From Escherichia coli 042 (GTDB lineage Bacteria; Pseudomonadota; Gammaproteobacteria; Enterobacterales; Enterobacteriaceae): a stretch of DNA of 64,000 nucleotides. Positions within the stretch are counted from its first letter, which is position 1. Each line of letters begins with the position of its first letter. The notes below the pieces were generated by a model. That model made no database searches. It was given only the letters and a program-made list of their open reading frames with translations, and had not been told where the DNA came from. The stretch lies in the NCBI RefSeq assembly GCF_000027125.1, contig NC_017626.1. One strand, 5' to 3'. Positions 1 through 64,000 of this stretch are shown here, one piece after another. The position numbers and the translations under genes were made by a program.

Positions 1-2
1 CC

Positions 3-1247
3 GAGCACCAAAAATTCCTGCTTGATGGCTATGCCAATGAAACCTCTCTACTCCAGGAAATGACCGCACGTTATCAGTTGTGGCATCAAAGCTGCCGTGA
101 CCTCGCGCATCATCAACAGTTAAGTCAGGAACGCGCCGCCCGTGCAGAACTGCTGCAATACCAATTAAAAGAACTTAACGAATTTAATCCGCAGCCCGGA
201 GAGTTTGAGCAAATCGACGAAGAGTACAAACGTCTGGCGAACAGCGGTCAATTGCTGACTACCAGCCAGAATGCATTGGCAGTAATGGCCGACGGTGAAG
301 ACGCAAACCTGCAAAGTCAGCTTTACACGGCTAAACAACTGGTGAGCGAATTGATTGGCATGGACAGCAAACTGTCCGGCGTACTTGATATGCTGGAAGA
401 AGCTACCATCCAGATTGCTGAAGCCAGCGATGAACTGCGCCACTACTGCGATCGTCTGGATCTCGATCCCAACCGACTGTTTGAACTTGAACAGCGCATC
501 TCAAAACAGATTTCGCTGGCACGTAAACATCACGTCAGCCCTGAGGCATTGCCACAGTATTACCAGTCGCTACTGGAAGAACAGCAGCAACTGGACGATC
601 AGGCCGACTCACAAGAAACGCTCGCGCTGGCGGTAACGAAACATCATCAGCAGGCACTGGAAACGGCGCGCGCGTTACACCAGCAACGCCAGCACTATGC
701 AGAAGAACTTGCACAGCTGATCACCGACAGTATGCATGCACTCTCTATGCCACATGGGCAGTTTACGATTGATGTTAAATTTGACGAGCATCACCTGGGC
801 GCTGACGGTGCCGATCGTATTGAGTTTCGGGTAACCACCAACCCAGGTCAGCCAATGCAGCCTATTGCCAAAGTCGCATCCGGTGGTGAATTGTCACGCA
901 TCGCATTGGCAATTCAGGTCATCACGGCGCGTAAAATGGAAACCCCGGCACTGATTTTTGATGAAGTGGATGTAGGGATTAGCGGTCCAACAGCGGCAGT
1001 TGTCGGCAAACTGCTGCGTCAACTCGGCGAATCAACTCAAGTGATGTGTGTTACCCACCTGCCACAAGTCGCGGGATGTGGTCATCAACACTATTTTGTC
1101 AGCAAAGAAACCGATGGTGCGATGACAGAAACGCATATGCAATCCCTGGATAAAAAATCGCGGTTACAAGAGCTGGCGCGCCTGCTTGGTGGCAGTGAAG
1201 TCACACGTAACACACTGGCGAATGCGAAAGAACTACTTGCGGCGTAA
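3..1247 (+). CDS. recN: DNA repair protein RecN, C-terminal part (5' end lies upstream of the window)
   Basis: Frame is open from window edge to stop at 1245-1247; translation matches RecN C-terminal region; conserved position upstream of bamE. Confidence 0.9.
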
Positions 1248-1395
1248 ACTTTTTTCCTGCTTCACGGTCAGAGTAAACAGCAAAACGCCGTAAGACCGGA
1301 AAGCAAAAGGTTTTAAAGTGATGAAAGGTCTATTATCATCGGCATATTACAGATGAGCCACGTACTGCTCGGGCCCGAAAAGGAATCAAATCACT

Positions 1396-1737
1396 ATGCG
1401 CTGTAAAACGCTGACTGCTGCAGCAGCAGTACTATTGATGTTGACCGCAGGCTGTTCCACTCTGGAGCGAGTGGTTTACCGTCCTGACATCAACCAGGGG
1501 AACTATCTGACCGCTAACGACGTATCCAAAATACGTGTTGGCATGACGCAACAACAAGTTGCGTACGCATTGGGTACACCGCTGATGTCCGATCCATTTG
1601 GTACGAATACCTGGTTCTATGTCTTCCGCCAGCAACCAGGTCATGAAGGTGTAACGCAGCAAACGCTGACGCTGACCTTTAACAGTAGCGGAGTGTTGAC
1701 CAACATTGATAACAAACCCGCGCTGAGTGGTAACTAA
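1396..1737 (+). CDS. bamE: Outer membrane protein assembly factor BamE (SmpA) lipoprotein
   Basis: 113 aa, lipobox LTAGCS, recognised BamE sequence; synteny recN-bamE-ratB. Confidence 0.93.
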
Positions 1738-1762
1738 TCATAAAGTTGCCCTCAAAGACGTT

Positions 1763-1791
1763 AAAAAAGGTGCTCAATGAGCACCTTTTTT
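1763..1791. terminator. Bidirectional intrinsic terminator between convergent bamE and ratB
   Basis: A-run, GGTGCT/AGCACC stem, then T-run (aaaaaaggtgctcaatgagcacctttttt). Confidence 0.7.
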
Positions 1792-1798
1792 CTGTCTG

Positions 1799-2089
1799 TT
1801 ATTTATTCGCTGATTTTTCTGCTCGTTGCCTGCGCAGCTCTTTCGGATCGGCAATGAGAGGACGATAAATCTCCACCCGATCGCCATCATGCACGGTATC
1901 GCTCAGTTTGGCCGGACGGCTGTAAATGCCGACTTTGTTTTTAGTTAAATCGATATCGGTACGCAATTCCAGCAAGCCACTGGCACGAATAGCTTCTTCA
2001 ACCGTCGCACCCTCCTGCAGCGTCACGCGCTGCAGGTACTGCTTCTCAGGTAGCGCATAAGCCACCTCAACGGCAATTTTACCTGGCAC
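1799..2089 (-). CDS. ratB: RatB / YfjF (RnfH-family, UPF0125)
   Basis: ORF 1799-2173; likely GTG start at 2089 giving about 96 aa ([19 protein letters not shown]...); overlaps ratA stop by 11 nt. Confidence 0.85.
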
Positions 2090-2555
2090 TGTAAACCTCT
2101 TTCGCACGAACCGTAAAAGCCTGGACCATATTAGCCGCCAGCTCTTTAAACACGCGACCAAAGGCGAGTTCAATCAACTTATTGGTAAACTCAAAGTCGA
2201 GATGAAACTCGATACGACACGCCTCCTGGCTCAGCGGCGTAAACTTCCATCCACCGATCAATTTCTTGAACGGCCCATCCACCAGATTCATAAGAATACT
2301 TTGGTTACTGGTCAACTGGTTGCGGGTAGTAAACGTTTTGCTGATCCCAGCCTTAGAGACATCTACCGCCGCAGTCATCTGCCCAGGAGTGGACTCCAGA
2401 ATCCGACTTCCGGTACAACCCGGCAAAAACTGAGGATAAGACTGAACGTCATTCACTAACTGATACATTTGCTCCGCGCTGTAGGGTACCAGTGCGGTCC
2501 GGCTAATCTGAGGCATAACAATTTCCATCAACAAAAATCCAACAAATAATATCAT
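2079..2555 (-). CDS. ratA: Ribosome association toxin RatA (SRPBCC-fold, YfjG)
   Basis: 158 aa ORF recognised as RatA; operon partner of ratB. Confidence 0.88.
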
Positions 2556-2686
2556 TTATCCTGCTGTAAAAAAAACGCTATCCCGGCGCTGGGTAACATC
2601 GGGTTCATGCTAAGATAGAGCCTTGTCCCCCGCAGGATTGATATGGGGTGTTTTCGATTTCAGATTACCGATGATTCACGACGCTT

Positions 2687-3169
2687 ATGACGAAGAAAAA
2701 AGCACATAAACCTGGTTCAGCGACCATCGCGCTTAACAAGCGCGCCCGTCACGAATACTTTATCGAAGAAGAGTTCGAAGCGGGACTTGCCCTGCAAGGC
2801 TGGGAGGTTAAATCCCTGCGCGCAGGAAAAGCCAATATCAGCGACAGCTACGTCCTTCTGCGTGACGGAGAGGCATTTCTGTTTGGCGCTAACATCACGC
2901 CAATGGCCGTGGCCTCCACGCATGTGGTGTGCGATCCTACCCGTACCCGCAAGTTACTTCTCAACCAGCGCGAACTGGACTCATTGTACGGTCGCGTCAA
3001 TCGAGAAGGCTATACCGTAGTGGCGCTCTCCCTGTACTGGAAAAATGCCTGGTGCAAAGTGAAAATCGGCGTCGCCAAAGGTAAAAAACAGCACGATAAA
3101 CGTTCAGATATCAAAGAACGCGAATGGCAGGTGGATAAAGCACGTATCATGAAAAACGCCCACCGTTAA
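2687..3169 (+). CDS. smpB: SsrA-binding protein SmpB
   Basis: 160 aa, [28 protein letters not shown]... is the SmpB N-terminus; immediately upstream of tmRNA. Confidence 0.95.
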
Positions 3170-3383
3170 ACCTGCACTCCAATTATTGACCAATTCCTCA
3201 CCGCGCCTCCCTCTCCGGCGGCGCGAATGAACATCTTATTGGCTATCACATCCGACGAAAATGTTGCCATCCCATTGCTTAATCGAATAAAAATCAGGCT
3301 ACATGGTCGCTAAATCTTTAACGATAACGCCATTGAGGCTGGTCATGGCGCTCATAAATCTGGTATACTTACCGTTACACATT

Positions 3384-3746
3384 GGGGCTGATTCTGGATT
3401 CGACGGGATTTGCGAAACCCAAGGTGCATGCCGAGGGGCGGTTGGCCTCGTAAAAAGCCGCAAAAAATAGTCGCAAACGACGAAAACTACGCTTTAGCAG
3501 CTTAATAACCTGCTTAGAGCCCTCTCTCCCTAGCCTCCGCTCTTAGGACGGGGATCAAGAGAGGTCAAACCCAAAAGAGATCGCGTGGAAGCCCTGCCTG
3601 GGGTTGAAGCGTTAAAACTTAATCAGGCTAGTTTGTTAGTGGCGTGTCCGTCCGCAGCTGGCAAGCGAATGTAAAGACTGACTAAGCATGTAGTACCGAG
3701 GACGTAGGAATTTCGGACGCGGGTTCAACTCCCGCCAGCTCCACCA
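3384..3746 (+). ncRNA. ssrA: tmRNA (SsrA), 363 nt
   Basis: Starts GGGGCTGATTCTGGATTCGACGGG, contains tag reading frame gcaaacgacgaaaactacgctttagcagcttaa (ANDENYALAA*), ends GGGTTCAACTCCCGCCAGCTCCACCA. Confidence 0.97.
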
Positions 3747-3781
3747 CTTTTTAGTAAAACAAAGTCTACTAAAGACTATCA

Positions 3782-3813
3782 AGGCCGCACCTCACAAGGG
3801 TTGCGGCCTTTTT
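3782..3813 (+). terminator. Stem-loop plus T-run downstream of ssrA
   Basis: AGGCCGCA ... TGCGGCCT inverted repeat followed by TTTTC, 36 nt after tmRNA 3' end. Confidence 0.55.
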
Positions 3814-3912
3814 CATGTCTAGCAGAGTCTACTGAGAATTGCTAGAAGCTACGCATTATGGGACCCTTATATGGACCCACCGACTGGGTCCAATAATTTG
3901 AGGGTCCAATAC

Positions 3913-5142
3913 ATGGCAAGGCAGACTAAAAAACTCACAGACACTGAAATCAAAAACACCAAACCAGCAGACAAAGAGATCAATCTCTTCGATGGTGATG
4001 GGCTACTGCTACGAATCGCTCCTTCATCAAAAGGAGGGAAGAAGAACTGGTATCTCAGATATCCAGTGCCAGTAACCAAGAAGCGCACCAAGATGAGCTT
4101 GGGTACCTACCCTCACCTCTCATTAGCAAAGGCAAGAGCTTTGCGTGATGAATACCTGTCGTTACTTGCTAATGGTGTTGACCCTCAAGTCCACATCACT
4201 GAAAAAACTAATGCTCTGAAAGATGCCACGGAGCACACGCTACAAGCAGTTTCTCGAAAGTGGTTAGATGAGAAAATTAAGACTTCTGGCATCTCTCTAG
4301 ACCATGCAGAAGATATCTGGCGCAGCCTCGAAAAAAACATCTTTTCAACTCTGGGTGATGTTCCTATCAAAGAGATCCGCCCCAAAATGCTCAAGCAGCA
4401 TCTTGACCCAATTGAGCAGCGCGGTGTTCTCGAAACTCTACGTCGTATAATTTCCAGACTGAATGAAATCTTTCGCTATGCTGCCACGGAAGAGCTTATA
4501 GAGTTCAATCCTGCCGACAATCTCGCTCAGCGTTTCAGTAAACCTAAGAAGCAAAACATGCCTGCCCTTCCACCTGATGAGCTACCACGCTTCATGGTTG
4601 CTTTATCTAACGCATCTATACGGTTAGAAACCCGTATGCTGATCGAGTGGCAATTGTTGACGTGGGTAAGGCCCGGTGAAGCCGTTCGGGCAAGATGGTG
4701 TGATATTGATGAAGAGAGCAGATTTTGGAATATCCCTTCAGAATTCATGAAAATGAAACGCCCACATAAGGTTCCATTGAGTAAAGAAGCTCTCCGCATT
4801 TTAGAAAACATGCGCCCTATCAGTGGTCATAGAGAATGGGTTTTCCCCAGCATCAAAGCTCCCCTCAGTCATATGCATGAACAAACAGCTAATGCAGCCA
4901 TAATTCGTATGGGGTTTGGCGGAGAGCTTGTTGCTCATGGTATGAGATCTATTGCAAGGACAGCAGCCGAAGAATACGGTAAGTTTAGAACGGAGGTGCT
5001 TGAATCCGCTCTGGCTCATACTAAAAAAGATGAAATAATAGCCGCGTATAACCGTTCGGAATACCTAGTTGAAAGAGAAGAACTAATGAAATGGTGGGGG
5101 GATTATGTCAGCAGCAAAAAATATAAGATGATGGCAGCATAA
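3913..5142 (+). CDS. Tyrosine recombinase / integrase, P4 family
   Basis: MARQTKKLTDTEIKNTKPADKEINLFDGDGL... with C-terminal R..HGMRS..A....Y catalytic-region pattern; similar to but diverged from K-12 IntA; ATG at 3913 preferred over ORF-track start 3871. Confidence 0.88.
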   Translation: MARQTKKLTDTEIKNTKPADKEINLFDGDGLLLRIAPSSKGGKKNWYLRYPVPVTKKRTKMSLGTYPHLSLAKARALRDEYLSLLANGVDPQVHITEKTNALKDATEHTLQAVSRKWLDEKIKTSGISLDHAEDIWRSLEKNIFSTLGDVPIKEIRPKMLKQHLDPIEQRGVLETLRRIISRLNEIFRYAATEELIEFNPADNLAQRFSKPKKQNMPALPPDELPRFMVALSNASIRLETRMLIEWQLLTWVRPGEAVRARWCDIDEESRFWNIPSEFMKMKRPHKVPLSKEALRILENMRPISGHREWVFPSIKAPLSHMHEQTANAAIIRMGFGGELVAHGMRSIARTAAEEYGKFRTEVLESALAHTKKDEIIAAYNRSEYLVEREELMKWWGDYVSSKKYKMMAA

Positions 5143-5163
5143 ATAAATTTTAATCATATAATT

Positions 5164-6501
5164 ATGACACAGCATAAGGTGAAAGTAATGAGAATATCAA
5201 AAACATTAGAATCATTATTTACATTTCTAAAGGAAAAAGAGCAGAAAGGTCAACTATTCAATAAAGAGGCTATACTCACAGCCACCGGTTGGAAAGCGGC
5301 TACATTTAGAACTTATTGGGTTAAAGGGCAGTTATCTGACTTTATTAGCGCAATTGATGAAGATACATTTGAGGCATCAAACTGTCAAAACATCTCAGTT
5401 ATAGAGTTTTCGAAACTATTATCTCAAAGTAAGCATAGAAGAGGGTTAGGTCATAATTGCCAGTCGAAACTAGCAAAAGCATTATTAACAAAATCTAGAG
5501 ATAATATGATGCTTGCTCTTGAATTATATAATAGACCTTCAATTGAGAATAGAATGGATGCATTTGTAATGTGTTTTTGCACTTCATGGGAACAATTATT
5601 AAAAGCTATTTTGATTGAAAAAAATGGTGAAGAGTCAATTTTCAAAAAAGAAAACAAGCGAGGATTCAGAGAAACTATTTCACTAAGAGACTGCTTAGAA
5701 AAAACATTCCCATCGAATTCAAAGGTAAGAAATAATATAGAACAAATAACAGTTTTCAGAGATCAGGCTGTACACCTTTTAATGCCAGAAATACAAGGGA
5801 TAGCCTCAAGGATATTTCAGTCTGGCGTTCTTAATTATTCATCATATTTTGAAAAATTCACAGAGGTTTCTTTTCTCAATAACAATAGCACAGGAATGAT
5901 ATCCTTGGTAGGTGAGTTTAGAACACCGCCAATATCCGTACTGAAATCCATTTATGGAGAAGTAGCGACTGATATATTAGACTTAGCAACAACTCTTCAG
6001 CAAGAAGTTGATGATAAAAATGACATAGAGTATGCAATTCCCTTAAATGTAAAACTTGTTTTTGCGACATCAGATGATGATGGGAATACCATAACCTTAG
6101 CTAAAGCTGATGAGGGAATCGAGGGGCTTAAGAAGGCTCTAATTATAGAAAAACCAGTAGATAGATCAAGAACACATCCGTATTTGCAGAAGGATGCCAT
6201 TGAGCATATAAATGAAAAAATCTACGAACTTTATAGTATAGAAAAGATAGAAAAGCATTTAGTATTCAAAGATAACAAAACAGGAAAGAAAGCGATAAAT
6301 AAAAATTGCTTTGATGCTGTTATTTGTAAGAACGGATGGAAAAAATCAAATAATAAATATCATCACAAAAACAATAATCCAGAATACCACTATTATTCAC
6401 CAGCATTAGTAGATGAATTTGTCAAGAAAGCTATGACAAACGAAGATTATCTAATGAATACAAAAAAATGGTATAATGCCAGAAGAAGTAAGAAAAAGTG
6501 A
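5164..6501 (+). CDS. Hypothetical protein, about 437-445 aa, low GC, Lys-rich C-terminus
   Basis: Long ORF; alternative ATG at 5188 has an AAGGTG Shine-Dalgarno; no family assignable by eye. Confidence 0.6.
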   Translation: MTQHKVKVMRISKTLESLFTFLKEKEQKGQLFNKEAILTATGWKAATFRTYWVKGQLSDFISAIDEDTFEASNCQNISVIEFSKLLSQSKHRRGLGHNCQSKLAKALLTKSRDNMMLALELYNRPSIENRMDAFVMCFCTSWEQLLKAILIEKNGEESIFKKENKRGFRETISLRDCLEKTFPSNSKVRNNIEQITVFRDQAVHLLMPEIQGIASRIFQSGVLNYSSYFEKFTEVSFLNNNSTGMISLVGEFRTPPISVLKSIYGEVATDILDLATTLQQEVDDKNDIEYAIPLNVKLVFATSDDDGNTITLAKADEGIEGLKKALIIEKPVDRSRTHPYLQKDAIEHINEKIYELYSIEKIEKHLVFKDNKTGKKAINKNCFDAVICKNGWKKSNNKYHHKNNNPEYHYYSPALVDEFVKKAMTNEDYLMNTKKWYNARRSKKK

Positions 6502-6835
6502 TGAATAGTGAAACTATGAACAGTACATATCATTTATAAGTGTGCTGTTCATAGTAATTCACAGAACATACTGATTAATTTTATTTTTTCCTAAAACCGG
6601 AAGAAAATAAACCAGTGAAATATTCTTTACATTTAAAATTCGGAGGCCACGGAAATATAAAATCTAATATTAATTACTAATTATATTTATAAAAGGTCTG
6701 CCTCTGACCATTTGAAATGAAAAACAAATCCCAATAATATAGAAAAAAATATCTGATATAATAATTTTGTAGATAAAATAGGCCTATATAAAAACATATC
6801 TTTAATTCCCCCCTTAAAAAGAGGGGCAAATACTG

Positions 6836-7801
6836 TCATTCCTCAAATCTATATAACGCGCCATCAAGATATTCTTCAACAGTATCTATACCGATCCATC
6901 TTCGGTTCAAACTCTCAGCTACAGCACCGGCAGTCATCGACCCACCAAATGGATCAAGAACTAAATCCCCTTCATCTGTAAGCATTTTAATGAAGAATTC
7001 AGGAAGCTGCATAGGGAAACGCGCAGGATGAATTTTGATACCATTAGCTTTACATTTTTTTGTATAAACGTCATTAGCTGCATTATTACCCATTTTCAAT
7101 ACATCAGACGGTGTTTCATCATCAATAAAATTAGGTGGGATAGACCCTCCATTATGGGTTTTATCAAAAGATTCATTAATATTATGTCCTGATGGTCGAA
7201 CAGTAGTTTTAACACCTTTTGCTGCAAGCCGAAGCATGTCCTTGCTATAAGGACGAAGCACTTTTTTATTACTTGCTTTTGGGTGTGGCCCTTTACTAAA
7301 CCAGAAAACATACTCTACAGAATCCTTCACTCGGACTCGTTTGACTGTAACCCATTGAGCAGGTACAGGCATCTTTGCAGGGTTGTACCAGAAAGTCTCT
7401 TGCGCTAGTCTGAATCCTACTTCCTCAACTAAAGCAATAACTAACTTAAAATGATAGATAGATCTAGTTGGCTCACCGGGATTCCAAGAGCCCCCGATGT
7501 TCAAAACGAAACTGCCATCTTCTGTCAGTATCCTTTTGATTTCTTTCGCAAAATCAACAAACCACTCAACGTAGTCCTTCTGACAGACATTACCATATTC
7601 TTTCTTAAAATGAAGTGCATATGGTGGAGATGTGAAGACTAAGTTAACCGAGTTATCAGGTATTGACTTCATCACGTCTAACGAATCGGCGTGGAAGATC
7701 GAACCCAAGTTAGATTCGTAAAACGGTTCAAACCCGTTGACTAACTTTGTAGTTGAATTTTTCTCTTTTGATGAAAAGTCAAGCGTTTTTTGAATAGTCA
7801 C
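6836..7801 (-). CDS. DNA methyltransferase, beta-class amino-methyltransferase (N4-cytosine or N6-adenine)
   Basis: Motif IV TSPPY near the N-terminus and motif [11 protein letters not shown] near the C-terminus (order IV then I); no ATG upstream of the conserved N-terminal region, so start is GTG at 7801 or GTG at 7882. Confidence 0.8.
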
Positions 7802-7869
7802 AACAATAAATCTCGAAATGGGCAATCGGATTGCATTGTTGCGTACATAACACAAGGGATCAAGTACAG

Positions 7870-8559
7870 ATGAACCAACCACAGGACTTTACAGCTCTTC
7901 TTAACAGCTTAACTCCTCAAGAGCAGCAAATGCTTTTCACGCAACTTCGCGGAAGAATTCCCATCCATCCTCTTGAACAGCAATGGAATATTACAGCAGA
8001 ATTCATTTTAGAAGCCATTGCGCGAAGCCAAGATATCACGAAACGAGGCGTAAGAGGAATCATTGCAGAGCTATGTTTCGATACATATATCATAGGTGCA
8101 ATGAAACATAAGGGCTGGATACAACATCAACTTTTTGGAGATTTACCCTATGATGCACTGATTTCTCATCCTCATGTCGGGGAAATAAAAATACAAACTA
8201 AAAACCAACGACTTGAACGTGGAGTCCCAAAATACGCAAATGGACCAATGATAAAATTCAATCCATATGTCGAAGGTTGGTATGTTTGCGAAACACAGAA
8301 AACGAGGACAGGAAAAAATGCGGAAGGGTTAGATACGAGGCCATATAGATTTGGTGAGTTTGATATACTATCAGTTTGCCTCCATCCGTCATCGGGTGAT
8401 TGGACACGATTCATGTTTTGCCCTGCATATACACTAATGCCAAGAGCGACAAATCCTGAACTAATTGCTGTTTTACAACCAGTACCACCTACACGACAAG
8501 GAAATTGGACTGATAATCTTGAGGAAGCGATTGAATGGCATTTGAACCGTAATCGTTAA
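7870..8559 (+). CDS. Putative restriction endonuclease partner of the methyltransferase (PD-ExK-like motif)
   Basis: Divergent from the methyltransferase with a short shared control region; ATG at 7870 has an AAGGG ribosome-binding site; motif [18 protein letters not shown] fits D...ExK. Confidence 0.45.
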
Positions 8560-8597
8560 AAACGGGGAATATAGCCAACTATATCTATAATATTAAA

Positions 8598-8725
8598 AGG
8601 GCCTTACGGCCCTTTCGTTTTCCCTTAAAGGGAACTCTCCCTTGGAGAGAATACATATCCCCACACTTGGGGCAAATCAATCAGCCCATTGGGCTGTACA
8701 CCACTCCCCATACATGGGGCAATCA
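8598..8725. repeat. Array of six consecutive GC-rich mini-hairpins (5-6 bp stems, 3-4 nt loops)
   Basis: GGGCC-TTAC-GGCCC, CCC-TTAAA-GGG, CTCTCC-CTT-GGAGAG, CCCCA-CACT-TGGGG, CAGCCC-ATT-GGGCTG, CCCCA-TACA-TGGGG; two units share the context TGGGGCAA(A)TCA. Confidence 0.6.
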
Positions 8726-9204
8726 GACACTTCCTGAAGTGAATATCCTCAAGGAACCATTATTAAATATAATATTAAATGTAGATTGTCAAATATATTT
8801 GAATATTTATTAAAAATATATTCACAACGACCAATCACAAATAAATTTAATCCCCCATAAATAATTAGAGGATCAAACCAAGTTCCTGATGCCTTATCTC
8901 TTTTATATCTCATGGTATATGTCTGAATGTCAAAACATGGTATATAACAACCAGAGAGCATTTTTATAGGCTGCTATTATCTGACACTCCTTTCCCCGTT
9001 GCTGTTTCCTATAAAAGAGCCAGAGATAGATAATAGCATTTTTATTTCTATCTTATTCACTCTGGATCGCTCGGCTCACAGCTTATTGGGGCGCTCGGAA
9101 CATCAACATAGGATAAAATACCTACCATTTAAATAAATCATAAGATTATACATGTCAAGATAAAGCATGAAATTATATATAGGTTTATCACGGCTATAGA
9201 TACT

Positions 9205-9516
9205 TCACTCCTGCCTCCCAATCATATCCCCAAGAAACCTTTTTCCTCGTAATTTTAATCTTGCTTTATCTTCAATGCTAATATTCGATAATTGTAATAT
9301 CAGTCCTAATATTAACTCCTTATCTACCTCTTCTACTTTACAGCCCATAGCTTTAGCTACCTCAGCACCAAGGATGATCTTCAAGCGTGTCTCTGCGCTC
9401 TTGGATAGAGATTTTTCTTTACTCTTAAGGCGATTCAGACGCATTTGAGCTGATGCTATTTTTTGCTTAATGGTTTTTTCTGATCTCGGCTTTCTACCTT
9501 TATCATCCGTATTCAT
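9205..9516 (-). CDS. mobC: MobC-like mobilisation accessory protein
   Basis: 103 aa basic protein; RL..L....E.R.K.ILGA.VAK pattern resembles RSF1010 MobC; divergent from the relaxase across the oriT-like region. Confidence 0.6.
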   Translation of the reverse strand: MNTDDKGRKPRSEKTIKQKIASAQMRLNRLKSKEKSLSKSAETRLKIILGAEVAKAMGCKVEEVDKELILGLILQLSNISIEDKARLKLRGKRFLGDMIGRQE

Positions 9517-9632
9517 AATTACTTTTCCTTCTAGTTGTCAAAAACATGGAATACAATTAAAAAAGGAAAAGGTCAAACCATAGGCAGAAGGTTGAATACT
9601 TTTTATTCCAGATTAAATAACGCAGCGCGAGA

Positions 9633-9696
9633 TGATTGTTCAAAACAATCACATTGCTGGAACAGGGTTCATCCCTGTTAATGATAGGATTCATCT
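9633..9696. promoter_or_regulatory. Copy A of a roughly 64-bp repeat: palindrome TGATTGTT-CAA-AACAATCA plus hairpin ACAGGG-TTCAT-CCCTGT
   Basis: Near-identical copy at 24961-25023; palindrome alone again at 25101-25121; lies upstream of the mobC-like gene. Confidence 0.55.
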
Positions 9697-10149
9697 CAAA
9701 AAATGATGTTTTGGTTTTAAAAATATGATATTAGTAAGCTCAAAATAAAAACATGCAACACATACGAATGCAGTCACTAACATTAATTACCTGATACTCT
9801 CCGCGTTACTTATTTTATTGAATCAATGAAAACAATTTTACCTCTTGCTTTTTGACTCTGATTTCTGGTCTTAACCTGTGAATTGTGCAACACATAAAAG
9901 TATTTATAATTTTCACTATTTATTTTAAATTCTGCTTTCCCGCCTTACGGCGAGAGACTAATTTAACTACTTTTGCCCTTACGGGCGTTTTCTAAACACC
10001 AGAATCCAATATTATTATCCTACCTCAACCGTTTATCCGATTCCTACCTTTTTAATTTCACAGTCTGTAAAACTAGAGCTATTATTTAACTATAGAAAAA
10101 CATAAAACATTGTCGTTATTTTTAGCTCCTTTAGGAGATATAAAAATAA

Positions 10150-10260
10150 AGCAATGCCCACCTATACACTGCTACGCAGTGTGTGGGGTCTACCGACGGT
10201 TGCCTGCCGCAGGCTAACACCGTTTCCTTCGGAAACAAGGTCAACGTCAACACCAGAGTT
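10150..10260. other. Candidate origin of transfer (oriT), MOBQ/RSF1010-like
   Basis: Between divergent mobC-like and mobA-like genes; inverted repeats ACACTG-CTACG-CAGTGT (10157-10188) and GTTTCC-TTC-GGAAAC (10222-10236), the latter resembling the RSF1010 oriT inverted repeat. Confidence 0.5.
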
Positions 10261-10351
10261 TTTCTTACGAAAAACTAAAACCAGCTGAGTCGTATTGGAG
10301 ATTTATATTTTGGTTTGATATTTAAATTTATTTTGAGGTTGTTTTTATTAT

Positions 10352-11860
10352 ATGGCTATTTTTCATCTGGATTTTAAAATTGTGAAACGTTCTGAAGGCA
10401 GATCTTCCGTTGCGAAAGCTGCCTATCATGCTCGTACACGTATAACAGATGAAAGAACAGGTGATACCTATGATTATAGTCGCCGTACCGATTTATACGG
10501 ACATTTCATATTAGCACCAATTAATGCTCCAGAACATATCGTGAAAGACTCTACAGCATTGTGGAATGAAGTTGAAAGAGTTGAGCGCCAGAGCAATGGT
10601 CAAACATCCCGTTATTTCGATGTTGCCATACCTGCCGAGTTAAACAATGACGACAAGAAAAGACTTGTCCTTGAGTATTGTCAGAAAAATTTCGTTGATA
10701 AAGGCATGATTGCCGATATCGCTTTCCACGATCTTGATAGCGATAATCCTCATGCTCACGTTATGTTGACATTAAAAACCATAGGCCCTGAAGGTTTTGG
10801 TAAAAAAGAAAGAAGCTGGAACGACAGAAAAATGTCTGTTATATGGCGTGAATCATGGGCATCTATGGCTAACAGCTACCTTGCTGCCGCTGGCTCGTCA
10901 GAACGTATTGACCATCGTTCTCTTCAGGCCCAGCATGAAGAGGCATTAGAAAAAGCGGCGGTAGCTTTAGATAATGAAGAAAAAGCGCTATGGCTTGCTA
11001 AAGCCGCTGAAACAAACCGTCCTCCAATGAAGCGTATCCATAGTGCCAAATGGCGTAGTAAAGCAGCACAAGAGCAAAGAGCAGCAGAACAGGCTGTTCG
11101 TGATGCTGCCAAGCAGGAAGCGGTTGAAGTCTACAAGACTTTCAGCGAACTTGATCTTGAAATCGTCGTTGATGTCAGAAGCTTCACCGTGGCTGCTCTT
11201 GCTGAACCAGAAGAGATTGTATTACCAGAAACGCGCTCCGGCTCTTCTTCTCATGAAGCACAAAGTCCTGTATTGGTAGCGCCTATTCCTCATACTCATG
11301 TGCGTGGAGTTAAATCTTACCGCGATAAAGAAAAAGTGAGTAAAGTTGTCATTAATAATATATCAGAACCAAATGTTGCTGATGCTGACATAAACACTCT
11401 TTGGAAAACATCTCCATCTAAAACCAAAAATATGGCATCCAAAAGTACCGCTGAAAGTGTTAAAAGGAAACAGGCTAATCCGCGTCAGGATAATATCTTT
11501 AAACGCTTTACAACGCTTTTGATCGGTTTCTTCAAAGAGAAATTTATATGGGCTAAGAAGAAACCTGATCCTACCGAGATTGAACATGACAGGCATGTAG
11601 CAGAAAATTACGTCTTTGATGAAGTGCTGGGTGTCTATGTATCACGCGCTGACCATGAACAACGAGCCAGATTCAACGGTGATGATAAAGAGTTCTCTGG
11701 TTACAAGCCAACACCTGATGAGATTAAGCGTTTTCCAAGCCGTCTAGCTAATACAGCACAAACTGATAGAGAGCTCGACTACATGCCTTCGCTCGTGGCT
11801 GATAAGAAATCGTTAGCACCTAAATTGAAACCAAATGCTCCCTATAAAAATAGATTATAA
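10352..11860 (+). CDS. mobA: Relaxase, MobA/MobL (MOBQ) family
   Basis: N-terminus MAIFHLDFKIVKRSEGRSSVAKAAYHARTR and NPHAHVMLT (HxH) motif parallel RSF1010 MobA (MAIYHL..., NPHCHLMIS). Confidence 0.85.
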   Translation: MAIFHLDFKIVKRSEGRSSVAKAAYHARTRITDERTGDTYDYSRRTDLYGHFILAPINAPEHIVKDSTALWNEVERVERQSNGQTSRYFDVAIPAELNNDDKKRLVLEYCQKNFVDKGMIADIAFHDLDSDNPHAHVMLTLKTIGPEGFGKKERSWNDRKMSVIWRESWASMANSYLAAAGSSERIDHRSLQAQHEEALEKAAVALDNEEKALWLAKAAETNRPPMKRIHSAKWRSKAAQEQRAAEQAVRDAAKQEAVEVYKTFSELDLEIVVDVRSFTVAALAEPEEIVLPETRSGSSSHEAQSPVLVAPIPHTHVRGVKSYRDKEKVSKVVINNISEPNVADADINTLWKTSPSKTKNMASKSTAESVKRKQANPRQDNIFKRFTTLLIGFFKEKFIWAKKKPDPTEIEHDRHVAENYVFDEVLGVYVSRADHEQRARFNGDDKEFSGYKPTPDEIKRFPSRLANTAQTDRELDYMPSLVADKKSLAPKLKPNAPYKNRL

Positions 11861-12097
11861 ATGATAATATAATTCCCAAAAATATATCTTTCCCCTAAAG
11901 ATTGACCATATCATATACTAAATAACATCATGACTATATTCCTAAGTACTCAAAACCTTGAATTCTATCAACTAAAATGGTATATTATTTTGTTTTTTTG
12001 ATTTTCAATTGCATTGTGATAAGATATTTCATACATTGATTGAGAATATTAAAGAAACGATAATGTATCTTACTTTCATCAATTAGTCGAGGTTATC

Positions 12098-12628
12098 ATG
12101 TCAACTCCTGAGGATGCTTTCAAAAAAAAATTACTAGCTGCTCAACAAGAAAAAGATGAACTTGTTAGGAAAAATCAAATTGATGCAGAGCGTAAAAAAC
12201 AAATCATTGCTGAAAAAATTAGTTTTTATCAAAAACACCAAAATGATTTCATACAACAAGTTATTGAATGGGCCAGTAGTGCAGATTTAAATATCTCATC
12301 ACTTAACATTAGTTATTACGATTATGGTCATTTATTTCAAACAACAGGCATAAGCATTGAATATGATGGTAAAAAAGTTCAGTTTATTCCGCAAGGAGTA
12401 GAACGTGGAACTTTTCTAGGTATCATAAAATTAGATTTTACTAACGCAAATTCATTCATTCAATACTATTTCGGTTTGTCTGCCAATAAAAATGAAGCCG
12501 AACCATATTGGACTTTTGTTCAATATGATACTCAAAACCCTAGTGCTTGGCAGGAAAACTCAAAGCGCATGTCAAAAGAGCTATTCTTTGAAATAATTGA
12601 AAGTATATTACTTCCACCAAAATCATGA
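12098..12628 (+). CDS. Hypothetical protein (176 aa)
   Basis: ORF in AT-rich island DNA; no recognisable motif. Confidence 0.5.
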   Translation: MSTPEDAFKKKLLAAQQEKDELVRKNQIDAERKKQIIAEKISFYQKHQNDFIQQVIEWASSADLNISSLNISYYDYGHLFQTTGISIEYDGKKVQFIPQGVERGTFLGIIKLDFTNANSFIQYYFGLSANKNEAEPYWTFVQYDTQNPSAWQENSKRMSKELFFEIIESILLPPKS

Positions 12629-12947
12629 ATATTGAATATTAGAAAAGCACTCAAGCAGTGCTTTTCTAAATACCATACTCATTTCATTATAAATGAACCT
12701 CGATTTTAATAATTTATACCCTGCCCCCATAATCTTTAATTGCCATATTTATTAATACTGAGATTTAAGCTGTGAGATATATATTTAATATAAAACCACG
12801 ATCGTGTGATAAGACGTTTTCTATATTTACTGGAAATATTAAAATCAAACTCTCCGCTTAAACATAACATTATCATTTATGCCTTGCTATTGGTAAGTAT
12901 TAATTTTTTATCTATACAAGAATCTATTATTCAGATAAAGATTCATC

Positions 12948-13208
12948 TTATTCCGCCCTGTCATAAAAATAAAATGACCAAGCATCACAGAACCATTTAA
13001 TATTTTTATCATCAGATGGATATTCATATCCTTTAAGATTCTCTTTGAGAAAAGATATTTGTGATGGCATCAGCATCCCAACAAGTATCTTTATTAGATC
13101 TTCTGAAGGATATTTATCAAACTCATCTCTGTTAATACCTGTTTTTTCTTCAATGATCACTGAAGCTTTAACTATCTCACATAAAACATCATCTTTTTTA
13201 TTTCTCAT
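12948..13208 (-). CDS. Hypothetical small protein (about 86 aa)
   Basis: ATG at 13208 preceded by AAGGAG Shine-Dalgarno; ORF-track start 13292 less likely. Confidence 0.5.
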   Translation of the reverse strand: MRNKKDDVLCEIVKASVIIEEKTGINRDEFDKYPSEDLIKILVGMLMPSQISFLKENLKGYEYPSDDKNIKWFCDAWSFYFYDRAE

Positions 13209-13379
13209 TATTATCTCCTTTATTGTTTTATATTTAATACCATATAAACAATAAATGTCAAAAATATTTAAAGACAATTTAAGAACAATCAACCCTGAAT
13301 GTATTTGATATGTTGTTCAATACAATAAGCCCTGTATCAAACAGGGCTATATGAATTAAAGGTTACAGATTAAAAAAAC

Positions 13380-14030
13380 TTACCAGCTATCATTATTTCG
13401 CTTTTCAATTGCATCACGATAACGCTGTTGTTCCACAACATCCAGATTTGGATCAAATAACACACTTGATCCTTTCACAGCAATATCGGCATCAATCTCT
13501 GATTGGGGAGCATAGGCCTTATAACCATTAGGCTGTGAAGTGGCTGTGCGGATATATGTCCCATAGTGTTTCCCATTCATAGAACAACCGATGTAAGCCA
13601 ACAGGCAGGCAAACAGGAAAAAGAATGTCCATACTGTATTATAGCCGTTAATCGTATATCCACTTCCATTCACATCTGAAAACACGCCATTAAACCTGAC
13701 CGCATAGACAATCAGGAACGATGAAAGGATAACGGTTCTGCTTTTACCAACAGTTAAATGTTTACGCACAAATTTCACTGTTGGTAGTAGAGTGACCATA
13801 AAAAGAGCGATAGCAACACATACCAGCCATATAGGAAACAGTCCATATTTTTGTGTAATGTTCTGCGATACCGTCACCAAGGACAGCACCAAGAAGGCGT
13901 TGAGCAGAAAAAGTCTGACCGCCATCCATACCTTCACGTTCTTTTGCGTCTTACGGAGAAACAGCATCGGAGTCAGTGATGGTATGTTCATCAGCAGACC
14001 GATGATAAGCACCCAATAGATAGAGTTCAT
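13380..14030 (-). CDS. Polytopic inner-membrane protein (216 aa), unknown function
   Basis: Several hydrophobic helices; last gene of a three-gene minus-strand operon. Confidence 0.6.
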   Translation of the reverse strand: MNSIYWVLIIGLLMNIPSLTPMLFLRKTQKNVKVWMAVRLFLLNAFLVLSLVTVSQNITQKYGLFPIWLVCVAIALFMVTLLPTVKFVRKHLTVGKSRTVILSSFLIVYAVRFNGVFSDVNGSGYTINGYNTVWTFFFLFACLLAYIGCSMNGKHYGTYIRTATSQPNGYKAYAPQSEIDADIAVKGSSVLFDPNLDVVEQQRYRDAIEKRNNDSW

Positions 14031-14046
14031 AGCGTTCTTCCTGTAA

Positions 14047-14601
14047 TTACCGGGCTTGCCAACCGTTATTGATTTTCACCAGAACAATTTTGGCTTCTTC
14101 TGGTTCAGACATCCCTTTCACGCCAGAGAAGGCATTTTTATCAACCCAGCCCGGCACGCCATCCAGTTTCCACGTATAGGTCACTTGCGTCATTTTAACG
14201 CCATTACCCTCACTCGGTTCAGTCCAGCTTTTAACCTCAGCTACGGCACGGTGACCAACACAGGCACCATCTTTACGATCCCAAAACTCAACCTCTTGGC
14301 CTTTGTCTGTTACTTCCAGAACATCTACGCTGCTAAAGCCGTTAGGTTGCTGCGAAACATCAAGCAGTCCCTGATTAGCCAGACCTTTCAAGATTTCATC
14401 ACTGGCACTGTATCCAGCAGAACGATAGCCATGGTTGACCTTAACCGGAAAACCTTTATTGAACGTAAAGTCATTGTCCTGAAGGGAGTAGCAGACCTTA
14501 GATTTTGATATATGCTCGTTTATCGCTTTCTCAAAGTCGCCTTTTTCACCGCAGCCTGATAACAACACGGCAAGTCCTGCAATGACTAAAAATTTACTCA
14601 T
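14047..14601 (-). CDS. Lipoprotein (184 aa), unknown function
   Basis: Signal peptide with lipobox LLSGC (MSKFLVIAGLAVLLSGC). Confidence 0.65.
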   Translation of the reverse strand: MSKFLVIAGLAVLLSGCGEKGDFEKAINEHISKSKVCYSLQDNDFTFNKGFPVKVNHGYRSAGYSASDEILKGLANQGLLDVSQQPNGFSSVDVLEVTDKGQEVEFWDRKDGACVGHRAVAEVKSWTEPSEGNGVKMTQVTYTWKLDGVPGWVDKNAFSGVKGMSEPEEAKIVLVKINNGWQAR

Positions 14602-14615
14602 GGTTCTTATTCCTT

Positions 14616-15194
14616 TTAATGATTGATAGTGCCGTTTCTCAGAACAACCAGACGAACTGGCATATCGGCATTGTTTACTGTGGCGAAGCCACGAACTTCG
14701 AAGTTGTTGACTGTTCCAGTGACACTGACTTTCTGGCCTTTCTTGTAAGTAAGAACCGCATCATCAATACCAGAGTAGTAATCCAGCCAGACCATCCCGC
14801 CGCAGTAGCTTGTATCGGCTGTTTTAAAGAGCAGATAATAATTAGGGGCTGATTTGGGCATTCCCGTCATCATATCGCTGGCACTTCTGCCCTTCGTAAC
14901 CTCAAGAACAGTGGCATTGGTGATAGCGATCCTTTTGCCAGTCCATTTTTTTTCTGCTGCCATCGCATTTTCTTCATAGTCTTTGCAGACAGCACCAAGG
15001 CCAGTAATGGACGTCGCTGGACCACTATCCTGACCGGAAGCTGAAACCCGCAGCGCTTTATCAACGGTGCTGTTCAATGATGCCAGTGAAGAGTTAATTG
15101 CCCCATTAACGCTATTCACGCCTTCGTTGAGTTGCTGGCAGCCAGAAAGAAACACCAGAGAGATCGCCAGTGGTAAGAAGTTATGTCCTTTCAT
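14616..15194 (-). CDS. Lipoprotein (192 aa), unknown function
   Basis: Signal peptide with lipobox FLSGC (MKGHNFLPLAISLVFLSGC); first gene of the operon. Confidence 0.65.
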   Translation of the reverse strand: MKGHNFLPLAISLVFLSGCQQLNEGVNSVNGAINSSLASLNSTVDKALRVSASGQDSGPATSITGLGAVCKDYEENAMAAEKKWTGKRIAITNATVLEVTKGRSASDMMTGMPKSAPNYYLLFKTADTSYCGGMVWLDYYSGIDDAVLTYKKGQKVSVTGTVNNFEVRGFATVNNADMPVRLVVLRNGTINH

Positions 15195-15317
15195 TTATTC
15201 CTCAAGGATTTAGTCAGATTCGTATACCCCAATCCCGGCGCACTGACCTATAGATCAGGAGTTATCGTCTAATCAATTGATAGAATTGAATTATTTTTAG
15301 TGTTCGTCACATCGTTT

Positions 15318-15460
15318 AAATCGATCGATATAAAACAAATGATAGACTCAGGCTATCATAGATAATATATCGATCGATAATATCAATTAAAAAACCGATC
15401 GATAAATCACTTTCAATCGTTAATGCCTATCAATATAAATTTATCGATCGATTTTACAGA
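15318..15460. promoter_or_regulatory. Four copies of the palindrome (A)TCGATCGAT(A), each with a Dam GATC site, in the divergent promoter region
   Basis: Copies near 15321, 15370, 15396 and 15444 with spacings about 49/26/48 bp; additional inverted repeat GATAG-N7-CTATC at 15341-15359. Confidence 0.6.
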
Positions 15461-15529
15461 TCATTTTGCTTGAGTATGTTGGCACTGGCGGCTATGCTGG
15501 GCTGAGATAAAGCAGTAAAACAGAGAGGG

Positions 15530-15985
15530 ATGAGCATGGAAAACAACAACGAGCGAAGCTCTATGGAAATCTTCGAAAAAGATCAAAAAATCGCTTTTGT
15601 TGACTCGTTCAGCGATGCTGCTTTGTCTTACGAATACGAACAGGCGGGCTTCACCATTAATTTAATGCAACGCTCGGTTCTTCTCTTTAACCATAATATA
15701 AAGAAAAACGTAACTGCCAAGCAGTTGCGTAAAAATAATATAAAGAATAACGTAATGTCTTCGACATTGCGTAAAAATATGAACAGCACATTTATATATT
15801 CATATAACAACATCAGGGAAATCAACTACTCGCTGCCTGATTGCAGATCCGATGATGCCGAGAACTGTATTATGATTGATGATGTATTAAATCCAGTCTG
15901 GACGTTCAGGGTTCCATCTCACGCACATTATATTTGCGAGCAATGGGTGGAAGTATTTAATAACCATATTTTCTTTGACCCATAA
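15530..15985 (+). CDS. Hypothetical protein (151 aa)
   Basis: ORF downstream of the GATC-palindrome region; low GC. Confidence 0.5.
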   Translation: MSMENNNERSSMEIFEKDQKIAFVDSFSDAALSYEYEQAGFTINLMQRSVLLFNHNIKKNVTAKQLRKNNIKNNVMSSTLRKNMNSTFIYSYNNIREINYSLPDCRSDDAENCIMIDDVLNPVWTFRVPSHAHYICEQWVEVFNNHIFFDP

Positions 15986-16110
15986 ACAAAGTATTAAGCA
16001 AAAGGAAAATAAATATCTGACTAATGATATTAATTAATAGAATTATTTGCTTTTTAGCAAATTAATGTTTAATTATATACACATAGAATAATTGATATCG
16101 AGGTATATTT

Positions 16111-16581
16111 ATGTCTGGGAAAAATCCTTTTTGGAATTATGATTATAATGCGGCGCAACGTAATAGAGAAATTGTAGACTCTTACCAACAGGCAAATGAG
16201 GCAAGGCTGGATTCTCAACAGGCGCAGTTTGAAGCGTCTATGGCTAATGACAGGGTTAGCAGAATACAGATGCAGTTGAATAACACAATCAATAGCCATA
16301 AGAAGGTTGTGGCTGATTATGAGCAACGTCTTGAAGAATATAAACAAAATTTCTTTCGTGTAGCTTTACATAAAAACATTCTCTTCAGAACGGTTCGCAG
16401 ACTTCAGGAGGAATGGCCGGATAAAAATGAATTCATCCTTGATGAAATGCAAAGACAAAGAATTTTGTGTAATCAGCAGGACTATAGAGAAAGATGGTGG
16501 AATGCCATAAAAGATAATAATCTTGCTGACGATTATCTTGAGTTTCCATTTCCTAATAGAGAGATAAAAAACAAACCATAA
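16111..16581 (+). CDS. Hypothetical protein (156 aa), charged and Gln/Glu-rich
   Basis: ORF with ATG start; no recognisable catalytic motif. Confidence 0.5.
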   Translation: MSGKNPFWNYDYNAAQRNREIVDSYQQANEARLDSQQAQFEASMANDRVSRIQMQLNNTINSHKKVVADYEQRLEEYKQNFFRVALHKNILFRTVRRLQEEWPDKNEFILDEMQRQRILCNQQDYRERWWNAIKDNNLADDYLEFPFPNREIKNKP

Positions 16582-16695
16582 TAAGTAATTAACTATTCGT
16601 TCATAACATTATATTTATTTTAATAAGACACTAACCTGCTGTGTCTCCTAAAAACACGCCTATACATCAACCATCCATTTTATGGAATACTCATC

Positions 16696-16974
16696 ATGAC
16701 AACTACTTTGCATCCAAATTACGTTGTTGTATCAAAGCTAATATCTAAGTTTGACATTACACATGATAGTAGAGATGAGAATATTAATATCTTGATTTCT
16801 GTCATTTATGACTTGGATAACGGCAATACAATCGAATACTACATTAATAATCAGGAAGAGGCCGAGAAAAAATGCATTGAGAAAAACAGATTTTCAAGGA
16901 AATTTAAAAACCGCATTGATAATATATCACCTGAAGAAATCCGCTCGGCTAAAGATAATCACAAACCCAAATAA
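16696..16974 (+). CDS. Hypothetical small protein (92 aa)
   Basis: ORF co-oriented with neighbours. Confidence 0.45.
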   Translation: MTTTLHPNYVVVSKLISKFDITHDSRDENINILISVIYDLDNGNTIEYYINNQEEAEKKCIEKNRFSRKFKNRIDNISPEEIRSAKDNHKPK

Positions 16975-17097
16975 TAAATTTGAACTCAGGATGGAACTAA
17001 TGTCTATACCGTATAATGTATTGATTTTGTGCACAGGAACGATTAAAACTATGATGTTATTGCTTGTATTCTTTACCACAAACATTAGGGAAATCGC

Positions 17098-17505
17098 ATG
17101 TCTGATGCTTTAAAGATCATCAACAATATTCGTACTCTCCGTGCTCAGGCTCGTGAACTGACACTCGAAACCTTGGAAGAGATGTTAGAAAAACTCACTA
17201 TCGTTGTAGAAGAACGTCGTGAAGAAGAGGCCTCATTTCTAAAACAGCAGGAAGAGAAACAGGCCAAGCTGGAAGCATTCCGTCAGAAGTTGTTGGAAGA
17301 TGGCATAGACCCGGCAGAGTTGCTTTCAACTGTTAGCCCATCTTCTTCCAAGACAGGAGCGAAACGCGCCCCACGTCCAGCTAAGTATAAATATGTTGAT
17401 ACCGATGGTTCGGAAAAGACGTGGACAGGTCAGGGCCGAACTCCTCGTGCTATCGCTGCTGCGCTCGAAGCCGGTAAGACACTGGAAGATTTCGAGATCA
17501 AGTAA
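17098..17505 (+). CDS. H-NS family nucleoid-associated protein, island-encoded paralogue
   Basis: 135 aa; ...[23 protein letters not shown]...[25 protein letters not shown] parallels the StpA encoded at 50350-50754 in this window. Confidence 0.85.
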
Positions 17506-17517
17506 TCTTCATACCAT

Positions 17518-18066
17518 ATGTCTACCAAATCCGCTCATTTTTCTTGGGCGGGTTTGTTGAACCAACCTACAGGGATTAACATGCCAATAAAAGAGTTCTT
17601 AATTATGAAATCAAAAGCCTTTATTAACTTCATGCGCACTGAACTAAAAAACACATTTACAACTTCTCCTTGCGAAAATAAATTAAGAAAGGCTATTTTT
17701 ATTTTTTCTTTATTAAATGCCTTAAATATCATAGGTTATTACATCCTCACATATAGTATGCAAATCCTGTTCCTGTTGCCTATTATTTGGGGAGGGTTAT
17801 TAGCACACGGGACTTACAAACGCTATGGAGATTTGCTTAGATCTGGTTCTGATTGTGCTCTTTTTCTGGTGGCTACTATTACATCAGCATATCTCGTCAT
17901 TAACACAGCAAGTGATGATGTCGATTTTTTTGAAAAGCATATGATAAATGGATTAGGTTTTTTGATTACATATGTTTTTGCTGTAGCTGCATCCGTTCGT
18001 TTTTATATCAGTGCAATAGATTTATATAATAGCTTTATTTCTTTTAAAAAATCAAAAGAAAAATGA
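17518..18066 (+). CDS. Membrane protein (182 aa), unknown function
   Basis: Hydrophobic helices; immediately downstream of the H-NS paralogue. Confidence 0.5.
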   Translation: MSTKSAHFSWAGLLNQPTGINMPIKEFLIMKSKAFINFMRTELKNTFTTSPCENKLRKAIFIFSLLNALNIIGYYILTYSMQILFLLPIIWGGLLAHGTYKRYGDLLRSGSDCALFLVATITSAYLVINTASDDVDFFEKHMINGLGFLITYVFAVAASVRFYISAIDLYNSFISFKKSKEK

Positions 18067-18324
18067 AATCACTCATCCTTAGAGTCCATATCTGCCCTGA
18101 GGATGATATACCAAAATACATGTATAAAGATAAACAATAAATTAAATGCATAAACCTTTTGATTCATTGCTATTAAGTTCACAAAAACACTCACAATAAG
18201 AAATAAATAGTTCTTTTTTCTATGTTCTTTTAGATACCTGATGAATAACATAATAACCTCCATATTGAAAATATGGAAATTATTTAACATCTATCATTAA
18301 TAAGTCAAGGCAGTCTACAGGAAT

Positions 18325-19578
18325 TTATTCACTTGCCTGAGTCGCTCTTGTCGCATTTGTTTTTAAATTATTCAGCATTTGCTTATCAACCGGTTGCAGT
18401 TGTTGTCCTAACAGAGCCGCAAGCAAAATATTTGTGTCTTCTGTTCTTTCGATTTGAAGCATTTGTAATCTTAAATCAAGTGCCTGCATTCTTGCCTGCT
18501 CATGCGCAGTTTCTTTTTCATCAGCACTACTGATTTTTACCTGCCAAGCGTCAGCACCTGTTGTATCTGCATAGCGTGAATAGATCTCATATCTTAACAT
18601 TTCCCACTCTGAAGGATTATCCGGGAATGTTGTGCCGGGAAATAAGGTCGCATACTTGTTTTTTACGGAAGCATCTGACCAAGCAAGGTTTGCTCCCTGC
18701 GTAGAGCCCAATGTGGATCCTATTTTGGCCCCTCTGGAGTTCACTGATATATTACTTGCTTTTTTCATTGCCAGTACGGAATCAATGGCGTTTGTTCCAG
18801 CAGTGCTTCTGGAGACAAAGCTCGAAAAGGCCGATAAATATTCTCGACCTTCATTTGTGTCTTCTAATCCTTTGTTCTTCAATGGTTCAACGGGCAAGTT
18901 CCCTATAAGATTTCTTTTTGCCGCTTCAGCAACCTCAATCTGCTCAACAGAATAGGACTGATTCGAAACCTTATTAGACAATGCATCGGATTTAGATAAT
19001 GGTGGTGTAATCAGGCTTGATGCCGACTTATCTTTATCAGGATACTGACCTATAGTATTACACCCACCTCTGTTATATTTCACATCATCTTCGGAGCAAA
19101 CATTTATTGATACTCTGCCCATGATGTTTTTCTTGGCCTCATTTATTCTGGTATTTGCTTGTGTAAACATCTTAACGCTGTTTTCAGATAAAGCCTCTTT
19201 AGCTGAGCTTGTATTCGATCCTGCTGCACCACGACCACCTGCGCTCGTGACTTCTTCACAGGCGTTGGCATCAGGTATTCTGTTTAAGATATTTTTCATG
19301 CGCTGTTCTTGGATTGCCTGACTGGCATTACTGACAACCGCATTCTTCTGATTCTCACTGGCTGTTATGGTTGCTTGTGCCAGCTTGTCGTTCATTGAGA
19401 CTAATGTTTCAATTATTCCATTGCCCATAGATTGGGGTGAAGCCCCCATAAGATACGGTGTCAAAACCTCTTCTGTGACGGGCCAGACAGCGAAAGCTGT
19501 ATTTGTATATAATACAGAAAAACACAAAGCTGAAACCACTGTTATTCTCTTTACTTTAAATTTATTATTACTCATCAC
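18325..19578 (-). CDS. Secreted/periplasmic protein (417 aa), unknown function
   Basis: N-terminal signal peptide (…LYTNTAFAVWP); third gene of a three-gene minus-strand cluster. Confidence 0.6.
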   Translation of the reverse strand: MMSNNKFKVKRITVVSALCFSVLYTNTAFAVWPVTEEVLTPYLMGASPQSMGNGIIETLVSMNDKLAQATITASENQKNAVVSNASQAIQEQRMKNILNRIPDANACEEVTSAGGRGAAGSNTSSAKEALSENSVKMFTQANTRINEAKKNIMGRVSINVCSEDDVKYNRGGCNTIGQYPDKDKSASSLITPPLSKSDALSNKVSNQSYSVEQIEVAEAAKRNLIGNLPVEPLKNKGLEDTNEGREYLSAFSSFVSRSTAGTNAIDSVLAMKKASNISVNSRGAKIGSTLGSTQGANLAWSDASVKNKYATLFPGTTFPDNPSEWEMLRYEIYSRYADTTGADAWQVKISSADEKETAHEQARMQALDLRLQMLQIERTEDTNILLAALLGQQLQPVDKQMLNNLKTNATRATQASE

Positions 19579-19948
19579 AACACTCCTGTTAACTTATTAC
19601 CTTCTTTATTATTTAACCAATTAAATATGAACTGTCAATTTTAACAAAAATATTCATCTGGCATCCAACTTTAAAATTATTATAAAAGAAGCGTATAAAT
19701 CCAACGAAGTAGATTCCATGAACTAGCGTGGTGCTTTTATAGCTTTATCGATGAAGATAGATAGCATGAAATAACTTTACTTTTACGGGAGCATAAAACT
19801 TTATAAAAGTAATGTTTCCATTCAAAAAAGCCGTAGCAATATTTTATTTTAGATGCAGCCATTTCAACTTTGTTTATAAGAAAAAATATAAAGTGAGTTT
19901 CATTGCAGATAATAATCAGTTAGAAAGAGGACCGAAGCCCTCTTAATA

Positions 19949-22609
19949 TCACATTCCATCATTACCTTCTTTTGATGATGAACTACCACCGGAAGATCCA
20001 CTACCGCTCCCTTTCTCTGGAGCCTTAAAGCTTTCAATTGGTGAAGCTTGGGCCTGTAAACTTACAGGCAGCAACGGTCTGTTATGTTCACCAAACGATA
20101 CCGCTCTGTTAGCAGCCTTTTGAGCTACATTCATATAACCTGCTGCGCCTGCTGTATCACCAATAGCATCTGCTGCCTCAGCTGCATGGTAAGCCGAGTT
20201 AGCACTTTCAAGAGACTGATATTCATCCTGCTGATCAAGTGGGCCAGCATTACTCATATGAGTTCTGAATGCAGATCCCGTATCATTGGCTTTATTAGCC
20301 GCCAGTGCTTTCCCCTGTTGAGCCTGTTGCTGTTGTTGAAGCTCACGTTGCTGTTCACGGTCTTTGTTAATTTGCGCATTCCTGATCTGATTACCCATCG
20401 CATTTGAGGTATGGGAAACCTGATCCAACACGGTTTTGGTAAACATAGCACCTTCAACACCTTTTGATGCCGACTGTGCGTAACCCGACATGCTCTGACC
20501 ACCATGAACACCAAGCCACTTCATAATTTCATCAGGGATGATGTGAATCAGTGAAAGTGATTTCTTCACTACCGTGAACATCATTGCAATATAAACAGCA
20601 ATGAGAGCCAGTGACTCGATGATACCTATCCCGGCATTGGCTGACATCATGCCAAAAGCGCCGGAGAATGTTTCGTTGACGATCCCACCAAGGATAGGGA
20701 GCATCGTATAGGCTGCTATTAATCCTGTTATCATTAGCGCTGGTCGCATGGTTAACGATAAAACCAGACCATAACCAGCGCCACCACGACCCACTACGCC
20801 ATCACCATCTGGATGTAAATGTGTTATTACCCATAATGGTGCTGCGACCATTGCTTCAAGGCACAGGATCATCCAGCCTACGCAAACACCAAACCACATG
20901 ACGTAAGGCAGCATAGGAATGACGACGGCTAAAGTATCGCCAGCTATCCATAAAGGGATAACCAGTGGCATAACAATCCCCATAGCGCCAAATGCACCCG
21001 ATACCCAGCTTGCAGTCGCTGATGTCCATGCGCCAAGACCTGCCCCAACAACAGCAGAACTCCCTAATAACGTCCAGCCAGCGGCACTGATCGTATCCCC
21101 AAGCCCTTTAACAGCTAATAACGGGTTTATTGCCTGTAAATTGGCAGCGGTTGTGTCCGTCGAGAACGAGACGATTTTCCCTTGTTTTCTTCCATTGATA
21201 ACGCTGGAACTGAGAAAACCCGCCATTGCACCAGAAATGCTCTTATTGGCTTCACTTTGAAGAGAAGAAACTATTTTTCCAGCATCATCTGTTTTAGGGC
21301 CTACACCACTTTTACCACTGGTATTGGCTTCCGTTCGGTTTTGCGCATCAATACCATTCGCATATCTTGAAGCTGTCGTTGATTTCGCCATATCTTGAGC
21401 CACTTTTGCCATAATCGCGTTCAGGCTGTTATCGAATATATCTCCGTATTCCATTGTCGCTTGCCCGGCTACAGGAAGATTATGAGCTGCTCCATTAATC
21501 GCATCCTGCACACGGATCAGTTTCATACTCCATGCGCCAGCCATAAACCATCCGTCTTTCTGGACATTCTCTTTGAAATCATCCCACTGGTCGCCAGTGG
21601 AGAAAACTGTTCGTACTGCAGTATCAATAATGGATACATATGAGGCCGTTGCGCTGTTTATTCCGGTCTGAATATCAATATTATTATCGGCCACATACTG
21701 TTCAGCCAGCGTTTTCATACTATTATCAAGGCCGATAAATGCGGCATTGTGTGCCTCAATAACATCTGAAATATTCGTCTTTATATCCTGTGGCATATAA
21801 GCCATATACATGCCGCCAGCAGCAATGGTAGCCTGAGCTTTAGCCTGTTCGTCATAAGAAGCTTTGGCCTTCGGGTCTGTAAGCGTGATGCTTCCACATG
21901 CAGCCTTGGATACCAGTAAATTTTTATTCATATCATTACCGGCATTGCTGGCTCCATAACTGTATGTGTATAAATAGGCACCTTTCTCCGGTGTCATTTC
22001 AAACGCAGGCGTGACGTGCGGGAAGGGATCGGCTGCTGCTGATTTCTTCCATAATTCTCCCGCCTTTAACATACAGACGTTATTGATAAAGGCGGTTTTC
22101 GCTATGCGATCAAGCTCCTGATAAGATGCAGATGTGGTAATAACAGCCCCATCTGAGGGGTTGGATGCATAGGTATTCCAGACGGTATCTGCCAGACCGA
22201 CTCCCTGATTAATCATCCACAGCACCATAACCTGAGCGGCACAGAAACCACCTGCTGCCGGGAGTATCATTGCCGTGCCTAATGCAGTTCTTACGGGCAA
22301 CCACATGGAAGACCATTTCTTACCCAGCATTTCTCCGTCATGTGCCGTTGACATGGTTCCGGCAATCAGTGTGTAGGCAGCTAAAATGCCACCAACCAGT
22401 AAAACAGCGCTGTTAAGGATTGTCATTGTGCTGGCTAAGGGACTTTCCGCTAAATTGTCCGGGAATAAGATATCCAGAAACCACAGCTTTGATTTGTCTG
22501 TCTCCGGGACGGTAAATAAATCTGCGGCATAAGCTGACTGAGTTAATAACAGGCAAGCTAATATTACTAATAATATCGATACTTCTTTTTTCTTTATATT
22601 TATCATCAT
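19949..22609 (-). CDS. Large polytopic membrane protein (886 aa) with signal peptide and Gln-rich / Gly-Ser-rich C-terminus; possibly mating-pore related
   Basis: Signal peptide ...LLTQSAYAADL; many hydrophobic segments; C-terminal ELQQQQQAQQ and GSGSGSSGGSSSS low-complexity runs. Confidence 0.6.
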   Translation of the reverse strand: MMINIKKKEVSILLVILACLLLTQSAYAADLFTVPETDKSKLWFLDILFPDNLAESPLASTMTILNSAVLLVGGILAAYTLIAGTMSTAHDGEMLGKKWSSMWLPVRTALGTAMILPAAGGFCAAQVMVLWMINQGVGLADTVWNTYASNPSDGAVITTSASYQELDRIAKTAFINNVCMLKAGELWKKSAAADPFPHVTPAFEMTPEKGAYLYTYSYGASNAGNDMNKNLLVSKAACGSITLTDPKAKASYDEQAKAQATIAAGGMYMAYMPQDIKTNISDVIEAHNAAFIGLDNSMKTLAEQYVADNNIDIQTGINSATASYVSIIDTAVRTVFSTGDQWDDFKENVQKDGWFMAGAWSMKLIRVQDAINGAAHNLPVAGQATMEYGDIFDNSLNAIMAKVAQDMAKSTTASRYANGIDAQNRTEANTSGKSGVGPKTDDAGKIVSSLQSEANKSISGAMAGFLSSSVINGRKQGKIVSFSTDTTAANLQAINPLLAVKGLGDTISAAGWTLLGSSAVVGAGLGAWTSATASWVSGAFGAMGIVMPLVIPLWIAGDTLAVVIPMLPYVMWFGVCVGWMILCLEAMVAAPLWVITHLHPDGDGVVGRGGAGYGLVLSLTMRPALMITGLIAAYTMLPILGGIVNETFSGAFGMMSANAGIGIIESLALIAVYIAMMFTVVKKSLSLIHIIPDEIMKWLGVHGGQSMSGYAQSASKGVEGAMFTKTVLDQVSHTSNAMGNQIRNAQINKDREQQRELQQQQQAQQGKALAANKANDTGSAFRTHMSNAGPLDQQDEYQSLESANSAYHAAEAADAIGDTAGAAGYMNVAQKAANRAVSFGEHNRPLLPVSLQAQASPIESFKAPEKGSGSGSSGGSSSSKEGNDGM

Positions 22610-22625
22610 TACATTCCTTTGCCTC

Positions 22626-23150
22626 TTACTTCATTGAATTACTGATGCTGCTCCAGACATCGTTTCCGTTGACTGTTGCTCCCGATCCTGATGAAGAGCC
22701 AGTTCCTGTAGAAACACTTCCATTTGCGATATTCCCAATCACGGGCATATCAATAGAAATGCTTTCGGATATACTTCCGGTCAGTTGACTTACTTTTTCC
22801 CTCGCAATCGAACAGGCTTTACTTATTGCTGCTTCCTTCGTTTTTTTAATTATTGAATCCACAGATGGCAGGCTGATGCCGAGGTTACCCACAGGCCAAG
22901 CGTCCGTACAACCAATCGTCTCAAGTGACTGATTGATGTTATCCATGAAATTCTTCGCTACCGGCTCTAACTGAGCCGCATCCTGCTTCATTGCGTTATA
23001 TTGCGCTTGTTTTAATGATGAGCTGACATCCGGGCTACAGACTGCTGCATTAGCTGTGGTTGCTGAAATTAATATTGTTGCGGGAAGGATTATTTTGAAA
23101 ATGCGGACACAGACATTTGTTCGCCATTTATTTTTATTAAGTTTATTCAT
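22626..23150 (-). CDS. Secreted protein (174 aa), Ser/Gly-rich C-terminus
   Basis: Signal peptide ...ISATTANAAVCSP; 16 nt upstream of the 886-aa gene. Confidence 0.55.
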   Translation of the reverse strand: MNKLNKNKWRTNVCVRIFKIILPATILISATTANAAVCSPDVSSSLKQAQYNAMKQDAAQLEPVAKNFMDNINQSLETIGCTDAWPVGNLGISLPSVDSIIKKTKEAAISKACSIAREKVSQLTGSISESISIDMPVIGNIANGSVSTGTGSSSGSGATVNGNDVWSSISNSMK

Positions 23151-23470
23151 TTGATACTCCTTTAATTTATTACATTTTATTCACCATATTTTCTTCTTGT
23201 GATTAAATAAAAATACAATGCCTTATTAATATATATTAAATAAAATAGAATTAATCAAGAGAACGATCATTTAATTTGACAATGACTTTATTTTTGATTA
23301 CTGTTTAAAAGTAAATAAATGATTACTCCAAAAAATTTATTACAATACTCTGAAGAGGCCAGTTTATCTGGCTTCTTTTAATTTAATAAGGATTTCACCT
23401 TCCACATTCCAACGTTTAAAATATGAATATATGTGTATAAAAAGTTCAGAGAAGTCGCGTTAATGGATCA

Positions 23471-24235
23471 CTAAATATTATCCCAATCTAACGGTTCTTC
23501 TGGTGGCACAAGACTTGTGTTCTCTACAGAAGGGATTTCATTTATACTTTCACTCTTCACTAACCCTTGAGACTTTTTAGCCTGCAATCTTGCGATTAAC
23601 AAATCTATCTCATCTTGGTTATTAACTTCTTGTATAACTGCTTCAATTGACCTGTTTTTATCTTTAAGTATGCTATTGCCACCGCCATTGACGACTATGC
23701 TTTCGGGTTGTTCTTCCATTGCTTCTTTCTTTTTTATAATCTCTGATACAAAGCGAGCACGATCACCATTGAAGACAATAGCAGGGTTTATGAAATACCA
23801 GTTTTTCTCATTGGTTTTAGCAATAATACGTTTTTCGATGAGTTCTTTGATACCTCTGTAAAAGATAGATTCAGACAAAACAAAGTGATCTATCTTTTCC
23901 GCAAGAGACATTGCCTTTTTACAGCTCAGGTAGAAATGATCTTTGCCTATCGCATCCTGATATATTCGTAAAAATATGAAAAACACTTTGTATGCTGTTT
24001 TCGTGAGATCAAAATATGCTTTTATCTGAGAGGTATAGAGTTTAATGAACTCTTCTTTATCGACCTCTTGTGTATGCACGATATTGGCGAAGTAGCTTTT
24101 ACCTGTATCTTTCTTTTCGATAAGTTCTGTGCCTCTTGAAACGGTCAGATTTTTCTTTCGTGTTTCAATCTTTAGCTCTGTCTCAAAGCAAAAAGGATTT
24201 AACCCTAAATCTAAGTCAACGTCTATTTCATTCAT
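23471..24235 (-). CDS. Winged-helix DNA-binding protein, candidate replication initiator or regulator (254 aa)
   Basis: Central ...SIFYRGIKELIEKRIIAKT...YFINPAIVFNGDR block is winged-helix-like; paralogous layout to the 25693 gene; iteron-like array 170-250 bp upstream. Confidence 0.5.
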   Translation of the reverse strand: MNEIDVDLDLGLNPFCFETELKIETRKKNLTVSRGTELIEKKDTGKSYFANIVHTQEVDKEEFIKLYTSQIKAYFDLTKTAYKVFFIFLRIYQDAIGKDHFYLSCKKAMSLAEKIDHFVLSESIFYRGIKELIEKRIIAKTNEKNWYFINPAIVFNGDRARFVSEIIKKKEAMEEQPESIVVNGGGNSILKDKNRSIEAVIQEVNNQDEIDLLIARLQAKKSQGLVKSESINEIPSVENTSLVPPEEPLDWDNI

Positions 24236-24401
24236 TTCATTATTACCTCTTGTTGTTTTATTTATAATAAATTAAATACCATGCACAAAAAAGATATCAA
24301 GTTTTTTGCATATTTTTTTGCGAAAATATTTTCAAAATCGCAACTATTCCAGTGACGATACTTTAAAGCACTGTCGTTTTTAAGCTAAAAATGACATAGA
24401 A

Positions 24402-24484
24402 ACTGACTGCAAAGTCAGGAAAGCTCACCGTGCAGTCAGGAATACTGACTATAGAGTCAGGAACACTGACTGTACGGTCAGTCG
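24402..24484. repeat. Iteron-like array: 3-4 tandem units of ACTGACT-N4/5-AGTCAGGAA at about 21-22 bp periodicity
   Basis: AGTCAGGAA at 24412, 24434 and 24455; ACTGACT at 24402, 24444 and 24465; each unit is an inverted repeat. Confidence 0.65.
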
Positions 24485-24960
24485 TATATTTTCGTTCTAA
24501 GCCTTATGCCGTAAGGGCTACAGGCCGGTTTTTTCTTAATTTAATTTTGCAAGAAGTAAGAGATAATACTTAATAGGATTAAAAGAAACCGGGCGATTTT
24601 TATAATCGCCATACAGGGTTTCAATATTTTAAATGATTAGTTTTTTTGAGTGCAATATTTATTTTTATTGCGAAGCATTTCTTTCTATTTCACTAACATC
24701 TTTTTTTTGAAAATCACCACCATCTATGAGCTGAAGCTCATGTGCTGACGCACGGCTACGCCCTAACTCTGAAATATGTATTTTTATCTTGATGAGGTGT
24801 CTTATTAATATTGATAGTAAAAAGAGGAAAGATCTTTTCCAGATCATTTCATCATAAAAAACAAAATTGATCCTATGTTTGAACATAGCATTACCGCAAT
24901 AACATATAGCATTTTCCCTTAAACGAATAGGAAAATTATATTTTCAGTAGCAGCACTTAG

Positions 24961-25121
24961 TGATTGTTCAAGACAATCACATTGCTGGAACAGGGTTCAT
25001 CCCTGTCAATGATGGATTTATCCATAAAGAATTGCGGCGATAGCCGCTATGAAATAAAGGAGAAACAATTTCATCTGTACTCATATATAAGCAGTGCTAA
25101 GTGATTGTTTAAAACAATCAC
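24961..25121. promoter_or_regulatory. Copy B of the 64-bp repeat (24961-25023) plus a third copy of the palindrome GTGATTGTTTAAAACAATCAC (25101-25121)
   Basis: Copy B is about 90 percent identical to copy A at 9633-9696, including hairpin ACAGGGTTCATCCCTGT. Confidence 0.55.
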
Positions 25122-25389
25122 TTCGCTGTAATAACATTATAGTAAAAATAAAATAGGTAGCACAAGGTGCCATTTTCATAAGGCACAAATGAGTTTCATA
25201 GCAAAACGTTTCTGGATAGATCAATTAAGAAATATTTCAATACAATTCATCCTTCATTGCTGAAAACCTCCAACGCCATTCATAAAACAGCAGGTGCCAT
25301 TCAACAGGCACACATTCCCTTTTACTATATTAAACTTATTACTATATTACAGCTGTTATTTCTCATATAAAACAACATATTACAGAAAA

Positions 25390-25480
25390 AAGGTTATAGG
25401 TTCCTATAACTATGGTTATCGATATCTATAACTCGGATTATAGTTTACTATAACCATAATTAGCAAAAACTATAACTATA
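25390..25480. repeat. Cluster of about six CTATAAC / GTTATAG motifs in direct and inverted orientation
   Basis: aggttataggttcctataactatggttatcgatatctataactcggattatagtttactataaccataattagcaaaaactataactatagtt; about 200-300 bp upstream of the 25693 gene. Confidence 0.55.
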
Positions 25481-25692
25481 GTTCCGCACTGAAACTAATC
25501 TTTAAAACTGGCGAGCATTCCACTCTCAATAAACTTATTCCAGTCACGAATCAATAACGGCTTCAATTTATCCTGTTCTGTGGATGGTTTTCCACTATAT
25601 TAAAACTTTTTCCACTTATTTTTGACTTTGTTATTGACCATAGTGTTTAATCTGTTATGTATTAATAAAAACAATAACAAAAGGAAAATACA

Positions 25693-26391
25693 ATGACACA
25701 AATAGATTTTCAATCTCTTAGCAGTTTATCCCCCTTTCAGCTAACACAGTATATTGATGATCATCTTTTCACTAATGAACAGAAAGTGCAGATATTCGAA
25801 CATTATCACAGCACACATAAAGACACTACCAATATCTATTCGAGAAAAGAAAACATTAAATCTATTAAAAAAGATGTTGATTATGTCCATATGTTCACAA
25901 AAAACTTCCAGCAACTCGCAGAACTTGATATTTCCAAGAATGAGTTGAAGGTTATCGCAAGGATTTTAAACATCATGGAGTTTGGAAACTGCTTTCATAT
26001 ATCGCAAGCAAAGCTATGCCGCGACTTAGATATTAAAAAATCAAATATGTCTCTTGTCTTTAAAAAGCTCAAAAAGAAAGGGATCATTATTGATAAAGAT
26101 GGAGATCTCTTTATGAACTCCAACATATTTCTTAAGGGACAAGCGCATTCTATCAATGCCAAACAACGCCCTAATGTTAAAAAGGCACAGGGATTTAACG
26201 CTAATAATGAACCAGTATTTGATAATGTTTATACATTTAATCAAACAAATGATTCTGACAATCAACCTACAGAAGGAATGACTACATCTGAGCCACCAAA
26301 AACATCTGATAGCTGTTCTAACAAAGAAACAGATCCAGCACTGACGCTGCAGTATCCTAAAACAGAAGAGCCAGCTTATGATGATGTTTAA
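25693..26391 (+). CDS. Winged-helix DNA-binding protein, candidate Rep-like or regulator (232 aa)
   Basis: ...ISQAKLCRDLDIKKSNMSLVFKKLKKKGIIIDKDGDLFMNSNIFLKG winged-helix-like block; repeat array upstream. Confidence 0.5.
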   Translation: MTQIDFQSLSSLSPFQLTQYIDDHLFTNEQKVQIFEHYHSTHKDTTNIYSRKENIKSIKKDVDYVHMFTKNFQQLAELDISKNELKVIARILNIMEFGNCFHISQAKLCRDLDIKKSNMSLVFKKLKKKGIIIDKDGDLFMNSNIFLKGQAHSINAKQRPNVKKAQGFNANNEPVFDNVYTFNQTNDSDNQPTEGMTTSEPPKTSDSCSNKETDPALTLQYPKTEEPAYDDV

Positions 26392-26422
26392 TATATAAGC
26401 GAAGAAGCAACATAGTGACTGG

Positions 26423-26719
26423 CTACTGCCAGTCAATGAGATCCTCTGGTGATATCCTATCCTTCTCCATCAATTTGAGGATCTTTTTCATTTTTAACTT
26501 ACGTGCCTTTTTCTCACCAATCTCCTGATAGTATTCTTCCCGCCGTTCCGCTACTACCTTGCGGAACTTCTTCAAGAGTTTGTTCAATGTCTTTATATCA
26601 GTGGTAGCCGCTTCAGCTTGGATTTTTCTATACATATACATAACGTGGAATTCATCAATCATATTAAACCTCTTAGTTTTATCATTCATGTGATTTCCCT
26701 CTTTCGAGGGAATACTCAT
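26423..26719 (-). CDS. Hypothetical small protein (98 aa)
   Basis: Last gene in a co-oriented run of small genes. Confidence 0.45.
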   Translation of the reverse strand: MSIPSKEGNHMNDKTKRFNMIDEFHVMYMYRKIQAEAATTDIKTLNKLLKKFRKVVAERREEYYQEIGEKKARKLKMKKILKLMEKDRISPEDLIDWQ

Positions 26720-26731
26720 TACATCTAAATA

Positions 26732-27082
26732 TCAAATAACTGTCATTTTTAGCTTCCAGTAAATCGGATCTTCATTTTCATCCTGATTTATATTTTTTGA
26801 AACAAGTTCAATGATGTGTTCTTGATGCCAATACAAGATTGTGGCTTTTAAATCTCTTCTATTGATATCAGATACATCATTTTTGACAGAGTATTTCTTC
26901 ATCTCACGAGCAATCAAAACGTCATATGTGATGCCTGAAAGGAAACCATCATTCAAAATATCTATTGCTGTTTCAGGATGTTTTTCATAAATACCATATA
27001 TCTCATCACAGTATCCTTGTAAGATGTTAGCAACAAGTTCGTTTTTTGTTTCCTCATAACTATTCAATATAATCTCTTTCAT
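26732..27082 (-). CDS. Hypothetical small acidic protein (116 aa)
   Basis: Tightly packed ORF, Asp/Glu-rich. Confidence 0.5.
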   Translation of the reverse strand: MKEIILNSYEETKNELVANILQGYCDEIYGIYEKHPETAIDILNDGFLSGITYDVLIAREMKKYSVKNDVSDINRRDLKATILYWHQEHIIELVSKNINQDENEDPIYWKLKMTVI

Positions 27083-27121
27083 CTTTAATCCTTTTATTTT
27101 GTTAATGGTTAGTAAAAATAA

Positions 27122-27358
27122 TTAGTTGTTATAACCGATATTGATGATAACGGAGCCATATTCCAAATCTAACTCATCAACTAAATCGTTATTGACATGT
27201 CTATTTAAAGCATCAATCAAGTTCTTATCCCCTATCATTTCTTCTACTGAATACCCACTTAGAGCAACAAATACATCAAAGCTTTCTTGAATAGTATTCA
27301 TTACGTTAGGAGTTCCTTCGCACAGCATACTTACTACTACAGATATTTTATTTGTCAT
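27122..27358 (-). CDS. Hypothetical small acidic protein (78 aa)
   Basis: Tightly packed ORF, Asp/Glu-rich. Confidence 0.45.
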   Translation of the reverse strand: MTNKISVVVSMLCEGTPNVMNTIQESFDVFVALSGYSVEEMIGDKNLIDALNRHVNNDLVDELDLEYGSVIINIGYNN

Positions 27359-27410
27359 TTATATTTTCCTTTATTACTAATCTTAGCCCCTTGCGGGGCA
27401 AAATGGATTC

Positions 27411-27707
27411 TTATTTTCTGAAGCTGTCTGAATATCTAACCAACATAGCAGCAACCATTTCAAAGTTAACCTGATTAATATCACCGTTATTACCCTCTTG
27501 GGCAGTGAATATTTCAAAGTTGTTCTGAATGTGGTCAATCGCATGGATAATAAATGGACTCATAAAATCCGGGTCATCTAGATAATCATTAGCATCCCCA
27601 TCGCCATTAACTTCCATGAACATATTCCAGCTTGTGGCAAATGATCTACATGCAAGGTCATAGAACAGTTCAGTTGATTTATTAATACCTATCTTCTCTT
27701 TAAACAT
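27411..27707 (-). CDS. Hypothetical small acidic protein (98 aa)
   Basis: Asp-rich (DGDANDYLDDPDF); followed by hairpin GCCCC-TTGC-GGGGC at 27386-27399. Confidence 0.5.
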   Translation of the reverse strand: MFKEKIGINKSTELFYDLACRSFATSWNMFMEVNGDGDANDYLDDPDFMSPFIIHAIDHIQNNFEIFTAQEGNNGDINQVNFEMVAAMLVRYSDSFRK

Positions 27708-27786
27708 ATTTATATCCTCATAGTTAAATGCTTATTTAATTCATTGTGTTTTTTATTAGCCCCTTCCGGGGCCGAATACGCGGTTA

Positions 27787-28146
27787 TTAGCTCATACTAA
27801 AAAGTAATGCTTGAGTATGTACATATCTCATTTCATGCATAACTTTATCCATATCAACATAAATCAGTCTTTCTCTTTTACCTGCCTCTTCCATATGTTT
27901 ATCAAAGCGCTTTTCCAGATATTCTTTAACATGCAAAAGATATGATTCAGTTCTATTACTATCTAACATTATGGCTTCCAATACCTCATACTCTTCCTGC
28001 TCTTTATATATACGTATTCCTGTGATATAAAGATTCTTCGCCATAGCAGTAAAAACTTTAGTTGATGAGTCCTTAATGTTATTTAGTTCTTCAGTATTCA
28101 TATAGTTACTCCATATTTTTTGATATATAGCCCCCTGCATTTTCAT
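27787..28146 (-). CDS. Hypothetical protein (119 aa)
   Basis: First gene of the small-gene run; followed by hairpin GCCCC-TTCC-GGGGC at 27759-27772. Confidence 0.5.
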   Translation of the reverse strand: MKMQGAIYQKIWSNYMNTEELNNIKDSSTKVFTAMAKNLYITGIRIYKEQEEYEVLEAIMLDSNRTESYLLHVKEYLEKRFDKHMEEAGKRERLIYVDMDKVMHEMRYVHTQALLFSMS

Positions 28147-28280
28147 GCATTATTTTGAGAGCAGCTTATTTTTTCGTTTTATTATGATGATAAGTTCGAT
28201 TGTGTTTACATATGACCTCCCACGTTTATATTTTTAGTTAATAGACTAACCAGCTACCGAAACCATTATTATTTTGATTT

Positions 28281-28514
28281 TTATGCTACTTTATTACGTG
28301 ATAAAGTAATCTTTTCATCAATCCACTTATCTATATCACTCTCTAAGAATGCTATTGCTCTTTCACCAAGTTTTATTGGCGATGGGAATTCATTACGACT
28401 AATCAAACGATAAATCCACGCTTTACATAAACCAGTACGATTTAATACTTCTGGTAAACGAATAAGTCTTTTACTGTTTGATACTACATTAGTATTCATC
28501 TTTATCTCCTTCAC
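28281..28514 (-). CDS. alpA: AlpA-family phage regulatory protein (small HTH regulator/excisionase-like)
   Basis: 77 aa; KRLIRLPEVLNRTGLCKAWIYRLISRNEFPSPIKLGERAIAFLESDIDKWI fits the AlpA pattern. Confidence 0.8.
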   Translation of the reverse strand: MKEIKMNTNVVSNSKRLIRLPEVLNRTGLCKAWIYRLISRNEFPSPIKLGERAIAFLESDIDKWIDEKITLSRNKVA

Positions 28515-28654
28515 GTTGTTCTCGATAGAGATAATTATCGTATTTTTTCTAGGAGCTAACTAGGGGTGTTCAGGCGAGAGATTTTAACGCTAAAGTGAGT
28601 TTTGATGAGTTTCGGGGAAGTTCAACCGGAGTGAAGTTCCCCATTTTTTGCTTT

Positions 28655-29521
28655 TTACTTTTCTTGTTCTTCTTGCTCGTCTTCGGGTAAGTAGTAGTTG
28701 ATGAAACTCCACACTTTCCAATCCCTGTCAGAGTCGTATTTAACTATAAAATCGCCTAACGATTTGATGTAGCTCTGGTTGGTCATAAAACCTACAGCCA
28801 AAGGATAATCAGTATCTTTTACCATGCCTTCACTGCGGTTATTTTCACTAATCAGATGAGGGTAAAGCAACCTCGTCAGCAGCGCTATACCAATTTTGGT
28901 GTTGTTCTTTTTCTCCCAGAACATGAGATCAAACATCGGTATAAGATTATATTTCATAACTTTTTTGATCGTACCGACCCCAAAACGATAACCTCTTTCT
29001 TCATGGGGCCTCACCTTAAGCTCCTTCTTCCATCGCGGTATCATCGTTTTCAGATGCTCAATGATGTCTTCTGTAGAAGCCTCTGAGAGATGAATTTCAA
29101 CAAACATGACATCTTTACTGATGCCCGCTTGATTAAGGTATTGCGAAAGCTGCCTTGACCTCTTAGCCTCTTCTTGCGGGCCAATAAGTCTATTCACCAT
29201 ATCAACAGCCCCAATAACATCTTTCGCACCAGCAATAGTCAGTGGATTTGCTATGTAGCTTGATGAAAGGATTTCTTCTGGCTTGTCAATTTTAGCGTCC
29301 TCATTAAAGAGGACTTGCCCGGACTGTATCTTCTGCTCATGATCATCAACAAGAGCTTTAAGTTGGGGTTTAAGCGAATCGTATTGGGTGAGCAGATTGT
29401 AAGCAAGAACACGTCTTTCTACTTCTATGTATATCTGTTCAACCGTCAGCTCGTTCAGCACATTATACTTGTCAACGTCGAACCATTTAGTCACTACCTT
29501 TACTATTTCTGTTCTCGTCAT
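28655..29521 (-). CDS. Hypothetical protein (288 aa)
   Basis: ORF; start overlaps stop of upstream gene by 4 nt. Confidence 0.5.
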   Translation of the reverse strand: MTRTEIVKVVTKWFDVDKYNVLNELTVEQIYIEVERRVLAYNLLTQYDSLKPQLKALVDDHEQKIQSGQVLFNEDAKIDKPEEILSSSYIANPLTIAGAKDVIGAVDMVNRLIGPQEEAKRSRQLSQYLNQAGISKDVMFVEIHLSEASTEDIIEHLKTMIPRWKKELKVRPHEERGYRFGVGTIKKVMKYNLIPMFDLMFWEKKNNTKIGIALLTRLLYPHLISENNRSEGMVKDTDYPLAVGFMTNQSYIKSLGDFIVKYDSDRDWKVWSFINYYLPEDEQEEQEK

Positions 29522-50349: not shown

Positions 50350-50754
50350 TTAGATCAGGAAATCGTCGAGAGATTTACCTTCTGCCAGCGCCTGAGCGAT
50401 TGGCTTCGGTGTACGGCCCTGACCGGTCCAGGTTTTAGTTTCACCGTTAACATCGGTGAATTTATATTTTGCCGGACGCGGCTGGCGTTTTTTACCAGCG
50501 CGTGGTGCAGCAGCAGAGCTATTACCCAATAACTCTTCCGGGTTAATTCCGTCAGCTTTCATCAGCTCCAGCCAGGTGCTAATTTTTTCCTGGCGCTCTG
50601 CCAGTTCACGCTGCTGCTGTTCTTCTTCTTCACGTCTTTCTTTAGTGACAACCCTGAATTTTTCGAGCATTTCTTCAAGAACGTCAATGGAGAATTCGCG
50701 AGCCATCGCACGGAGAGTGCGAATGTTATTTAAACTTTGTAACATTACGGACAT
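50350..50754 (-). CDS. stpA: DNA-binding protein StpA (H-NS paralogue)
   Basis: 134 aa, [33 protein letters not shown]...; synteny. Confidence 0.93.
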
Positions 50755-51421
50755 AATAAAGAAAACCTTTTAACGCCAAAACAAAAAAGTATTTCGTCGC
50801 GTAGTGTAAGCGATCACTTATTATATTTCCACAAAATTTAATCTATTTACAGTCCTGCGCGAGATTATTTCAGCTGTTATTTTCTGAAACTCTCAGAATA
50901 ATTTCAAGATTATATATTAGCCATTTTGATGAGTAATTTAGATTATTGGTGAACAGAGCGGCGCTCTCTGCTCGCTAATTCCGCAAGCCTGACAAAACCG
51001 AAGTGAATAAAAATGCAATATAACAGAATAAAAGAAAACACCCCTCACTGGTGCTTTCTGCTGTTAATGTACATTTTCTGGCATAAAAAATGCTGTAAAT
51101 GACCCGGTCACGACATACACCGAATTCTCTACGCTTATAGCGTTACCTCACCCCCAAACTTTCATTAGTTAAATTAAAGGTAATCTCATATCTAATTGAT
51201 TTAATTGAAAATAAATCATATCGGCATGTAAAAATCCACAATGTACAAAAAACGCGCCGTTACGGAATATTTTATCTACAAAAACTGACTAAATAAAAAT
51301 TTTTCACTAATTGATTAGTCATAGCTAGCGATATACGCTATGCGAAAATGCAGATGGCAATGAGATCCACTGTTTTCATCTCCATTAACATCCCATTACG
51401 CTTTTATTAAGGAGCATTAGC

Positions 51422-51871
51422 ATGTTCTCACCGCAGTCACGCTTGCGTCATGCAGTTGCAGATACGTTCGCGATGGTTGTTTACTGTTCTGTCGTGAACA
51501 TGTGTATTGAAGTTTTCCTCTCCGGAATGAGCTTCGAACAGTCTCTTTATTCCAGATTGGTAGCGATTCCGGTGAACATCTTAATTGCATGGCCATACGG
51601 TATGTACCGCGATCTGTTTATGCGCGCAGCACGCAAAGTTAGCCCGTCGGGCTGGATAAAAAATCTGGCGGATATCATGGCTTATGTGACGTTCCAGTCA
51701 CCGGTGTATGTGGCGATCTTGTTAGTGGTGGGCGCAGACTGGCATCAGATTATGGCGGCGGTCAGTTCAAACATCGTTGTTTCGATGTTGATGGGGGCGG
51801 TTTATGGCTACTTCCTCGATTATTGCCGCCGACTGTTTAAAGTCAGCCGTTACCAGCAGGTAAAAGCCTGA
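51422..51871 (+). CDS. alaE: L-alanine exporter AlaE (YgaW)
   Basis: 149 aa membrane protein at the conserved position after stpA. Confidence 0.88.
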
Positions 51872-51907
51872 GCCTTCTTTTCGCGACTGGCATCGCCAGT
51901 CGCGTCT

Positions 51908-52252
51908 TTAACTGGCTTCGCCAAATAAACCATTCAAATAACGTTCAAGCGCAACACGCGAACTAAAGCCATGGGGGATACCGTAATGCTCATGACGTTC
52001 ACCCGCTAAATAGAGCGGAAATTGCTGGTAATGATCGCAAGTTTTAATATCGGAAGCGGGTTCAGCCAGTGTCGAACTACGTTCTTTTAATGTTGGATGA
52101 ATTACCAGGGCGGTACGTCCCATTCGTGCTTCACGATTAACATAGACATAATTTTCCCCACGGCGGTAACCATACGCTTTCTGGGTTACCACATCGACAG
52201 TAAAACCGACTTTTTCAAGTACGCGCGCCACCTCGTCTGGTCGTAAATACAT
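51908..52252 (-). CDS. ygaC: Uncharacterised protein YgaC
   Basis: 114 aa; synteny. Confidence 0.85.
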
Positions 52253-52403
52253 ATTTGATCCTCGTTATTATCAACCGCGGGCCTACCTTACCTGATTGCG
52301 CATTCACAACGCTTTCAGAAAAGTCCATAAAGCCGCGATGAACCTCAGTTAAGAAAATTATGGTCTACACTGAAAATTACATCGAATTCTAATGGGGGAT
52401 CAT

Positions 52404-52733
52404 ATGTTTAACCGACCGAACCGCAACGACGTCGATGATGGCGTGCAGGATATCCAGAATGATGTCAATCAATTAGCTGACAGCCTCGAATCTGTATTGA
52501 AGTCCTGGGGCAGCGACGCCAAAGGGGAAGCCGAAGCCGCTCGTAGTAAAGCGCAGGCTCTACTGAAAGAAACCAGAGCGCGAATGCATGGTCGTACTCG
52601 CGTCCAGCAAGCCGCGCGCGATGCCGTTGGCTGCGCGGATTCTTTTGTTCGTGAAAGACCCTGGTGTAGCGTGGGTACAGCAGCTGCGGTTGGTATTTTT
52701 ATCGGCGCACTGTTAAGCATGCGCAAATCGTAG
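52404..52733 (+). CDS. ygaM: Ribosome-associated inner-membrane protein YgaM (ElaB/DUF883 family)
   Basis: Translation from ATG 52404 begins MFNRPNRNDVDDGVQDIQND...; C-terminal TM helix. Confidence 0.88.
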   Translation: MFNRPNRNDVDDGVQDIQNDVNQLADSLESVLKSWGSDAKGEAEAARSKAQALLKETRARMHGRTRVQQAARDAVGCADSFVRERPWCSVGTAAAVGIFIGALLSMRKS

Positions 52734-52789
52734 TGCAATAATGATATTAAATACGCGTCTTTGACCCCGAAGCCTGGCTTCGGGGTTTT

Positions 52790-54124
52790 TTAGCTTAAGG
52801 CTTTACGTAATTGTTGTGCTACCTGTCGCGCCATACCTTCGTTAACGATATTAGTAAACGAGAGCAGTAATCCACCTTCCCCACTTGAACGGATACGCCA
52901 GTCGCTAAGTGCCTGCACCGCAAGGCCTGCAGCATTGGCTTTACGCGCATGGGCAATATCATCGCCTATCATTCTGATCACCATCTGGATACCACCTTTC
53001 TGCGGCACAACCTGAAATCCTTGCTGCGTCAACGCTTGCTCAATCCATTGCCGACGTTGAGCATAATGCTGACGCATTTTCTTCAGATGCCGCCAGAAAT
53101 GCCCCTCGCGAAGAAAGTCTGCCAGTGTGTTCTGCCATAGAACAGGTACCGCACATGGAGCCAGTGACGCCTGGTGGCGGAATTGTGCAATTTGCTTCAC
53201 CGGCAACACCAGCCACGCACAGCGCAATGCAGGAAATAGCGCTTTGCTGAATGTTCCGGCATAAATTACCCGCTGCGGTGCGTCGAGACTTTTTAACGCC
53301 GGTAACGGCTTACCGTGATAGCGAAACTCACTGTCATAATCATCTTCAATAATCCATGCCTGACTACGATCTGCCCATTCCAGTATCTGATGCCTGCGCG
53401 CTAAAGAGAGCGCCACACCCAGCGGACTTTGGTGTGCTGGTGTTATCAGGGCAAAACGCGCATCAGGATAATTTTGTATTCCGCTTGTGATATCCAGTCC
53501 ATTGTCATCAACCGGCACAGGCAAAATTTCCACATCATGGCGAGTGACAATCGGGCGAATCAGTGGAAAGCCGGGATCTTCTATCCACATCCCGTTTCCC
53601 GGTTTCGCCAGCGCGTGCAGAATTAAAGCTATTGAGGCCGCATAACCGTGAGTGATAAAGACCTGCTCTGGCTGACAATCAATCCCACGTGAAACGCGTA
53701 AGTAATCAACTATTGCCTCGCGCAACGCCACCTCACCGCAGACATCGCCTAACGCCAAATCAAAGCGCGTCTGGGTACGAAGGCGACGCCCCATCACCCG
53801 CGCCCACAGCTCTCGCGGAAAGAGATCGAGTGCGGGTAATCCCATTTGAAATGGCAACGGTTGCTGACTTTCACCGGCAAAAGCTAAAACTTGTACAGTA
53901 GATTGTTGCGGATATATCCGCTCACTGACAAATGTGCCAGCCTGTCCCCGCCTGATCAGCCATCCTTGCGCCACCAGCTCAGCATACGCATTTTCGACAG
54001 TGGATCGAGACACCCCCAGCTCCTGCGACCAGGTACGACTTGAAGGCAGCCTTGCGCCGGGTTTCAGTTCCCCTTGCTCAATAGCCGTTTTTAACTGACG
54101 GGCGATATCCTGATAGCGCGGCAT
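52790..54124 (-). CDS. MocR-family transcriptional regulator (GntR HTH fused to aminotransferase-like domain)
   Basis: 444 aa; N-terminal HTH (RLPSSRTWSQELGVSRSTVENAYAELVAQGW) plus large PLP-fold domain; I recall no gene between ygaM and nrdH in K-12. Confidence 0.8.
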   Translation of the reverse strand: MPRYQDIARQLKTAIEQGELKPGARLPSSRTWSQELGVSRSTVENAYAELVAQGWLIRRGQAGTFVSERIYPQQSTVQVLAFAGESQQPLPFQMGLPALDLFPRELWARVMGRRLRTQTRFDLALGDVCGEVALREAIVDYLRVSRGIDCQPEQVFITHGYAASIALILHALAKPGNGMWIEDPGFPLIRPIVTRHDVEILPVPVDDNGLDITSGIQNYPDARFALITPAHQSPLGVALSLARRHQILEWADRSQAWIIEDDYDSEFRYHGKPLPALKSLDAPQRVIYAGTFSKALFPALRCAWLVLPVKQIAQFRHQASLAPCAVPVLWQNTLADFLREGHFWRHLKKMRQHYAQRRQWIEQALTQQGFQVVPQKGGIQMVIRMIGDDIAHARKANAAGLAVQALSDWRIRSSGEGGLLLSFTNIVNEGMARQVAQQLRKALS

Positions 54125-54211
54125 ATGGTCTGCTTTTTTAGGTAATTTATGGCTCTCTTTAGCAGTCCATTATAGTGCTACATTGCGGGCGTTAATAAGA
54201 GGAGAAACTGT

Positions 54212-54643
54212 ATGACTACATTACGTCAGCCTTACTACGAACTTAGCCCGGCAGTGTATAACGCACTAGTGCAGGCCAAAACGGCACTGGAAAATAGCAC
54301 GCTGGATACCACGTTGATGGAGTTAGTTTATTTGCGCGTCTCGCAAATCAACGGCTGCGCATTTTGTCTGGAGATGCACAGCAAAGCATTGCGCAAATCC
54401 GGCGTGCCACAGCACAAACTGGACGCCCTGGCAGGTTGGCGCGTAAGCCATCATTTTGATGAACGCGAGCGGGCGGCGCTGGCATGGGCGGAATCGGTAA
54501 CCGAAATTGCCAGAACCCATGCGGAAGACGAGGTTTATCAGCCTTTGCTTGAGCATTTCAGCGCAGCAGAGATCAGCGACTTAACGTTTGCCATCGGGCT
54601 GATGAATTGTTTTAACCGTCTGGCCGTTTCCATGCGGATGTAA
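54212..54643 (+). CDS. AhpD-like / carboxymuconolactone decarboxylase family protein
   Basis: 143 aa with CxxxH-type motif (CAFCLEMH); divergent from the MocR-like gene. Confidence 0.75.
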   Translation: MTTLRQPYYELSPAVYNALVQAKTALENSTLDTTLMELVYLRVSQINGCAFCLEMHSKALRKSGVPQHKLDALAGWRVSHHFDERERAALAWAESVTEIARTHAEDEVYQPLLEHFSAAEISDLTFAIGLMNCFNRLAVSMRM

Positions 54644-54774
54644 CTTCTTGATGCCGGGTATTCGCCCGGCAAAAAAACACAAAATCCCCTACCCCGTTGA
54701 GCCATTCATCGGTGGCGTAATCAATCTAAAATTCCCATATCTTGTATGGTTGAATCTTTTTTCAACTACATCTA

Positions 54775-54798
54775 GTATCTCTGTATCAACAGAGATAC
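54775..54798. promoter_or_regulatory. Perfect 9-bp inverted repeat GTATCTCTG-N6-CAGAGATAC upstream of nrdH; candidate NrdR-type operator
   Basis: Palindrome about 55 bp upstream of the nrdH start codon. Confidence 0.45.
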
Positions 54799-54851
54799 AA
54801 CCCGACGCGTATCATCGCGCCGTATCTTCATTTTAAACGGAAATACGAATC

Positions 54852-55097
54852 ATGCGCATTACTATTTACACTCGTAACGATTGCGTTCAGTGCCACGCCA
54901 CCAAACGGGCGATGGAAAACCGGGGCTTTGATTTTGAAATGATTAATGTCGATCGCGTTCCTGAAGCGGCAGAAGCGCTGCGTGCTCAGGGCTTTCGTCA
55001 GTTGCCGGTTGTGATTGCAGGCGATCTTAGCTGGTCTGGTTTCCGTCCGGACATGATTAACCGTCTGCATCCAGCGCCACACGCGGCCAGTGCATGA
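54852..55097 (+). CDS. nrdH: Glutaredoxin-like protein NrdH
   Basis: 81 aa with CVQC redox motif; first gene of nrdHIEF. Confidence 0.93.
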
Positions 55098-55495
55098 GCC
55101 AGCTCGTCTACTTCTCCAGTAGCTCCGAAAATACGCAGCGTTTTATCGAACGTTTAGGACTGCCCGCGGTGCGCATCCCGCTCAATGAGCGGGAACGGAT
55201 TCAGGTAGACGAGCCTTACATCCTGATCGTGCCCTCTTACGGCGGCGGCGGTACGGCTGGCGCAGTGCCACGACAGGTCATTCGCTTTTTAAACGACGAG
55301 CACAACCGGGTGTTGCTGCGCGGCGTTATTGCTTCGGGTAATCGCAACTTTGGTGAGGCGTATGGCCGCGCCGGAGATGTGATAGCCCGGAAATGCGGCG
55401 TGCCGTGGCTGTACCGCTTTGAACTCATGGGTACGCAAAGCGATATCGAAAACGTTCGTAAAGGAGTAACCGAATTTTGGCAACGACAACCGTAG
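55094..55495 (+). CDS. nrdI: Flavodoxin-like protein NrdI
   Basis: Begins [23 protein letters not shown]; overlaps nrdH stop by 4 nt. Confidence 0.93.
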
Positions 55496-57621
55496 AACGC
55501 CTGACGCAGGAAACGATGGATTATCACGCTCTGAATGCGATGCTTAACCTTTACGATAGTGCAGGTCGCATTCAGTTCGATAAAGACCGCCAGGCCGTTG
55601 ACGCCTTTATTGCGACGCATGTGCGTCCGAACAGTGTGACCTTCAGTAGCCAACAGCAGCGCCTGAACTGGCTGGTCAACGAAGGTTACTATGATGAAAG
55701 CGTTCTTAATCGGTACTCTCGCGACTTTGTCATTACGCTGTTTGCCCACGCACACACCAGCGGTTTTCGTTTCCAGACATTCCTCGGGGCATGGAAGTTT
55801 TACACCAGCTATACGCTGAAAACATTCGACGGTAAGCGTTATCTGGAAGATTTTGCCGATCGCGTCACGATGGTGGCGCTGACGCTGGCACAAGGCGATG
55901 AAACACTGGCGACGCAGCTCACTGATGAGATGCTGTCAGGACGCTTTCAGCCAGCCACGCCGACATTCCTCAACTGCGGTAAGCAGCAGCGCGGCGAACT
56001 GGTTTCCTGTTTTCTACTGCGTATTGAAGACAATATGGAGTCGATTGGCCGGGCGGTAAATTCCGCACTGCAACTGTCGAAACGCGGCGGCGGCGTAGCA
56101 TTTTTGCTGTCGAATCTGCGAGAAGCGGGCGCGCCAATTAAACGTATTGAAAATCAATCTTCTGGCGTGATTCCGGTGATGAAAATGCTGGAAGACGCAT
56201 TTTCCTATGCCAACCAGCTCGGCGCGCGTCAGGGTGCTGGCGCAGTCTATTTACATGCCCATCATCCCGATATTCTGCGTTTTCTCGATACAAAGCGGGA
56301 AAATGCCGACGAGAAAATCCGCATTAAAACACTGTCGCTGGGCGTGGTGATCCCGGATATCACTTTCCATCTGGCAAAAGAGAATGCGCAGATGGCACTG
56401 TTTTCGCCTTATGACGTTGAGCGGGTTTATGGCAAGCCGTTTGCTGATATCGCCATCAGTGAACACTATGCCGAACTGGTTGCCAATGAACGCATCCGCA
56501 AAAAATACATCAACGCCCGTGATTTCTTCCAGCGACTGGCAGAAATCCAGTTTGAGTCCGGCTATCCCTACATCATGTATGAAGACACGGTTAACCGTGC
56601 TAACCCTATCGCCGGGCGCATAAATATGAGCAATCTCTGCTCAGAAATTTTGCAGGTTAACAGCGCCTCAGAGTATGACGAGAATCTCGACTATGCCCGC
56701 ACAGGCCATGATATTTCCTGCAATTTAGGTTCGTTGAATATTGCCCACACCATGGATTCCCCCGACTTTGCCCGCACGGTAGAGACTGCCATGCGCGGTT
56801 TAACGGCAGTATCAGATATGAGTCATATCCGCAGCGTGCCGTCCATCGAAGCCGGAAATGCCGCCTCGCACGCCATCGGCCTGGGGCAGATGAATTTACA
56901 CGGTTATCTGGCGCGAGAAGGCATCGCTTATGGATCGCCGGAAGCACTGGATTTCACTAATCTCTATTTCTATACCATCACCTGGCACGCACTGCGTACC
57001 TCGATGTTGCTGGCGCGCGAACGCAGTGAAACCTTCGCCGGGTTCAAACAGTCACGCTATGCCAATGGTGAATATTTTAGCCAATATCTGCAAGGGAACT
57101 GGCAGCCGAAAACGGCGAAAGTTGGCGAACTGTTTACCCGTAGCGGTATTACGTTACCTACCCGTGAGATGTGGGCGCGGCTGCGCGACGACGTGATGCG
57201 CTACGGCATTTACAACCAGAATCTTCAGGCGGTGCCGCCAACCGGTTCTATCTCTTATATCAACCATGCTACGTCGAGTATTCATCCGATTGTGGCGAAA
57301 GTAGAGATACGCAAAGAGGGCAAAACAGGACGCGTTTACTACCCTGCCCCGTTTATGACTAACGAGAATCTGGCGCTGTATCAGGACGCTTACGAAATTG
57401 GCGCAGAAAAGATCATCGACACTTACGCGGAAGCGACTCGCCATGTCGATCAGGGGCTGTCGCTGACGCTGTTTTTCCCCGATACCGCCACCACTCGCGA
57501 TATCAACAAAGCGCAGATTTACGCCTGGCGCAAAGGTATCAAAACGCTCTATTACATCCGCCTGCGTCAGATGGCGCTGGAAGGCACTGAAATTGAAGGC
57601 TGCGTCTCGTGTGCACTTTAA
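55477..57621 (+). CDS. nrdE: Ribonucleotide reductase class Ib alpha subunit NrdE
   Basis: 714 aa, recognised NrdE sequence. Confidence 0.95.
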
Positions 57622-58590
<969 letters not shown>

Positions 58591-58850
58591 GGGTGTTATT
58601 TTTCAAAAATATCACTACCCGCAGCAGGGAAATAATTCCCACCAAATAGCTTTTTATCACGCAAATATTTTGTGGTGATCTACACTGACACTCTGTTGCA
58701 TTATTCGCCTGAAACCACAATATTCAGGCGTTTTTTCGCTATCTTTGACAAAAAATATCAACTTTTCTCGATTTGCTCTCAGCCCTTATATCATGGGAAA
58801 TTCCGGCGATTTGCTCACATCAATATTCATGCCACATTTGCCATCAGGGG

Positions 58851-58878
58851 TTGCCTCAGATTCTCAGTATGTTAGGGT
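58851..58878 (+). promoter_or_regulatory. proU (proVWX) sigma-70 promoter
   Basis: -35 TTGCCT (58851-58856) and -10 TAGGGT (58873-58878) with 16-bp spacer, about 70 bp upstream of proV. Confidence 0.6.
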
Positions 58879-58946
58879 AGAAAAAAGTGACTATTTCCAT
58901 TGGGTAATGTATCGACATAAACAAATAACAGGAATCTTTCTATTGC

Positions 58947-60149
58947 ATGGCAATTAAATTAGAAATTAAAAATCTTTATAAAATATTTGGTGAGCATCCA
59001 CAGCGAGCTTTCAAATATATCGAACAAGGACTTTCAAAAGAACAAATTCTGGAAAAAACTGGGCTATCGCTTGGCGTAAAAGACGCCAGTCTGGCCATTG
59101 AAGAAGGCGAGATATTTGTCATCATGGGATTATCCGGTTCGGGTAAATCCACAATGGTACGCCTTCTCAATCGCCTGATTGAACCCACCCGCGGGCAAGT
59201 GCTGATTGATGGTGTGGATATTGCCAAAATATCCGACGCCGAACTCCGTGAGGTGCGCAGAAAAAAGATTGCGATGGTCTTTCAGTCCTTTGCCTTAATG
59301 CCGCATATGACCGTGCTGGACAATACTGCATTCGGTATGGAATTGGCCGGAATTAATGCCGAAGAACGCCGGGAAAAAGCCCTTGATGCACTGCGTCAGG
59401 TCGGGCTGGAAAATTATGCCCACAGCTACCCGGATGAACTCTCTGGCGGGATGCGTCAACGTGTGGGATTAGCCCGCGCGTTAGCGATTAATCCGGATAT
59501 ATTATTAATGGACGAAGCCTTCTCAGCACTCGATCCATTAATTCGCACCGAGATGCAGGATGAGCTGGTAAAATTACAGGCGAAACATCAGCGCACCATT
59601 GTCTTTATTTCCCACGATCTCGATGAAGCTATGCGTATTGGCGACCGAATTGCCATTATGCAAAATGGTGAAGTGGTACAGGTCGGCACACCGGATGAAA
59701 TTCTCAATAATCCGGCGAATGATTATGTCCGTACCTTCTTCCGTGGCGTCGATATTAGTCAGGTATTCAGTGCGAAAGATATTGCTCGCCGGACACCGAA
59801 CGGCTTAATCCGTAAAACCCCCGGCTTCGGCCCGCGTTCGGCACTGAAATTATTGCAGGATGAAGATCGCGAATATGGCTACGTCATCGAACGCGGTAAT
59901 AAGTTTGTCGGCGCAGTGTCTATCGATTCGCTTAAAACCGCGTTAACGCAGCAGCAAGGTCTTGATGCGGCGCTGATTGATGCGCCGTTAGCGGTCGATG
60001 CACAAACGCCTCTTAGCGAGTTGCTCTCTCATGTCGGACAGGCCCCCTGTGCGGTGCCCGTGGTCGACGAGGACCAACAGTATGTCGGCATCATTTCGAA
60101 AGGAATGCTGCTGCGCGCTTTAGATCGTGAGGGGGTAAATAATGGCTGA
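58947..60149 (+). CDS. proV: Glycine betaine/proline ABC transporter ATPase ProV
   Basis: 400 aa with Walker [10 protein letters not shown] and C-terminal CBS domains. Confidence 0.95.
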
Positions 60150-61206
60150 TCAAAATAATCCGTGGGATACCACGCCAGCGGCGGACAGTGCCGCACAGTC
60201 CGCAGACGCCTGGGGTACACCGGCTGCTGCACCGACTGACGGCGGTGGTGCTGACTGGCTGACCAGTACGCCTGCGCCAAACGTCGAGCATTTTAATATT
60301 CTCGATCCGTTCCATAAAACGCTGATCCCGCTCGACAGTTGGGTCACTGAAGGGATCGACTGGGTCGTTACCCATTTCCGTCCCGTCTTCCAGGGCGTGC
60401 GCGTTCCGGTTGATTATATCCTCAACGGTTTCCAGCAATTGCTGCTGGGTATGCCAGCGCCAGTGGCGATTATCGTTTTCGCTCTCATCGCCTGGCAGAT
60501 TTCCGGGGTCGGAATGGGCGTGGCGACGCTGGTTTCGCTGATTGCCATCGGCGCAATCGGTGCCTGGTCACAGGCAATGGTTACTCTGGCGCTGGTGCTA
60601 ACCGCCCTGCTGTTCTGTATCGTCATCGGTTTGCCGTTGGGGATCTGGCTGGCGAGAAGTCCACGAGCGGCGAAAATTATTCGTCCACTGCTTGATGCCA
60701 TGCAGACCACGCCAGCGTTTGTTTATCTGGTACCAATCGTCATGCTGTTTGGTATCGGTAACGTGCCGGGCGTAGTGGTGACGATCATCTTTGCTCTGCC
60801 GCCGATTATCCGTCTGACAATTCTGGGGATTAACCAGGTTCCGGCGGATCTGATTGAAGCCTCGCGCTCATTCGGTGCCAGCCCGCGCCAGATGCTGTTC
60901 AAAGTTCAGTTACCGCTGGCGATGCCGACCATTATGGCGGGCGTTAACCAGACGCTGATGCTGGCCCTTTCTATGGTGGTCATCGCCTCGATGATTGCAG
61001 TCGGCGGGCTGGGTCAGATGGTACTTCGCGGTATCGGTCGTCTGGATATGGGGCTTGCCACCGTTGGCGGCGTCGGGATTGTGATCCTCGCCATTATCCT
61101 CGACCGCCTGACGCAGGCCGTTGGGCGCGACTCACGCAGTCGCGGCAACCGTCGCTGGTACACCACTGGCCCTGTTGGTTTGCTGACCCGCCCATTCATT
61201 AAGTAA
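60142..61206 (+). CDS. proW: Glycine betaine/proline ABC transporter permease ProW
   Basis: 354 aa polytopic permease; overlaps proV stop. Confidence 0.95.
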
Positions 61207-61263
61207 CTCTGCACTTGCCCGGTGACGCCGGGCATTATCACCCTGCCAAAAAAAGGAATAACA

Positions 61264-62256
61264 ATGCGACATAGCGTACTTTTTGCGACAGCGTTTGCCA
61301 CGCTTATCTCTACACAAACTTTTGCTGCCGATCTGCCGGGCAAAGGCATTACTGTTAATCCAGTTCAGAGCACCATCACTGAAGAAACCTTCCAGACGCT
61401 GCTGGTCAGTCGTGCACTGGAGAAATTAGGTTATACCGTCAATAAACCCAGCGAAGTGGATTACAACGTTGGCTACACCTCGCTTGCTTCCGGCGATGCA
61501 ACCTTCACCGCCGTGAACTGGACGCCGCTGCATGACAACATGTACGAAGCTGCCGGTGGCGATAAGAAATTTTATCGTGAAGGAGTATTTGTTAACGGCG
61601 CGGCACAGGGTTACCTGATCGATAAGAAAACTGCCGACCAGTACAAAATCACCAACATCGCGCAACTGAAAGATCCGAAGATCGCCAAACTGTTCGATAC
61701 CAACGGCGACGGTAAAGCGGATTTGACTGGCTGTAACCCTGGCTGGGGCTGCGAAGGTGCGATCAACCACCAGCTTGCCGCGTATGGACTGACCAATACC
61801 GTGACGCATAATCAGGGGAACTACGCAGCGATGATGGCTGACACCATCAGTCGTTACAAAGAGGGTAAGCCGGTGTTTTACTACACCTGGACGCCGTACT
61901 GGGTGAGTAACGAACTGAAACCGGGGAAAGATGTGGTCTGGTTGCAGGTGCCGTTCTCCGCACTGCCGGGCGATAAAAATGCCGATACCAAACTGCCGAA
62001 TGGCGCGAATTACGGCTTCCCGGTCAGTACCATGCATATCGTTGCCAACAAAGCCTGGGCCGAGAAAAACCCGGCAGCAGCGAAACTGTTTGCCATTATG
62101 CAGTTACCAGTGGCAGATATTAACGCCCAGAACGCCATTATGCATGACGGCAAAGCCTCAGAAGGCGATATTCAGGGCCACGTTGATGGCTGGATCAAAG
62201 CCCACCAGCAGCAGTTCGATGGCTGGGTGAATGAGGCGCTGGCAGCGCAGAAGTAA
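61264..62256 (+). CDS. proX: Glycine betaine/proline periplasmic binding protein ProX
   Basis: Translation from ATG 61264 begins [28 protein letters not shown] (signal peptide). Confidence 0.93.
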
Positions 62257-62708
62257 ATATTGATAACCGCGCAGATAATGCTCATGTGAGTAAAACAATT
62301 GCAGCGATGGTTTTAATCCGGCTGAAAATCGATGAGACGTTTTCTGAAGGCCGGGGCGACGCGCAGGGATGCGCGGCGAGGGCGCGTCTTACAGGGATGT
62401 TACCTCGCGCCCGTACCCGATAGCCGTAAGAAATAAGTCGAATGTACCGCGTAGCGGCGATTTTGTGCCAAAAGCCTGGGTCGCCAGGGCGGTGGCGACT
62501 GAGCCACCCTGGCACGTTCACCAGCAAAATAGTGACAAAGTAGCTATAATCTGGAAGTGAACGTAACATTTGCCTTAGTGGCATATTTCACCTTCAAATA
62601 CCCTCTCCCCATTACCCGCACATTTTAACAATCTATCTTTCGCCCCATATTCATAAACATCCGCTATTATTGATTCCCAGCTTAATCATCACCTGATGAA
62701 CAAAAATA

Positions 62709-64000: not shown

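What the first reader, a model, noticed from the sequence alone, without database searches (positions are those of the whole stretch)
3841..3912. Direct and inverted GGGTCC/GGACCC repeats immediately upstream of the integrase start
tgggacccttatatggacccaccgactgggtccaataatttgagggtccaatacatg contains two GGGTCCAATA direct repeats and inverted GGACCC/GGGTCC pairs ending at the integrase ATG. These are candidate integrase arm-type or regulator binding sites controlling int expression.
Basis: seen in the sequence. Interest (0 to 1): 0.3.

Follow-up and report, generated by a model that had tools for sequence, protein, structure and literature searches.

The report
Integrase arm-type sites upstream of int
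The four GGACCC/GGGTCC repeats just before the integrase gene are most likely the docking sites for the integrase's own N-terminal domain, on the arm of the attachment site of an island inserted in the E. coli tmRNA gene; this is an ordinary, expected feature of P4-type integration modules.

Summary
Four of the window's six GGACCC/GGGTCC hexamers lie within 47 bp (3861-3907): two direct, then two inverted, ending 5 nt before the integrase ATG (3913).

The window is E. coli. A ~26.4-kb mobilisable island (3747-30119) sits in the 3' end of ssrA, and the repeats lie 120-170 bp from the crossover core, in the integrase-proximal arm of attL.

All four sites are conserved in 30 related ssrA islands from over 15 genera, while the spacers vary. 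Sister clades keep the layout (first two sites exactly 12 bp apart) with other motifs. Phage P4's record annotates the same layout as "attP arm sequence repeat".

Twice, independently, sites 2-4 and the integrase's Arm-DNA-bind_3 domain were replaced together in otherwise 90-100% identical backbones. In P4 and a Kluyvera island the motif recurs on the far arm.

Best reading (about 0.78): P' arm-type integrase-binding sites. Autorepression of int, as in P4 and KplE1, is inferred only; no promoter was found in this clade.

Less supported rivals are AlpA-like excisionase sites and an RNA hairpin that hides the ribosome-binding site (-29.6 kcal/mol, no covariation).

Verdict: new member of a known kind, low-to-moderate interest.

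The parts
3384..3746 (+). ssrA (tmRNA) gene, the integration target
   Evidence: ARAGORN; Rfam RF00023, 292.8 bits; annotated as ssrA in a 99.9% identical genome.
3721..3746 (+). attL core: the ssrA 3' end retained at the island junction. The probable strand-exchange overlap is CGCCAGC at 3733-3739.
   Evidence: This block is repeated at internal att junctions of tandem islands. CGCCAGC is the only stretch shared with the attR remnant at 30112-30118. The empty attB site is shown.
3783..3813 (+). Island-supplied replacement terminator for ssrA: GGCCGCA...TGCGGCC followed by T5
   Evidence: Read from the sequence. The equivalent hairpin plus T-run is present in relatives with changed stem bases (GCCCGCA...TGCGGGC) and is detected as terminator-like in relatives. 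The scanner missed it here because the loop exceeds its limit.
3817..3856 (+). Conserved block between the terminator and the repeats (GTCTA-N5-GTCTAC, GAGAATTGCT). Candidate site for accessory factors (excisionase or IHF) or an unrecognised promoter; function not established.
   Evidence: Invariant or near-invariant columns in the 30-sequence alignment A2. No sigma-70 consensus was found.
3857..3866 (+). P'1 arm-type site, TATGGGACCC (direct)
   Evidence: Conserved as GG(G/C)ACCC in 30 relatives. It lies outside the swapped cassette in L029-L031.
3869..3878 (+). P'2 arm-type site, ATATGGACCC (direct), 12 bp after P'1
   Evidence: The 12-bp spacing of the first two sites is shared across clades and with P4.
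3886..3895 (-). P'3 arm-type site, inverted (GGGTCCAATA on +, TATTGGACCC on -)
3902..3911 (-). P'4 arm-type site, inverted (GGGTCCAATA on +). It overlaps the int Shine-Dalgarno GAGG at 3900-3903 and ends 1 nt before the ATG.
3913..5142 (+). Integrase: a heterobivalent tyrosine recombinase of the P4 / CP4-57 IntA family
   Evidence: Pfam Arm-DNA-bind_3 at aa 8-95 (E 1.9e-23), Phage_int_M at aa 111-205, Phage_integrase at aa 219-383. 33% identical to P4 Int over the full length. PGAP start.
28281..28514 (-). AlpA-family gene, the probable recombination directionality factor (excisionase)
   Evidence: Pfam Phage_AlpA PF05930, E 9.5e-18. 31% identical to K-12 AlpA by tblastn, E 5e-9.
30030..30048 (.). 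Candidate P-arm pair, TGGTTCC (30030-30036) and TGAACCC (30042-30048), 12 bp apart. Each is one mismatch from the P' core (GGAACCA against GGACCCA; GAACCC against GGACCC). The assignment is tentative.
   Evidence: The pair ATGGTTCC-N5-(A/T)G(G/A)ACC(A/C) is conserved at the same distance from attR in three other islands whose surrounding AT-rich DNA differs.
30106..30119 (+). attR core remnant, CAGGGACGCCAGCC; the chromosomal flank resumes at AATCATGATTGG (30120)
   Evidence: The K-12 flank aligns from 30118. Sequence; empty attB.

Best explanation
The four repeats are the P' (integrase-proximal) arm-type binding sites of the attL site of a ~26.4-kb mobilisable island inserted in the 3' end of E. 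coli ssrA.

The island's integrase is a heterobivalent tyrosine recombinase. Its C-terminal domains act at the core in the ssrA 3' end (overlap probably CGCCAGC, 3733-3739). Its N-terminal Arm-DNA-bind_3 domain (aa 8-95) docks on the ~10-bp sites WATDGGACCC, two direct (3857-3866, 3869-3878) and two inverted (3886-3895, 3902-3911), which lie 120-170 bp away. Bending of the intervening DNA would let arm-bound and core-bound domains of the same protomers bridge, assembling the recombination complex. Direction would be set by the AlpA-family protein encoded at 28281-28514.

Because the sites fill the last 57 bp before the int ATG and the last one covers the ribosome-binding site, occupancy by integrase probably also represses int. 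This would be negative autoregulation, as in phage P4 and prophage KplE1.

Shown here: the position, the conservation, the family-wide architecture, the co-variation with the N-terminal domain, and the domain content.

Inferred: binding by the integrase, the role in recombination, and autoregulation.
For: (1) Context. The order is smpB, ssrA, island-supplied terminator, repeats, int. The island runs from 3747 to about 30119.

(2) The integrase has the arm-binding domain PF13356.

(3) Site-wise conservation. In 30 upstream regions from E. coli, Yersinia, Hafnia, Dickeya, Photorhabdus, Serratia, Pantoea and others, the four hexamers are invariant or nearly so. The spacers between them vary in sequence, and by 1-nt indels in length.

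(4) Family-wide architecture. Of 68 distinct IntA-family upstream regions, most of them ssrA-adjacent, 37 score as direct-direct-inverted-inverted, and most of the rest are variants of that pattern. The first two sites are exactly 12 bp apart. The motif differs by clade: GGGACCC, TTGGTATACG, TAGGTACACG, TAGGTACC, AGGCCCA, TTAGCACCAC. K-12 CP4-57 has AGGCCCA twice direct plus one inverted copy.

(5) Phage P4's GenBank record annotates 'attP arm sequence repeat' with the same geometry. Two direct 12-mers and one inverted copy lie at the int start, 113-170 bp from the core, and two direct copies lie on the other arm.

(6) Cassette co-variation. L029/L030 compared with the window, and L031 compared with L014/L015, are 94-96% identical upstream as far as -50. 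Identity drops to about 50-70% from -50 to about +300/+400, then mostly returns to 80-100%. The replaced segment is exactly sites 2-4 plus the N-terminal domain, and each new cassette carries three copies of its own motif (TAGTAnCC; CCCTC) in the same direct-inverted-inverted layout. N-domain identity is 64-67%, against 88-93% for the C-terminal part.

(7) Both-arm test in relatives. In a Kluyvera tandem array, the right end of the L044 island carries TTGGTATACG and TAGGTATAC 55-80 bp from its attR core, the same 10-mer as its int-proximal sites. K-12 attR has AGGACCA and GGGACCA.

(8) Link to expression. Promoter-like hexamers overlap or adjoin the sites in sister clades (TTGGTA-17-TATAAT and TTGGTA-17-TATACT), in K-12 (TTGATA-17-TATTGT) and in P4 (TTGAAA-18-CATAAT). 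P4 Int and KplE1 IntS repress their own promoters by binding there (PMC2951348, citing Piazzolla et al. 2006).
Against: No binding or recombination experiment exists for this element.

In the window itself there is no second exact GGACCC cluster. The candidate far-arm pair at 30030-30048 matches only with one mismatch per site, and its conserved form in relatives is a palindrome (TGGTTC-N7-GAACCA). That palindrome could belong to a different, dimeric binder.

The co-variation of sites with the N-terminal domain is confounded by physical adjacency.

Site 1 did not travel with the cassette in L029-L031.

No sigma-70-like promoter is detectable near the sites in this clade, so the autoregulation step has no mapped target.

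The AlpA binding element of Pseudomonas aeruginosa is GGGACG-N5-GGTA (PMC7969949), a superficial resemblance to GGGACCC with about 12-bp spacing.
Confidence: 0.78

Rival explanations
1. The repeats are binding sites for the island's AlpA-family excisionase/regulator (28281-28514) rather than for the integrase. The protein would bend attL for excision and/or regulate int, as P4 Vis and KplE1 TorI do in the int-proximal arm.
For: An AlpA-family gene is present. Winged-helix directionality factors typically bind direct repeats one helical turn apart, and the first two sites are 12 bp apart. P. aeruginosa AlpA recognises GGGACG-N5-GGTA (PMC7969949). TorI sites lie in attL next to the intS promoter (PMC2951348).
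Against: The motif switches together with the integrase N-terminal domain in two independent cassette replacements.

The same layout in P4 is annotated as attP arm repeats on both arms. Sites on both arms, as also in the Kluyvera island, are typical of integrase arm sites, not of directionality-factor sites.

A separate conserved block at 3817-3856, with 10-bp-spaced GTCTA repeats, lies between core and repeats and is a more natural place for an accessory factor.

The BL21 remnant island keeps the four sites but has no annotated AlpA-family gene. This is weak evidence, because that island is decayed.
Confidence: 0.1
2. The primary function is at the RNA level. In the int 5' leader the inverted copies pair (site 1 with site 4, site 2 with site 3) into a long hairpin that hides the Shine-Dalgarno sequence and keeps integrase translation low.
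For: RNA fold of 3850-3925 gives -29.6 kcal/mol, with a z-score of -4.1 against shuffles; the GAGGG of the ribosome-binding site is paired. The nested inverted layout is found across clades. P4 int is reported to be regulated post-transcriptionally as well (PMC2951348).
Against: There is no covariation support in 30 sequences: 69.6% of cells are paired against 69.4% in shuffles. One outer-stem pair is a C.C mismatch in 27 of 29 sequences. Single-site changes are uncompensated, as in Citrobacter GGGCCCC and Dickeya GGGTGCC.

In L029/L030 site 4 is an inverted copy of site 2, not of site 1, so the outer stem is lost.

In K-12 and the GGTATAC/GGTACAC clades the ribosome-binding site lies outside the repeats.

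The motif also occurs on the far arm, outside any int transcript.

No transcription start has been mapped upstream, and no Rfam family matches.

A hairpin may nevertheless form as a by-product and add to repression.
Confidence: 0.07
3. The repeats are a chance or neutrally inherited feature with no function.
For: Many E. coli copies are identical by descent. Decayed islands such as BL21 keep them.
Against: The cluster never arose in 300 simulations. The sites are conserved while the spacers diverge across more than 15 genera. The architecture is kept with different motifs in other clades and in P4.
Confidence: 0.02

Closest known systems
Phage P4 attP arm repeats and the P4 int promoter (Pierson & Kahn 1987; Piazzolla et al. 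2006; GenBank NC_001609 features)
   Same: The integrase family is the same (33% identity over the full length, with the same three domains). int is transcribed away from the core. Two direct repeats 12 bp apart plus inverted copy/copies abut the int start, 113-170 bp from the core, and there is a pair on the other arm 55-95 bp from the core. In P4 a promoter-like element overlaps the repeats.
   Different: The motif is GGGGGCA in P4 and (T)GGACCC here. P4 has one inverted copy and this element has two. The target is tRNA-Leu in P4 and ssrA here. No promoter is recognisable here. The far-arm copies here are degenerate.
E. coli K-12 cryptic prophage CP4-57 (IntA/AlpA) at ssrA
   Same: Same target and core. 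The terminator-then-repeats-then-int layout is the same, and both carry an AlpA-family gene. CP4-57 has AGGCCCA twice direct plus TGGGCCT inverted before intA, and AGGACCA/GGGACCA near attR.
   Different: The integrase is only about 50-57% identical. The motif differs. K-12 has three sites and a separate ribosome-binding site, and it has a promoter-like TTGATA-17-TATTGT among the sites. Its cargo is different and includes no conjugation genes.
KplE1 (CPS-53) attL / intS autoregulation (Panis et al. 2010, PMC2951348)
   Same: The int promoter region overlaps attL. P' arm-type sites lie between the core and the int start. The integrase and its directionality factor repress int. int and the directionality-factor gene are uncoupled at opposite ends of the element.
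   Different: It is a different integrase lineage with a different target (argW). In KplE1 the sites were footprinted and mutated; here nothing is experimentally tested and the promoter is unmapped.
Lambda Int arm-type sites (P1, P2, P'1-P'3)
   Same: The principle is the same: a heterobivalent integrase whose N-terminal domain binds short repeated arm sites distinct from the core (established knowledge; summarised in PMC2951348).
   Different: In lambda, int is transcribed towards attP and its promoters are not in the arm. Lambda's arm-binding domain belongs to a different family, and the number and orientation of sites differ.
Pseudomonas aeruginosa AlpA binding element (GGGACG-N5-GGTA; PMC7969949)
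   Same: A GGGAC-containing element is recognised by an AlpA-family protein, and an AlpA-family gene is present in this island.
   Different: That element is a single site between the -35 and -10 of a promoter and is used to load an antiterminator. Here there are four copies in two orientations, no recognisable promoter, and the GGTA half is absent.

Membership tests
Arm-type integrase-binding sites of a heterobivalent tyrosine recombinase (P4-family attP/attL arm repeats) | Several copies of a short motif, distinct from the core, located in the arm tens to about 170 bp from the crossover core | tested here: met
   There are four copies at 3857-3911. The core is at 3721-3746, and the distance of 120-170 bp matches P4's 113-170 bp.
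Arm-type integrase-binding sites of a heterobivalent tyrosine recombinase (P4-family attP/attL arm repeats) | The cognate integrase carries an N-terminal arm-DNA-binding domain | tested here: met
   PF13356 Arm-DNA-bind_3 at aa 8-95, E 1.9e-23.
Arm-type integrase-binding sites of a heterobivalent tyrosine recombinase (P4-family attP/attL arm repeats) | Related copies of the motif on both arms (P and P') of the same element | tested here: inconclusive
   In the window there are only one-mismatch candidates, TGGTTCC and TGAACCC at 30030-30048. They are conserved in three other islands, but as a palindrome. The feature is clearly met in P4 and in the Kluyvera L044 island, and approximately met in K-12.
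Arm-type integrase-binding sites of a heterobivalent tyrosine recombinase (P4-family attP/attL arm repeats) | Sites conserved as sites, and motif specificity tracks the integrase N-terminal domain across relatives | tested here: met
   Alignment A2; motif classes by clade; two independent swaps of sites 2-4 together with the N-domain. Caveat: the sites and the domain are physically adjacent.
Arm-type integrase-binding sites of a heterobivalent tyrosine recombinase (P4-family attP/attL arm repeats) | Direct binding by the integrase N-terminal domain, and a requirement for recombination | not testable with these tools
   This needs EMSA or footprinting and att-site recombination assays.
Negatively autoregulated integrase genes with the promoter inside attL (KplE1 intS / P4 int type) | int lies next to attL, is transcribed away from the core, and is uncoupled from the directionality-factor gene | tested here: met
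   int is at 3913-5142 (+), directly after attL. The AlpA-family gene is at the other end, 28281-28514 (-).
Negatively autoregulated integrase genes with the promoter inside attL (KplE1 intS / P4 int type) | The int promoter or transcription start overlaps the integrase binding sites | tested here: inconclusive
   No sigma-70-like promoter was found in 3300-4300 or in a clade relative. Site 4 does overlap the Shine-Dalgarno sequence. Sister clades, K-12 and P4 have promoter-like hexamers among the sites.
Negatively autoregulated integrase genes with the promoter inside attL (KplE1 intS / P4 int type) | Integrase represses its own expression | not testable with these tools
   This needs reporter fusions with and without integrase supplied in trans.
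Structured cis-regulatory RNA leader (translational hairpin) | Stable structure supported by compensatory changes across relatives | tested here: not met
   The structure is stable (-29.6 kcal/mol, z -4.1), but there is no covariation. Pairing is 69.6% against 69.4% in shuffles, and one pair is C.C in 27 of 29 sequences. No Rfam family matches.
AlpA/Vis/TorI-type directionality-factor binding sites | Bound by the element's winged-helix directionality factor; typically direct repeats on one arm only | not testable with these tools
   The gene is present. The layout here mixes direct and inverted copies, and in relatives the motif is on both arms, which does not fit the usual pattern. Binding itself is untested.

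The most novel reading that the evidence does not exclude
The arm sites and the integrase N-terminal domain form an exchangeable cassette. ssrA islands share one core specificity but swap this cassette, which would create mutually orthogonal recombination modules. Several islands stacked in tandem at the single ssrA site could then each be excised by its own integrase without cross-reaction.

Two independent cassette replacements fit this idea. So do the two tandem arrays seen here, whose neighbours carry different motif classes: GGGACCC next to GGTATAC, and GGTATAC next to GGTACAC. With only two arrays, this proves nothing.
Probability: 0.3. Interest if true: 0.5.

Novelty: new member of a known kind. 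Interest (0 to 1): 0.28.

Why it matters
On its own it matters little. It annotates the functional attL arm of a widespread family of ssrA-inserted islands, present in about a quarter of complete E. coli genomes and in many Enterobacterales.

It gives a usable sequence definition of the sites: WATDGGACCC, two direct 12 bp apart followed by two inverted. That definition can help delimit such islands, predict which integrase acts on which island in tandem arrays, and design minimal attP substrates.

The comparative by-product has more general interest. A conserved direct-direct-inverted-inverted layout across the P4 family, with the motif and the arm-binding domain exchanged as a unit, bears on how integrase specificity diversifies. 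It offers natural chimeras (L029/L030, L031) for testing which residues of the Arm-DNA-bind_3 domain read the DNA.

Tried and rejected
(1) N-terminal coding extension from the in-frame ATG at 3871. Rejected, for three reasons:
- Relatives have 1-nt indels in this stretch.
- The PGAP start is 3913.
- Homologues and P4 Int align from the downstream start.

(2) A sigma-70 promoter formed by or next to the sites. None was found in the window or in a clade relative. Manual trials with TTGCTA (3839-3844), CATTAT (3854-3859) and TATATG (3869-3874) gave impossible spacings.

(3) A sigma-54 promoter (TGGCAC-N5-TTGC), suggested by TGGCACCC in relatives. Rejected because the -12 GC is absent and the window itself has TGGGAC.

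(4) A known RNA family. Rfam finds only tmRNA.

(5) An RNA hairpin as the main function. It is stable but has no covariation.

(6) A second copy of the ssrA 3' end or of the K-12 attR sequence in the window, as a way to find attR. None was found within 3 mismatches. attR was located instead by aligning the K-12 flank.

(7) The phage phi467 record (LN997803) as an intact attP for this integrase. At first this looked decisive. The whole record then showed a lambdoid Stx prophage region that lacks distal tail genes and has a second, short recombinase gene on the other side of the att site. The site may therefore be a tandem junction rather than a true attP, so its GGACCA pair was not used as evidence for this element's far arm.

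(8) BL21(DE3) as a test of sites without AlpA. The island there is a truncated remnant, so it is uninformative.

(9) The de novo 7-mer architecture score against random 85-nt controls was noisy, with controls often reaching 3-4 'sites' at one mismatch. The argument therefore rests on the consistent order and the exact 12-bp spacing, not on site counts.

Full report
**Observation**

GGACCC lies at 3861-3866 and 3873-3878, and GGGTCC at 3886-3891 and 3902-3907. GGGTCCAATA is exact at 3886-3895 and 3902-3911, with a one-mismatch inverted copy at 3857-3866. The array ends one base before the integrase ATG at 3913.

Only six such hexamers occur in the 64-kb window, against 13.8 +/- 3.9 expected. 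In 300 first-order Markov simulations no 50-nt stretch held more than two. GGRYCC as a class is three-fold depleted in the window.

**Context**

The window is E. coli chromosome. smpB (2687-3169) is followed by ssrA (tmRNA, 3384-3746). Next comes a GC-rich hairpin plus T-run (3783-3813) that replaces the ssrA terminator, then the repeats, then a 409-aa integrase (3913-5142).

The integrase has Arm-DNA-bind_3 (aa 8-95), Phage_int_M and Phage_integrase domains. It is 33% identical to phage P4 Int over its whole length.

In a 99.9% identical genome the downstream genes include a DNA methyltransferase, a MobQ relaxase, TraD-, TraW- and DotA/TraY-family proteins and an H-NS-family protein. The element is therefore an integrative mobilisable or conjugative island rather than a phage.

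Aligning the K-12 flank places the right junction at about 30119. The island is thus about 26.4 kb, which agrees with the low G+C from about 4 to 30 kb. An AlpA-family gene lies near the right end (28281-28514, minus strand).

**Conservation**

Relatives of this integrase are found next to ssrA in 1354 of 5426 complete E. coli genomes. A scan of one genome per species returned 80 loci across Enterobacterales.

In an alignment of 30 upstream regions from E. coli, Yersinia, Hafnia, Dickeya, Photorhabdus, Serratia, Pantoea, Sodalis and others, the four hexamers are invariant or nearly so. They read GG(G/C)ACCC, GGGACCC, GGGTCC and GGGTCC(C). The spacers between them differ in sequence, and by 1-nt indels in length. 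Those indels also show that the stretch is non-coding, which rules out the upstream in-frame ATG at 3871.

**Family-wide architecture**

More distant integrases of the family (about 50% identity) keep the layout with other motifs. These include TTGGTATACG, TAGGTACACG, TAGGTACC, AGGCCCA and TTAGCACCAC.

Of 68 distinct upstream regions, 37 score as direct-direct-inverted-inverted, and most of the rest are variants of that pattern. The first two sites are exactly 12 bp apart in nearly every clade.

K-12 CP4-57 has AGGCCCA twice direct and once inverted before intA.

The P4 GenBank record annotates 'attP arm sequence repeat' features with the same geometry:
- two adjacent direct 12-mers (GGGGGCA core) plus one inverted copy overlapping the int start, 113-170 bp from the core;
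- two direct copies on the other arm.

The distances in the window, 120-170 bp from the probable overlap CGCCAGC at 3733-3739, match these.

**Co-variation with the arm-binding domain**

Three loci whose integrases are 83% identical overall have different motifs at sites 2-4. These are TAGTA(C/G/T)CC in L029/L030 and (T/C)CCCTC in L031.

Sliding identity shows the pattern clearly. L029 compared with the window, and L031 compared with L014, are 94-96% identical upstream as far as -50. Identity falls to about 50-70% from -50 to about +300/+400. Beyond that it mostly returns to 80-100%.

At protein level, residues 1-75 are 64-67% identical while the C-terminal part is 88-93% identical.

So in two different backbones the segment 'sites 2-4 plus arm-binding domain' was replaced as a unit. 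Each incoming cassette carries three copies of its own motif in the same direct-inverted-inverted order. Adjacency alone could link the sites and the domain. However, the coincident boundaries in two independent events, and the internally consistent new motifs, argue for a functional module. Site 1 stayed with the backbone in these cases, which remains unexplained.

**The other arm**

Integrase arm sites are expected on both arms.
- P4 shows this.
- In a Kluyvera contig with two islands in tandem, the right end of the first island carries TTGGTATACG and TAGGTATAC 55-80 bp from the internal att core. This is the same 10-mer as the sites before that island's int.
- K-12 attR has AGGACCA and GGGACCA at the equivalent place.

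In the window there is no second exact cluster. The equivalent position holds TGGTTCC (30030-30036) and TGAACCC (30042-30048), 12 bp apart, each one mismatch from the int-proximal core. This pair is conserved as ATGGTTCC-N5-(A/T)G(G/A)ACC(A/C) in three other islands whose neighbouring AT-rich DNA differs. It is therefore probably functional.

Its conserved form is a palindrome, however, so it could belong to another binder. I rate this test inconclusive for the window.

The phi467 record first looked like an intact attP, with GGACCA twice on the far arm. The full record suggests a possible tandem junction instead, so I do not rely on it.

**Expression**

The last site overlaps the GAGG Shine-Dalgarno (3900-3903). 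No sigma-70-like promoter is detectable between ssrA and int in the window, or in a relative of the same clade.

Elsewhere in the family, promoter-like hexamers overlap or adjoin the sites:
- sister clades: TTGGTA-17-TATAAT and TTGGTA-17-TATACT, with the -35 inside site 1 and site 2 in the spacer;
- K-12: TTGATA-17-TATTGT;
- P4: TTGAAA-18-CATAAT, with the -10 across the first two repeats.

P4 Int and KplE1 IntS repress their own promoters by binding at such positions (PMC2951348, citing Piazzolla et al. 2006).

Autorepression here is therefore a reasonable inference, but it has no mapped promoter. Transcription could come from read-through of the ssrA terminator or from an unrecognised promoter in the conserved block at 3817-3856.

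**Rivals**

(a) AlpA-family protein binding. The gene is present, and P. aeruginosa AlpA recognises GGGACG-N5-GGTA (PMC7969949). Against this stand the both-arm occurrence in relatives, the mixed orientations, the co-variation with the integrase N-domain and the P4 annotation, all of which favour the integrase. A separate conserved block between core and repeats (3817-3856) is a better candidate for accessory factors.

(b) RNA hairpin. The leader folds at -29.6 kcal/mol (z -4.1) and buries the ribosome-binding site. However:
- The 30-sequence alignment gives no covariation, with 69.6% paired against 69.4% in shuffles.
- One outer pair is C.C in 27 of 29 sequences, and single-site changes are uncompensated.
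- The outer stem is lost in L029/L030.
- Sister clades place the ribosome-binding site outside the repeats.

The hairpin may still form as a by-product and add to repression.

(c) Chance or neutral inheritance is excluded.

**Comparison with the known, and verdict**

The feature works like, and by position, architecture and protein family belongs with, the arm-type repeats of P4-family attachment sites. The closest relatives are P4 attP, CP4-57 attL and, by regulatory logic, KplE1 attL/intS.

The defining features that can be tested by sequence are met, except two. The far-arm copies are degenerate in the window, and promoter overlap is not found. Binding and function cannot be tested here.

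It is a new member of a known kind. I found no description of the sites for this integrase clade in the papers searched. Interest is low to moderate. The most interesting by-product is the cassette exchange of arm sites with the arm-binding domain among islands that share the ssrA core.

Noticed in passing
window 30106-30125 (attR), compared with L098 70-95 (empty attB): The attR core reads CAGGGACGCCAGCCAATCATG. The empty site reads ...CCCGCCAGCTCCACCAATCATG, so attR lacks 5 nt (TCCAC). Excision by crossover in CGCCAGC would leave an ssrA without its 3' acceptor end. The same shortened attR is shared by other E. coli, including O157:H7 (L093, L095), so the right end may be an old scar and the island may be excision-defective or costly to lose.
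   Followed up: partly
window 24390-24470: A dense array of AGTCAGGAA direct repeats interleaved with the inverted ACTGACT (4 AGTCAG/CTGACT hexamers in 50 nt). It lies in an intergenic stretch of the island and could be a regulator, iteron or transfer-origin-like binding array.
   Followed up: no
window 25430-25485: A cluster of TATAGTT/AACTATA inverted repeats, with 5 ACTATA/TATAGT hexamers in 50 nt, the densest hexamer cluster in the window. It lies upstream of the ORF at 25693.
   Followed up: no
window 9622-9704 and 24950-25032: An 83-nt direct repeat (81% identical) occurs 15.3 kb apart inside the island, containing a GATTGTTCAAnACAATC palindrome. It may be a repeated operator or promoter module of the transfer genes.
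   Followed up: no
window 3817-3856: A block conserved across genera lies between the ssrA terminator and the arm sites (GTCTA-N5-GTCTAC, then GAGAATTGCT). By eye (not checked with any tool), sister clades, K-12 and P4 have TCCGA/GTCC-type boxes at the equivalent place. It is a candidate site for the excisionase or IHF.
   Followed up: partly
L029/L030, L031 against window and L014 (locus coordinates about 2950-3400): Two independent recombinational replacements cover a segment of about 350-450 bp: arm sites 2-4 plus the integrase N-terminal domain. Site 1 (GGCACCC/GACACCC) stays with the backbone.
   Followed up: yes
L038/L045 (contig CABIZV010000004.1), L044/L067 (Kluyvera sichuanensis contig), L007, L009, L011: Tandem arrays of islands occur at ssrA, with internal att junctions. 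Neighbouring islands carry different arm-motif classes. The phi467 'phage' record contains such a junction, followed by intA and non-phage genes.
   Followed up: partly
window 37995-38070 (-): A tRNA with a CAT anticodon, called Met by ARAGORN, lies downstream of the ypjA-like autotransporter (30281-34984, minus strand). By position it is probably ileY (tRNA-Ile2).
   Followed up: no
whole window: GGRYCC hexamers are about three-fold under-represented: 11 observed against 32.9 +/- 5.4 expected from dinucleotide-preserving shuffles.
   Followed up: no
window 46257-46407: Two 62-nt direct repeats (89% identical), 89 bp apart, have the look of REP/BIME-type extragenic palindromes in the chromosomal flank.
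   Followed up: no

What the first reader, a model, noticed from the sequence alone, without database searches (positions are those of the whole stretch)
5164..6501. Orphan 445-aa low-GC gene between integrase and R-M pair, possible defence gene
The first cargo position after a P4-family integrase is a recurrent slot for antiphage genes. This protein has no obvious catalytic signature by eye but contains a conserved-looking block (LALELYNRPSIENRMDAFVMCFCTSWEQLLKAIL) and a highly basic C-terminus. It sits in an unusually AT-rich segment next to the R-M pair.
Basis: inference. Interest (0 to 1): 0.5.

Follow-up and report, generated by a model that had tools for sequence, protein, structure and literature searches.

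The report
Single-gene HEPN nuclease defence candidate (DUF3644)
The gene is real but not an orphan: it encodes a three-domain protein of the widespread DUF3644/EC042_2821 family, built around a predicted HEPN ribonuclease, which is already catalogued as an untested phage-defence candidate (PADLOC PDC-S19) and travels alone on mobile elements.

Summary
The ORF at 5164-6501 exists, is AT-rich (GC 0.31-0.34) and lies between a P4-type integrase and a methyltransferase plus a 229-aa ORF in an island inserted at ssrA. The likely start is ATG 5188, giving 437 aa. It is not an orphan: Pfam DUF3644 (E 1.6e-46), the EC042_2821 C-terminal domain, PADLOC PDC-S19 (E 2.6e-68) and phrog_9605 all match, and there are about 1,240 clusters of relatives.

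Relatives occur as single Vibrio integron cassettes, in a P2-like prophage, next to integrases, in Gram-positive phages and satellites, and alone among housekeeping genes. An E. coli variant of this island lacks the R-M pair.

The best reading is a self-contained abortive-infection or anti-mobile-element RNase. It is a new member of a known but experimentally untested family. Interest is modest.

The parts
5188..6501 (+). Coding sequence of the DUF3644/EC042_2821-family protein (437 aa; the ORF is open from 5164)
   Evidence: ORF. The start is supported by the Shine-Dalgarno sequence, PGAP WP_001222856.1 and the homologue N-termini. dN/dS is 0.068.
5176..5181 (+). Shine-Dalgarno-like AAGGTG, 6 nt before ATG 5188
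   Evidence: Read directly from the sequence.
5200..5376 (+). N-terminal winged helix-turn-helix domain (residues 13-71 in 445-aa numbering)
5419..5466 (+). Highly conserved linker LSQSKHRRGLGHNCQS between the wHTH and HEPN domains
   Evidence: S87, Q88, S89, K90, L95, G96 and H97 are invariant in 28 full-length relatives. No regular secondary structure is predicted here.
5467..6015 (+). HEPN domain (Pfam DUF3644; residues about 102-284)
5512..5613 (+).
   Evidence: Translation, invariant columns and helices 102-123 and 130-154 in the model.
5758..5775 (+). Rx4H motif RDQAVH (R199...H204), the predicted RNase active site
   Evidence: Translation. R and H are invariant in 50 relatives of 23-57% identity. 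The motif aligns in register with the HRNRVVH motif of HEC-08; that paper reports that mutating H128 of HEC-08's Rx4-6H motif abolished defence.
6016..6159 (+). Low-confidence segment (residues about 285-332) with two predicted strands; it holds the family's best candidate acidic positions
   Evidence: pLDDT is below 50-60 in both models. The column that is D in 34 of 50 relatives is N308 here.
6160..6447 (+). C-terminal EC042_2821 domain (Pfam PF18740, labelled REase-like; residues 333-428)
6460..6498 (+). Basic C-terminal tail (KKWYNARRSKKK)
   Evidence: Translation. The tail is K/R-rich in most relatives.
6513..6556 (+). Strong hairpin just after the stop codon, at the 3' edge of the conserved gene module
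   Evidence: The 106-nt stretch 6495-6600 folds at -28.7 kcal/mol with z -4.41; the 16-bp hairpin stem is its main element. Homology with the R-M-less E. coli island ends at 6555. The pattern scan did not call it a terminator.
6556..8821 (.). Separate 2.27-kb R-M cassette (methyltransferase 6836-7801 on the - strand; 229-aa ORF 7870-8559 on the + strand); not part of the gene's module
   Evidence: It is replaced by 143 bp in E. coli E500002. MTase_II, 1.5e-102. Some homologues of the 229-aa ORF carry PF11645.

Best explanation
The gene encodes a self-contained, single-protein immune effector of the EC042_2821/DUF3644 HEPN family (PADLOC candidate PDC-S19). It is carried as cargo at the integrase end of an ssrA-integrated mobilisable island.

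Proposed mechanism:
- The central HEPN domain is a metal-independent ribonuclease. Its active site (R199/H204, with N191) is assembled when two HEPN domains pair.
- In uninfected cells the enzyme is held inactive in cis, since no antitoxin gene accompanies it.
- The N-terminal winged helix, the C-terminal EC042_2821 domain, or both, bind a nucleic acid or protein cue from an invading element (most likely a phage, possibly a plasmid) and release the RNase.
- The RNase then cuts tRNA, rRNA or mRNA and stops growth of the infected cell. This is abortive infection or growth arrest.

What is shown here: family membership, the HEPN fold, the invariant Rx4H motif, single-gene mobility, purifying selection and independence from the R-M pair.

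What is inferred: RNase activity, dimerisation, autoinhibition, the trigger, the substrate and the defence phenotype.
For: Family:
- Pfam DUF3644 at 1.6e-46, plus the EC042_2821 domain.
- PADLOC PDC-S19 at 2.6e-68, covering 3-323 of 328 model positions.
- phrog_9605 at 2e-89.
- The same wHTH+HEPN+C-terminal-domain architecture was described by Anantharaman et al. 2013 (PMC3710099).

Fold and site:
- N123, F134, K147, N191, R199, H204 and Q219 are invariant in 50 relatives.

Single-gene autonomy:
- Exactly one gene lies between two VCR attC sites in V. cholerae.
- It is the first cassette after the integron integrase in V. parahaemolyticus.
- It stands alone among housekeeping genes in Picosynechococcus and Methylophaga.
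- The 278-aa genes that follow it in Pluralibacter and V. parahaemolyticus are unrelated to each other, and no other neighbour recurs across the contexts examined.

Defence-type contexts:
- A P2-like prophage gap after HTH and WYL genes.
- Directly after a P4-type integrase.
- After a type III R-M in a related Yersinia island.
- Lysogeny or moron slots of Listeria phage and Streptococcus satellites.

Precedents from the literature:
- HEC-08 defence needs the Rx4-6H histidine.
- HepS is a solo HEPN Abi protein that is inactive until triggered and then cuts tRNA (PMC13043305).

Selection: dN/dS 0.068.
Against: - No experiment exists for this family that I could find. PDC systems are explicitly untested.
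- No promoter-like site lies upstream beyond chance, and the gap to the integrase gene is only 45 nt, so expression is unknown.
- The gene diverges about as much as the island backbone between E. coli and Yersinia (74% against 75-78%). It could therefore be a long-term resident with an element-specific role rather than swappable cargo.
- It is rare in E. coli: 10 of 5,426 complete genomes.
- HEPN domains are not always catalytic.
- The link to the validated HEC-08 holds only at superfamily level: hhalign E 0.19, and current Pfam gives HEC-08 no DUF3644 hit.
Confidence: 0.62

Rival explanations
1. Anti-plasmid or anti-MGE immunity rather than anti-phage. The protein would act like the Ishtar HEPN proteins, causing loss of incoming conjugative plasmids with little cell death, and so protect the resident island from competitors.
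For: Ishtar proteins have an N-terminal HEPN domain (DUF4145 or DUF3644) plus an uncharacterised C-terminal alpha/beta domain. They occur in Vibrio integrons and P4 satellites and remove RP4 (bioRxiv 10.64898/2026.07.06.735840). Our family shares the integron and integrase-adjacent contexts. The host element is itself mobilisable, with a MobQ relaxase.
Against: None of six motifs characteristic of our family (ELYNRPS, YNRP, FQSG, FQAG, AVHL, WEQLLKA) occurs anywhere in the Ishtar homologue table; only the loose 4-mer ATHL appears once, in an unrelated 241-aa Sulfurimonas protein. BLASTP and hhalign against a 218-aa Ishtar-table protein show no similarity. The Ishtar-table proteins I saw are 175-241 aa and lack a wHTH.
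Confidence: 0.15
2. A DNA-targeting restriction-like enzyme. The C-terminal EC042_2821 domain would be an active PD-(D/E)xK nuclease, guided by the winged helix to foreign (for example modified) DNA, with the HEPN domain structural or regulatory.
For: Pfam and Anantharaman 2013 label the C-terminal domain REase-like. A wHTH and a basic tail suit DNA binding. The gene neighbours R-M genes here and in Yersinia.
Confidence: 0.08
3. An element-maintenance (addiction) toxin or an RNA-processing or regulatory factor of the mobile element. It would benefit the island's stability or transfer, not host immunity.
For: The gene sits next to the integrase, possibly co-transcribed across a 45-nt gap with no separate promoter call. 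It co-diverges with the island backbone between E. coli and Yersinia. It lies in lysogeny modules of satellites. HEPN toxins of toxin-antitoxin systems are its closest structural matches.
Against: No antitoxin or conserved partner gene is present. The gene occurs as an isolated integron cassette and alone between housekeeping genes, with no element to maintain. The family was nominated from copies embedded in BREX, DISARM or type I R-M loci.
Confidence: 0.1
4. A PrrC-like guard of the adjacent R-M system. The RNase would fire when a phage anti-restriction protein disables the neighbouring methyltransferase/endonuclease.
For: The EC042_2821 family is reported in R-M operons. It lies next to a type II R-M here and a type III R-M in Yersinia. 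PDC models derive from genes embedded in R-M, BREX or DISARM loci.
Against: The same island in E. coli E500002 keeps the gene (96.7% identical) with the R-M cassette absent. Seven of the nine contexts examined have no adjacent R-M. The two R-M partners are of different types.
Confidence: 0.05

Closest known systems
EC042_2821 family of HEPN proteins (Anantharaman, Makarova, Burroughs, Koonin & Aravind 2013, PMC3710099) = Pfam DUF3644 (PF12358) + EC042_2821 domain (PF18740)
   Same: The architecture is the same: wHTH, then HEPN with Rx4-6H, then the C-terminal EC042_2821 domain. Occurrence beside R-M genes is also shared. Both Pfam models match.
   Different: This subfamily has substitutions at the acidic positions most relatives keep in the C-terminal domain. 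My fold search does not support the REase label. The family has only ever been described computationally.
PADLOC PDC-S19 (single-gene phage defence candidate, Payne et al. 2024 preprint)
   Same: The HMM match is end to end, E 2.6e-68. The gene behaves as a single-gene unit.
   Different: The PDC-S19 models are about 330 aa and start at the HEPN domain, whereas this protein carries an extra 100-aa wHTH plus linker. PDCs are untested by definition.
HEC-08 (E. coli ECOR52, WP_001313577.1), a validated anti-phage HEPN protein
   Same: Its authors describe its HEPN domain as DUF3644. Its Rx4-6H motif aligns in register with RDQAVH, and its histidine (H128) is required for defence.
   Different: Its C-terminus is made of zinc ribbons, not the EC042_2821 domain, and it has no wHTH. 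The profile comparison is not significant (E 0.19), and current Pfam gives HEC-08 no DUF3644 hit.
HepS (Gifsy-1 prophage, Salmonella), a solo HEPN abortive-infection anticodon nuclease
   Same: It is a single HEPN protein with an Rx4H motif and no partner or antitoxin, encoded on a mobile element. It gives a plausible working model of resting-state inactivity and trigger-dependent activation.
   Different: HepS is under 250 aa with no extra domains. My PDB sequence searches found no related chain at all. Whether HepS's structure is in that PDB copy was not checked.
Ishtar (ist1/ist2) anti-plasmid HEPN proteins of Acinetobacter baumannii
   Same: They have an N-terminal HEPN domain (one of the two is reported as DUF3644) plus an uncharacterised C-terminal alpha/beta domain. 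They are monogenic and occur in Vibrio integrons and P4 satellites.
   Different: The Ishtar-table proteins I saw are 175-241 aa. There is no sequence similarity to the one Ishtar-table protein I compared, and our family's characteristic motifs are absent from the homologue table.
PrrC / RloC (R-M-linked HEPN anticodon nucleases)
   Same: They are HEPN RNases found next to or inside R-M loci, acting as a second line of defence.
   Different: They need an N-terminal ABC ATPase and, for PrrC, a type I R-M partner. Here there is no ATPase domain and the gene persists without the R-M pair.

Membership tests
HEPN superfamily | Four-helix up-and-down bundle fold | tested here: met
HEPN superfamily | Conserved Rx4-6H motif at the start of the last core helix | tested here: met
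   R199-DQAV-H204. R and H are invariant in 50 relatives down to 23% identity.
HEPN superfamily | Ribonuclease activity | not testable with these tools
   This needs biochemistry.
EC042_2821 / DUF3644 family (Anantharaman 2013; Pfam PF12358 + PF18740) | Match to the DUF3644 HEPN model | tested here: met
   PF12358, E 1.6e-46, residues 107-281, model positions 2-182 of 183.
EC042_2821 / DUF3644 family (Anantharaman 2013; Pfam PF12358 + PF18740) | C-terminal EC042_2821 domain | tested here: met
   PF18740, E 3.4e-3 for the full protein and 3.8e-4 for the isolated domain. 36 of 45 aligned relatives hit at E<=1e-3, best 6.5e-28.
EC042_2821 / DUF3644 family (Anantharaman 2013; Pfam PF12358 + PF18740) | N-terminal wHTH in some members; occurrence with R-M genes | tested here: met
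   wHTH topology at residues 13-71 with pLDDT about 90. A methyltransferase plus ORF lie adjacent here and a type III R-M in Yersinia. The association is not obligatory.
PD-(D/E)xK restriction-endonuclease fold (claimed for the C-terminal domain) | alpha-beta-beta-beta-alpha-beta core detectable by structure comparison | tested here: not met
PD-(D/E)xK restriction-endonuclease fold (claimed for the C-terminal domain) | Conserved catalytic D ... (D/E)xK residues | tested here: not met
   Only Y411 and S412 are near-invariant. Acidic columns held by 26-34 of 50 relatives are N308, C382 and N390 in this protein, although D333 is kept (44 of 50).
PADLOC PDC-S19 | Match to the PDC-S19 HMMs | tested here: met
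   PDLC04952, E 2.6e-68, covering 3-323 of 328; all nine PDC-S19 models hit.
PADLOC PDC-S19 | Anti-phage activity | not testable with these tools
   The authors describe PDCs as '145 untested phage defence candidates'. A full-text search for PDC-S19 found no paper.
HEC-08 | Significant homology and C-terminal zinc-ribbon domains | tested here: not met
   hhalign E 0.19. No zinc-ribbon family matched at E<=10 in the Pfam scan. HEC-08 itself does not hit DUF3644 in current Pfam.
Ishtar (ist1/ist2) | Homology to Ishtar proteins or listing among their homologues | tested here: not met
   Six motifs characteristic of our family are absent from Table S3. WP_001222856 is absent. BLASTP and hhalign show no similarity. 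Only one Ishtar-table sequence was compared directly.
HEPN-MNT type II/VII toxin-antitoxin | Adjacent MNT nucleotidyltransferase antitoxin gene | tested here: not met
   Upstream is the integrase, and no ORF of 60 aa or more lies in 6502-6835. No MNT-like neighbour appeared in the Pfam labels of the contexts I examined.
PrrC/RloC anticodon nucleases | N-terminal ABC ATPase fused to HEPN | tested here: not met
   No ATPase domain in Pfam or NCBIfam. The N-terminus is a wHTH.

The most novel reading that the evidence does not exclude
The domain that Pfam calls 'REase-like' may not be a nuclease at all. It could be a new, confidently folding sensor or nucleic-acid-binding module with no solved counterpart, which gates the HEPN RNase. 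The same module appears in AFDB fused to Schlafen/AlbA_2-type proteins. It may therefore be a portable trigger domain shared by different RNA-targeting immune effectors. In this island it may guard the element against competing mobile DNA (plasmids as well as phages).
Probability: 0.2. Interest if true: 0.55.

Novelty: new member of a known kind. Interest (0 to 1): 0.33.

Why it matters
If the gene is active, it would turn a widespread, decade-old computational prediction (EC042_2821/DUF3644, PDC-S19; about 1,240 sequence clusters from enterobacteria to cyanobacteria and Gram-positive phages) into a validated single-protein immune system. It would also add a compact 1.3-kb HEPN effector with built-in sensing to the list that includes HepS and HEC-08.

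The E. coli allele is a convenient test case. It has a natural R-M-plus and R-M-minus pair of otherwise similar islands. There is also a clear pair of active-site residues to mutate.

The practical gain is modest, because the family is already in PADLOC and its likely chemistry is conventional.

Tried and rejected
- **Sequence search of the PDB.** Neither the protein nor the two family profiles found any related solved structure.
- **NCBIfam.** No family matched.
- **Profile search with the C-terminal alignment.** Intended to find other domain partners, it returned only 9 proteins and was uninformative.
- **Ishtar membership.** Rejected.
- **HEC-08 membership.** Rejected.
- **Conserved downstream partner.** The 278-aa genes after the Pluralibacter and V. 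parahaemolyticus copies are unrelated.
- **Promoter and terminator scan.** Nothing above chance upstream of the gene, and the post-stop hairpin was not called as a terminator.
- **Rfam.** Only the tmRNA was found in 3000-10500.
- **attR search.** No second copy of the ssrA 3' end occurs in the window, so the island's far end was not defined this way.
- **dN/dS against Pluralibacter and Yersinia.** Synonymous sites are saturated.
- **Distant blastn in E. coli genomes.** It found no further, more divergent copies.
Full report
**1. What is at the coordinates**

An uninterrupted ORF runs 5164..6501 on the + strand (445 aa). The setting is an E. coli chromosome:
- recN, bamE, yfjF/ratA and smpB come first, then ssrA (tmRNA, 3384-3746).
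- A P4-type integrase follows (3871-5142; NF007246, 1.5e-132), then the target ORF.
- A type II N4/N6 methyltransferase lies on the opposite strand (PADLOC MTase_II, 1.5e-102).
- A divergent 229-aa ORF comes next, then a TraD-like gene and a MobQ relaxase.

GC falls from about 0.46-0.52 to 0.31-0.34 over 5001-7000.

ATG 5188 is preceded by AAGGTG with a 6-nt spacer, whereas 5164 has no such site. PGAP annotates the 437-aa product WP_001222856.1 from that start. Every homologue begins at the equivalent methionine.

The gene is genuine. Against the 96.7%-identical allele of E. coli E500002 there are 34 synonymous and 10 non-synonymous differences, giving dN/dS 0.068.

**2. Not an orphan**

The protein matches several libraries:
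- Pfam DUF3644 (PF12358, E 1.6e-46, residues 107-281) and, weakly, the EC042_2821 domain (PF18740, residues 333-428).
- All nine PADLOC PDC-S19 models, best E 2.6e-68 across the whole 328-position model.
- phrog_9605 (E 2e-89).
- NCBIfam has nothing.

The word-index search gave 340 relatives. The top 120 are full-length proteins of 51-99% identity from Enterobacterales, Vibrio, Pseudoalteromonas, Shewanella, Methylophaga and cyanobacteria. An exhaustive profile search of 1.84 billion representatives gave 1,240 clusters at E<=1e-3 and 186 at E<=1e-30. These come in two forms: about 430 aa, and about 330 aa without the first 100 residues.

In E. coli the gene is rare: 10 of 5,426 complete genomes, all chromosomal.

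**3. Anatomy**

The AF2 model (mean pLDDT 76) has three parts.
- *Residues 13-71* form a winged helix-turn-helix (H-S-H-H-S-S) with pLDDT about 90.
- *Residues 333-445* fold confidently. pLDDT is 94-98 when this part is modelled alone from a 45-sequence alignment.
- Residues 285-332 are poorly predicted in both models.

Across 50 relatives of 23-57% identity, the invariant residues (445-aa numbering) are N123, F134, K147, N191, R199, H204 and Q219. R199-DQAV-H204 (5758-5775) is the canonical HEPN Rx4-6H ribonuclease motif.

A linker LSQSKHRRGLGHNC between the wHTH and HEPN domains is almost invariant among the long forms. I cannot explain this.

**4. The C-terminal domain**

It belongs to Pfam PF18740: 36 of 45 relatives hit at E<=1e-3, best 6.5e-28, and this protein at 3.8e-4. 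Pfam and Anantharaman et al. 2013 call it restriction-endonuclease-like. My tests do not support that label for this protein.
- Profile searches of PDB sequences find nothing.
- Only Y411 and S412 are near-invariant in this domain. The acidic positions kept by 26-34 of 50 relatives are N308, C382 and N390 here, although D333 is conserved.

Foldseek against AFDB50 finds the domain almost only behind DUF3644. A few hits are annotated Schlafen AlbA-2 or 'putative DNA-binding' proteins of about 280-350 aa. That hints at a portable accessory module.

I therefore treat the domain as a probable binding or sensing module of unknown fold class. The caveat is that the poorly modelled residues 285-332 could complete a degenerate nuclease core.

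**5. Genomic behaviour of the family**

The gene moves as a single unit.
- *V. cholerae:* it lies exactly between two VCR attC repeats, 1,446 bp apart, in a cassette array with toxin-antitoxin pairs and another HEPN (Ymh) cassette.
- *V. parahaemolyticus:* it is a cassette, and in one genome it is the first cassette after the integron integrase. putAbiC, PIN and SocA/ParE cassettes lie nearby.
- *Edwardsiella ictaluri:* it sits in a P2-like prophage between gpD and ogr, overlapping by 10 nt a WYL-domain gene that is preceded by an XRE-type HTH gene.
- *Pluralibacter gergoviae:* it directly follows a P4-type integrase in a different island, with no R-M genes.
- *Yersinia enterocolitica:* a related island (TraD, MobA/MobL relaxase, the same lipoprotein genes) carries integrase, then type III Mod, then Res, then this gene.
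- *Picosynechococcus and Methylophaga:* it is alone among housekeeping genes.
- *Gram-positive phages and satellites:* distant relatives (24-28% identity over the HEPN region) occur in 46 temperate phages and satellites. In satellite Javan375 the gene is in the lysogeny module next to the integrase gene. In a Listeria phage it lies between the lysis genes and the integrase gene.

No neighbouring gene is conserved. The 278-aa genes that follow it in Pluralibacter and V. parahaemolyticus are unrelated.

**6. Relation to the R-M pair**

E. coli E500002 has the same ssrA island (integrase, this gene, TraD, MobQ) but no R-M genes. Window 6556-8821 is replaced there by 143 bp. The R-M pair is thus an independent 2.27-kb cassette inserted 54 nt after the stop codon, just beyond a strong hairpin (6513-6556; the 6495-6600 stretch folds at -28.7 kcal/mol, z -4.4).

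The 229-aa ORF has no Pfam, PADLOC or NCBIfam hit. It has 1,361 homologues, a few of which carry PF11645. I recall this as a PD-(D/E)XK family, so an endonuclease partner is plausible.

The adjacency to R-M here (type II) and in Yersinia (type III) is best read as co-location in a defence-cargo slot, not functional dependence.

**7. What the literature says**

- Anantharaman et al. 2013 (PMC3710099) defined the EC042_2821 HEPN family. They describe it as fused to wHTH, REase and Zn-ribbon domains, occurring in R-M operons and overlapping DUF3644.
- Payne et al. (bioRxiv 10.1101/2024.01.29.577857) derived 145 'untested phage defence candidates' (PDC) from genes embedded in BREX, DISARM or type I R-M loci and placed them in PADLOC.
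- The same preprint validated HEC-08, described as DUF3644 plus zinc fingers, and showed that its Rx4-6H histidine is required. I retrieved HEC-08. It aligns with our family only weakly (hhalign E 0.19), though in the correct Rx4H register. Current Pfam does not assign it to DUF3644.
- A 2026 preprint (10.64898/2026.07.06.735840) describes the monogenic Ishtar anti-plasmid proteins. These have a HEPN domain (DUF4145 or DUF3644) plus an unknown C-terminal domain and occur in Vibrio integrons and P4 satellites. Our protein is absent from their homologue table and shows no similarity to the listed protein I compared.
- HepS (PMC13043305) is a solo HEPN abortive-infection protein. It is inactive at rest, is switched on by phage tail-tip protein and cleaves tRNA anticodon loops. 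It gives a working precedent for an antitoxin-less HEPN immune protein.
- Full-text searches for 'PDC-S19' and 'EC042_2821' found no experimental study.

**8. Most likely mechanism (confidence about 0.6)**

The protein is most likely a self-contained immune RNase.

*Shown:* the HEPN fold with an invariant Rx4H motif; single-gene mobility through integrons, prophages and islands; no partner or antitoxin; purifying selection; independence from the R-M pair.

*Inferred by analogy* with HepS, HEC-08, PrrC and HEPN biochemistry in general: the active site forms at a HEPN dimer interface. The enzyme is autoinhibited until the wHTH and/or C-terminal domain recognises a component of an invading element. 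RNA cleavage then arrests the infected cell.

*Rivals:*
- Anti-plasmid action like Ishtar (0.15). This overlaps with the main reading.
- An element-maintenance or regulatory role (0.10).
- A DNA-cutting enzyme acting through the C-terminal domain (0.08).
- A PrrC-like guard of the R-M system (0.05).

**9. Verdict**

The defence interpretation is reasonable and now rests on specific evidence, but it remains untested.

The gene is a new member of a known, computationally defined family. The only mildly novel points are two: the 'REase-like' label of the C-terminal domain does not hold up for this subfamily, and the domain may be a portable sensor module. Interest is 0.33.

Noticed in passing
window 5164-5190: The ORF's first ATG (5164) has no ribosome-binding site. 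The second ATG (5188) follows AAGGTG by 6 nt and matches PGAP and all homologues, so the protein is probably 437 aa, not 445.
   Followed up: yes
window 6556-8821 vs L018 10393-10535: The methyltransferase plus 229-aa ORF form a 2.27-kb cassette that is missing (replaced by 143 bp) in the otherwise collinear ssrA island of E. coli E500002. The two genes are divergent, and their longest ORFs overlap at 7831-7882.
   Followed up: partly
window 7870-8559: The 229-aa ORF paired with the methyltransferase has no Pfam, PADLOC or NCBIfam hit. It has 1,361 homologues, a few carrying PF11645, so it may be an unclassified type II restriction endonuclease.
   Followed up: partly
window 6513-6556: A 16-bp-stem hairpin begins 12 nt after the stop codon (the 6495-6600 stretch folds at -28.7 kcal/mol, z -4.4). 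It sits exactly at the end of homology with the R-M-less island. A U-run follows only about 30 nt later, so it is not a textbook terminator.
   Followed up: partly
window 5419-5466 (residues 86-101): The linker LSQSKHRRGLGHNC between the wHTH and HEPN domains is nearly invariant in the long-form relatives, yet has no predicted regular structure. It might be an autoinhibitory or recognition peptide.
   Followed up: no
window 9205-36886: The island continues with a TraD-like gene (9205-9516), a MobQ relaxase (10352-11860), an H-NS-family gene (about 17098-17505), a TraW-family gene (18325-19578), DotA/TraY (19949-22609), an Ag43/AIDA-type autotransporter of 1,567 aa (30281-34984) and YpjCB (35789-36886). 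No second copy of the ssrA 3' end (attR) was found in the window.
   Followed up: partly
L018 14732-19175 (E. coli E500002): The R-M-less variant of the island carries other defence-like cargo after mobQ: a reverse-transcriptase-family gene with an HTH gene, ISVsa5 and a TIR-domain protein.
   Followed up: no
L010 6992-9305 (Edwardsiella ictaluri P2-like prophage): The homologue overlaps by 10 nt a WYL-domain gene, which is preceded by an XRE-type HTH gene, between gpD and ogr. This could be a BrxR/CapW-style regulated unit in a prophage accessory slot.
   Followed up: no
L016 1640-9314 (Yersinia enterocolitica): A related island (TraD, MobA/MobL relaxase, the same lipoprotein genes; about 75-78% DNA identity) has a type III R-M between the integrase and the DUF3644 gene. 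The gene itself is 74% identical, so it has diverged in step with the backbone.
   Followed up: partly
AFDB50 hits to model ma005470aa7b2 (ranks 42, 43, 48, 49): The C-terminal EC042_2821-type fold also appears in proteins annotated Schlafen AlbA-2, putative DNA-binding or ATP-binding (about 280-350 aa). The module may therefore pair with a second kind of N-terminal domain.
   Followed up: no
HEC-08 sequence: HEC-08, published as a DUF3644 protein, gets no DUF3644 hit in the current Pfam-A scan (best: HepT-like_2, E 0.33). Literature statements linking HEC-08 to DUF3644 may rest on an older model or on profile-profile methods.
   Followed up: yes

Follow-up and report, generated by a model that had tools for sequence, protein, structure and literature searches.

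A divergent pair of genes in the chromosome of Escherichia coli 042 very likely forms a two-gene Type II restriction-modification (R-M) system, carried on a mobilizable island integrated at ssrA. One gene (M) codes for a DNA methyltransferase of the M.PvuII type and the other (R) for a 229-residue protein which would be the cognate endonuclease. The sequence-only reading of this DNA had proposed a candidate Type II pair with the same assignment, and the analysis supports it. The two genes are regarded as a cognate pair because three lines of evidence coincide: the homology of M to M.PvuII, the nuclease core predicted in R, and the joint travel of both genes, which were linked in 66/66 genome loci. 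The methyltransferase and the predicted endonuclease are separate, adjacent genes 68 bp apart, as is expected for Type II, and the partner of M has a predicted nuclease fold with conserved residues of catalytic type. The most likely system type is IIP. The pair is very probably an ordinary Type II R-M system whose predicted endonuclease, R, belongs to an under-annotated family. The features of the locus are collected in Table 1; the window refers to the whole stretch of 64 kb that was analysed.

Table 1. Features of the R-M locus and of the island around it, in positions of the 64-kb window (aa, residue numbers in the protein).
Feature	Position	Strand	Remarks
ssrA (tmRNA gene, attachment site)	3384-3746	+	Precedes the low-GC island
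Island integrase gene	3913-5142	+	First gene of the low-GC island
Mobilizable low-GC island	about 3.9-30 kb		ssrA-integrated; starts with the integrase
DUF3644 gene	5188-6501		Next after the integrase
M gene, 321-aa beta-class DNA methyltransferase	6836-7801	-	Pfam, PDB, PADLOC; RefSeq WP_000155179.1 'DNA-methyltransferase'
Motif I (AdoMet binding)	aa 283-292, 6926-6955	-	C-terminal to motif IV
Motif IV TSPPY (catalytic loop)	aa 57-61, 7619-7633	-	Aligned to M.PvuII
Divergent spacer, 68 bp	7802-7869		Between the M and R starts
R gene, 229-aa predicted restriction endonuclease	7870-8559	+	ATG start; RefSeq WP_001075573.1 'hypothetical protein'
N-terminal all-helical region, five helices	aa 1-80, 7870-8109	+	Secondary structure of the model
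E67, on the last N-terminal helix	8068-8070	+	Conserved in 71/74 relatives
Predicted PD-(D/E)XK core, mixed alpha/beta	aa 84-205, 8119-8484	+
D95	8152-8154	+	Invariant, 73/73 relatives
Q109-x-K111	8194-8202	+	Q109 and K111 each in 72/72
E141-T-Q-K-T-R	8290-8307	+	Invariant residues in the core
RPYRFGEFD	8338-8364	+	Invariant residues in the core
Terminator-like G+C-rich hairpin and T run	8596-8615	+	37 bp 3' of the R stop codon

The Methylase Gene

The minus-strand reading frame of M can be followed back to a GTG at 7882, which would give a protein of 348 aa. The RefSeq annotation and the conservation among relatives support instead the GTG at 7801 as the start: this codon and the first residues after it are kept in the relatives from Zoogloea and Limnohabitans, and the DNA upstream diverges.

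M contains the motifs of AdoMet-dependent DNA amino-methyltransferases. It matched the Pfam family N6_N4_Mtase (PF01555) at 7e-43, the PADLOC model MTase_II at 1.5e-102 and M.PvuII (PDB 1BOO) with an E-value of 1e-90 over residues 23-319, the identity to the latter being about 51% (48-54%) over the full length. This identity continues between motifs VIII and X, which is the region of the target-recognition domain. Since motif IV precedes motif I, the order is that of the beta class, as had been read from the TSPPY string before. Two differences were seen with respect to M.PvuII: motif IV is SPPY in M and SPPF in M.PvuII, and all the methylases of the R family have an insertion of 6-12 residues relative to that enzyme. 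By its sequence, M is expected to produce N4-methylcytosine within a short palindrome.

A methylase of this type is common to the window locus and to the PvuII system of plasmid pPvu1 from Proteus vulgaris (CAGCTG, N4-methylcytosine). The architecture is also the same, since in pPvu1 the M.PvuII gene is divergent from an operon formed by C.PvuII and R.PvuII. The divergent layout that had been described for the window genes was confirmed. The nuclease partners in this clade of methylases are of different kinds. On Thiothrix plasmid pThCT3_1 and on a Roseivivax plasmid, methylases 52-55% identical to M lie directly beside a nuclease gene; it codes for an HNH endonuclease and follows the methylase gene in the same direction, whereas here the nuclease is unrelated and divergent. 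We therefore consider that the PvuII-like methylase clade swaps nuclease partners.

The Predicted Nuclease

The 229-aa protein gave no match, at lenient thresholds as well, in Pfam (up to E<=10), NCBIfam, PADLOC or PHROGs, and none in the sequences of the PDB, which agrees with the previous statement that it has no other recognisable function. Hits to a tautomerase (E 0.34) and to ChpB (E 0.18) were at noise level and were rejected as its identity. No characterised relative was found in the PDB, NCBIfam, PADLOC or the literature, and a literature search on the M and R accessions returned no paper. A sequence search with the protein gave 1,361 related clusters, and the relatives at 35-59% identity bear in UniProt the label 'Restriction endonuclease'.

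The structure of R was predicted with AlphaFold2 from an alignment of 35 diverse family members, and the model obtained had a mean pLDDT of 91.8 and a pTM of 0.86. Behind the helical N-terminal region, the modelled chain adopts the alpha-beta-beta-beta-alpha-beta core fold, and a PD-(D/E)XK nuclease core is predicted for R with confidence. Across 72-74 independent loci the residues D95, Q109, K111, Q113, R114, E141, R146, R157, and Y159 were invariant.

A D...ExK-like string had been pointed out in R before, and it is indeed present in residues 94-111 (nt 8149-8202). Its aspartate, D95, belongs to the invariant set; the E105-x-K107 part is variable, with Glu at position 105 in only 15 relatives and mostly R, K, S, or T at position 107, and was discarded as the catalytic motif. 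The invariant xK element is located four residues further on, at Q109 and K111. In an archaeal relative encoded on a Methanothrix plasmid (hhalign probability 99.2%) the aligned residues are E-C-K; therefore Q109 sits at the classical acidic position. We propose, by sequence conservation, an active site formed by E67, D95, and Q109-x-K111, with E141 probably acting as a second acidic group. The assignment of the metal ligands is uncertain, given that Gln replaces the D/E of the classical motif.

R and R.PvuII appear to be unrelated in sequence: their hhalign probability was 0.2%, and R had no sequence match in the PDB. R has 229 residues with an extra N-terminal helical domain and R.PvuII has 157, and the signature of R is D...QxK as opposed to D58...E68-x-K70 in R.PvuII.

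The best structural match of the R model was the homing endonuclease I-Ssp6803I. Restriction enzymes were among the lower matches, and Holliday-junction resolvases (Hjc) and the modification-dependent enzymes NhoI and DpnI were also obtained. With EcoRV, PvuII, ThaI, and SwaI as neighbours in fold, a blunt cut by R would be no surprise. The family profile of R matched I-Ssp6803I weakly (E 0.34), and the motifs GD..YD, QxK, acidic..TR, and PYR..FD aligned one by one, their counterparts in I-Ssp6803I being SYD, VQVK, VVDNRRTR, and SPYRGNDFD. I-Ssp6803I is an enzyme of about 150 aa encoded in a group I intron, which is a tetramer and has a 23-bp target (PMC3384342). In contrast, R is free-standing, always linked to a methylase, and has an added N-terminal domain of 80 residues. 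With regard to the Pfam family PDDEXK_5 (PF11645), 5/35 relatives of R matched at E<=0.001 (best 3.5e-6) and 11/35 at E<=0.1, and the window protein itself gave no match; the evidence that R may belong to this family is thus marginal and indirect.

Linkage of the Two Genes

In the five loci that were checked by hand, a divergent methylase of the N6_N4 type with 321-330 residues was the neighbour of R in every case (5/5), and the surroundings were otherwise unrelated. The settings included a mobile element of Burkholderia cepacia, a deltaproteobacterial chromosome, three metagenomic contigs, and a locus beside a CBASS system. When one genome of each species was scanned for the R family, 69 loci were obtained, with hosts among the Proteobacteria, Acidobacteria, Planctomycetes, Bacteroidetes, Ignavibacteria, Verrucomicrobia, Chloroflexi, Cyanobacteria, Deinococcota, Gracilibacteria, and Thaumarchaeota. 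Three of them were too near a contig edge and were left out of the count; wherever about 0.5 kb or more was available upstream (66/66 loci), a PvuII-like methylase was divergently adjacent. Compared with the window proteins, the linked methylases were 57-86% identical and the nucleases 37-76%, and the sequences of M and R co-varied among loci. Taking into account its recurrence in so many independent genome loci, the pairing is beyond chance. The two genes are inherited together as a unit, the co-inheritance being obligatory, and no other evidence speaks as strongly for a cognate pair as this linkage does.

The structural matches described above, with I-Ssp6803I and the Hjc resolvases as the best ones and NhoI and DpnI also in the list, would fit as well a nuclease of another kind (homing-type, junction resolvase or repair, or Type IV) that lies merely by accident beside an orphan methylase. 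We consider this very improbable. Divergent linkage to a single methylase clade, kept from phylum to phylum, is what marks two genes as cognate, and the sequences of M and R co-vary. A modification-dependent enzyme would kill a cell in which the neighbouring methylase produces its substrate. The location of R is neither inside a self-splicing intron nor inside an intein, as a homing endonuclease would require: the gene stands free between the methylase and the terminator, and no Rfam intron was detected in the 64-kb window. A restriction endonuclease cognate to M is thus the reading that we keep for R.

The Region between the Genes

Both promoters must be located in the spacer between M and R. 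A scan of these 68 bp for the sigma-70 consensus revealed no strong promoter, and the spacer contains no controller gene nor a gene of any other kind. It includes GCATTGTTGCGTAC (7833-7846) followed by AAGGGATCAAG, an arrangement which is common to the relatives devoid of a controller. A 13-bp palindrome, GCAATCGGATTGC (7822-7834), was also considered and was dropped, since the relatives do not keep it and a palindrome of this kind can be expected by chance.

Most of the relatives are organised differently. In 57/74 family loci the space between M and R is occupied by a gene for a helix-turn-helix (HTH) protein of about 70 aa, which shares 4 bp with the start of R. The HTH_17 signature of the protein is weak, and the gene has its start codon inside a conserved palindrome, GGTTGACAaTGTCAACC, which looks like a putative operator. 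The small HTH gene is missing from the window and from the loci of B. cepacia, Zoogloea, and Limnohabitans; in these HTH-less loci, that is, in the window and its nearest relatives, R is preceded instead by a short conserved sequence, ATTGTnGCGTAC...AGGGGGAGCAAG.

A small HTH gene that overlaps R recalls the Type II systems regulated by controller (C) proteins, a likeness which concerns the relatives and not the window. The regulator itself is of another class: the known C proteins, those of the PvuII, BamHI, and Esp1396I systems, are Xre/HTH_3, whereas the one of the R family is HTH_17/excisionase-like and shows no similarity to C.PvuII; the window locus is without any regulator. In most relatives the small HTH protein probably delays the expression of R, as C proteins do. 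In the E. coli lineage, which does not have the HTH gene, the timing of expression would have to go through the 68-bp divergent promoter region.

The Island and Its Carriers

The window is part of the E. coli chromosome, and its positions 3-30271 share 99.5% identity with isolate AHB1; in the 2.2 kb around the R-M pair the identity to strains MS 21-1 and AHB1 is 100%. The island carries mobilisation genes (MobQ, TraD, TraW, and DotA/TraY), and the pair is placed just inside it, near the integrase end. Among strains, the module int-DUF3644-M-R is conserved and the downstream cargo varies. The GC content of M and R is 0.39-0.41 compared with 0.52 in the core genome, and the locus is carried by only 4/5,426 complete E. 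coli genomes. The pair was acquired horizontally, and recently. About 2,500 indexed blocks of public assemblies, which represent thousands of assemblies, contain R with exactly the same 229-aa sequence. Variants with at least 90% identity are present in Klebsiella, Salmonella, Pectobacterium, and Yersinia, where the annotation is 'hypothetical' in all cases.

The copy of E. coli KC-Dl-1 is 1.6% diverged at the DNA level (37 differences over 2.2 kb). Eight substitutions fall inside the two genes, 7 in M and 1 in R, and all of them (8/8) are synonymous, which shows that purifying selection is acting on M. With a single substitution in R, selection on the E. coli copy of this gene alone is not demonstrated by the comparison.

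This bears on the possibility that the E. coli methylase is effectively solitary and that its partner gene is silent or attenuated, or codes for a catalytically dead protein, as in many decayed R-M systems. The one substitution available for testing selection on R leaves room for it, and so does a spacer with neither a promoter consensus nor a controller; Q109, at the classical acidic position, could moreover be an inactivating residue. We find such a decay improbable. Q109 is invariant across phyla and matches the VQVK of I-Ssp6803I, which is active, and is therefore a family trait rather than a sign of decay. The R reading frame is intact and retains every residue that is invariant in the family, thousands of assemblies and several genera contain the identical protein, and a terminator follows the gene. 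An intact nuclease gene paired with M consequently remains the preferred reading.

A different question is what a working pair would do for its carrier. Type II R-M systems, PvuII included, are established addiction modules, and the main role of the pair could be to stabilise the ssrA island by post-segregational killing and not to defend the cell against phages. The position beside the integrase, in a module whose downstream cargo is strain-variable, would suit this role, and the low GC content together with the small number of carriers among complete genomes indicates a recent mobile spread. On the other hand, known defence genes (GmrSD, RT+TIR, and cyclase+PIN) are found in the same region of related islands, and one relative of the pair lies beside CBASS, as would be expected for a slot of defence cargo. 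Addiction is compatible with defence, and the sequence does not separate the two roles; as the main role we consider it rather unlikely, and our reading of the locus as a cognate R-M pair holds with either of them.

The Recognition Sequence

The target of M.PvuII is the internal cytosine of CAGCTG (PMC7544214), and a chromosomal Type II m4C methylase with CAGCTG specificity, M.SenA46IV, has been described in the methylome of Salmonella Agona 460004 2-1 (PMC4490842). In PLSDB the R family was essentially absent, its sole member being on the Methanothrix plasmid pH6Ac, and therefore the predicted CAGCTG methylases of Salmonella plasmids correspond to another system. Considering that PvuII-like methylases pair also with HNH nucleases, the homology of the methylase alone cannot fix the specificity.

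The avoidance of palindromes was calculated in 286 kb of DNA flanking family members, with the R-M genes excluded, for the 64 six-base palindromes. The most under-represented of them was CAGCTG, with 37 occurrences observed and about 115 expected (O/E 0.32). It ranked first overall at Markov orders 2 and 3, and first in the three GC strata (3/3) at order 3; in bootstrap resampling it came first in 204/300 resamples at order 3 and in 77/300 at order 2. As controls, the E. coli window, which is a recent host, gave an O/E of 0.32 and rank 8, and five 50-kb stretches from Sinorhizobium, Ralstonia, and Cupriavidus replicons gave values of 0.41-0.82 (pooled 0.59-0.63, rank 9-16). The avoidance is then about twice the generic level, which lends weak support to this site, the controls being few and heterogeneous. 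For four-base palindromes no avoidance signal was seen in the flanking DNA. Taking together the homology to M.PvuII and the weak avoidance, CAGCTG is the best candidate for the recognition site, with odds that would be roughly even. The little evidence obtained thus points to a PvuII-like site, and not to the novel specificity that had been suggested before.

A more extended proposal would make the R family a sequence-unrelated isoschizomer of PvuII (CAGCTG), in which a methylase of the PvuII type had retained its specificity through a change of nuclease partner. At the same time, the family would be the lineage of restriction enzymes that gave rise to the cyanobacterial intron enzyme I-Ssp6803I (or the reverse), and most of its members would have a new, non-Xre class of controller with the operator GGTTGACA-n-TGTCAACC. 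We put it forward tentatively, as a combination that is more likely to fail than to hold. If true, it would give a tangible evolutionary link from the restriction to the homing endonucleases.

Proposed Mechanism and Significance

In the mechanism that we infer, which extends to the roles of the catalytic residues of R, its oligomeric state, the methylated base, the site, the cleavage, and the defence phenotype, M would methylate its recognition sites and the host DNA would be protected in this way. R, with a core of the I-Ssp6803I/PDDEXK_5 type behind the helical N-terminal domain, would be Mg2+-dependent and, probably as a dimer, would cut the site of M wherever phage or plasmid DNA enters the cell with that site unmethylated. 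The outcome would be the restriction of incoming DNA, the stabilisation of the island, or both.

The understanding of R-M systems is not changed by this pair. Its interest lies in the annotation gap, in the partner-swapping, in the kinship with a homing endonuclease, and in the unusual HTH regulator of the relatives. The R family comprises over 1,300 sequence clusters. RefSeq lists its proteins from E. coli, Klebsiella, Salmonella, Pectobacterium, and Yersinia as 'hypothetical', and the family escapes Pfam, NCBIfam, and PADLOC; automated surveys of defence systems probably score such loci as orphan methylases, with an undercount of R-M systems as the result. The clade of PvuII-like methylases has at least three unrelated nuclease partners, namely, R.PvuII, HNH enzymes, and the R family, and the latter is the closest known methylase-linked relative of I-Ssp6803I. 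If R cuts CAGCTG or a related site, it could serve as an alternative enzyme to PvuII, and the transformability and the plasmid uptake of the clinical strains that bear the island would be affected.

Putative controller gene and operator

Between M (the gene of the PvuII-like beta-class methylase, 321 aa in the window) and R (the gene of the predicted nuclease, 229 aa in the window), 57 of the 74 family loci compared contain an HTH_17-like gene of about 70 aa, which overlaps the start of R by 4 bp. In these loci the small gene's start codon falls within GGTTGACA(a)TGTCAACC, a palindrome that is strongly conserved and has TTGACA on both strands. Together, the HTH_17-like gene and the palindrome resemble a controller protein with its operator, belonging to a type not related to C.PvuII, the controller of the PvuII system.

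The loci without this controller, namely those of the window, Burkholderia cepacia (L002), Zoogloea (L011) and Limnohabitans (L012), have in common an element composed of (G)CATTGTnGCGTAC followed by AGGGG(G)AGCAAG, which is conserved just 5′ of the R start. This element is probably the promoter or leader of R; it was not picked up by a scan for consensus sigma-70 promoters.

An archaeal relative and a locus with an in-frame stop

The archaeal relative of R on plasmid pH6Ac of Methanothrix harundinacea has a canonical E-C-K motif, and its gene is divergent from a 64-aa ORF and a methylase 57% identical to the window M. The small gene lies on the M side in pH6Ac, whereas it lies on the R side in the family loci with the HTH_17-like gene. 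In one of the 74 family loci the invariant Q143 of the nuclease is replaced by an in-frame stop, which would reflect either a pseudogene or an alternative genetic code, the latter considered because a Gracilibacteria MAG is among these loci.

Genomic context and CAGCTG sites

The pair is housed in a low-GC mobilizable island integrated at ssrA. In other E. coli, related islands share the MobQ/DotA backbone and differ in cargo, which may be GmrSD, a reverse transcriptase with TIR, or an adenylate cyclase with PIN. Strain KC-Dl-1 retains the order int-DUF3644-M-R, but with ParB/RepB downstream. DUF3644 adjoins M in all enterobacterial copies and not in other phyla.

CAGCTG, the PvuII site and the guessed site of the window system, occurs 10 times in the whole window against about 30 expected under a third-order Markov model, and it is absent from the R-M genes and their spacer. 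This generic under-representation was also seen in unrelated control replicons, less strongly than in the window.

Separately, the 10.7-kb stretch listed in the table is missing from strain AHB1 and common in E. coli; the tRNA inside it may be the ileY-type tRNA-Ile of that region. The naRNA4 match lies in the core region, close to the gab operon.

Features of the window and of related loci (L-numbers, loci outside the window)
Feature	Location	Strand	Remarks
Island	window 3384-30271		int, DUF3644, MobQ, TraD, TraW, DotA/TraY, H-NS-like
Element 5′ of R	window 7833-7866
10.7-kb stretch	window 30272-41019		ypjA, recombinase, ypjC-like genes, amylase-like gene
tRNA, genuine	window 37998-38070	(-)	Rfam 71.6 bits; CAT anticodon; ARAGORN call tRNA-Met
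naRNA4 (nucleoid-associated noncoding RNA, REP-derived)	window 46305-46381	(+)	Rfam, above gathering score
CAGCTG sites	window 714, 3655, 10282, 20179, 25350, 39024, 39117, 41450, 50871, 52681
HTH_17-like gene, examples	L003:4722-5000; L005:3715-4000; L006:3801-4004		and 54 others
Locus of the archaeal relative of R, pH6Ac	L096:1542-3367		nuclease 203 aa
Methylase with HNH gene, Roseivivax plasmid	L097:1096-4582
Methylase with HNH gene, Thiothrix plasmid	L098:755-2672

Nuclease partners and divergence of M and R

On the Roseivivax and Thiothrix plasmids, HNH endonuclease genes are located co-directionally 3′ of PvuII-like methylases which are 52-55% identical to the window M; in Roseivivax a 454-aa "restriction endonuclease" is also found upstream of the methylase. 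With these HNH enzymes counted, three or more unrelated nucleases thus serve as partners to one methylase clade. Relative to the window proteins, identity is 86% for the methylase and 76% for the nuclease in Zoogloea, and 85% and 50%, respectively, in Limnohabitans. Either R evolves much faster than M, or R has been exchanged within the family; for such an exchange to be viable, all members would need to have a uniform specificity.

What the first reader, a model, noticed from the sequence alone, without database searches (positions are those of the whole stretch)
8598..8725. Six back-to-back GC-rich mini-hairpins in a 130-bp intergenic stretch
Immediately after the putative endonuclease gene there is a dense run of short stem-loops; two share the context CCCCA-yACw-TGGGG-CAA(A)TCA. 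The first (GGGCC-TTAC-GGCCC with flanking A and T runs) reads as a bidirectional terminator, but six in a row is more than termination needs. It could be a structured RNA, a recombination hotspot or a protein-binding array.
Basis: seen in the sequence. Interest (0 to 1): 0.5.

Follow-up and report, generated by a model that had tools for sequence, protein, structure and literature searches.

The report
Conserved hairpin-array module in mobilizable islands
The run of mini-hairpins is real and belongs to a roughly 205-bp non-coding module, undescribed as far as I could find, that sits between the swappable cargo genes and the transfer genes of a family of mobilizable genomic islands in enterobacteria; it most likely encodes a small structured RNA, but no expression data were available.

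Summary
Six perfect short GC-rich hairpins lie at 8596-8719 and a seventh at 8728-8741. They fold far better than shuffled sequence (z -5.5 on plus, -4.7 on minus).

The window is E. coli chromosome carrying a ROD21/EARL-like mobilizable island at ssrA. The hairpins belong to a discrete block (8596-~8800) running from a terminator hairpin to a perfect TTGACA hexamer on the minus strand.

I found the block:
- once per genome in 68 of 5,426 complete E. coli genomes;
- in seven other genome assemblies (five named genera, two MAGs), four further lineages fetched blind via TraD, and 29 metagenome contigs (49 sequence versions in all);
- always directly after the last cargo gene, with 13 unrelated left flanks and 9 right flanks that mix freely.

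Stems are 97% conserved, with a few compensatory changes. Wobble-type changes and the GNRA loop of hairpin 1 favour folding of the minus strand.

The block has no Rfam, plasmid or phage match. Some related islands lack it and carry only one plain terminator at that junction.

Best reading (confidence 0.4): a leftward gene for a structured RNA of about 165 nt that also insulates the convergent junction and acts as a crossover point. Rivals are a pure tandem terminator, a single-strand DNA priming site, and a cargo-capture site. Expression is untested.

The parts
8596..8615 (.). hp1: AAAGGGCC-TTAC-GGCCCTTT. An intrinsic terminator hairpin and the left edge of the conserved block. The plus-strand U-tract TTTCGTTTT follows at 8613-8621.
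   Evidence: Called as a plus-strand terminator. Homology in all versions begins at its base. One compensatory GC->AU pair. The loop is GNRA on the minus strand in 27 of 40 versions and on the plus strand in 7 of 40.
8620..8634 (.). hp2: TTCCCT-TAA-AGGGAA.
   Evidence: Read from sequence. Cells paired: 92% on plus, 97% on minus. It is the least constrained stem.
8635..8649 (.). hp3: CTCTCC-CTT-GGAGAG. The triloop is ATT in nearly all other versions.
   Evidence: Two adjacent pairs change together (CTCTCC/GGAGAG -> CTACCC/GGGTAG) in 5 of 40 versions.
8659..8672 (.). hp4: CCCCA-CACT-TGGGG, followed by CAAATCAATCAG.
   Evidence: The stem is unchanged in 39 of 40 versions while the loop varies. 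The motif is unique to this locus in the window.
8682..8696 (.). hp5: CAGCCC-ATT-GGGCTG.
   Evidence: One-sided changes here are mostly G.U-compatible on the minus strand only: 16 cells against 4 on plus. Minus-strand pairing is 98.6%.
8706..8719 (.). hp6: CCCCA-TACA-TGGGG, followed by CAATCAGAC.
8728..8741 (.). hp7: CACTT-CCTG-AAGTG.
   Evidence: Seen in sequence. Its five pairs are 97.5-98.9% kept in the wider sets.
8742..8800 (.). Conserved AT-rich tail of the block. It carries a direct repeat ATTAAAT spaced 12 nt apart, has no indels in 35 of 36 versions, and is the right edge of homology.
   Evidence: Alignments. Mean column conservation is 0.88. Right flanks diverge just after TTGTCAAAT.
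8787..8792 (-). Perfect -35-type hexamer TTGACA, read on the minus strand.
   Evidence: Kept in 34 of 40 versions. It is the best-conserved part of the AT-rich tail at 0.976. In L018/L049 homology ends 1-3 nt beyond it.
8764..8769 (-). Weak -10-type hexamer TATTTA (TAYYTA across versions), 17 bp after TTGACA. It lacks the usual final T.
   Evidence: Read from the alignment. The consensus promoter scan did not call it.
8592..8757 (-). Predicted leftward transcript of about 165 nt: a start near 8757 (inferred), then hp7 to hp2, ending at hp1.
   Evidence: Inference from the block boundaries. The RNA fold of 8594-8760(-) is -69.9 kcal/mol, z -4.46. Minus-strand pairing is 98.4%. No expression data.

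Best explanation
The hairpins are the body of a self-contained non-coding module of about 205 bp (8596-~8800). It belongs to the backbone of one large sub-lineage of ROD21/EARL-type integrative mobilizable islands.

Read on the minus strand, the module looks like a small gene:
- a perfect -35 box (TTGACA, 8792-8787);
- 17 bp further on, a weak -10 box (TATTTA);
- a transcript of about 165 nt that folds into seven short GC-rich stem-loops, with conserved single-stranded linkers and two conserved AAU triloops;
- the hp1 hairpin as its terminator.

The most likely product is an island-encoded structured small RNA. Its target or protein partner is unknown.

The module lies exactly where the rightward cargo operon meets leftward transcription from the pilV, parB or traD side. 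This placement gives it two further roles:
- hp1 terminates the cargo operon, and the other hairpins block leftward read-through, so the module insulates the junction.
- Its conserved sequence is the crossover point at which cargo modules are exchanged between islands.

What is shown: the anatomy, the conservation, the position, the base-pair maintenance and the mosaic flanks. What is inferred: transcription, the RNA's ends and any regulatory role.
For: 1. Discrete unit. Homology across 49 versions starts at the base of hp1 and ends a few bases beyond TTGACA. In other words it runs from a terminator to a -35 box.

2. Constraint pattern. Mean column conservation is 0.973 for stems, 0.976 for the -35 hexamer, 0.915 for linkers, 0.88 for the AT tail and 0.847 for loops. 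The 17-bp spacing has no indels in 35 of 36 versions.

3. Base pairing is maintained. 96.5% of cells pair on plus and 98.4% on minus. Three pairs show compensatory double changes. The covariation score exceeds all 500 shuffles and all slid controls.

4. Strand. Of the non-Watson-Crick cells, 43 are G.U on the minus strand, 17 are G.U on plus, and 14 are true mismatches. Stems show 13 G>A events against 6 C>T, and unpaired columns show no such bias. The hp1 loop is an RNA-type GNRA tetraloop on the minus strand in 27 of 40 versions.

5. It behaves like a gene.
- One copy per genome.
- Patchy presence: in 4 of 8 TraD-anchored lineages.
- Decay in degraded islands: LF82-type remnants, L014, and ROD21 itself.
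- In two divergent backbones it is far better kept than the neighbouring genes: 87-97% identity where mobQ and traD are 68-72%.

6. It is not needed as a plain terminator. Islands without it use one ordinary hairpin or nothing obvious.

7. It is not coding. Indels of 1-2 nt break the only ORF.
Against: - There is no transcript evidence of any kind.
- The -10 box lacks the near-universal final T, and the consensus promoter scan did not call the site.
- The minus-strand U-tract after hp1 is only 3-4 U and lies mostly outside the conserved block. The plus-strand U-tract is long and always conserved.
- Compensatory changes are few (3 pairs) and come from few lineages. The shuffle controls do not correct for shared ancestry.
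- The strand asymmetry is modest: 18 versus 9 events.
- Where the cargo is homologous, the array is no better conserved than the cargo gene. Part of its apparent conservation could therefore reflect recent spread and hitch-hiking with cargo.
- I found no conserved complementary target inside the islands.
- There is no Rfam match.
- In ROD21 a marker was inserted into a degenerate copy, and excision and transfer were still observed (PMC3198454, PMC3976249).
Confidence: 0.4

Rival explanations
1. Passive tandem terminator or insulator. The block is only a stack of transcription stops at a convergent junction. hp1 ends the cargo operon. hp5, hp4, hp3 and hp1 successively stop leftward transcripts from traD, pilV or parB, so that backbone and cargo do not produce antisense RNA against each other. 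No separate RNA product matters.
For: - The block always sits between convergent units.
- The terminator scan calls hp1 on the plus strand and hp5, hp4 and hp3 on the minus strand: 5 sites against 0.6 expected.
- The plus-strand U-tract is conserved.
- The GNRA loop on hp1 fits an RNA terminator.
- The minus-strand wobble bias fits hairpins that act in leftward transcripts.
Against: - Sister islands manage with one plain hairpin or none obvious.
- Terminators normally drift in sequence, but here the linkers (0.915) and the two ATT triloops are conserved.
- It does not explain the conserved AT-rich tail, the fixed spacing, or why homology ends at a perfect TTGACA.
Confidence: 0.25
2. Single-strand DNA priming signal (an sso/ssi-type element). 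After the island is mobilized as single-stranded DNA, or replicates by rolling circle from oriT, the hairpins stay folded on the single strand. They recruit a host enzyme (primase, PriA or RNA polymerase) to start synthesis of the complementary strand.
For: - The island is a MobQ-relaxase mobilizable element.
- The DNA fold is very stable, z -6.8.
- High conservation across divergent backbones would fit a host-encoded partner.
- The module is discrete, orientation-fixed and patchily distributed, as sso cassettes of rolling-circle plasmids are (my knowledge).
- It lies about 1.45 kb upstream of the candidate nick region. This resembles an sso placed just upstream of a dso, if the plus strand is the one transferred (inference from the R1162 rule, from memory).
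Against: - The block contains no AAGCGG, TAGCGT or DnaA-box motif, which are signatures of known priming signals as I recall them.
- The wobble bias points to the minus strand, whereas the oriT anatomy suggests that the plus strand is transferred.
- The GNRA loop preference is an RNA feature, not a DNA one.
- Half of the related lineages lack the block.
- ROD21 still transfers with its copy degenerate and disrupted.
Confidence: 0.15
3. Cargo-docking or recombination site. The hairpins (folded DNA) or the block as a homology patch direct the insertion or exchange of defence cargo immediately to the left of hp1. This would be loosely comparable to integron attC sites, T4 PeSL cassettes or SXT hotspots.
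For: - Thirteen unrelated cargo families end 9-74 nt before GGGCC, and homology starts within about 10 nt of the same point.
- Left and right flank families re-assort. For example, L005 combines window-type cargo with an L003-type right flank, with the break at 8798.
- Integrase-fragment pseudogenes after int in L003, L009 and L010 suggest tandem accretion.
Against: - There is no attC-type core (GTTRRRY) and no shared motif on the cargo side.
- The junctions are ragged by up to 10 nt.
- The island integrase is an ordinary tRNA/tmRNA-site tyrosine recombinase.
- Ordinary homologous recombination on a conserved patch explains the mosaics without any dedicated site.
- This reading does not explain the pairing constraints on seven different stems.
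Confidence: 0.08
4. Dispersed selfish repeat (REP/BIME- or MITE-like element) that happens to sit here.
For: Clustered short palindromes lying after a stop codon superficially resemble REP clusters.
Against: There is exactly one copy per genome in all 68 E. coli carriers, never elsewhere in the chromosome and never on plasmids. There is no other copy in the window or in any locus. The block is always at the same position inside one island family.
Confidence: 0.01

Closest known systems
Plasmid- and island-borne multi-stem-loop regulatory RNAs (for example FinP, RNAI, CopA, Salmonella island 'Isr' RNAs)
   Same: A compact unit bounded by a promoter-like box and an intrinsic terminator. It has several short stable stem-loops, is carried by a mobile element, and has conserved loops and linkers.
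   Different: It is not antisense to any annotated gene, and no target was found. It has seven hairpins rather than two or three. It has no Rfam match, and its expression is untested.
Bidirectional and tandem intrinsic terminators at convergent gene junctions
   Same: hp1 has all the terminator features, and the block sits between convergent units.
   Different: Six extra hairpins with conserved linkers and an AT-rich tail are added. Sister islands need only one hairpin.
Single-strand origins (sso) of rolling-circle plasmids and of ICEBs1; G4-/phiX-type ssi signals of enterobacterial plasmids (from my knowledge)
   Same: A discrete, strongly folded, orientation-fixed non-coding cassette on an element that passes through a single-stranded stage, with patchy distribution.
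   Different: None of the signature motifs is present. The strand signal conflicts with the inferred transferred strand. The hairpins are much shorter than sso stems.
Conserved boundary cassettes of variable regions: T4-type PeSL 'promoter-stem-loop' cassettes and SXT/R391 hotspot borders (from my knowledge)
   Same: A promoter-like box plus stem-loop(s) marks the edge of a hyper-variable slot, and modules re-assort across it.
   Different: There is a single copy per element rather than many. No circle or cassette intermediates are known.
Integron attC sites
   Same: A folded element immediately follows a promoterless cargo gene.
   Different: It lacks R''/R' cores and is not a single long imperfect hairpin with extrahelical bases. 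No IntI is present, and there is one site per island rather than one per cassette.
REP/BIME extragenic palindromes of E. coli
   Same: Short GC-rich palindromes clustered after a stop codon.
   Different: Single copy, island-specific, unrelated sequence.

Membership tests
Intrinsic (Rho-independent) bidirectional terminator (hp1 only) | GC-rich stem, short loop, U-tract after the stem on the transcribed strand | tested here: met
   Plus strand: an 8-bp stem with 5 GC pairs, a 4-nt loop, and the tail CGTTTTCCCT. The U-rich tail is conserved in all versions.
Intrinsic (Rho-independent) bidirectional terminator (hp1 only) | Equivalent U-tract on the opposite strand | tested here: inconclusive
   The minus strand has UUU as part of the stem plus a variable flank (UUUUAAUAU, UUUUCCAUUU, UCUCGUUU and others). 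The scan did not call it on the minus strand.
Independent small-RNA gene | Own promoter | tested here: inconclusive
   A perfect, conserved TTGACA is followed after 17 bp by TAYYTA, which lacks the final T. The consensus scan did not call it.
Independent small-RNA gene | Terminator at the 3' end and conserved secondary structure with covariation | tested here: met
   hp1 lies at the 3' end. 98.4% of cells pair on the minus strand, 3 pairs show compensatory changes, and the covariation score is above 500 of 500 shuffles. The covariation is thin.
Independent small-RNA gene | A detectable transcript | not testable with these tools
   No expression data are available. A literature search by sequence found only a ROD21 primer.
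Any curated RNA family (Rfam 15) | Covariance-model score at or near the gathering threshold | tested here: not met
   The best hits over the array score 15-16 bits against gathering thresholds of 37.6-71, with E-values of 2.6-6.6.
REP/BIME or MITE | Many dispersed copies per genome | tested here: not met
   One place per genome in 68 of 68 carrier genomes.
Integron attC | R''/R' core sites (RYYYAAC ... GTTRRRY) framing one imperfect hairpin; partner IntI | tested here: not met
   GTTRRRY is absent on both strands. The element has seven short perfect hairpins. The integrase carries Arm-DNA-bind_3 and Phage_integrase domains and sits at a tRNA/tmRNA site.
Known single-strand initiation signals / sso | Signature motifs (AAGCGG for PriA-type sites; CS-6 TAGCGT for ssoA; DnaA box for ABC-type), as I recall them | tested here: not met
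   None is present in 8590-8810 on either strand.
Known single-strand initiation signals / sso | Orientation-dependent single-strand to double-strand conversion activity | not testable with these tools
   This needs an M13-based or conjugation assay.
ROD21/EARL-type integrative mobilizable island (context of the module) | Tyrosine integrase next to a tRNA/tmRNA gene, a TraD homologue, a MOBQ relaxase and low G+C (PMC6035254) | tested here: met
   ssrA at 3384-3746. Integrase at 3871-5142. TraD matches PF06412. MobQ matches NF041496 with 260 bits against a cutoff of 200. G+C is 33-42% against about 50% in the flanks.
ROD21/EARL-type integrative mobilizable island (context of the module) | Flanking direct repeats and an excisionase (RDF) gene; insertion at tRNA-Asn | not tested
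   I did not look for the direct repeats or the RDF gene. This island sits at ssrA, not at tRNA-Asn. Related carriers sit at ssrA, tRNA-Leu, tRNA-Asn and tRNA-Arg.

The most novel reading that the evidence does not exclude
The hairpin array is the fixed 'docking post' of a cargo-capture system. Folded as single-stranded DNA during mobilization or replication, hp1-hp7 would be recognized by an island or helper-plasmid enzyme, such as the MobQ relaxase or another HUH or tyrosine enzyme. That enzyme would insert or swap promoterless defence modules precisely at the base of hp1. This would make these islands a second, integron-like platform for collecting anti-phage genes.
Probability: 0.06. Interest if true: 0.85.

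Novelty: new member of a known kind. Interest (0 to 1): 0.55.

Why it matters
ROD21/EARL-type islands carry virulence and anti-phage cargo in Salmonella, E. coli, Erwinia and other enterobacteria. Examples seen here are TIR proteins, type II and type III restriction systems, and the candidate defence family PDC-S19.

This work identifies a conserved non-coding module at the exact border of their main cargo slot. I found no description of it:
- the EARL description paper (PMC6035254) contains none of the noncoding terms I searched for;
- full-text searches for the module's own sequence found only one ROD21 primer;
- Rfam has no matching family.

Three practical consequences follow:
- The module is a handy marker for finding the cargo slot in new genomes.
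- It is a candidate regulatory RNA that could link cargo or backbone expression to island behaviour.
- The 'neutral' intergenic site used to tag ROD21 with resistance markers lies inside a degenerate copy of this element. That should be kept in mind when interpreting those strains.

If the RNA is real, it would be a new island-borne RNA family found in at least ten named genera of Enterobacterales.

Tried and rejected
- Rfam scan at E<=10: only noise.
- Plasmid and phage collections: no match to the block in 'distant' mode. A Klebsiella plasmid carries the traD-mobQ segment without the block.
- Dispersed repeat (REP/MITE): rejected, because there is one copy per genome.
- Small protein: the 48-codon ORF at 8667-8813 is broken by 1-2-nt indels in relatives.
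- Trans-target search: 10-12-mers of the array do not recur in the window above chance, with 22 ten-mers found against about 19 expected. The conserved linkers have no conserved complement elsewhere in 14 islands.
- attC, PriA-site, ssoA CS-6, DnaA-box and Dam-site motifs: all absent.
- IHF, sigma-54, Xer/dif-like and extended -10 readings of the AT-rich tail: checked by eye against remembered consensus sequences. None fitted, and I did not pursue them.
- A long-range helix (GACAATC with GATTG) proposed by RNAalifold: only one-sided variation and no double changes, so I did not adopt it.
- Which strand is transferred: I located a strong oriT candidate but could not fix the nick strand. It shows no similarity to the RSF1010/Ti nick sequence as I remember it.
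- Literature search by sequence: only a ROD21 primer. The search on single-strand initiation signals gave nothing usable for comparison.
- More divergent homologues for extra covariation: the four lineages with more distant TraD proteins turned out to lack the block altogether.

Full report
**1. What is in the sequence**

The window is E. coli chromosome. It carries the tmRNA gene ssrA at 3384-3746 with the tag ANDENYALAA, and a 100% match to E. coli isolate AHB1.

A low-G+C island begins directly after ssrA (33-42% G+C against about 50% in the flanks). Its genes run in this order:
- integrase, 3871-5142;
- a DUF3644 protein, 5164-6501, matching the PADLOC candidate defence family PDC-S19 (E 2.6e-68);
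- a type II methyltransferase, 6836-7882 (minus strand);
- a divergent 229-aa protein with no family match, 7870-8559;
- the hairpin region;
- a TraD homologue, 9205-9516 (minus strand);
- a MobQ relaxase, 10352-11860 (260 bits against a cutoff of 200).

This is the layout of the ROD21-like 'EARL' mobilizable islands described by Pina-Iturbe et al. 2018 (PMC6035254).

A seventh lies at 8728-8741. The stretch folds far better than shuffled sequence:
- plus-strand RNA, z -5.49;
- minus-strand RNA, z -4.65;
- minus-strand DNA over the full block, z -6.8.

CCCCA-N4-TGGGG occurs only here in the window: 2 matches against 0.02 expected. hp3+hp4 and hp5+hp6 form a 47-nt internal duplication.

**2. 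It is a conserved, discrete module**

A megablast search and then a more sensitive blastn search of complete E. coli genomes found the array in 68 of 5,426 genomes. It is always chromosomal and always present once per genome.

Annotated neighbourhoods show the same order every time: tRNA or tmRNA, integrase, variable rightward cargo, array, then a variable leftward module or nothing, then traD and mobQ. The insertion sites include ssrA, tRNA-Leu, tRNA-Asn and tRNA-Arg.

Beyond E. coli the array was found as follows:
- A strict pattern scan of one genome per species found it in Pluralibacter, Cedecea, Buttiauxella, Raoultella, Xenorhabdus and two MAGs.
- A looser pattern scan gave 29 metagenome contigs.
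- Loci fetched blind through TraD homologues from Erwinia amylovora, a Rahnella-like metagenome bin, Morganella and Salmonella all carry it (nhmmer E about 1e-63 to 1e-67).

In total there are 49 distinct versions.

Homology starts within a few bases of the foot of hp1 and ends just beyond TTGTCAAAT on the plus strand. The block is therefore about 205 bp.

To the left there are 13 unrelated cargo families. Their last stop codon lies 9-74 nt from GGGCC, and the cargo side shares no motif beyond an A-run. To the right there are 9 unrelated families. Left and right families combine freely. For example, L005 matches the window at 94% up to 8798 and then switches to the parB-type flank seen in L003.

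The block is absent from the plasmid and phage collections and from Rfam. The EARL description paper contains none of the noncoding-element terms I searched for.

**3. It is not universal and not indispensable**

Four lineages anchored on more distant TraD proteins have no trace of the block at nhmmer E<=10:
- Klebsiella (ICEKp258.2-like, an identification from memory);
- a second Salmonella type;
- Serratia;
- Edwardsiella.

The Serratia and Edwardsiella junctions carry one ordinary bidirectional terminator, and the Klebsiella and Salmonella junctions show nothing comparable.

Copies in ROD21-type backbones (L006, L011, L014) are the most diverged and have lost the TTGACA hexamer. Remnant islands such as the one in LF82 keep a truncated, mutated copy.

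ROD21 itself holds a degenerate copy between SEN1975 (tlpA) and SEN1976. One of the primers used to insert tetRA there reads GGAACTCTCCATTGGAGAGAATACATATCACTTGGGAAAA (PMC3198454). An aph marker was inserted between the same two genes in a later study. The tetRA-tagged strain still excised and the aph-tagged strain still transferred (PMC3198454, PMC3976249).

**4. Structural constraint and strand**

On 40 versions, 96.5% of stem cells pair on the plus strand. On 36 versions read as the minus strand, 98.4% pair.

Three pairs show changes on both sides:
- hp1, GC->AU;
- two adjacent pairs in hp3, where CTCTCC/GGAGAG becomes CTACCC/GGGTAG in five versions.

The covariation score exceeds all 500 column shuffles and all slid controls. 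These controls do not remove shared ancestry, and the stems of hp4 and hp7 hardly vary, so covariation support is real but thin.

One-sided changes are informative about the strand:
- 43 cells are G.U-compatible only on the minus strand, 17 only on the plus strand, and 14 are true mismatches.
- Within stems there are 13 G>A events against 6 C>T events, whereas unpaired columns show no such bias.
- The hp1 loop is a GNRA tetraloop on the minus strand in 27 of 40 versions and on the plus strand in 7 of 40. The alternative loops are exact reverse complements (TTAC and GTAA; TTTC and GAAA), so the hairpin has flipped in some lineages.

GNRA preference is an RNA property. Together these signals suggest that the hairpins matter in a leftward (minus-sense) RNA, with modest statistical weight.

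Conservation by class is 0.973 for stems, 0.976 for the TTGACA hexamer, 0.915 for linkers, 0.88 for the AT-rich tail and 0.847 for loops. The ATT triloops of hp3 and hp5 and the linkers GAATACATAT and CAATCAGAC are almost invariant. Hairpin formation alone does not explain this.

**5. Mechanism: the best reading**

Read on the minus strand, the block begins with a perfect TTGACA (8792-8787). Seventeen base pairs later comes TATTTA (8769-8764; TAYYTA across versions), then seven hairpins, and it ends at hp1.

A unit bounded by a -35 box and a terminator is what a small gene looks like. So is single-copy, patchy presence with decay in dying islands. I therefore favour an island-encoded structured RNA of about 165 nt, running from about 8757 to about 8592 on the minus strand (fold -69.9 kcal/mol, z -4.46).

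Weak points:
- The -10 box lacks the final T, and the scan did not call the promoter.
- The minus-strand U-tract is short.
- No target was found.
- There are no expression data.

Whatever the RNA does, the block's position gives it two side roles that the data do show or strongly imply. It terminates and insulates convergent transcription: hp1 is called on the plus strand, and hp5, hp4 and hp3 are called as terminator-like on the minus strand. It also acts as the crossover point for module exchange.

**6. Rivals**

- *A pure tandem terminator* fits the position and the scan. It does not fit the conserved linkers, triloops, AT-rich tail and TTGACA edge, nor the fact that sister islands need only one hairpin.
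- *A single-strand priming site* (sso/ssi type) is attractive for an element mobilized as single-stranded DNA, and would explain conservation through a host partner. Against it: no known signature motif is present, and the loop preference is RNA-like. Also, the candidate oriT is an inverted repeat with co-varying inner arms followed by an invariant 37 nt (10158-10225). By the R1162 rule, which I recall from memory, this suggests the plus strand is transferred, whereas the wobble signal favours the minus strand.
- *A dedicated cargo-capture site* is not excluded by the near-coincident junctions. However, it has no motif, the junctions are ragged by up to 10 nt, and homologous recombination suffices to explain the mosaics.
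- *A dispersed repeat* is excluded by copy number.

**7. A caveat on conservation**

Against two divergent backbones the array is 87-97% identical where mobQ and traD are 68-72%. That is comparable to or higher than the oriT core (81-86%).

Where the neighbouring cargo is homologous, however, the array is no better conserved than the cargo gene. Part of the pattern may therefore reflect recent horizontal spread together with cargo, rather than selection alone.

**8. Verdict**

- The element is a previously undescribed member of a known kind: a conserved structured non-coding module, probably a small-RNA gene, of a mobile island.
- Its function is unresolved, and it is directly testable with one RNA-seq experiment and one deletion.

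Noticed in passing
window 10158-10225: Candidate oriT between traD and mobQ. It is an inverted repeat CCCACCTATACACTGC / GCAGTGTGTGGGG whose inner arms co-vary between islands (GCTACGCAGT versus CACTTCGTGAGC). It is followed by an invariant GTGTGGGGTCTACCGACGGTTGCCTGCCGCAGGCTAA across 17 islands. It shows no similarity to the RSF1010/Ti nick sequence as I remember it.
   Followed up: partly
window 9941-9956 and 9974-9988: Two more mini-hairpins with the same TTAC loop as hp1 (CGCC-TTAC-GGCG and GCCC-TTAC-GGGC) lie in the traD-mobQ intergenic region.
   Followed up: no
window 5164-8559: The cargo slot holds a DUF3644 protein matching the PADLOC candidate defence family PDC-S19 (E 2.6e-68), plus a type II methyltransferase with a divergent 229-aa partner that matches no NCBIfam or PADLOC family. 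The 'endonuclease' label is therefore unverified.
   Followed up: partly
Salmonella Enteritidis ROD21, intergenic SEN1975-SEN1976 (PMC3198454 primer asnT_tetRA H1+P1): The site used as a neutral spot to tag ROD21 (tetRA; aph was placed between the same two genes) lies inside a degenerate copy of this module. hp3 is intact and hp4 is partly deleted.
   Followed up: partly
window 8800-9204: A 400-bp AT-rich stretch with no credible ORF lies between the block and traD. The flank just right of the block is shared by 29 loci (right-flank family 1). It contains a direct repeat CATGGTATAT x2 at 8911-8920 and 8936-8945. In other islands a pilV-pilin module or a parB-repB-recombinase module sits between the block and traD; the exact replacement was shown for the parB-type loci L003 and L005.
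   Followed up: no
L003 5084-5336; L009 and L010 2561-2691: Integrase-fragment pseudogenes lie directly after the intact integrase. This suggests past tandem insertion of two islands followed by deletion, which is a possible route for cargo replacement.
   Followed up: no
hp1 loop across versions (alignment A4 columns 17-20): Alternative loops are exact reverse complements of each other (TTAC/GTAA, TTTC/GAAA). The palindromic hairpin has therefore flipped orientation in some lineages while keeping a GNRA loop on one strand.
   Followed up: partly
L157 10410-10460; L159 9300-9440: Related islands without the array have a single ordinary bidirectional terminator at the cargo/backbone junction (AAGAAGGCATA...TATGCCTTCTT; ACAGGGCTTTAATTAAAGCCCTGT).
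   Followed up: yes
plasmid CP110748.1 (Klebsiella pneumoniae), 125371-127702: A 310-kb plasmid carries the traD-mobQ segment at 89% identity but not the hairpin module.
   Followed up: no
window 8791-8804: A perfect 14-nt AT-rich palindrome TCAAATATATTTGA overlaps the right edge of the block and the TTGACA hexamer. It is only partly kept in other versions.
   Followed up: no

What the first reader, a model, noticed from the sequence alone, without database searches (positions are those of the whole stretch)
9205..11860. MobC / oriT / MobA mobilisation module with an RSF1010-like oriT inverted repeat
The relaxase N-terminus and HxH motif closely parallel RSF1010 MobA. A MobC-like gene is divergent, and the 836-bp spacer contains GTTTCC-TTC-GGAAAC (10222-10236), resembling the RSF1010 oriT repeat, plus a second inverted repeat at 10157-10188. 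A chromosomal IncQ-type mobilisation module at ssrA is unusual.
Basis: partly seen in the sequence, partly recalled or inferred. Interest (0 to 1): 0.6.

Follow-up and report, generated by a model that had tools for sequence, protein, structure and literature searches.

The report
Transfer origin of a mobilisable island

Summary
The sequence features are present as described. ORF 10352-11860 is an intact MOBQ-class relaxase with Tyr25 and His126/134/136. The divergent 103-aa gene (9205-9516) belongs to the TraD family. It is homologous to the "MobC" of MOBQ4 plasmids, and no RSF1010 MobC sequence was compared.

The module is neither IncQ-type nor unusual. Its spacer occurs in 791 of 5426 complete E. 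coli chromosomes. TraD plus a MOBQ relaxase is the published hallmark of ROD21-like (EARL) islands.

- It has the architecture of the pSK41/RSF1010 nic region.
- A covariance model built only from unrelated MOBQ oriTs finds it as the sole significant hit in the window (31 bits, E about 3.5e-6).
- It shows compensatory changes at 7 of 13 pairs.
- Its core is 65/65 identical to the Nissle 1917 island, where mobQ is only 75% identical.

The predicted nick lies between 10157 and 10156 on the minus strand. The helper plasmid is unknown; IncI-type (MPF_I) is inferred.

Verdict: a new member of a known kind, of low to moderate interest.

The parts
3384..3746 (+). ssrA (tmRNA), the integration target. 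The low-GC island begins just after it.
   Evidence: ARAGORN; GC profile; RefSeq annotation of a 99.9%-identical strain.
3871..5142 (+). Tyrosine integrase of the island (PRK09692 type).
   Evidence: NCBIfam NF007246, 442 bits. Only 31% identical to the integrase of the Nissle serU island.
9205..9516 (-).
   Evidence: Pfam PF06412 TraD, 1.1e-12. 38% identity to the ColE9-J MOBQ4 'MobC', E 1e-9. RefSeq calls it 'conjugal transfer protein TraD'.
9517..10351 (.). 835-bp non-coding spacer between traD and mobQ, with no ORF of 50 aa or more. It holds the oriT and several conserved hairpins.
10149..10188 (-). oriT core on the nicked (minus) strand: outer stem CCCAC/GTGGG (10157-10161 with 10183-10187), 4-nt bulge ATAG (10162-10165), inner stem 10166-10172 with 10176-10182, loop 10173-10175, then the nic core.
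   Evidence: A covariance model built from five non-EARL MOBQ oriTs gives a full-length hit of 31 bits, E 3.5e-6; the next best hit is 11.3 bits. nhmmer places its top hit here. Covariation: 98.4% of cells paired, 7 of 13 pairs with changes on both sides, 0 of 500 shuffles as good. DNA fold z -3.63. 10153-10217 is 65/65 identical to Nissle 1917.
10156..10157 (-). Predicted nic: the phosphodiester between G (complement of 10157) and C (complement of 10156) in GGTGGG|CATTG.
   Evidence: Inferred from the model alignment to AAGTGCG|CCCT. AATGCCC is invariant in all relatives, including 4-kb plasmids. The nick position in pSK41 and RSF1010 is taken from the literature as I recall it.
10189..10221 (.). 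Near-invariant block 5' of the hairpin on the nicked strand. It holds GTC-TACC-GAC (covaries to CCC..GGG in L024, L027 and L042) and the palindrome GCCTGC-C-GCAGGC. Candidate accessory-protein binding or initiation region.
   Evidence: At least 95% column conservation. The function is inferred.
10222..10236 (.).
   Evidence: Absent from 23 of 38 relatives. Fold z -1.4 to -1.6.
10240..10251 (.). Tandem GTCAAC GTCAAC (three or four copies in L024 and L032). Candidate protein-binding repeats.
   Evidence: The function is inferred.
10257..10276 (.). AGTTTTTC-TTAC-GAAAAACT hairpin. The stem is invariant and only the loop varies.
   Evidence: A 25-26-nt exact match (10258-10283) occurs in 30 of the 33 matching plasmid records, those listed being about 4-kb TraD-MobQ plasmids. 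Fold z -3.48.
10352..11860 (+). mobQ relaxase. The HUH relaxase domain is about aa 1-200 (10352-10951). The C-terminal 300 aa or so have no recognised domain.
   Evidence: dN/dS 0.03-0.12 against homologues in other genera.
9938..9985 (.). Two conserved GC-rich tetraloop hairpins in the predicted leading region: TCCCGCC-TTAC-GGCGAGA (9938-9956) and GCCC-TTAC-GGGC (9974-9985). The second becomes GTCC-TTC-GGAC in the distant subgroup.
   Evidence: The function is unknown; strand priming or a ssDNA signal is speculation.
9622..9704 (.). 83-nt element with two palindromes near traD. A second copy lies at 24950-25032.
   Evidence: A likely shared operator (inferred).

Best explanation
The region is the DNA-processing (mobilisation) module of an integrative mobilisable island inserted at ssrA. 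The island has the backbone of ROD21-like (EARL) islands but a different integrase.

Proposed mechanism:
1. The integrase excises the island as a circle.
2. The MobQ relaxase, helped by the TraD-family accessory protein, binds the oriT hairpin on the minus strand (10188 to 10149).
3. MobQ cuts at GGTGGG|CATTG (between 10157 and 10156) and becomes linked through Tyr25 to the 5' end.
4. A co-resident conjugative plasmid supplies the coupling protein and mating channel. An IncI-like (MPF_I) plasmid is the likeliest helper.
5. The minus strand enters the recipient 5' to 3'. The spacer 10156 to 9517 goes first, followed by traD, the restriction/defence cargo and int. mobQ enters last.
6. MobQ reseals the strand and the integrase inserts the island at ssrA.

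Shown here: the protein families and catalytic residues; the homology, structure and extreme conservation of the oriT core; the dispensability of the 10222-10236 hairpin.

Inferred: the exact nick position, the role of TraD, the direction of transfer, the helper type, and whether transfer occurs at all.
For: Relaxase:
- PF03389 at 3.5e-55 and NF041496 at 259.7 bits.
- Y25, H126 and N132 are invariant across nine relatives down to 33% identity. The NPHAH (H134/H136) motif is present in all eight sequences that extend that far.
- dN/dS is 0.03-0.12.

Accessory protein:
- TraD family.
- Homologous to the ColE9-J MobC, which enhances MOBQ4 mobilisation (PMC6856555).

oriT:
- Relatives at 36-50% relaxase identity carry GCAC-stem-loop-stem-(A/G)TAA-GTGCG-C(CCT/ATTG) on the strand opposite the relaxase gene. 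In most this lies about 50-240 nt upstream of it. pSK41 has the same arrangement.
- The window's minus strand has this architecture, with CATTG 3' of the predicted nick as in the Lactobacillaceae set.
- Model R1, built without any EARL sequence, hits 10149-10188 (-) at 31 bits, E 3.5e-6, the only significant hit in 64 kb.
- R1 also hits 31 of 44 related loci, always on the minus strand. One hit falls inside the experimentally delimited 178-bp oriT of ColE9-J (PMC6856555).
- Covariation is seen at 7 of 13 pairs.
- The core is 65/65 identical to the Nissle island, although mobQ is only 75% identical.
- A GTGGGCA-type core was already predicted as oriT in the MOBQ plasmids pMARC3 and pMOS6 (PMC3832669).

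Island context:
- int lies next to ssrA, and no T4SS or coupling protein is annotated in the near-identical strain.
- TraD plus MOBQ is the EARL hallmark (PMC6035254, PMC10763509).

Helper inference:
- MPF_I plasmids are the best helpers of MOBQ4 plasmids (PMC6856555).
- Relatives carry IncI-type pilS/pilV.
- This island carries a DotA/TraY homologue.
Against: - No experiment supports transfer of this island.
- In ROD21, deleting the mobA homologue SEN1980 did not change the transfer frequency, which was very low and pSLT-dependent (PMC3976249).
- The nic core (GGTGGG|CATT) departs from the mapped consensus (AGTGCG|CCCT) at several positions, so the exact bond is an extrapolation.
- The hairpin is quasi-symmetric, so a nick on the plus strand cannot be excluded from sequence alone.
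- The right end (attR) of the island was not found.
- traD is frameshifted in at least one strain.
- The helper type rests on analogy only.
Confidence: 0.75

Rival explanations
1. One reading: the oriT recognition repeat is GTTTCC-TTC-GGAAAC (10222-10236) on the plus strand, an RSF1010/IncQ-type origin.
For: The arms share GTTTC/GAAAC with the RSF1010 repeat GTTTCTC-GAA-GAGAAAC. The hairpin lies within the conserved block.
Against: It is absent from 23 of 38 relatives that keep everything around it. No TAAGTGCGCCCT-like sequence follows it. It folds no better than shuffles. The MOBQ oriT model does not hit it.
Confidence: 0.03
2. The same hairpin is used, but the nick is on the plus strand about 8 nt 3' of it (GTCTACCG|ACGG, near 10195/10196). 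mobQ would then enter the recipient first.
For: The hairpin is nearly symmetric, and the plus-strand 3' flank is also at least 95% conserved. ColE9-J has GTGCGCCCT on the mobA-coding strand as well.
Against: In all 30 or so relatives with a canonical core, the 4-nt bulge and TAAGTGCG lie on the strand opposite the relaxase gene. Both HMM and CM hits are on the minus strand only. The plus-strand flank shows covariation typical of a stem (GTC..GAC to CCC..GGG), not the invariance expected of a nic core.
Confidence: 0.07
3. The module no longer serves conjugative transfer. The conserved block is mainly a promoter/operator or structured 5' leader for mobQ and traD, or the relaxase drives rolling-circle replication of the excised island rather than transfer.
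For: The ROD21 SEN1980 deletion had no effect on transfer (PMC3976249). Promoter-like sites at 10057-10085 (+) and 10116-10089 (-) would place the hairpins inside transcripts. The region holds many hairpins.
Against: The relaxase is under strong purifying selection across about 20 genera. The architecture is specifically that of an oriT nic site. Small plasmids with the same TraD-oriT-MobQ layout are typed as mobilisable. Promoter matches are no more frequent than in shuffles. There are no Rfam hits. A replication role would add to transfer rather than replace it.
Confidence: 0.12

Closest known systems
MOBQ4 mobilisation modules of small enterobacterial plasmids (pIGWZ12, ColE9-J; Garcillan-Barcia et al. 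2019, PMC6856555)
   Same: The layout is the same: a small divergent accessory gene, an intergenic oriT, then the relaxase. The relaxase domain is 47% identical and the accessory protein is homologous. The oriT model hits the same strand and the same relative position, inside the functional 178-bp oriT of ColE9-J.
   Different: The module is chromosomal and island-borne. The spacer is 835 bp rather than 178 bp. At 47% identity it lies outside the MOBQ4 clade, whose internal average is 84%. The C-terminal region is unrelated. The nic core is GTGGG|CATT rather than GTGCG|CAC.
ROD21-like (EARL) genomic islands: ROD21, ICEKp258.2 and the CFT073/Nissle serU tcpC island (PMC6035254, PMC10763509)
   Same: They share the TraD plus MOBQ relaxase pair and a backbone that includes the SEN1982-family lipoprotein, H-NS paralogues, DUF6387 and a small HTH gene. 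The oriT core is 65/65 identical to that of the Nissle island.
   Different: This island is integrated at ssrA, not at an Asn-tRNA. Its integrase is only 31% identical. It has no pilS/pilV. It carries DotA/TraY and a 'TraW family' gene instead, plus RM/PDC-S19 cargo.
NES/oriT of pSK41, pGO1 and pLW1043 (PDB 4HT4)
   Same: This is the best structural match (E 4.8e-26). The oriT geometry is the same: outer GCAC/GTGC complementarity, a 7-bp inner stem, a 4-nt ATAA bulge and then the nic, on the strand opposite the relaxase gene.
   Different: Relaxase identity is 32%. The host is Gram-positive and the plasmid is conjugative. The nic core is GTGCG|CCCT.
RSF1010/R1162 (IncQ, MOBQ1) MobA-MobC-oriT
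   Same: It uses an HUH relaxase with Tyr25 and three His residues. The oriT has the inverted repeat, 8 nt, then nic logic. TAAGTGCG|C compares with TAGGTGGG|C here.
   Different: The homology is only distant (E 8.9e-7). No Pfam primase domain and no MobB are present. The accessory protein is TraD family. No IncQ replicon is present.

Membership tests
MOBQ class relaxases | MobA/MobL relaxase domain recognised by family profiles | tested here: met
   PF03389 at 3.5e-55. NF041496 MobQ at 259.7 bits against a cut-off of 200.
MOBQ class relaxases | Catalytic Tyr (motif I) and the H-x-D...NPHxH metal site (motif III) | tested here: met
   Y25, H126 and N132 are invariant. H134 and H136 (the PHAH motif) are present in every sequence that reaches them.
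MOBQ class oriT | Inverted repeat followed by a nic region matching the NWACCNNTAAGTGCGCCCTYNN consensus (quoted in PMC3832669) | tested here: inconclusive
   The architecture and strand match (model R1, 31 bits, E 3.5e-6). The core reads TATAGGTGGGCATTG, which departs from the consensus at several positions. Cleavage was not tested.
IncQ / MOBQ1 (RSF1010 type) | Close relaxase homology to RSF1010 MobA with a fused primase | tested here: not met
   The match to 2ns6 is only E 8.9e-7. Pfam finds no domain beyond residue 196.
IncQ / MOBQ1 (RSF1010 type) | RSF1010-type MobC accessory protein and an IncQ replicon | tested here: not met
   The accessory protein is TraD family (PF06412), with no MobC-family Pfam hit. 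No rep genes are annotated in the near-identical island. The RSF1010 MobC sequence itself was not compared.
IncQ / MOBQ1 (RSF1010 type) | An oriT repeat GTTTCTC-GAA-GAGAAAC followed by TAAGTGCG|CCCT | tested here: not met
   The similar-looking hairpin at 10222-10236 is followed by AAGGTCAACG and is an indel in relatives.
MOBQ4 plasmid mobilisation modules | Relaxase N-terminal domain within the MOBQ4 clade (about 84% average identity) | tested here: not met
   47% identity to ColE9-J MobA over 207 aa. This suggests a related clade; no phylogeny was made.
MOBQ4 plasmid mobilisation modules | A small divergent mobC, with the oriT in the intergenic region | tested here: met
   The accessory-protein homology is E 1e-9. 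The oriT model hits both spacers.
MOBQ4 plasmid mobilisation modules | Efficient mobilisation by MPF_I helpers and a cis-acting relaxase | not testable with these tools
   This needs mating assays.
EARL (ROD21-like) islands | [quoted passage not shown] | tested here: not met
   The island abuts ssrA. No repeat of the ssrA 3' end was found.
EARL (ROD21-like) islands | Conserved excision/integration module (ROD21-type P4-like integrase plus RDF) | tested here: inconclusive
   The integrase is 31% identical to that of the Nissle serU island. A small HTH gene and a DUF6387 gene sit at the far end, as in relatives. The ROD21 integrase itself was not compared.
EARL (ROD21-like) islands | TraD homologue plus a MobA/MobL (MOBQ) relaxase | tested here: met
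   The oriT core is identical to that of the Nissle island.
EARL (ROD21-like) islands | Type IV pilin and PilV-like genes | tested here: not met
   Neither is annotated in the 99.9%-identical island. Both are present in relatives L002-L004.
Integrative mobilisable element (IME) | Own integrase, own relaxase and oriT, and no complete T4SS or coupling protein | tested here: met
   int at 3871-5142, mobQ and oriT. Apart from an orphan DotA/TraY and a 'TraW family' gene, no transfer apparatus is annotated. Excision and transfer were not tested.

The most novel reading that the evidence does not exclude
These ssrA, serU and Asn-tRNA islands may form one superfamily of mobilisable islands specialised to parasitise IncI-type (MPF_I) conjugative plasmids.

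On this reading they combine a MOBQ4-like TraD-oriT-MobQ relaxosome with their own substitutes for helper surface or channel parts. Most relatives carry PilS/PilV. This island carries a very divergent DotA/TraY plus a neighbouring gene. The analogy is SGI1, which remodels the IncC mating apparatus.

The long conserved hairpin-rich leading region, next to a variable defence-gene slot, would help establishment in the recipient.
Probability: 0.25. Interest if true: 0.65.

Novelty: new member of a known kind. Interest (0 to 1): 0.3.

Why it matters
The genes are already named correctly by routine annotation, and the island family is published, so the module itself is not a discovery.

The useful addition is a precise, testable oriT and nick prediction for a family whose oriT I could not find mapped in the literature held here. 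That family includes ROD21, ICEKp258.2 of K. pneumoniae ST258 and the tcpC island of uropathogenic E. coli, and it is present in about one in seven complete E. coli genomes.

The analysis also suggests why the only functional test may have shown no role for the relaxase. That test deleted the ROD21 mobA homologue and used an F-like helper, which may have been the wrong helper. The islands carry virulence and anti-phage cargo, so knowing how and with which plasmids they move bears on the spread of those traits.

Tried and rejected
- Rfam scan of 9100-10500 at E up to 1: no hits.
- Promoter and terminator scans: no enrichment over shuffles.
- RSF1010 by accession NC_001740: not in the plasmid collection. 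I instead validated the RSF1010 oriT sequence I recalled by a 100% match in at least 80 IncQ-type plasmids.
- My first idea that GCCCTTACGGGC (9974-9985) is the nic, because of its resemblance to pSK41 GCGCCCTTACGGG. Rejected: it covaries to GTCC..GGAC in the distant subgroup, is absent from the small plasmids, and is not hit by the oriT model.
- MAFFT alignments of diverse MOBQ oriTs were not structure-consistent, and RNAalifold predicted no pairs. A five-sequence in-register alignment was used for the model instead.
- A sequence-only nhmmer profile placed its top hit at the right site, but only at E 0.41.
- The search for attR, a repeat of the ssrA 3' end, found nothing.
- The 'TraW family' label on 18325-19578 could not be confirmed by Pfam, NCBIfam or PHROGs. 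The 174-aa neighbour has no Pfam hit.
- Library searches for a citable mapped MOBQ nick position yielded only the consensus sequence.
Full report
**Setting**

The window is E. coli chromosome. ssrA (tmRNA, tag ANDENYALAA) lies at 3384-3746. It is followed by a low-GC stretch (about 30-45% GC) that runs to about 41 kb.

A strain that is 99.9% identical over the finding (NZ_OZ547150.1) has the same arrangement: smpB, ssrA, an integrase, then island genes.

The island proper appears to end near 29.9 kb, after the DUF6387 gene. Beyond it lie an autotransporter and ypjCB-like genes. I could not find a repeat of the ssrA 3' end that would mark attR.

**Checking the observation**

ORF 10352-11860 is a MOBQ relaxase.
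- Pfam MobA_MobL scores 3.5e-55 over residues 17-196.
- NCBIfam MobQ scores 259.7 bits against a cut-off of 200.
- The best solved structure is NES of pLW1043 (4ht4, E 4.8e-26). RSF1010 MobA (2ns6) is much weaker at E 8.9e-7.
- The catalytic tyrosine is not in MAIFHL, which contains none. It is Tyr25 in AKAAYHAR, aligned with Tyr25 of MobA.
- The metal-site histidines are H126, H134 and H136.
- Y25, H126 and N132 are invariant across nine relatives down to 33% identity.

The divergent 103-aa ORF is TraD family (PF06412, 1.1e-12). It gave no match to Pfam's MobC family. It is homologous to the protein called MobC in MOBQ4 plasmids (ColE9-J, 38% identity over 63 aa, E 1e-9).

**How common it is**

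The spacer has matches in 791 of 5426 complete E. coli genomes, all on chromosomes. RefSeq annotates the pair as 'MobQ family relaxase' and 'conjugal transfer protein TraD'.

Three strains I inspected carry it at ssrA, each with different cargo between int and traD. In Nissle 1917 it sits in the serU tcpC island, next to IncI-type pilS/pilV.

The literature describes TraD plus a MobA/MobL (MOBQ) relaxase as a conserved module of the Enterobacteriaceae-associated ROD21-like (EARL) islands, including ICEKp258.2 (PMC6035254, PMC10763509). Those papers mention a 'cognate oriT' but do not map one.

**Where the oriT is**

I aligned the 700 nt upstream of mobQ from 38 Enterobacterales relatives. These came from about 20 genera and have relaxase domains 70-98% identical to the window's.

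The block 10148-10282 is at least 95% conserved.
- That stretch is an insertion/deletion, missing from 23 of the 38 relatives.
- The hairpin also folds no better than shuffled sequence.
- It is therefore dispensable.

The hairpin at 10157-10188 is kept in every relative, with compensatory apex variants (ACTGC-TAC-GCAGT against ACTCAC-TTCG-GTGAG). On a 15-sequence alignment that includes three small plasmids:
- 98.4% of cells pair;
- 7 of 13 pairs show changes on both sides;
- no shuffle out of 500 reaches this, and slid controls pair at 25-47%.

**Which strand, and where the nick is**

More distant MobQ relatives (36-50% identity) came from Firmicutes, cyanobacteria and other groups. They carry a common motif on the strand opposite the relaxase gene, in most about 50-240 nt upstream of it:
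- GCAC-(AC)-stem-loop-stem-GT-ATAA-GTGCG-CCCT, or
- in Lactobacillaceae, ...TGTAAGTGCG-CATTG.

pSK41 has GCAC-GCGAACG-GAA-CGTTCGC-ATAA-GTGCG-CCCTTACGGG on the strand opposite nes. This matches the MOBQ consensus NWACCNNTAAGTGCGCCCTYNN (quoted in PMC3832669). In RSF1010 and NES the nick follows GTGCG; that position is established knowledge as I recall it (Scherzinger 1992; Edwards 2013), not re-read here.

The window's minus strand reads CCCCAC-AC-ACTGC-GTA-GCAGT-GT-ATAG-GTGGG-CATTGC. It shows:
- the same outer complementarity;
- the same 7-bp inner stem;
- the same 4-nt bulge;
- the CATTG found in the Lactobacillaceae set.

The distant EARL subgroup reads GTATAAGTGGGCATTG, one step closer to the consensus.

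As an independent test I built a covariance model from five non-EARL oriTs (pSK41 plus four metagenomic relatives).
- It hits 10149-10188 on the minus strand full-length at 31 bits, E about 3.5e-6. The next best hit in the 64-kb window is 11.3 bits.
- It hits 31 of 44 related loci, always on the minus strand. One hit is inside the 178-bp ColE9-J region shown experimentally to be the oriT (PMC6856555).
- A sequence-only HMM also places its top hit at the same site, but only at E 0.41.

The model alignment puts the nick between 10157 and 10156.

AATGCCC, the complement of GGGCATT, is invariant in every relative, including 4-kb TraD-oriT-MobQ plasmids. The core 10153-10217 is 65/65 identical to the Nissle island, even though mobQ there is 75% identical at the nucleotide level and synonymous sites are saturated.

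A GTGGGCA-type core has been predicted as oriT in the Paracoccus MOBQ plasmids pMARC3 and pMOS6 (PMC3832669), so the variant has precedent.

**Comparison with RSF1010**

The RSF1010 oriT was validated by a 100% match in at least 80 IncQ-type plasmids. It reads GTTTCTC-GAA-GAGAAAC-CGG-TAAGTGCG|CCCT.

Its counterpart in the window is ACACTGC-GTA-GCAGTGT-A-TAGGTGGG|CATT on the minus strand. The GTTTCC hairpin is not the counterpart.

**Closest characterised system**

The relaxase domain is 47% identical to ColE9-J MobA (MOBQ4), 43-47% to the small-plasmid MobQs and 32% to Nes.

MOBQ4 plasmids have the same layout, a non-essential but stimulatory MobC, a cis-acting relaxase, and MPF_I plasmids (R64, pCTX-M3) as the best helpers (PMC6856555).

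I infer an IncI-like helper from three points:
- that precedent;
- the IncI-type pilS/pilV in relatives;
- the DotA/TraY homologue in this island.

This remains analogy only.

**Is it functional?**

The relaxase domain is under strong purifying selection (dN/dS 0.03-0.12 against eight genera), and the oriT core is far more conserved than the genes around it.

Against this, the one published test found no effect on transfer. It deleted the ROD21 mobA homologue and measured transfer at about 1e-8 with the F-like pSLT as the only candidate helper (PMC3976249).

traD is frameshifted in one strain.

**Other conserved elements in the spacer (unexplained)**
- The tandem GTCAAC repeats (10240-10251).
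- An invariant-stem hairpin (10257-10276), whose 25-26-nt core is shared exactly with 30 small plasmids.
- GTC-TACC-GAC (10188-10198), which covaries to CCC..GGG in three loci.
- Two GC-rich TTAC-loop hairpins in the predicted leading region (9938-9985).
- An 83-nt palindrome-bearing element near traD (9622-9704), repeated at 24950-25032.

Likely roles are accessory-protein binding, promoters or operators, or single-strand signals. None of these was tested.

**Verdict**

The specific reading is wrong on four points:
- the RSF1010-like repeat as the oriT;
- the IncQ-type label;
- the RSF1010 MobC-like identity of the small gene;
- the claim that the module is unusual.

This is a new member of a known kind. 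The modest new result is a precise oriT and nick prediction for the ROD21-like island family.

Noticed in passing
window 19949-22609 (-) and 18325-19578 (-): The island carries an orphan, very divergent DotA/TraY-family protein (TIGR04346, 2.3e-125; only about 21-23% identical to plasmid TraY proteins). Next to it is a gene that RefSeq labels 'TraW family', which Pfam, NCBIfam and PHROGs do not confirm. The pair occurs in 190 of 5426 E. coli chromosomes. Among plasmid records only one close match appeared (87% identity), a 393-kb E. coli record, CP088875.1, which also carries the mobQ/oriT module. No other T4SS genes are present. The pair could modify a helper's MPF_I apparatus or its entry exclusion.
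   Followed up: partly
window 9622-9704 and 24950-25032: An 83-nt direct repeat (81% identity) holds two palindromes, TGATTGTTCAAAACAATCA and AACAGGGTTCATCCCTGTT. Both copies lie in divergent intergenic regions of the island. It is probably a shared operator for an island regulator.
   Followed up: no
window 5164-8559; L089 5100-8819; L090 4389-8450 and 11979-13784: The slot between int and traD lies in the predicted leading region and holds different defence cargo in different strains. Here it holds a PDC-S19 candidate (DUF3644), a type II methyltransferase and an overlapping 242-aa ORF that may be the endonuclease. Strain 4/1-1 has an ABC-three-component system. CFSAN061763 has a Dcm-like methylase plus an ATPase, and ApeA after mobQ.
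   Followed up: partly
window 9938-9956 and 9974-9985: Two conserved GC-rich hairpins with TTAC loops lie about 170-220 nt from the predicted nick, on the side that would enter the recipient first. The second shows a compensatory change (GCCC/GGGC to GTCC/GGAC) in the distant subgroup. The function is unknown; a priming or single-strand signal is possible.
   Followed up: partly
L084, L085, L086 (about 4-6-kb plasmids of E. coli and Klebsiella): Small plasmids, typed MOBQ where typed, share the nic core GGGCATT and the TTTTTC-TTAC-GAAAAA-CTAAAACC hairpin with the islands. L084 shows the full TraD-oriT-MobQ layout. This points to exchange of this module between plasmids and islands.
   Followed up: partly
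window 30281-34984 (-) and 35789-36886 (-), tRNA-Met 37995-38070 (-): Beyond the island's apparent right end lie a 1567-aa Ag43/AIDA-like autotransporter, a YpjCB-family gene and a tRNA-Met, all still in low-GC DNA. These look like older ssrA-adjacent island remnants. In the near-identical strain the DUF6387 end of the island lies only about 1 kb from glaH.
   Followed up: no
window 17098-17505 (+): The island encodes H-NS-family paralogues, as ROD21-like islands do. The equivalents in the near-identical strain include a full-length copy (this ORF) and a truncated one.
   Followed up: no

What the first reader, a model, noticed from the sequence alone, without database searches (positions are those of the whole stretch)
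9633..9696. Shared operator-like palindrome links the mobilisation and replication-like modules
The palindrome TGATTGTT-N3-AACAATCA occurs three times (9633-9651, 24961-24979, 25101-25121). At two sites it sits in a roughly 64-bp conserved unit that also contains hairpin ACAGGG-TTCAT-CCCTGT (9633-9696 and 24961-25023, about 90 percent identical), 15 kb apart. One copy lies upstream of the mobC-like gene, the others in the noncoding hub between the two winged-helix genes. This suggests one island-encoded regulator coordinating transfer and maintenance functions.
Basis: seen in the sequence. Interest (0 to 1): 0.6.

Follow-up and report, generated by a model that had tools for sequence, protein, structure and literature searches.

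The report
Shared palindromic control site in mobilisable island
A 21-base palindrome (GTGATTG-N7-CAATCAC) that stays unchanged across bacterial genera marks the replication-control region, and in some lineages the transfer-control region, of a family of mobilisable pathogenicity islands. It is most likely a docking site for one still unidentified DNA-binding protein that switches both functions together.

Summary
TGATTGTT-N3-AACAATCA occurs three times (9633-9651, 24961-24979, 25102-25120; 0.03 expected by chance), and an ~83-nt unit is duplicated 15 kb apart.

The window holds an E. coli island of the ROD21-like (EARL) family inserted at ssrA. Across about 35 related island loci the site has an extended form, GCAGC-N6-(G)TGATTG-N7-CAATCA(C)-N3/4-GCTG. 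The half-sites never vary and the centre is free.

It is found only in these islands and in two places:
- A pair 138-142 bp apart upstream of a RepL-type replication gene, in every island examined that retains this region.
- One copy in the traD-mobQ intergenic region, in one mobilisation lineage plus one further island (L004).

It is not a MITE. It is not the Rep iteron, because each rep gene has its own 21-22-bp iteron array and related small plasmids lack the palindrome. It is not the relaxase nick site.

The best reading is an operator for a dimeric protein supplied in trans that does not co-evolve with the island. That protein would gate a plasmid-type replicon and, where the unit was copied, the traD operon. 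The two neighbouring winged-helix (Rep) proteins are unlikely binders. The A/mob units also carry a hairpin with compensatory substitutions, so a single-strand (ssDNA or RNA) role remains a serious rival. The binder is unidentified.

The parts
9622..9704 (+). mob-type unit: GCAGC, 6 nt, palindrome TGATTGTT-CAA-AACAATCA (9633-9651), CATT-GCTG, hairpin ACAGGG/CCCTGT (9662-9678), TTAATGAT, small dyad GGAT-TC-ATC (9687-9696), A-run
   Evidence: Conserved in Brenneria, Serratia, Cedecea and E. coli islands.
24950..25032 (+). hub A unit: GCAGC, 6 nt, palindrome 24961-24979, GCTG, hairpin 24990-25006, invariant AATGATGGATTTATCCA (dyad TGGAT-TT-ATCCA 25013-25024; DnaA-box-like TTATCCATA)
   Evidence: 17 nt invariant in the 8 hub loci of alignment A2; a few variants appear among the further loci.
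25034..25047 (-). hairpin GCGGC-TATC-GCCGC followed on the minus strand by a T-rich run (terminator-like), between sites A and B
   Evidence: The stem covaries (GCGGC/GCCGC against GCGTC/GACGC).
25091..25128 (+). hub B site: GCAGT, 6 nt, palindrome 25102-25120, CTTC-GCTG. It has no following hairpin, and sequence conservation between islands ends exactly here.
   Evidence: D3. The A-B spacing is 138-142 bp in the loci first compared; one IMG/VR locus (L150) has 130 bp.
24935..24940 (-). -10-like hexamer (TATAAT here, TATAGT in most relatives) 19-20 nt left of palindrome A. This places the palindrome centre near -42 of a leftward promoter (inferred).
   Evidence: Read. Present in 7 of 8 distinct hub A loci. 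Not called by the simple promoter scan.
24402..24481 (.). iteron array, 4 x 21 bp (CTGAC-N6-GTCAG), beside the p254 RepL-type gene
   Evidence: D2.
25394..25477 (.). iteron array, 4 x 22 bp (TTATAG-N4-CTATAA), upstream of the p232 RepL-type gene
   Evidence: D1.
23471..24235 (-). RepL-type replication initiator, 'p254' type
   Evidence: Homologues are the rep gene of 2-4 kb plasmids annotated RepL. The same type follows the A-B module in L004, L055 and L103.
25693..26391 (+). RepL-type replication initiator, 'p232' type (homologue of ROD21 SEN1990)
   Evidence: Weak HTH_36 and DnaD_N Pfam hits. Homologues found in 2.3-3.1 kb plasmids. Literature.
9205..9516 (-). TraD-family relaxosome accessory gene (Ti-plasmid type)
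   Evidence: Pfam PF06412, E 1e-12. Annotated TraD in RefSeq.
10352..11860 (+). MobQ-family relaxase
   Evidence: NCBIfam NF041496, 259.7 bits against a cut-off of 200.
9939..9990 (+). probable oriT core: inverted repeat CCGCC-TTAC-GGCG and nick-like GCCCTTACGGG (9975-9985). This is separate from the palindrome, about 280 bp to its right.
   Evidence: Invariant block in alignment A1. The likeness to the MOBQ nick core is from my own memory and was not verified.

Best explanation
The palindrome is an operator: a double-stranded binding site for a dimeric, sequence-specific DNA-binding protein that recognises GTGATTG / CAATCAC half-sites 7 bp apart. In this island family, two such operators about 140 bp apart (A and B) form a conserved control cassette next to the plasmid-type replication module. 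Site B abuts the Rep-specific promoter region. Site A sits about 42 bp upstream of a conserved leftward promoter. Binding gates these promoters, most probably by repression, so the replicon stays silent while the island is integrated. In one mobilisation lineage the A unit was copied into the traD-mobQ intergenic region, which puts the traD operon under the same signal. The protein is supplied in trans and is not one of the adjacent Rep proteins. Because the site is invariant while every island protein drifts, I infer a conserved host factor, or another slowly evolving factor, rather than a co-evolving island repressor. Shown: existence, extended consensus, distribution, and separateness from iterons and the nick site. 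Inferred: protein binding, the promoters, the sign of regulation and the identity of the binder.
For: - The three sites against 0.03 expected by chance.
- The extended motif is shared by 21 aligned sites, with TGATTG, ACAATCA and GCAG at maximal information content and the centre nearly free. A further 35 sites in 20 IMG/VR loci fit the same pattern.
- The six outer stem pairs never vary, and the inner positions change without compensation, so the sequence rather than pairing is what is conserved.
- Chance occurrences of the bare palindrome in unrelated phyla lack the GCAGC/GCTG flanks. Every site with the flanks lies in an Enterobacterales island.
- A position-weight scan of four loci, each holding a whole island and its chromosomal flanks, finds no other site.
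- The sites occur only upstream of rep and in the traD-mobQ spacer.
- Conservation of the hub cassette stops exactly at site B, after which the sequence is specific to the Rep type.
- A -10-like TATAGT lies at a fixed 19-20 nt from site A in 7 of 8 loci.
- The L004 mob copy carries the same left flank, ACTATAT.
- The Rep proteins have their own iterons.
- ROD21 stays at one copy per chromosome, and deleting its Rep homologue changes nothing, which fits a silent replicon.
- A working precedent exists: Ti-plasmid tra boxes sit at both the traA/traC (oriT) and the traI/repABC promoters.
Against: - No binding protein is identified.
- No promoter is experimentally mapped, and the simple sigma-70 scan does not call the promoters I infer.
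- The A and mob units contain an adjacent hairpin (IR2) whose stem is kept through compensatory changes while the loop length varies from 2 to 5 nt. That points to a single-stranded structure and is unexplained by an operator.
- One lineage has a 4-nt centre in site A. This changes the half-site spacing by 1 bp.
- The flanks GCAGC and GCTG are not symmetric about the dyad (6 nt against 3-4 nt).
- A host regulon could not be tested, because the E. coli core genome was not scanned.
Confidence: 0.5

Rival explanations
1. The unit works as a single-stranded nucleic-acid structure: a run of hairpins in ssDNA or in an RNA. In ssDNA it could be a priming or single-strand initiation signal near the replication origins and at the trailing end of the transferred strand. 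In RNA it could be a leader or small RNA, and the palindromic copies could even pair with one another.
For: - As single-stranded DNA the hub A unit folds into four consecutive hairpins (-25.4 kcal/mol, z -7.3). The mob unit gives z -3.8 and site B gives z -5.7.
- The IR2 stem is kept in five forms (ACAGGG/CCCTGT, ACAGGC/GCCTGT, ACAGTGC/GCACTGT, ACAGGA/TCCTGT, GGAG/CTCC), with loops of 2-5 nt.
- The hairpin between A and B covaries (GCGGC/GCCGC against GCGTC/GACGC) and is followed by a T-run on the minus strand.
- All copies are co-oriented.
- The hub has 7 terminator-like hairpins against 0.4 expected.
Against: - The palindrome arms themselves show no covariation. They are invariant, and the inner pairs break without compensation.
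- Site B has no accompanying hairpins.
- Pairing between copies would allow concerted change between lineages, and none is seen.
- No Rfam family matches.
- The covariation statistics are modest: 2 pairs and 3 cells, and 42 of 500 shuffles reach the pair count.
Confidence: 0.22
2. The palindrome is bound by the adjacent RepL-like winged-helix proteins, as an autoregulatory operator or origin element.
For: - The sites lie upstream of rep genes in every island.
- Iteron-type initiators commonly autorepress through inverted repeats at their own promoter (established knowledge, for example RepE and pSC101 RepA).
Against: - The identical palindrome precedes two Rep types with no BLASTP similarity and Rep proteins only 31-42% identical.
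- Four small plasmids with 35-63% identical Rep proteins lack it.
- Each rep gene has a different iteron array (CTGAC-N6-GTCAG and TTATAG-N4-CTATAA) with no likeness to the palindrome.
- Deleting SEN1990 in ROD21 altered no island transcript and no copy number.
Confidence: 0.08
3. It is a relaxosome site: an oriT inverted repeat, or a binding site for the TraD-like accessory protein or the MobQ relaxase. The hub copies would then be secondary oriT-like sites.
For: - The mob copy lies in the traD-mobQ divergent spacer.
- An 8-bp inverted repeat with a 3-nt loop resembles the repeat next to the R1162 nick site (own knowledge).
- Ti-plasmid TraA, TraC and TraD autorepress the divergent promoters at oriT.
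Against: - The best-conserved blocks of the spacer lie elsewhere (9939-9990 with a nick-like core, and 10150-10300).
- The mob copy is absent from EPEC IE3, L133 and L150, although traD and a mobQ-homologous sequence are present (mobQ is a pseudogene in EPEC IE3). No substitute palindrome is seen there.
- The hub copies persist unchanged where TraD is only 41-56% identical, and in an island that has lost traD and mobQ (L130).
Confidence: 0.08
4. It is a selfish or relic repeat (a MITE-like element or a recent duplication) with no function.
For: - An 83-nt unit is duplicated within one island.
Against: - It is never found outside these islands. The median is 2 places per genome, always in the same two contexts.
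- It has no target-site duplications or terminal repeats.
- It is kept across at least seven genera while the flanking DNA becomes unalignable.
Confidence: 0.02

Closest known systems
Ti-plasmid tra boxes (TraR regulon of Agrobacterium)
   Same: One 18-bp dyad operator is placed both between the divergent traA and traC-traD operons at oriT and in the traI/repABC intergenic region, so transfer and replication respond to one dimeric regulator. Class II tra boxes sit about 45 bp upstream of the start site (PMC3907764). The island's transfer genes are of the Ti type: the relaxase N-terminal domain is TraA-like and there is a TraD protein.
   Different: The sequence is different and the dyad is 21 bp. 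I recognised no LuxR-type gene or other candidate regulator in the island, though not every island ORF was domain-searched. The mob copy is optional. The extra hairpin and invariant block have no counterpart at tra boxes. The binder and the sign of regulation are unknown.
IncP-1 (RK2/RP4) KorA and KorB global operators
   Same: Short palindromic operators are repeated at replication (trfA), maintenance and transfer promoters. They coordinate vertical and horizontal functions of one element (own knowledge).
   Different: The Kor proteins are encoded by the plasmid and their operators are many. Here there are only 2-4 sites and no cognate gene is identified.
AcaCD boxes in Salmonella genomic island 1
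   Same: A mobilisable island places binding sites for one trans-acting regulator in front of several of its genes, and its plasmid-like replication depends on the helper plasmid (abstract of PMC7826253). That the boxes precede the excision, replication and mobilisation genes specifically is my own knowledge. The regulator is not encoded by the island.
   Different: AcaCD comes from an IncA/C helper plasmid that carries the same boxes. A search with all 32 loop variants found the perfect 21-bp site in no conjugative plasmid of PLSDB, only in records that carry the island.
Inverted-repeat operators of iteron-plasmid initiators (RepE of F, RepA of pSC101)
   Same: A palindrome lies just upstream of a rep gene, next to an iteron array.
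   Different: Those operators share a half-site with the iterons and co-vary with the initiator. Here the palindrome is unrelated to either iteron array and is independent of the Rep type.

Membership tests
ROD21-like (EARL) excisable islands | P4-type tyrosine integrase next to a tRNA or tmRNA gene at one end, and an AlpA-like directionality factor at the other end | tested here: met
   tmRNA at 3384-3746, integrase at 3871-5142, AlpA-like gene at 28281-28514 next to a DUF6387 gene. Family description in PMC6035254.
ROD21-like (EARL) excisable islands | MobA/MobL (MOBQ) relaxase plus a TraD homologue, and H-NS homologues (full-length and/or truncated) | tested here: met
   MobQ at 259.7 bits. 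TraD PF06412. H-NS at 17098-17505 and truncated H-NS at 26423-26719. A SEN1982-family lipoprotein is annotated.
Transcription-factor operator (dimer-binding dyad) | Dyad symmetry with conserved half-sites and an unconstrained centre | tested here: met
   Information content is maximal at TGATTG and ACAATCA and near zero at the loop. Six outer pairs are invariant.
Transcription-factor operator (dimer-binding dyad) | Fixed half-site spacing | tested here: inconclusive
   The centre is N3 at nearly all sites, but site A of L004 and L130 has N4.
Transcription-factor operator (dimer-binding dyad) | Overlap with, or fixed distance to, a promoter | tested here: inconclusive
   A conserved TATAGT lies 19-20 nt from site A in 7 of 8 loci. 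In p254-type hubs, site B overlaps TTGAAA-17-TATAAA (read). Neither is called by the promoter scan in the window, and there are no TSS data.
Transcription-factor operator (dimer-binding dyad) | Specific binding by a protein | not testable with these tools
   Needs EMSA, footprinting or DNA pull-down.
Rep iteron or Rep autoregulatory operator | Sequence related to the iterons and co-varying with the initiator | tested here: not met
   The iterons are CTGAC-N6-GTCAG and TTATAG-N4-CTATAA. The palindrome is identical with both Rep types and absent from related small plasmids.
MOBQ oriT (inverted repeat plus nick site) | Present wherever the cognate relaxase is present, next to the nick core | tested here: not met
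   Absent from the traD-mobQ spacer of L002, L133 and L150. The invariant nick-like core lies about 280 bp away.
MITE / IS-derived repeat | Many copies at unrelated loci, with terminal inverted repeats and target duplications | tested here: not met
   777 places in 452 genomes, a median of 2 per genome, all in island intergenic DNA. Apart from records that carry the island, plasmid and phage collections give only weak partial matches (E 2-7), most within coding sequence.
Known RNA family (Rfam 15) | Match to a covariance model | tested here: not met
   Only tmRNA and tRNA matched in 3300-40000 at E up to 1.
Ti-type TraR / tra-box regulon | LuxR-type activator encoded by the element | tested here: inconclusive
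   No such gene was recognised among the island ORFs examined or in the RefSeq annotation of the near-identical island. Several island ORFs were never domain-searched, and no search targeted LuxR-type domains.

The most novel reading that the evidence does not exclude
The island does not encode the regulator of its own plasmid-like replicon. Instead it has captured the binding site of a highly conserved host (or otherwise external) protein, so that host physiology licenses replication and, in some lineages, mobilisation of a pathogenicity island through one invariant 21-bp site. A stranger alternative is that the co-oriented palindromic copies act as RNAs that pair with one another, as in the RNA-based immunity of satellite phage P4 (own knowledge). 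Either reading would define a new control logic for the family that includes ROD21 of Salmonella, IE3 of EPEC and ICEKp258.2 of Klebsiella ST258.
Probability: 0.2. Interest if true: 0.75.

Novelty: new member of a known kind. Interest (0 to 1): 0.5.

Why it matters
ROD21-like islands carry virulence and defence cargo in Salmonella Enteritidis, EPEC, uropathogenic E. coli and Klebsiella ST258. Their excision has been studied, but nothing is known about how their relaxase genes and their puzzling 'RepL' genes are controlled. The published deletion of the Rep homologue gave no phenotype.

A single, invariant, easily mutated site at both modules gives a direct experimental handle:
- It is a bait for identifying the regulator.
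- It is a way to unlock, or to prove silent, the island's plasmid-type replicon.
- It offers a test of whether replication and mobilisation are co-induced.

The work also maps, for the first time as far as I could find, the iteron origins and the probable oriT core of this family.

Tried and rejected
- MITE/IS idea: rejected by the distribution.
- Rep-binding site: rejected by the iterons, independence from Rep type and the small plasmids.
- Coding explanation: a minus-strand ORF across the unit (M-D/N-K/P-S/I-I-I-N-R-D-E-P-C-S-S...) appears in several copies. It loses its start codon, is cut by stops or changes sequence in L002, L003 and L045. It is 22 aa in hub A against 45 aa in mob, so it is not a gene.
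- Conserved ORF in the hub cassette: none. The conserved blocks fall in different frames.
- Rfam: no family matched.
- XRE-type HTH gene beside the hub in L003, L004 and L130: absent from the window and most islands, so it is not the general binder.
- DUF6387: no homologue found between or beside AlpA and the integrase in L134 and L174, where hub sites persist.
- AlpA-like directionality factor: it binds the att regions in ROD21, but no TGATTG or CAATCA half-site lies near the island ends here. Unlikely, though not excluded.
- Helper-plasmid operator: a 672-nt query holding all 32 loop variants found the perfect site in PLSDB only in records that carry the island. Degenerate sites would be missed.
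- Full-text search for the sequence found only unrelated primer lists. The four papers on this island family that I read do not mention it.
- Known E. coli regulators (CRP, FNR, Fur, ArcA, IHF, LexA, DnaA, MatP, SlmA, PdhR-type GntR): none fits in both sequence and spacing. These are memory-based comparisons, not tests.
- Verifying the MOBQ nick-core likeness in the literature failed.

Full report
**Observation.**
- TGATTGTT-N3-AACAATCA occurs at 9633-9651, 24961-24979 (one mismatch) and 25102-25120. Dinucleotide-preserving shuffles give 0.03 matches on average and never three.
- The repeat finder independently reports an 83-nt direct repeat, 9622-9704 against 24950-25032, at 81%. BLASTN gives 93.7% over the central 63 nt.
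- The hairpin ACAGGG-N5-CCCTGT follows the palindrome in the first two copies only.
The third coordinate needs a one-base correction, and the neighbouring gene is a TraD-family gene, not mobC.

**Context.**
- The window is E. coli. A tmRNA gene (3384-3746) is followed by a P4-type integrase and about 26 kb of low-GC DNA. This DNA is 99.9% identical to an island in a blood isolate (annotation).
- The gene content is a MobQ relaxase, a TraD protein, a SEN1982-family lipoprotein, full-length and truncated H-NS, and an AlpA-like factor next to a DUF6387 gene. This places it in the ROD21-like (EARL) family described in PMC6035254.
- Copy 1 lies in the 835-bp spacer between the divergent traD-like (9205-9516, minus) and mobQ (10352-11860, plus) genes.
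- Copies 2 and 3 lie in a 1.46-kb noncoding hub between two divergent genes of 254 and 232 aa.

**Anatomy.** I compared the window with four other E. coli islands (tRNA-Asn, tRNA-Phe, tRNA-Leu and EPEC IE3), with islands in Serratia, Brenneria, Cedecea, Mangrovibacter, Pluralibacter and Citrobacter, and with 20 further island loci from IMG/VR.
- The extended site is GCAGC-N6-(G)TGATTG-N7-CAATCA(C)-N3/4-GCTG.
- Information content is maximal at TGATTG, ACAATCA and GCAG and close to zero in the 3-nt centre.
- The six outer pairs of the dyad never vary. The two inner ones change without compensation.
- There are three classes of site:
  - 'Hub A' is the dyad, then a hairpin (IR2), then AATGATGGATTTATCCA, which is invariant in the 8 hub loci of alignment A2 (a few variants appear among the further loci).
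  - 'Hub B' is the dyad alone, 138-142 bp downstream of A in the loci first compared (130 bp in one IMG/VR locus, L150).
  - 'Mob' is a paralogue of the A unit.
- The IR2 stem is kept in five forms (ACAGGG/CCCTGT, ACAGGC/GCCTGT, ACAGTGC/GCACTGT, ACAGGA/TCCTGT, GGAG/CTCC), with loops of 2-5 nt.
- Between A and B a second hairpin covaries (GCGGC/GCCGC against GCGTC/GACGC). On the minus strand it is followed by a T-run.

**Distribution.**
- The 83-nt unit is found in 452 of 5426 complete E. coli genomes. There are 777 places, a median of two per genome, all chromosomal and none under an annotated feature in the rows listed.
- Apart from three plasmid-collection records that appear to carry the island or a fragment of it, one of them a 4.8-Mb chromosome-sized entry, the plasmid and phage collections give only weak partial matches.
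None of those has the GCAGC/GCTG flanks. Every match with the flanks is an Enterobacterales island.
- A position-weight scan finds no further site in four loci that each hold a whole island and its chromosomal flanks.

**The hub is a pair of plasmid replicons.**
- Both flanking proteins have homologues that are the rep gene, often annotated RepL, of 2.2-4.2 kb cryptic enterobacterial plasmids.
- Each has its own iteron array: 4 x 21 bp CTGAC-N6-GTCAG at 24402-24481 beside p254, and 4 x 22 bp TTATAG-N4-CTATAA at 25394-25477 upstream of p232.
- The A-B cassette lies between them. In islands with a single rep gene the same cassette precedes either type (p232 type in L002, L003, L045, L078, L093; p254 type in L004, L055, L103). 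Sequence conservation ends exactly at the GCTG of site B.
- Four small plasmids with 35-63% identical Rep proteins have no such palindrome.
- The ROD21 homologue SEN1990 matches the EPEC protein in residue numbering (K118-L121 is KGIL). Its deletion changed neither island transcription nor copy number, and ROD21 sits at one copy per chromosome.
- Together these results make the Rep proteins unlikely binders. They also suggest that the replicon is normally silent.

**The mob region.**
- An alignment of six traD-mobQ spacers shows that the most conserved blocks are not the palindrome. They are a hairpin plus GCCCTTACGGG at 9939-9990 and a block at 10150-10300 next to mobQ.
- From memory, the first resembles the nick core of MOBQ plasmids. 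I could not verify this in a paper.
- The palindrome unit is missing from the spacer of EPEC IE3, L133 and L150, and no substitute palindrome is seen there.
- Hub sites are present in every island examined that retains this region, including one that has lost traD and mobQ (L130).
- The mob copy of L004 carries the left flank of the hub A unit (ACTATAT), as if the unit had been copied together with its neighbouring -10 element.
- The hub is therefore the primary location. The link to mobilisation is a lineage-specific recruitment.

**Promoters (inferred).**
- On the minus strand a TATAGT (TATAAT in the window, 24935-24940) lies 19-20 nt from palindrome A in 7 of 8 distinct loci, while the bases between vary. 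The dyad centre would then be near -42, the position of class II activators, and would cover the -35 region.
- In p254-type hubs site B overlaps a good TTGAAA-17-TATAAA promoter pointing at rep. In p232-type hubs a conserved TAACAT lies at the same distance (read).
- The simple promoter scan calls none of these in the window, and I have no TSS data.

**Who binds.**
- Island proteins diverge widely between islands that keep the identical site. Identities to the window proteins are TraD 41-93%, MobQ 57-81%, AlpA 43-72%, Rep 30-99% and integrase 25-83%.
- A co-evolving repressor-operator pair would be expected to drift, and this site does not.
- The XRE-type gene beside some hubs is absent from most islands. 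No DUF6387 homologue was found beside AlpA in two lineages. AlpA binds the att regions in ROD21, and those regions carry no half-site here.
- No conjugative plasmid in PLSDB carries the perfect site.
- By elimination I favour a conserved factor from outside the island, most simply a host protein. This is inference, and I could not scan a whole host chromosome for a regulon.

**Mechanism I commit to (confidence 0.5).**
- The dyad is an operator for a dimeric protein supplied in trans.
- The A-B pair gates the promoters of the replication module, more likely by repression, because an integrated island must keep a plasmid origin silent.
- Where the A unit was copied upstream of the traD operon, mobilisation genes answer to the same signal.

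**Rivals.**
- The main rival (0.22) is that the unit works as folded single-stranded DNA or RNA. As ssDNA, hub A forms four consecutive hairpins (z -7.3), two of them with compensatory changes.
- This rival explains IR2, which the operator model does not. It does not explain the sequence invariance of the dyad or the bare B site. The two readings may both hold for different parts of the unit.
- A Rep operator (0.08), a relaxosome site (0.08) and a functionless repeat (0.02) are less likely, for the reasons given above.

**Comparison with known systems.**
- It works most like the Ti-plasmid tra boxes. There one dyad serves the traA/traC-traD promoters at oriT and the repABC promoters. This is notable because the island's relaxase domain and TraD are of the Ti type.
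- It also resembles the KorA/KorB operators of IncP-1 plasmids (own knowledge) and the AcaCD boxes of SGI1.
- It is a member of none of these. The sequence differs, I recognised no LuxR-type or other cognate regulator gene in the island, and no helper plasmid shares the site.
- I found no description of the element in the four papers on this island family that I read, or by full-text sequence search.
- I rate it a new member of a known kind: a shared operator that coordinates the replication and transfer modules of a mobile element.

**Limits.**
- There is no binding assay, no TSS data and no host-genome scan.
- The promoter assignments are by eye.
- The covariation support for IR2 is modest in the formal count, though it is reinforced by further variants.

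Noticed in passing
window 24402-24481 and 25394-25477: Two separate iteron arrays: 4 x 21 bp CTGAC-N6-GTCAG beside the 254-aa RepL-like gene, and 4 x 22 bp TTATAG-N4-CTATAA upstream of the 232-aa RepL-like gene. The island carries two complete-looking iteron replicons back to back, whereas most relatives carry one.
   Followed up: partly
window 9939-9990 and 10150-10300: The most conserved noncoding blocks of the traD-mobQ spacer. The first is a hairpin CCGCC-TTAC-GGCG followed by an invariant TTGCCCTTACGGGC, nick-core-like from memory. The second is a 150-bp block with dyads CACACTGC-TAC-GCAGTGTG, GCCTGC-CG-CAGGC and AGTTTTTC-TTAC-GAAAAACT, one of which shows compensatory change in Cedecea. 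Probably the oriT and a structured mobQ leader.
   Followed up: partly
window 24508-24518 (minus strand): A second near-match to the nick-like core (GCCCTTACGGC) lies inside the hub, close to the p254 iterons. 0.5 such matches are expected by chance, so it may mean nothing.
   Followed up: no
window 24725-24775: A conserved block of three small hairpins (ATGAGCT..AGCTCAT, GTGC-TGAC-GCAC, GGC-TAC-GCC), kept in seven of the eight hub loci aligned about 200 bp left of site A. On the minus strand it is followed by T-rich sequence. With the TATAGT near site A it could bound a roughly 200-nt leftward RNA with a variable middle.
   Followed up: no
window 25165-25190 and 25292-25312: A hairpin GGTGCC-N9-GGCAC(A) is repeated 125 bp apart between site B and the p232 iterons. 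It is also present in L003, L045, L078 and several IMG/VR loci. Both copies are called terminator-like on the minus strand.
   Followed up: no
window 9752-9762 and 9884-9894: The motif TGCAACACAT occurs twice in the traD-mobQ spacer and is conserved in all six aligned islands.
   Followed up: no
window 18325-23150: This island variant carries IncI-type type IV secretion parts (TraW family, DotA/TraY and a 174-aa neighbour). Other family members carry IncI-type thin-pilus genes (pilV, pilin) instead. This hints that the helper has an I-type transfer system.
   Followed up: no
window 15311-15461: A dense set of overlapping inverted repeats built on ATCGATCGAT, in the noncoding stretch between the 14616-15194 and 15530-15985 genes. 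Direct repeats TAAnnATAATATAAAGAAnAACGTAA lie at 15688-15755.
   Followed up: no
L002 19500-20170 (EPEC E2348/69 IE3); also L137, L166: These islands have three hub sites because the A unit and its left flank are duplicated about 490 bp upstream. The extra copy has a degraded invariant block (GGATTTTTCAATTAATGA).
   Followed up: partly
window 30281-38070: Beyond the island's DUF6387 end the window differs from its closest relative. It has a 1567-aa minus-strand ORF (30281-34984, GC about 0.5) and a tRNA-Met at 37995-38070. I could not find a direct repeat of the ssrA 3' end of 12 nt or longer, so the right boundary of the island is not fixed.
   Followed up: no
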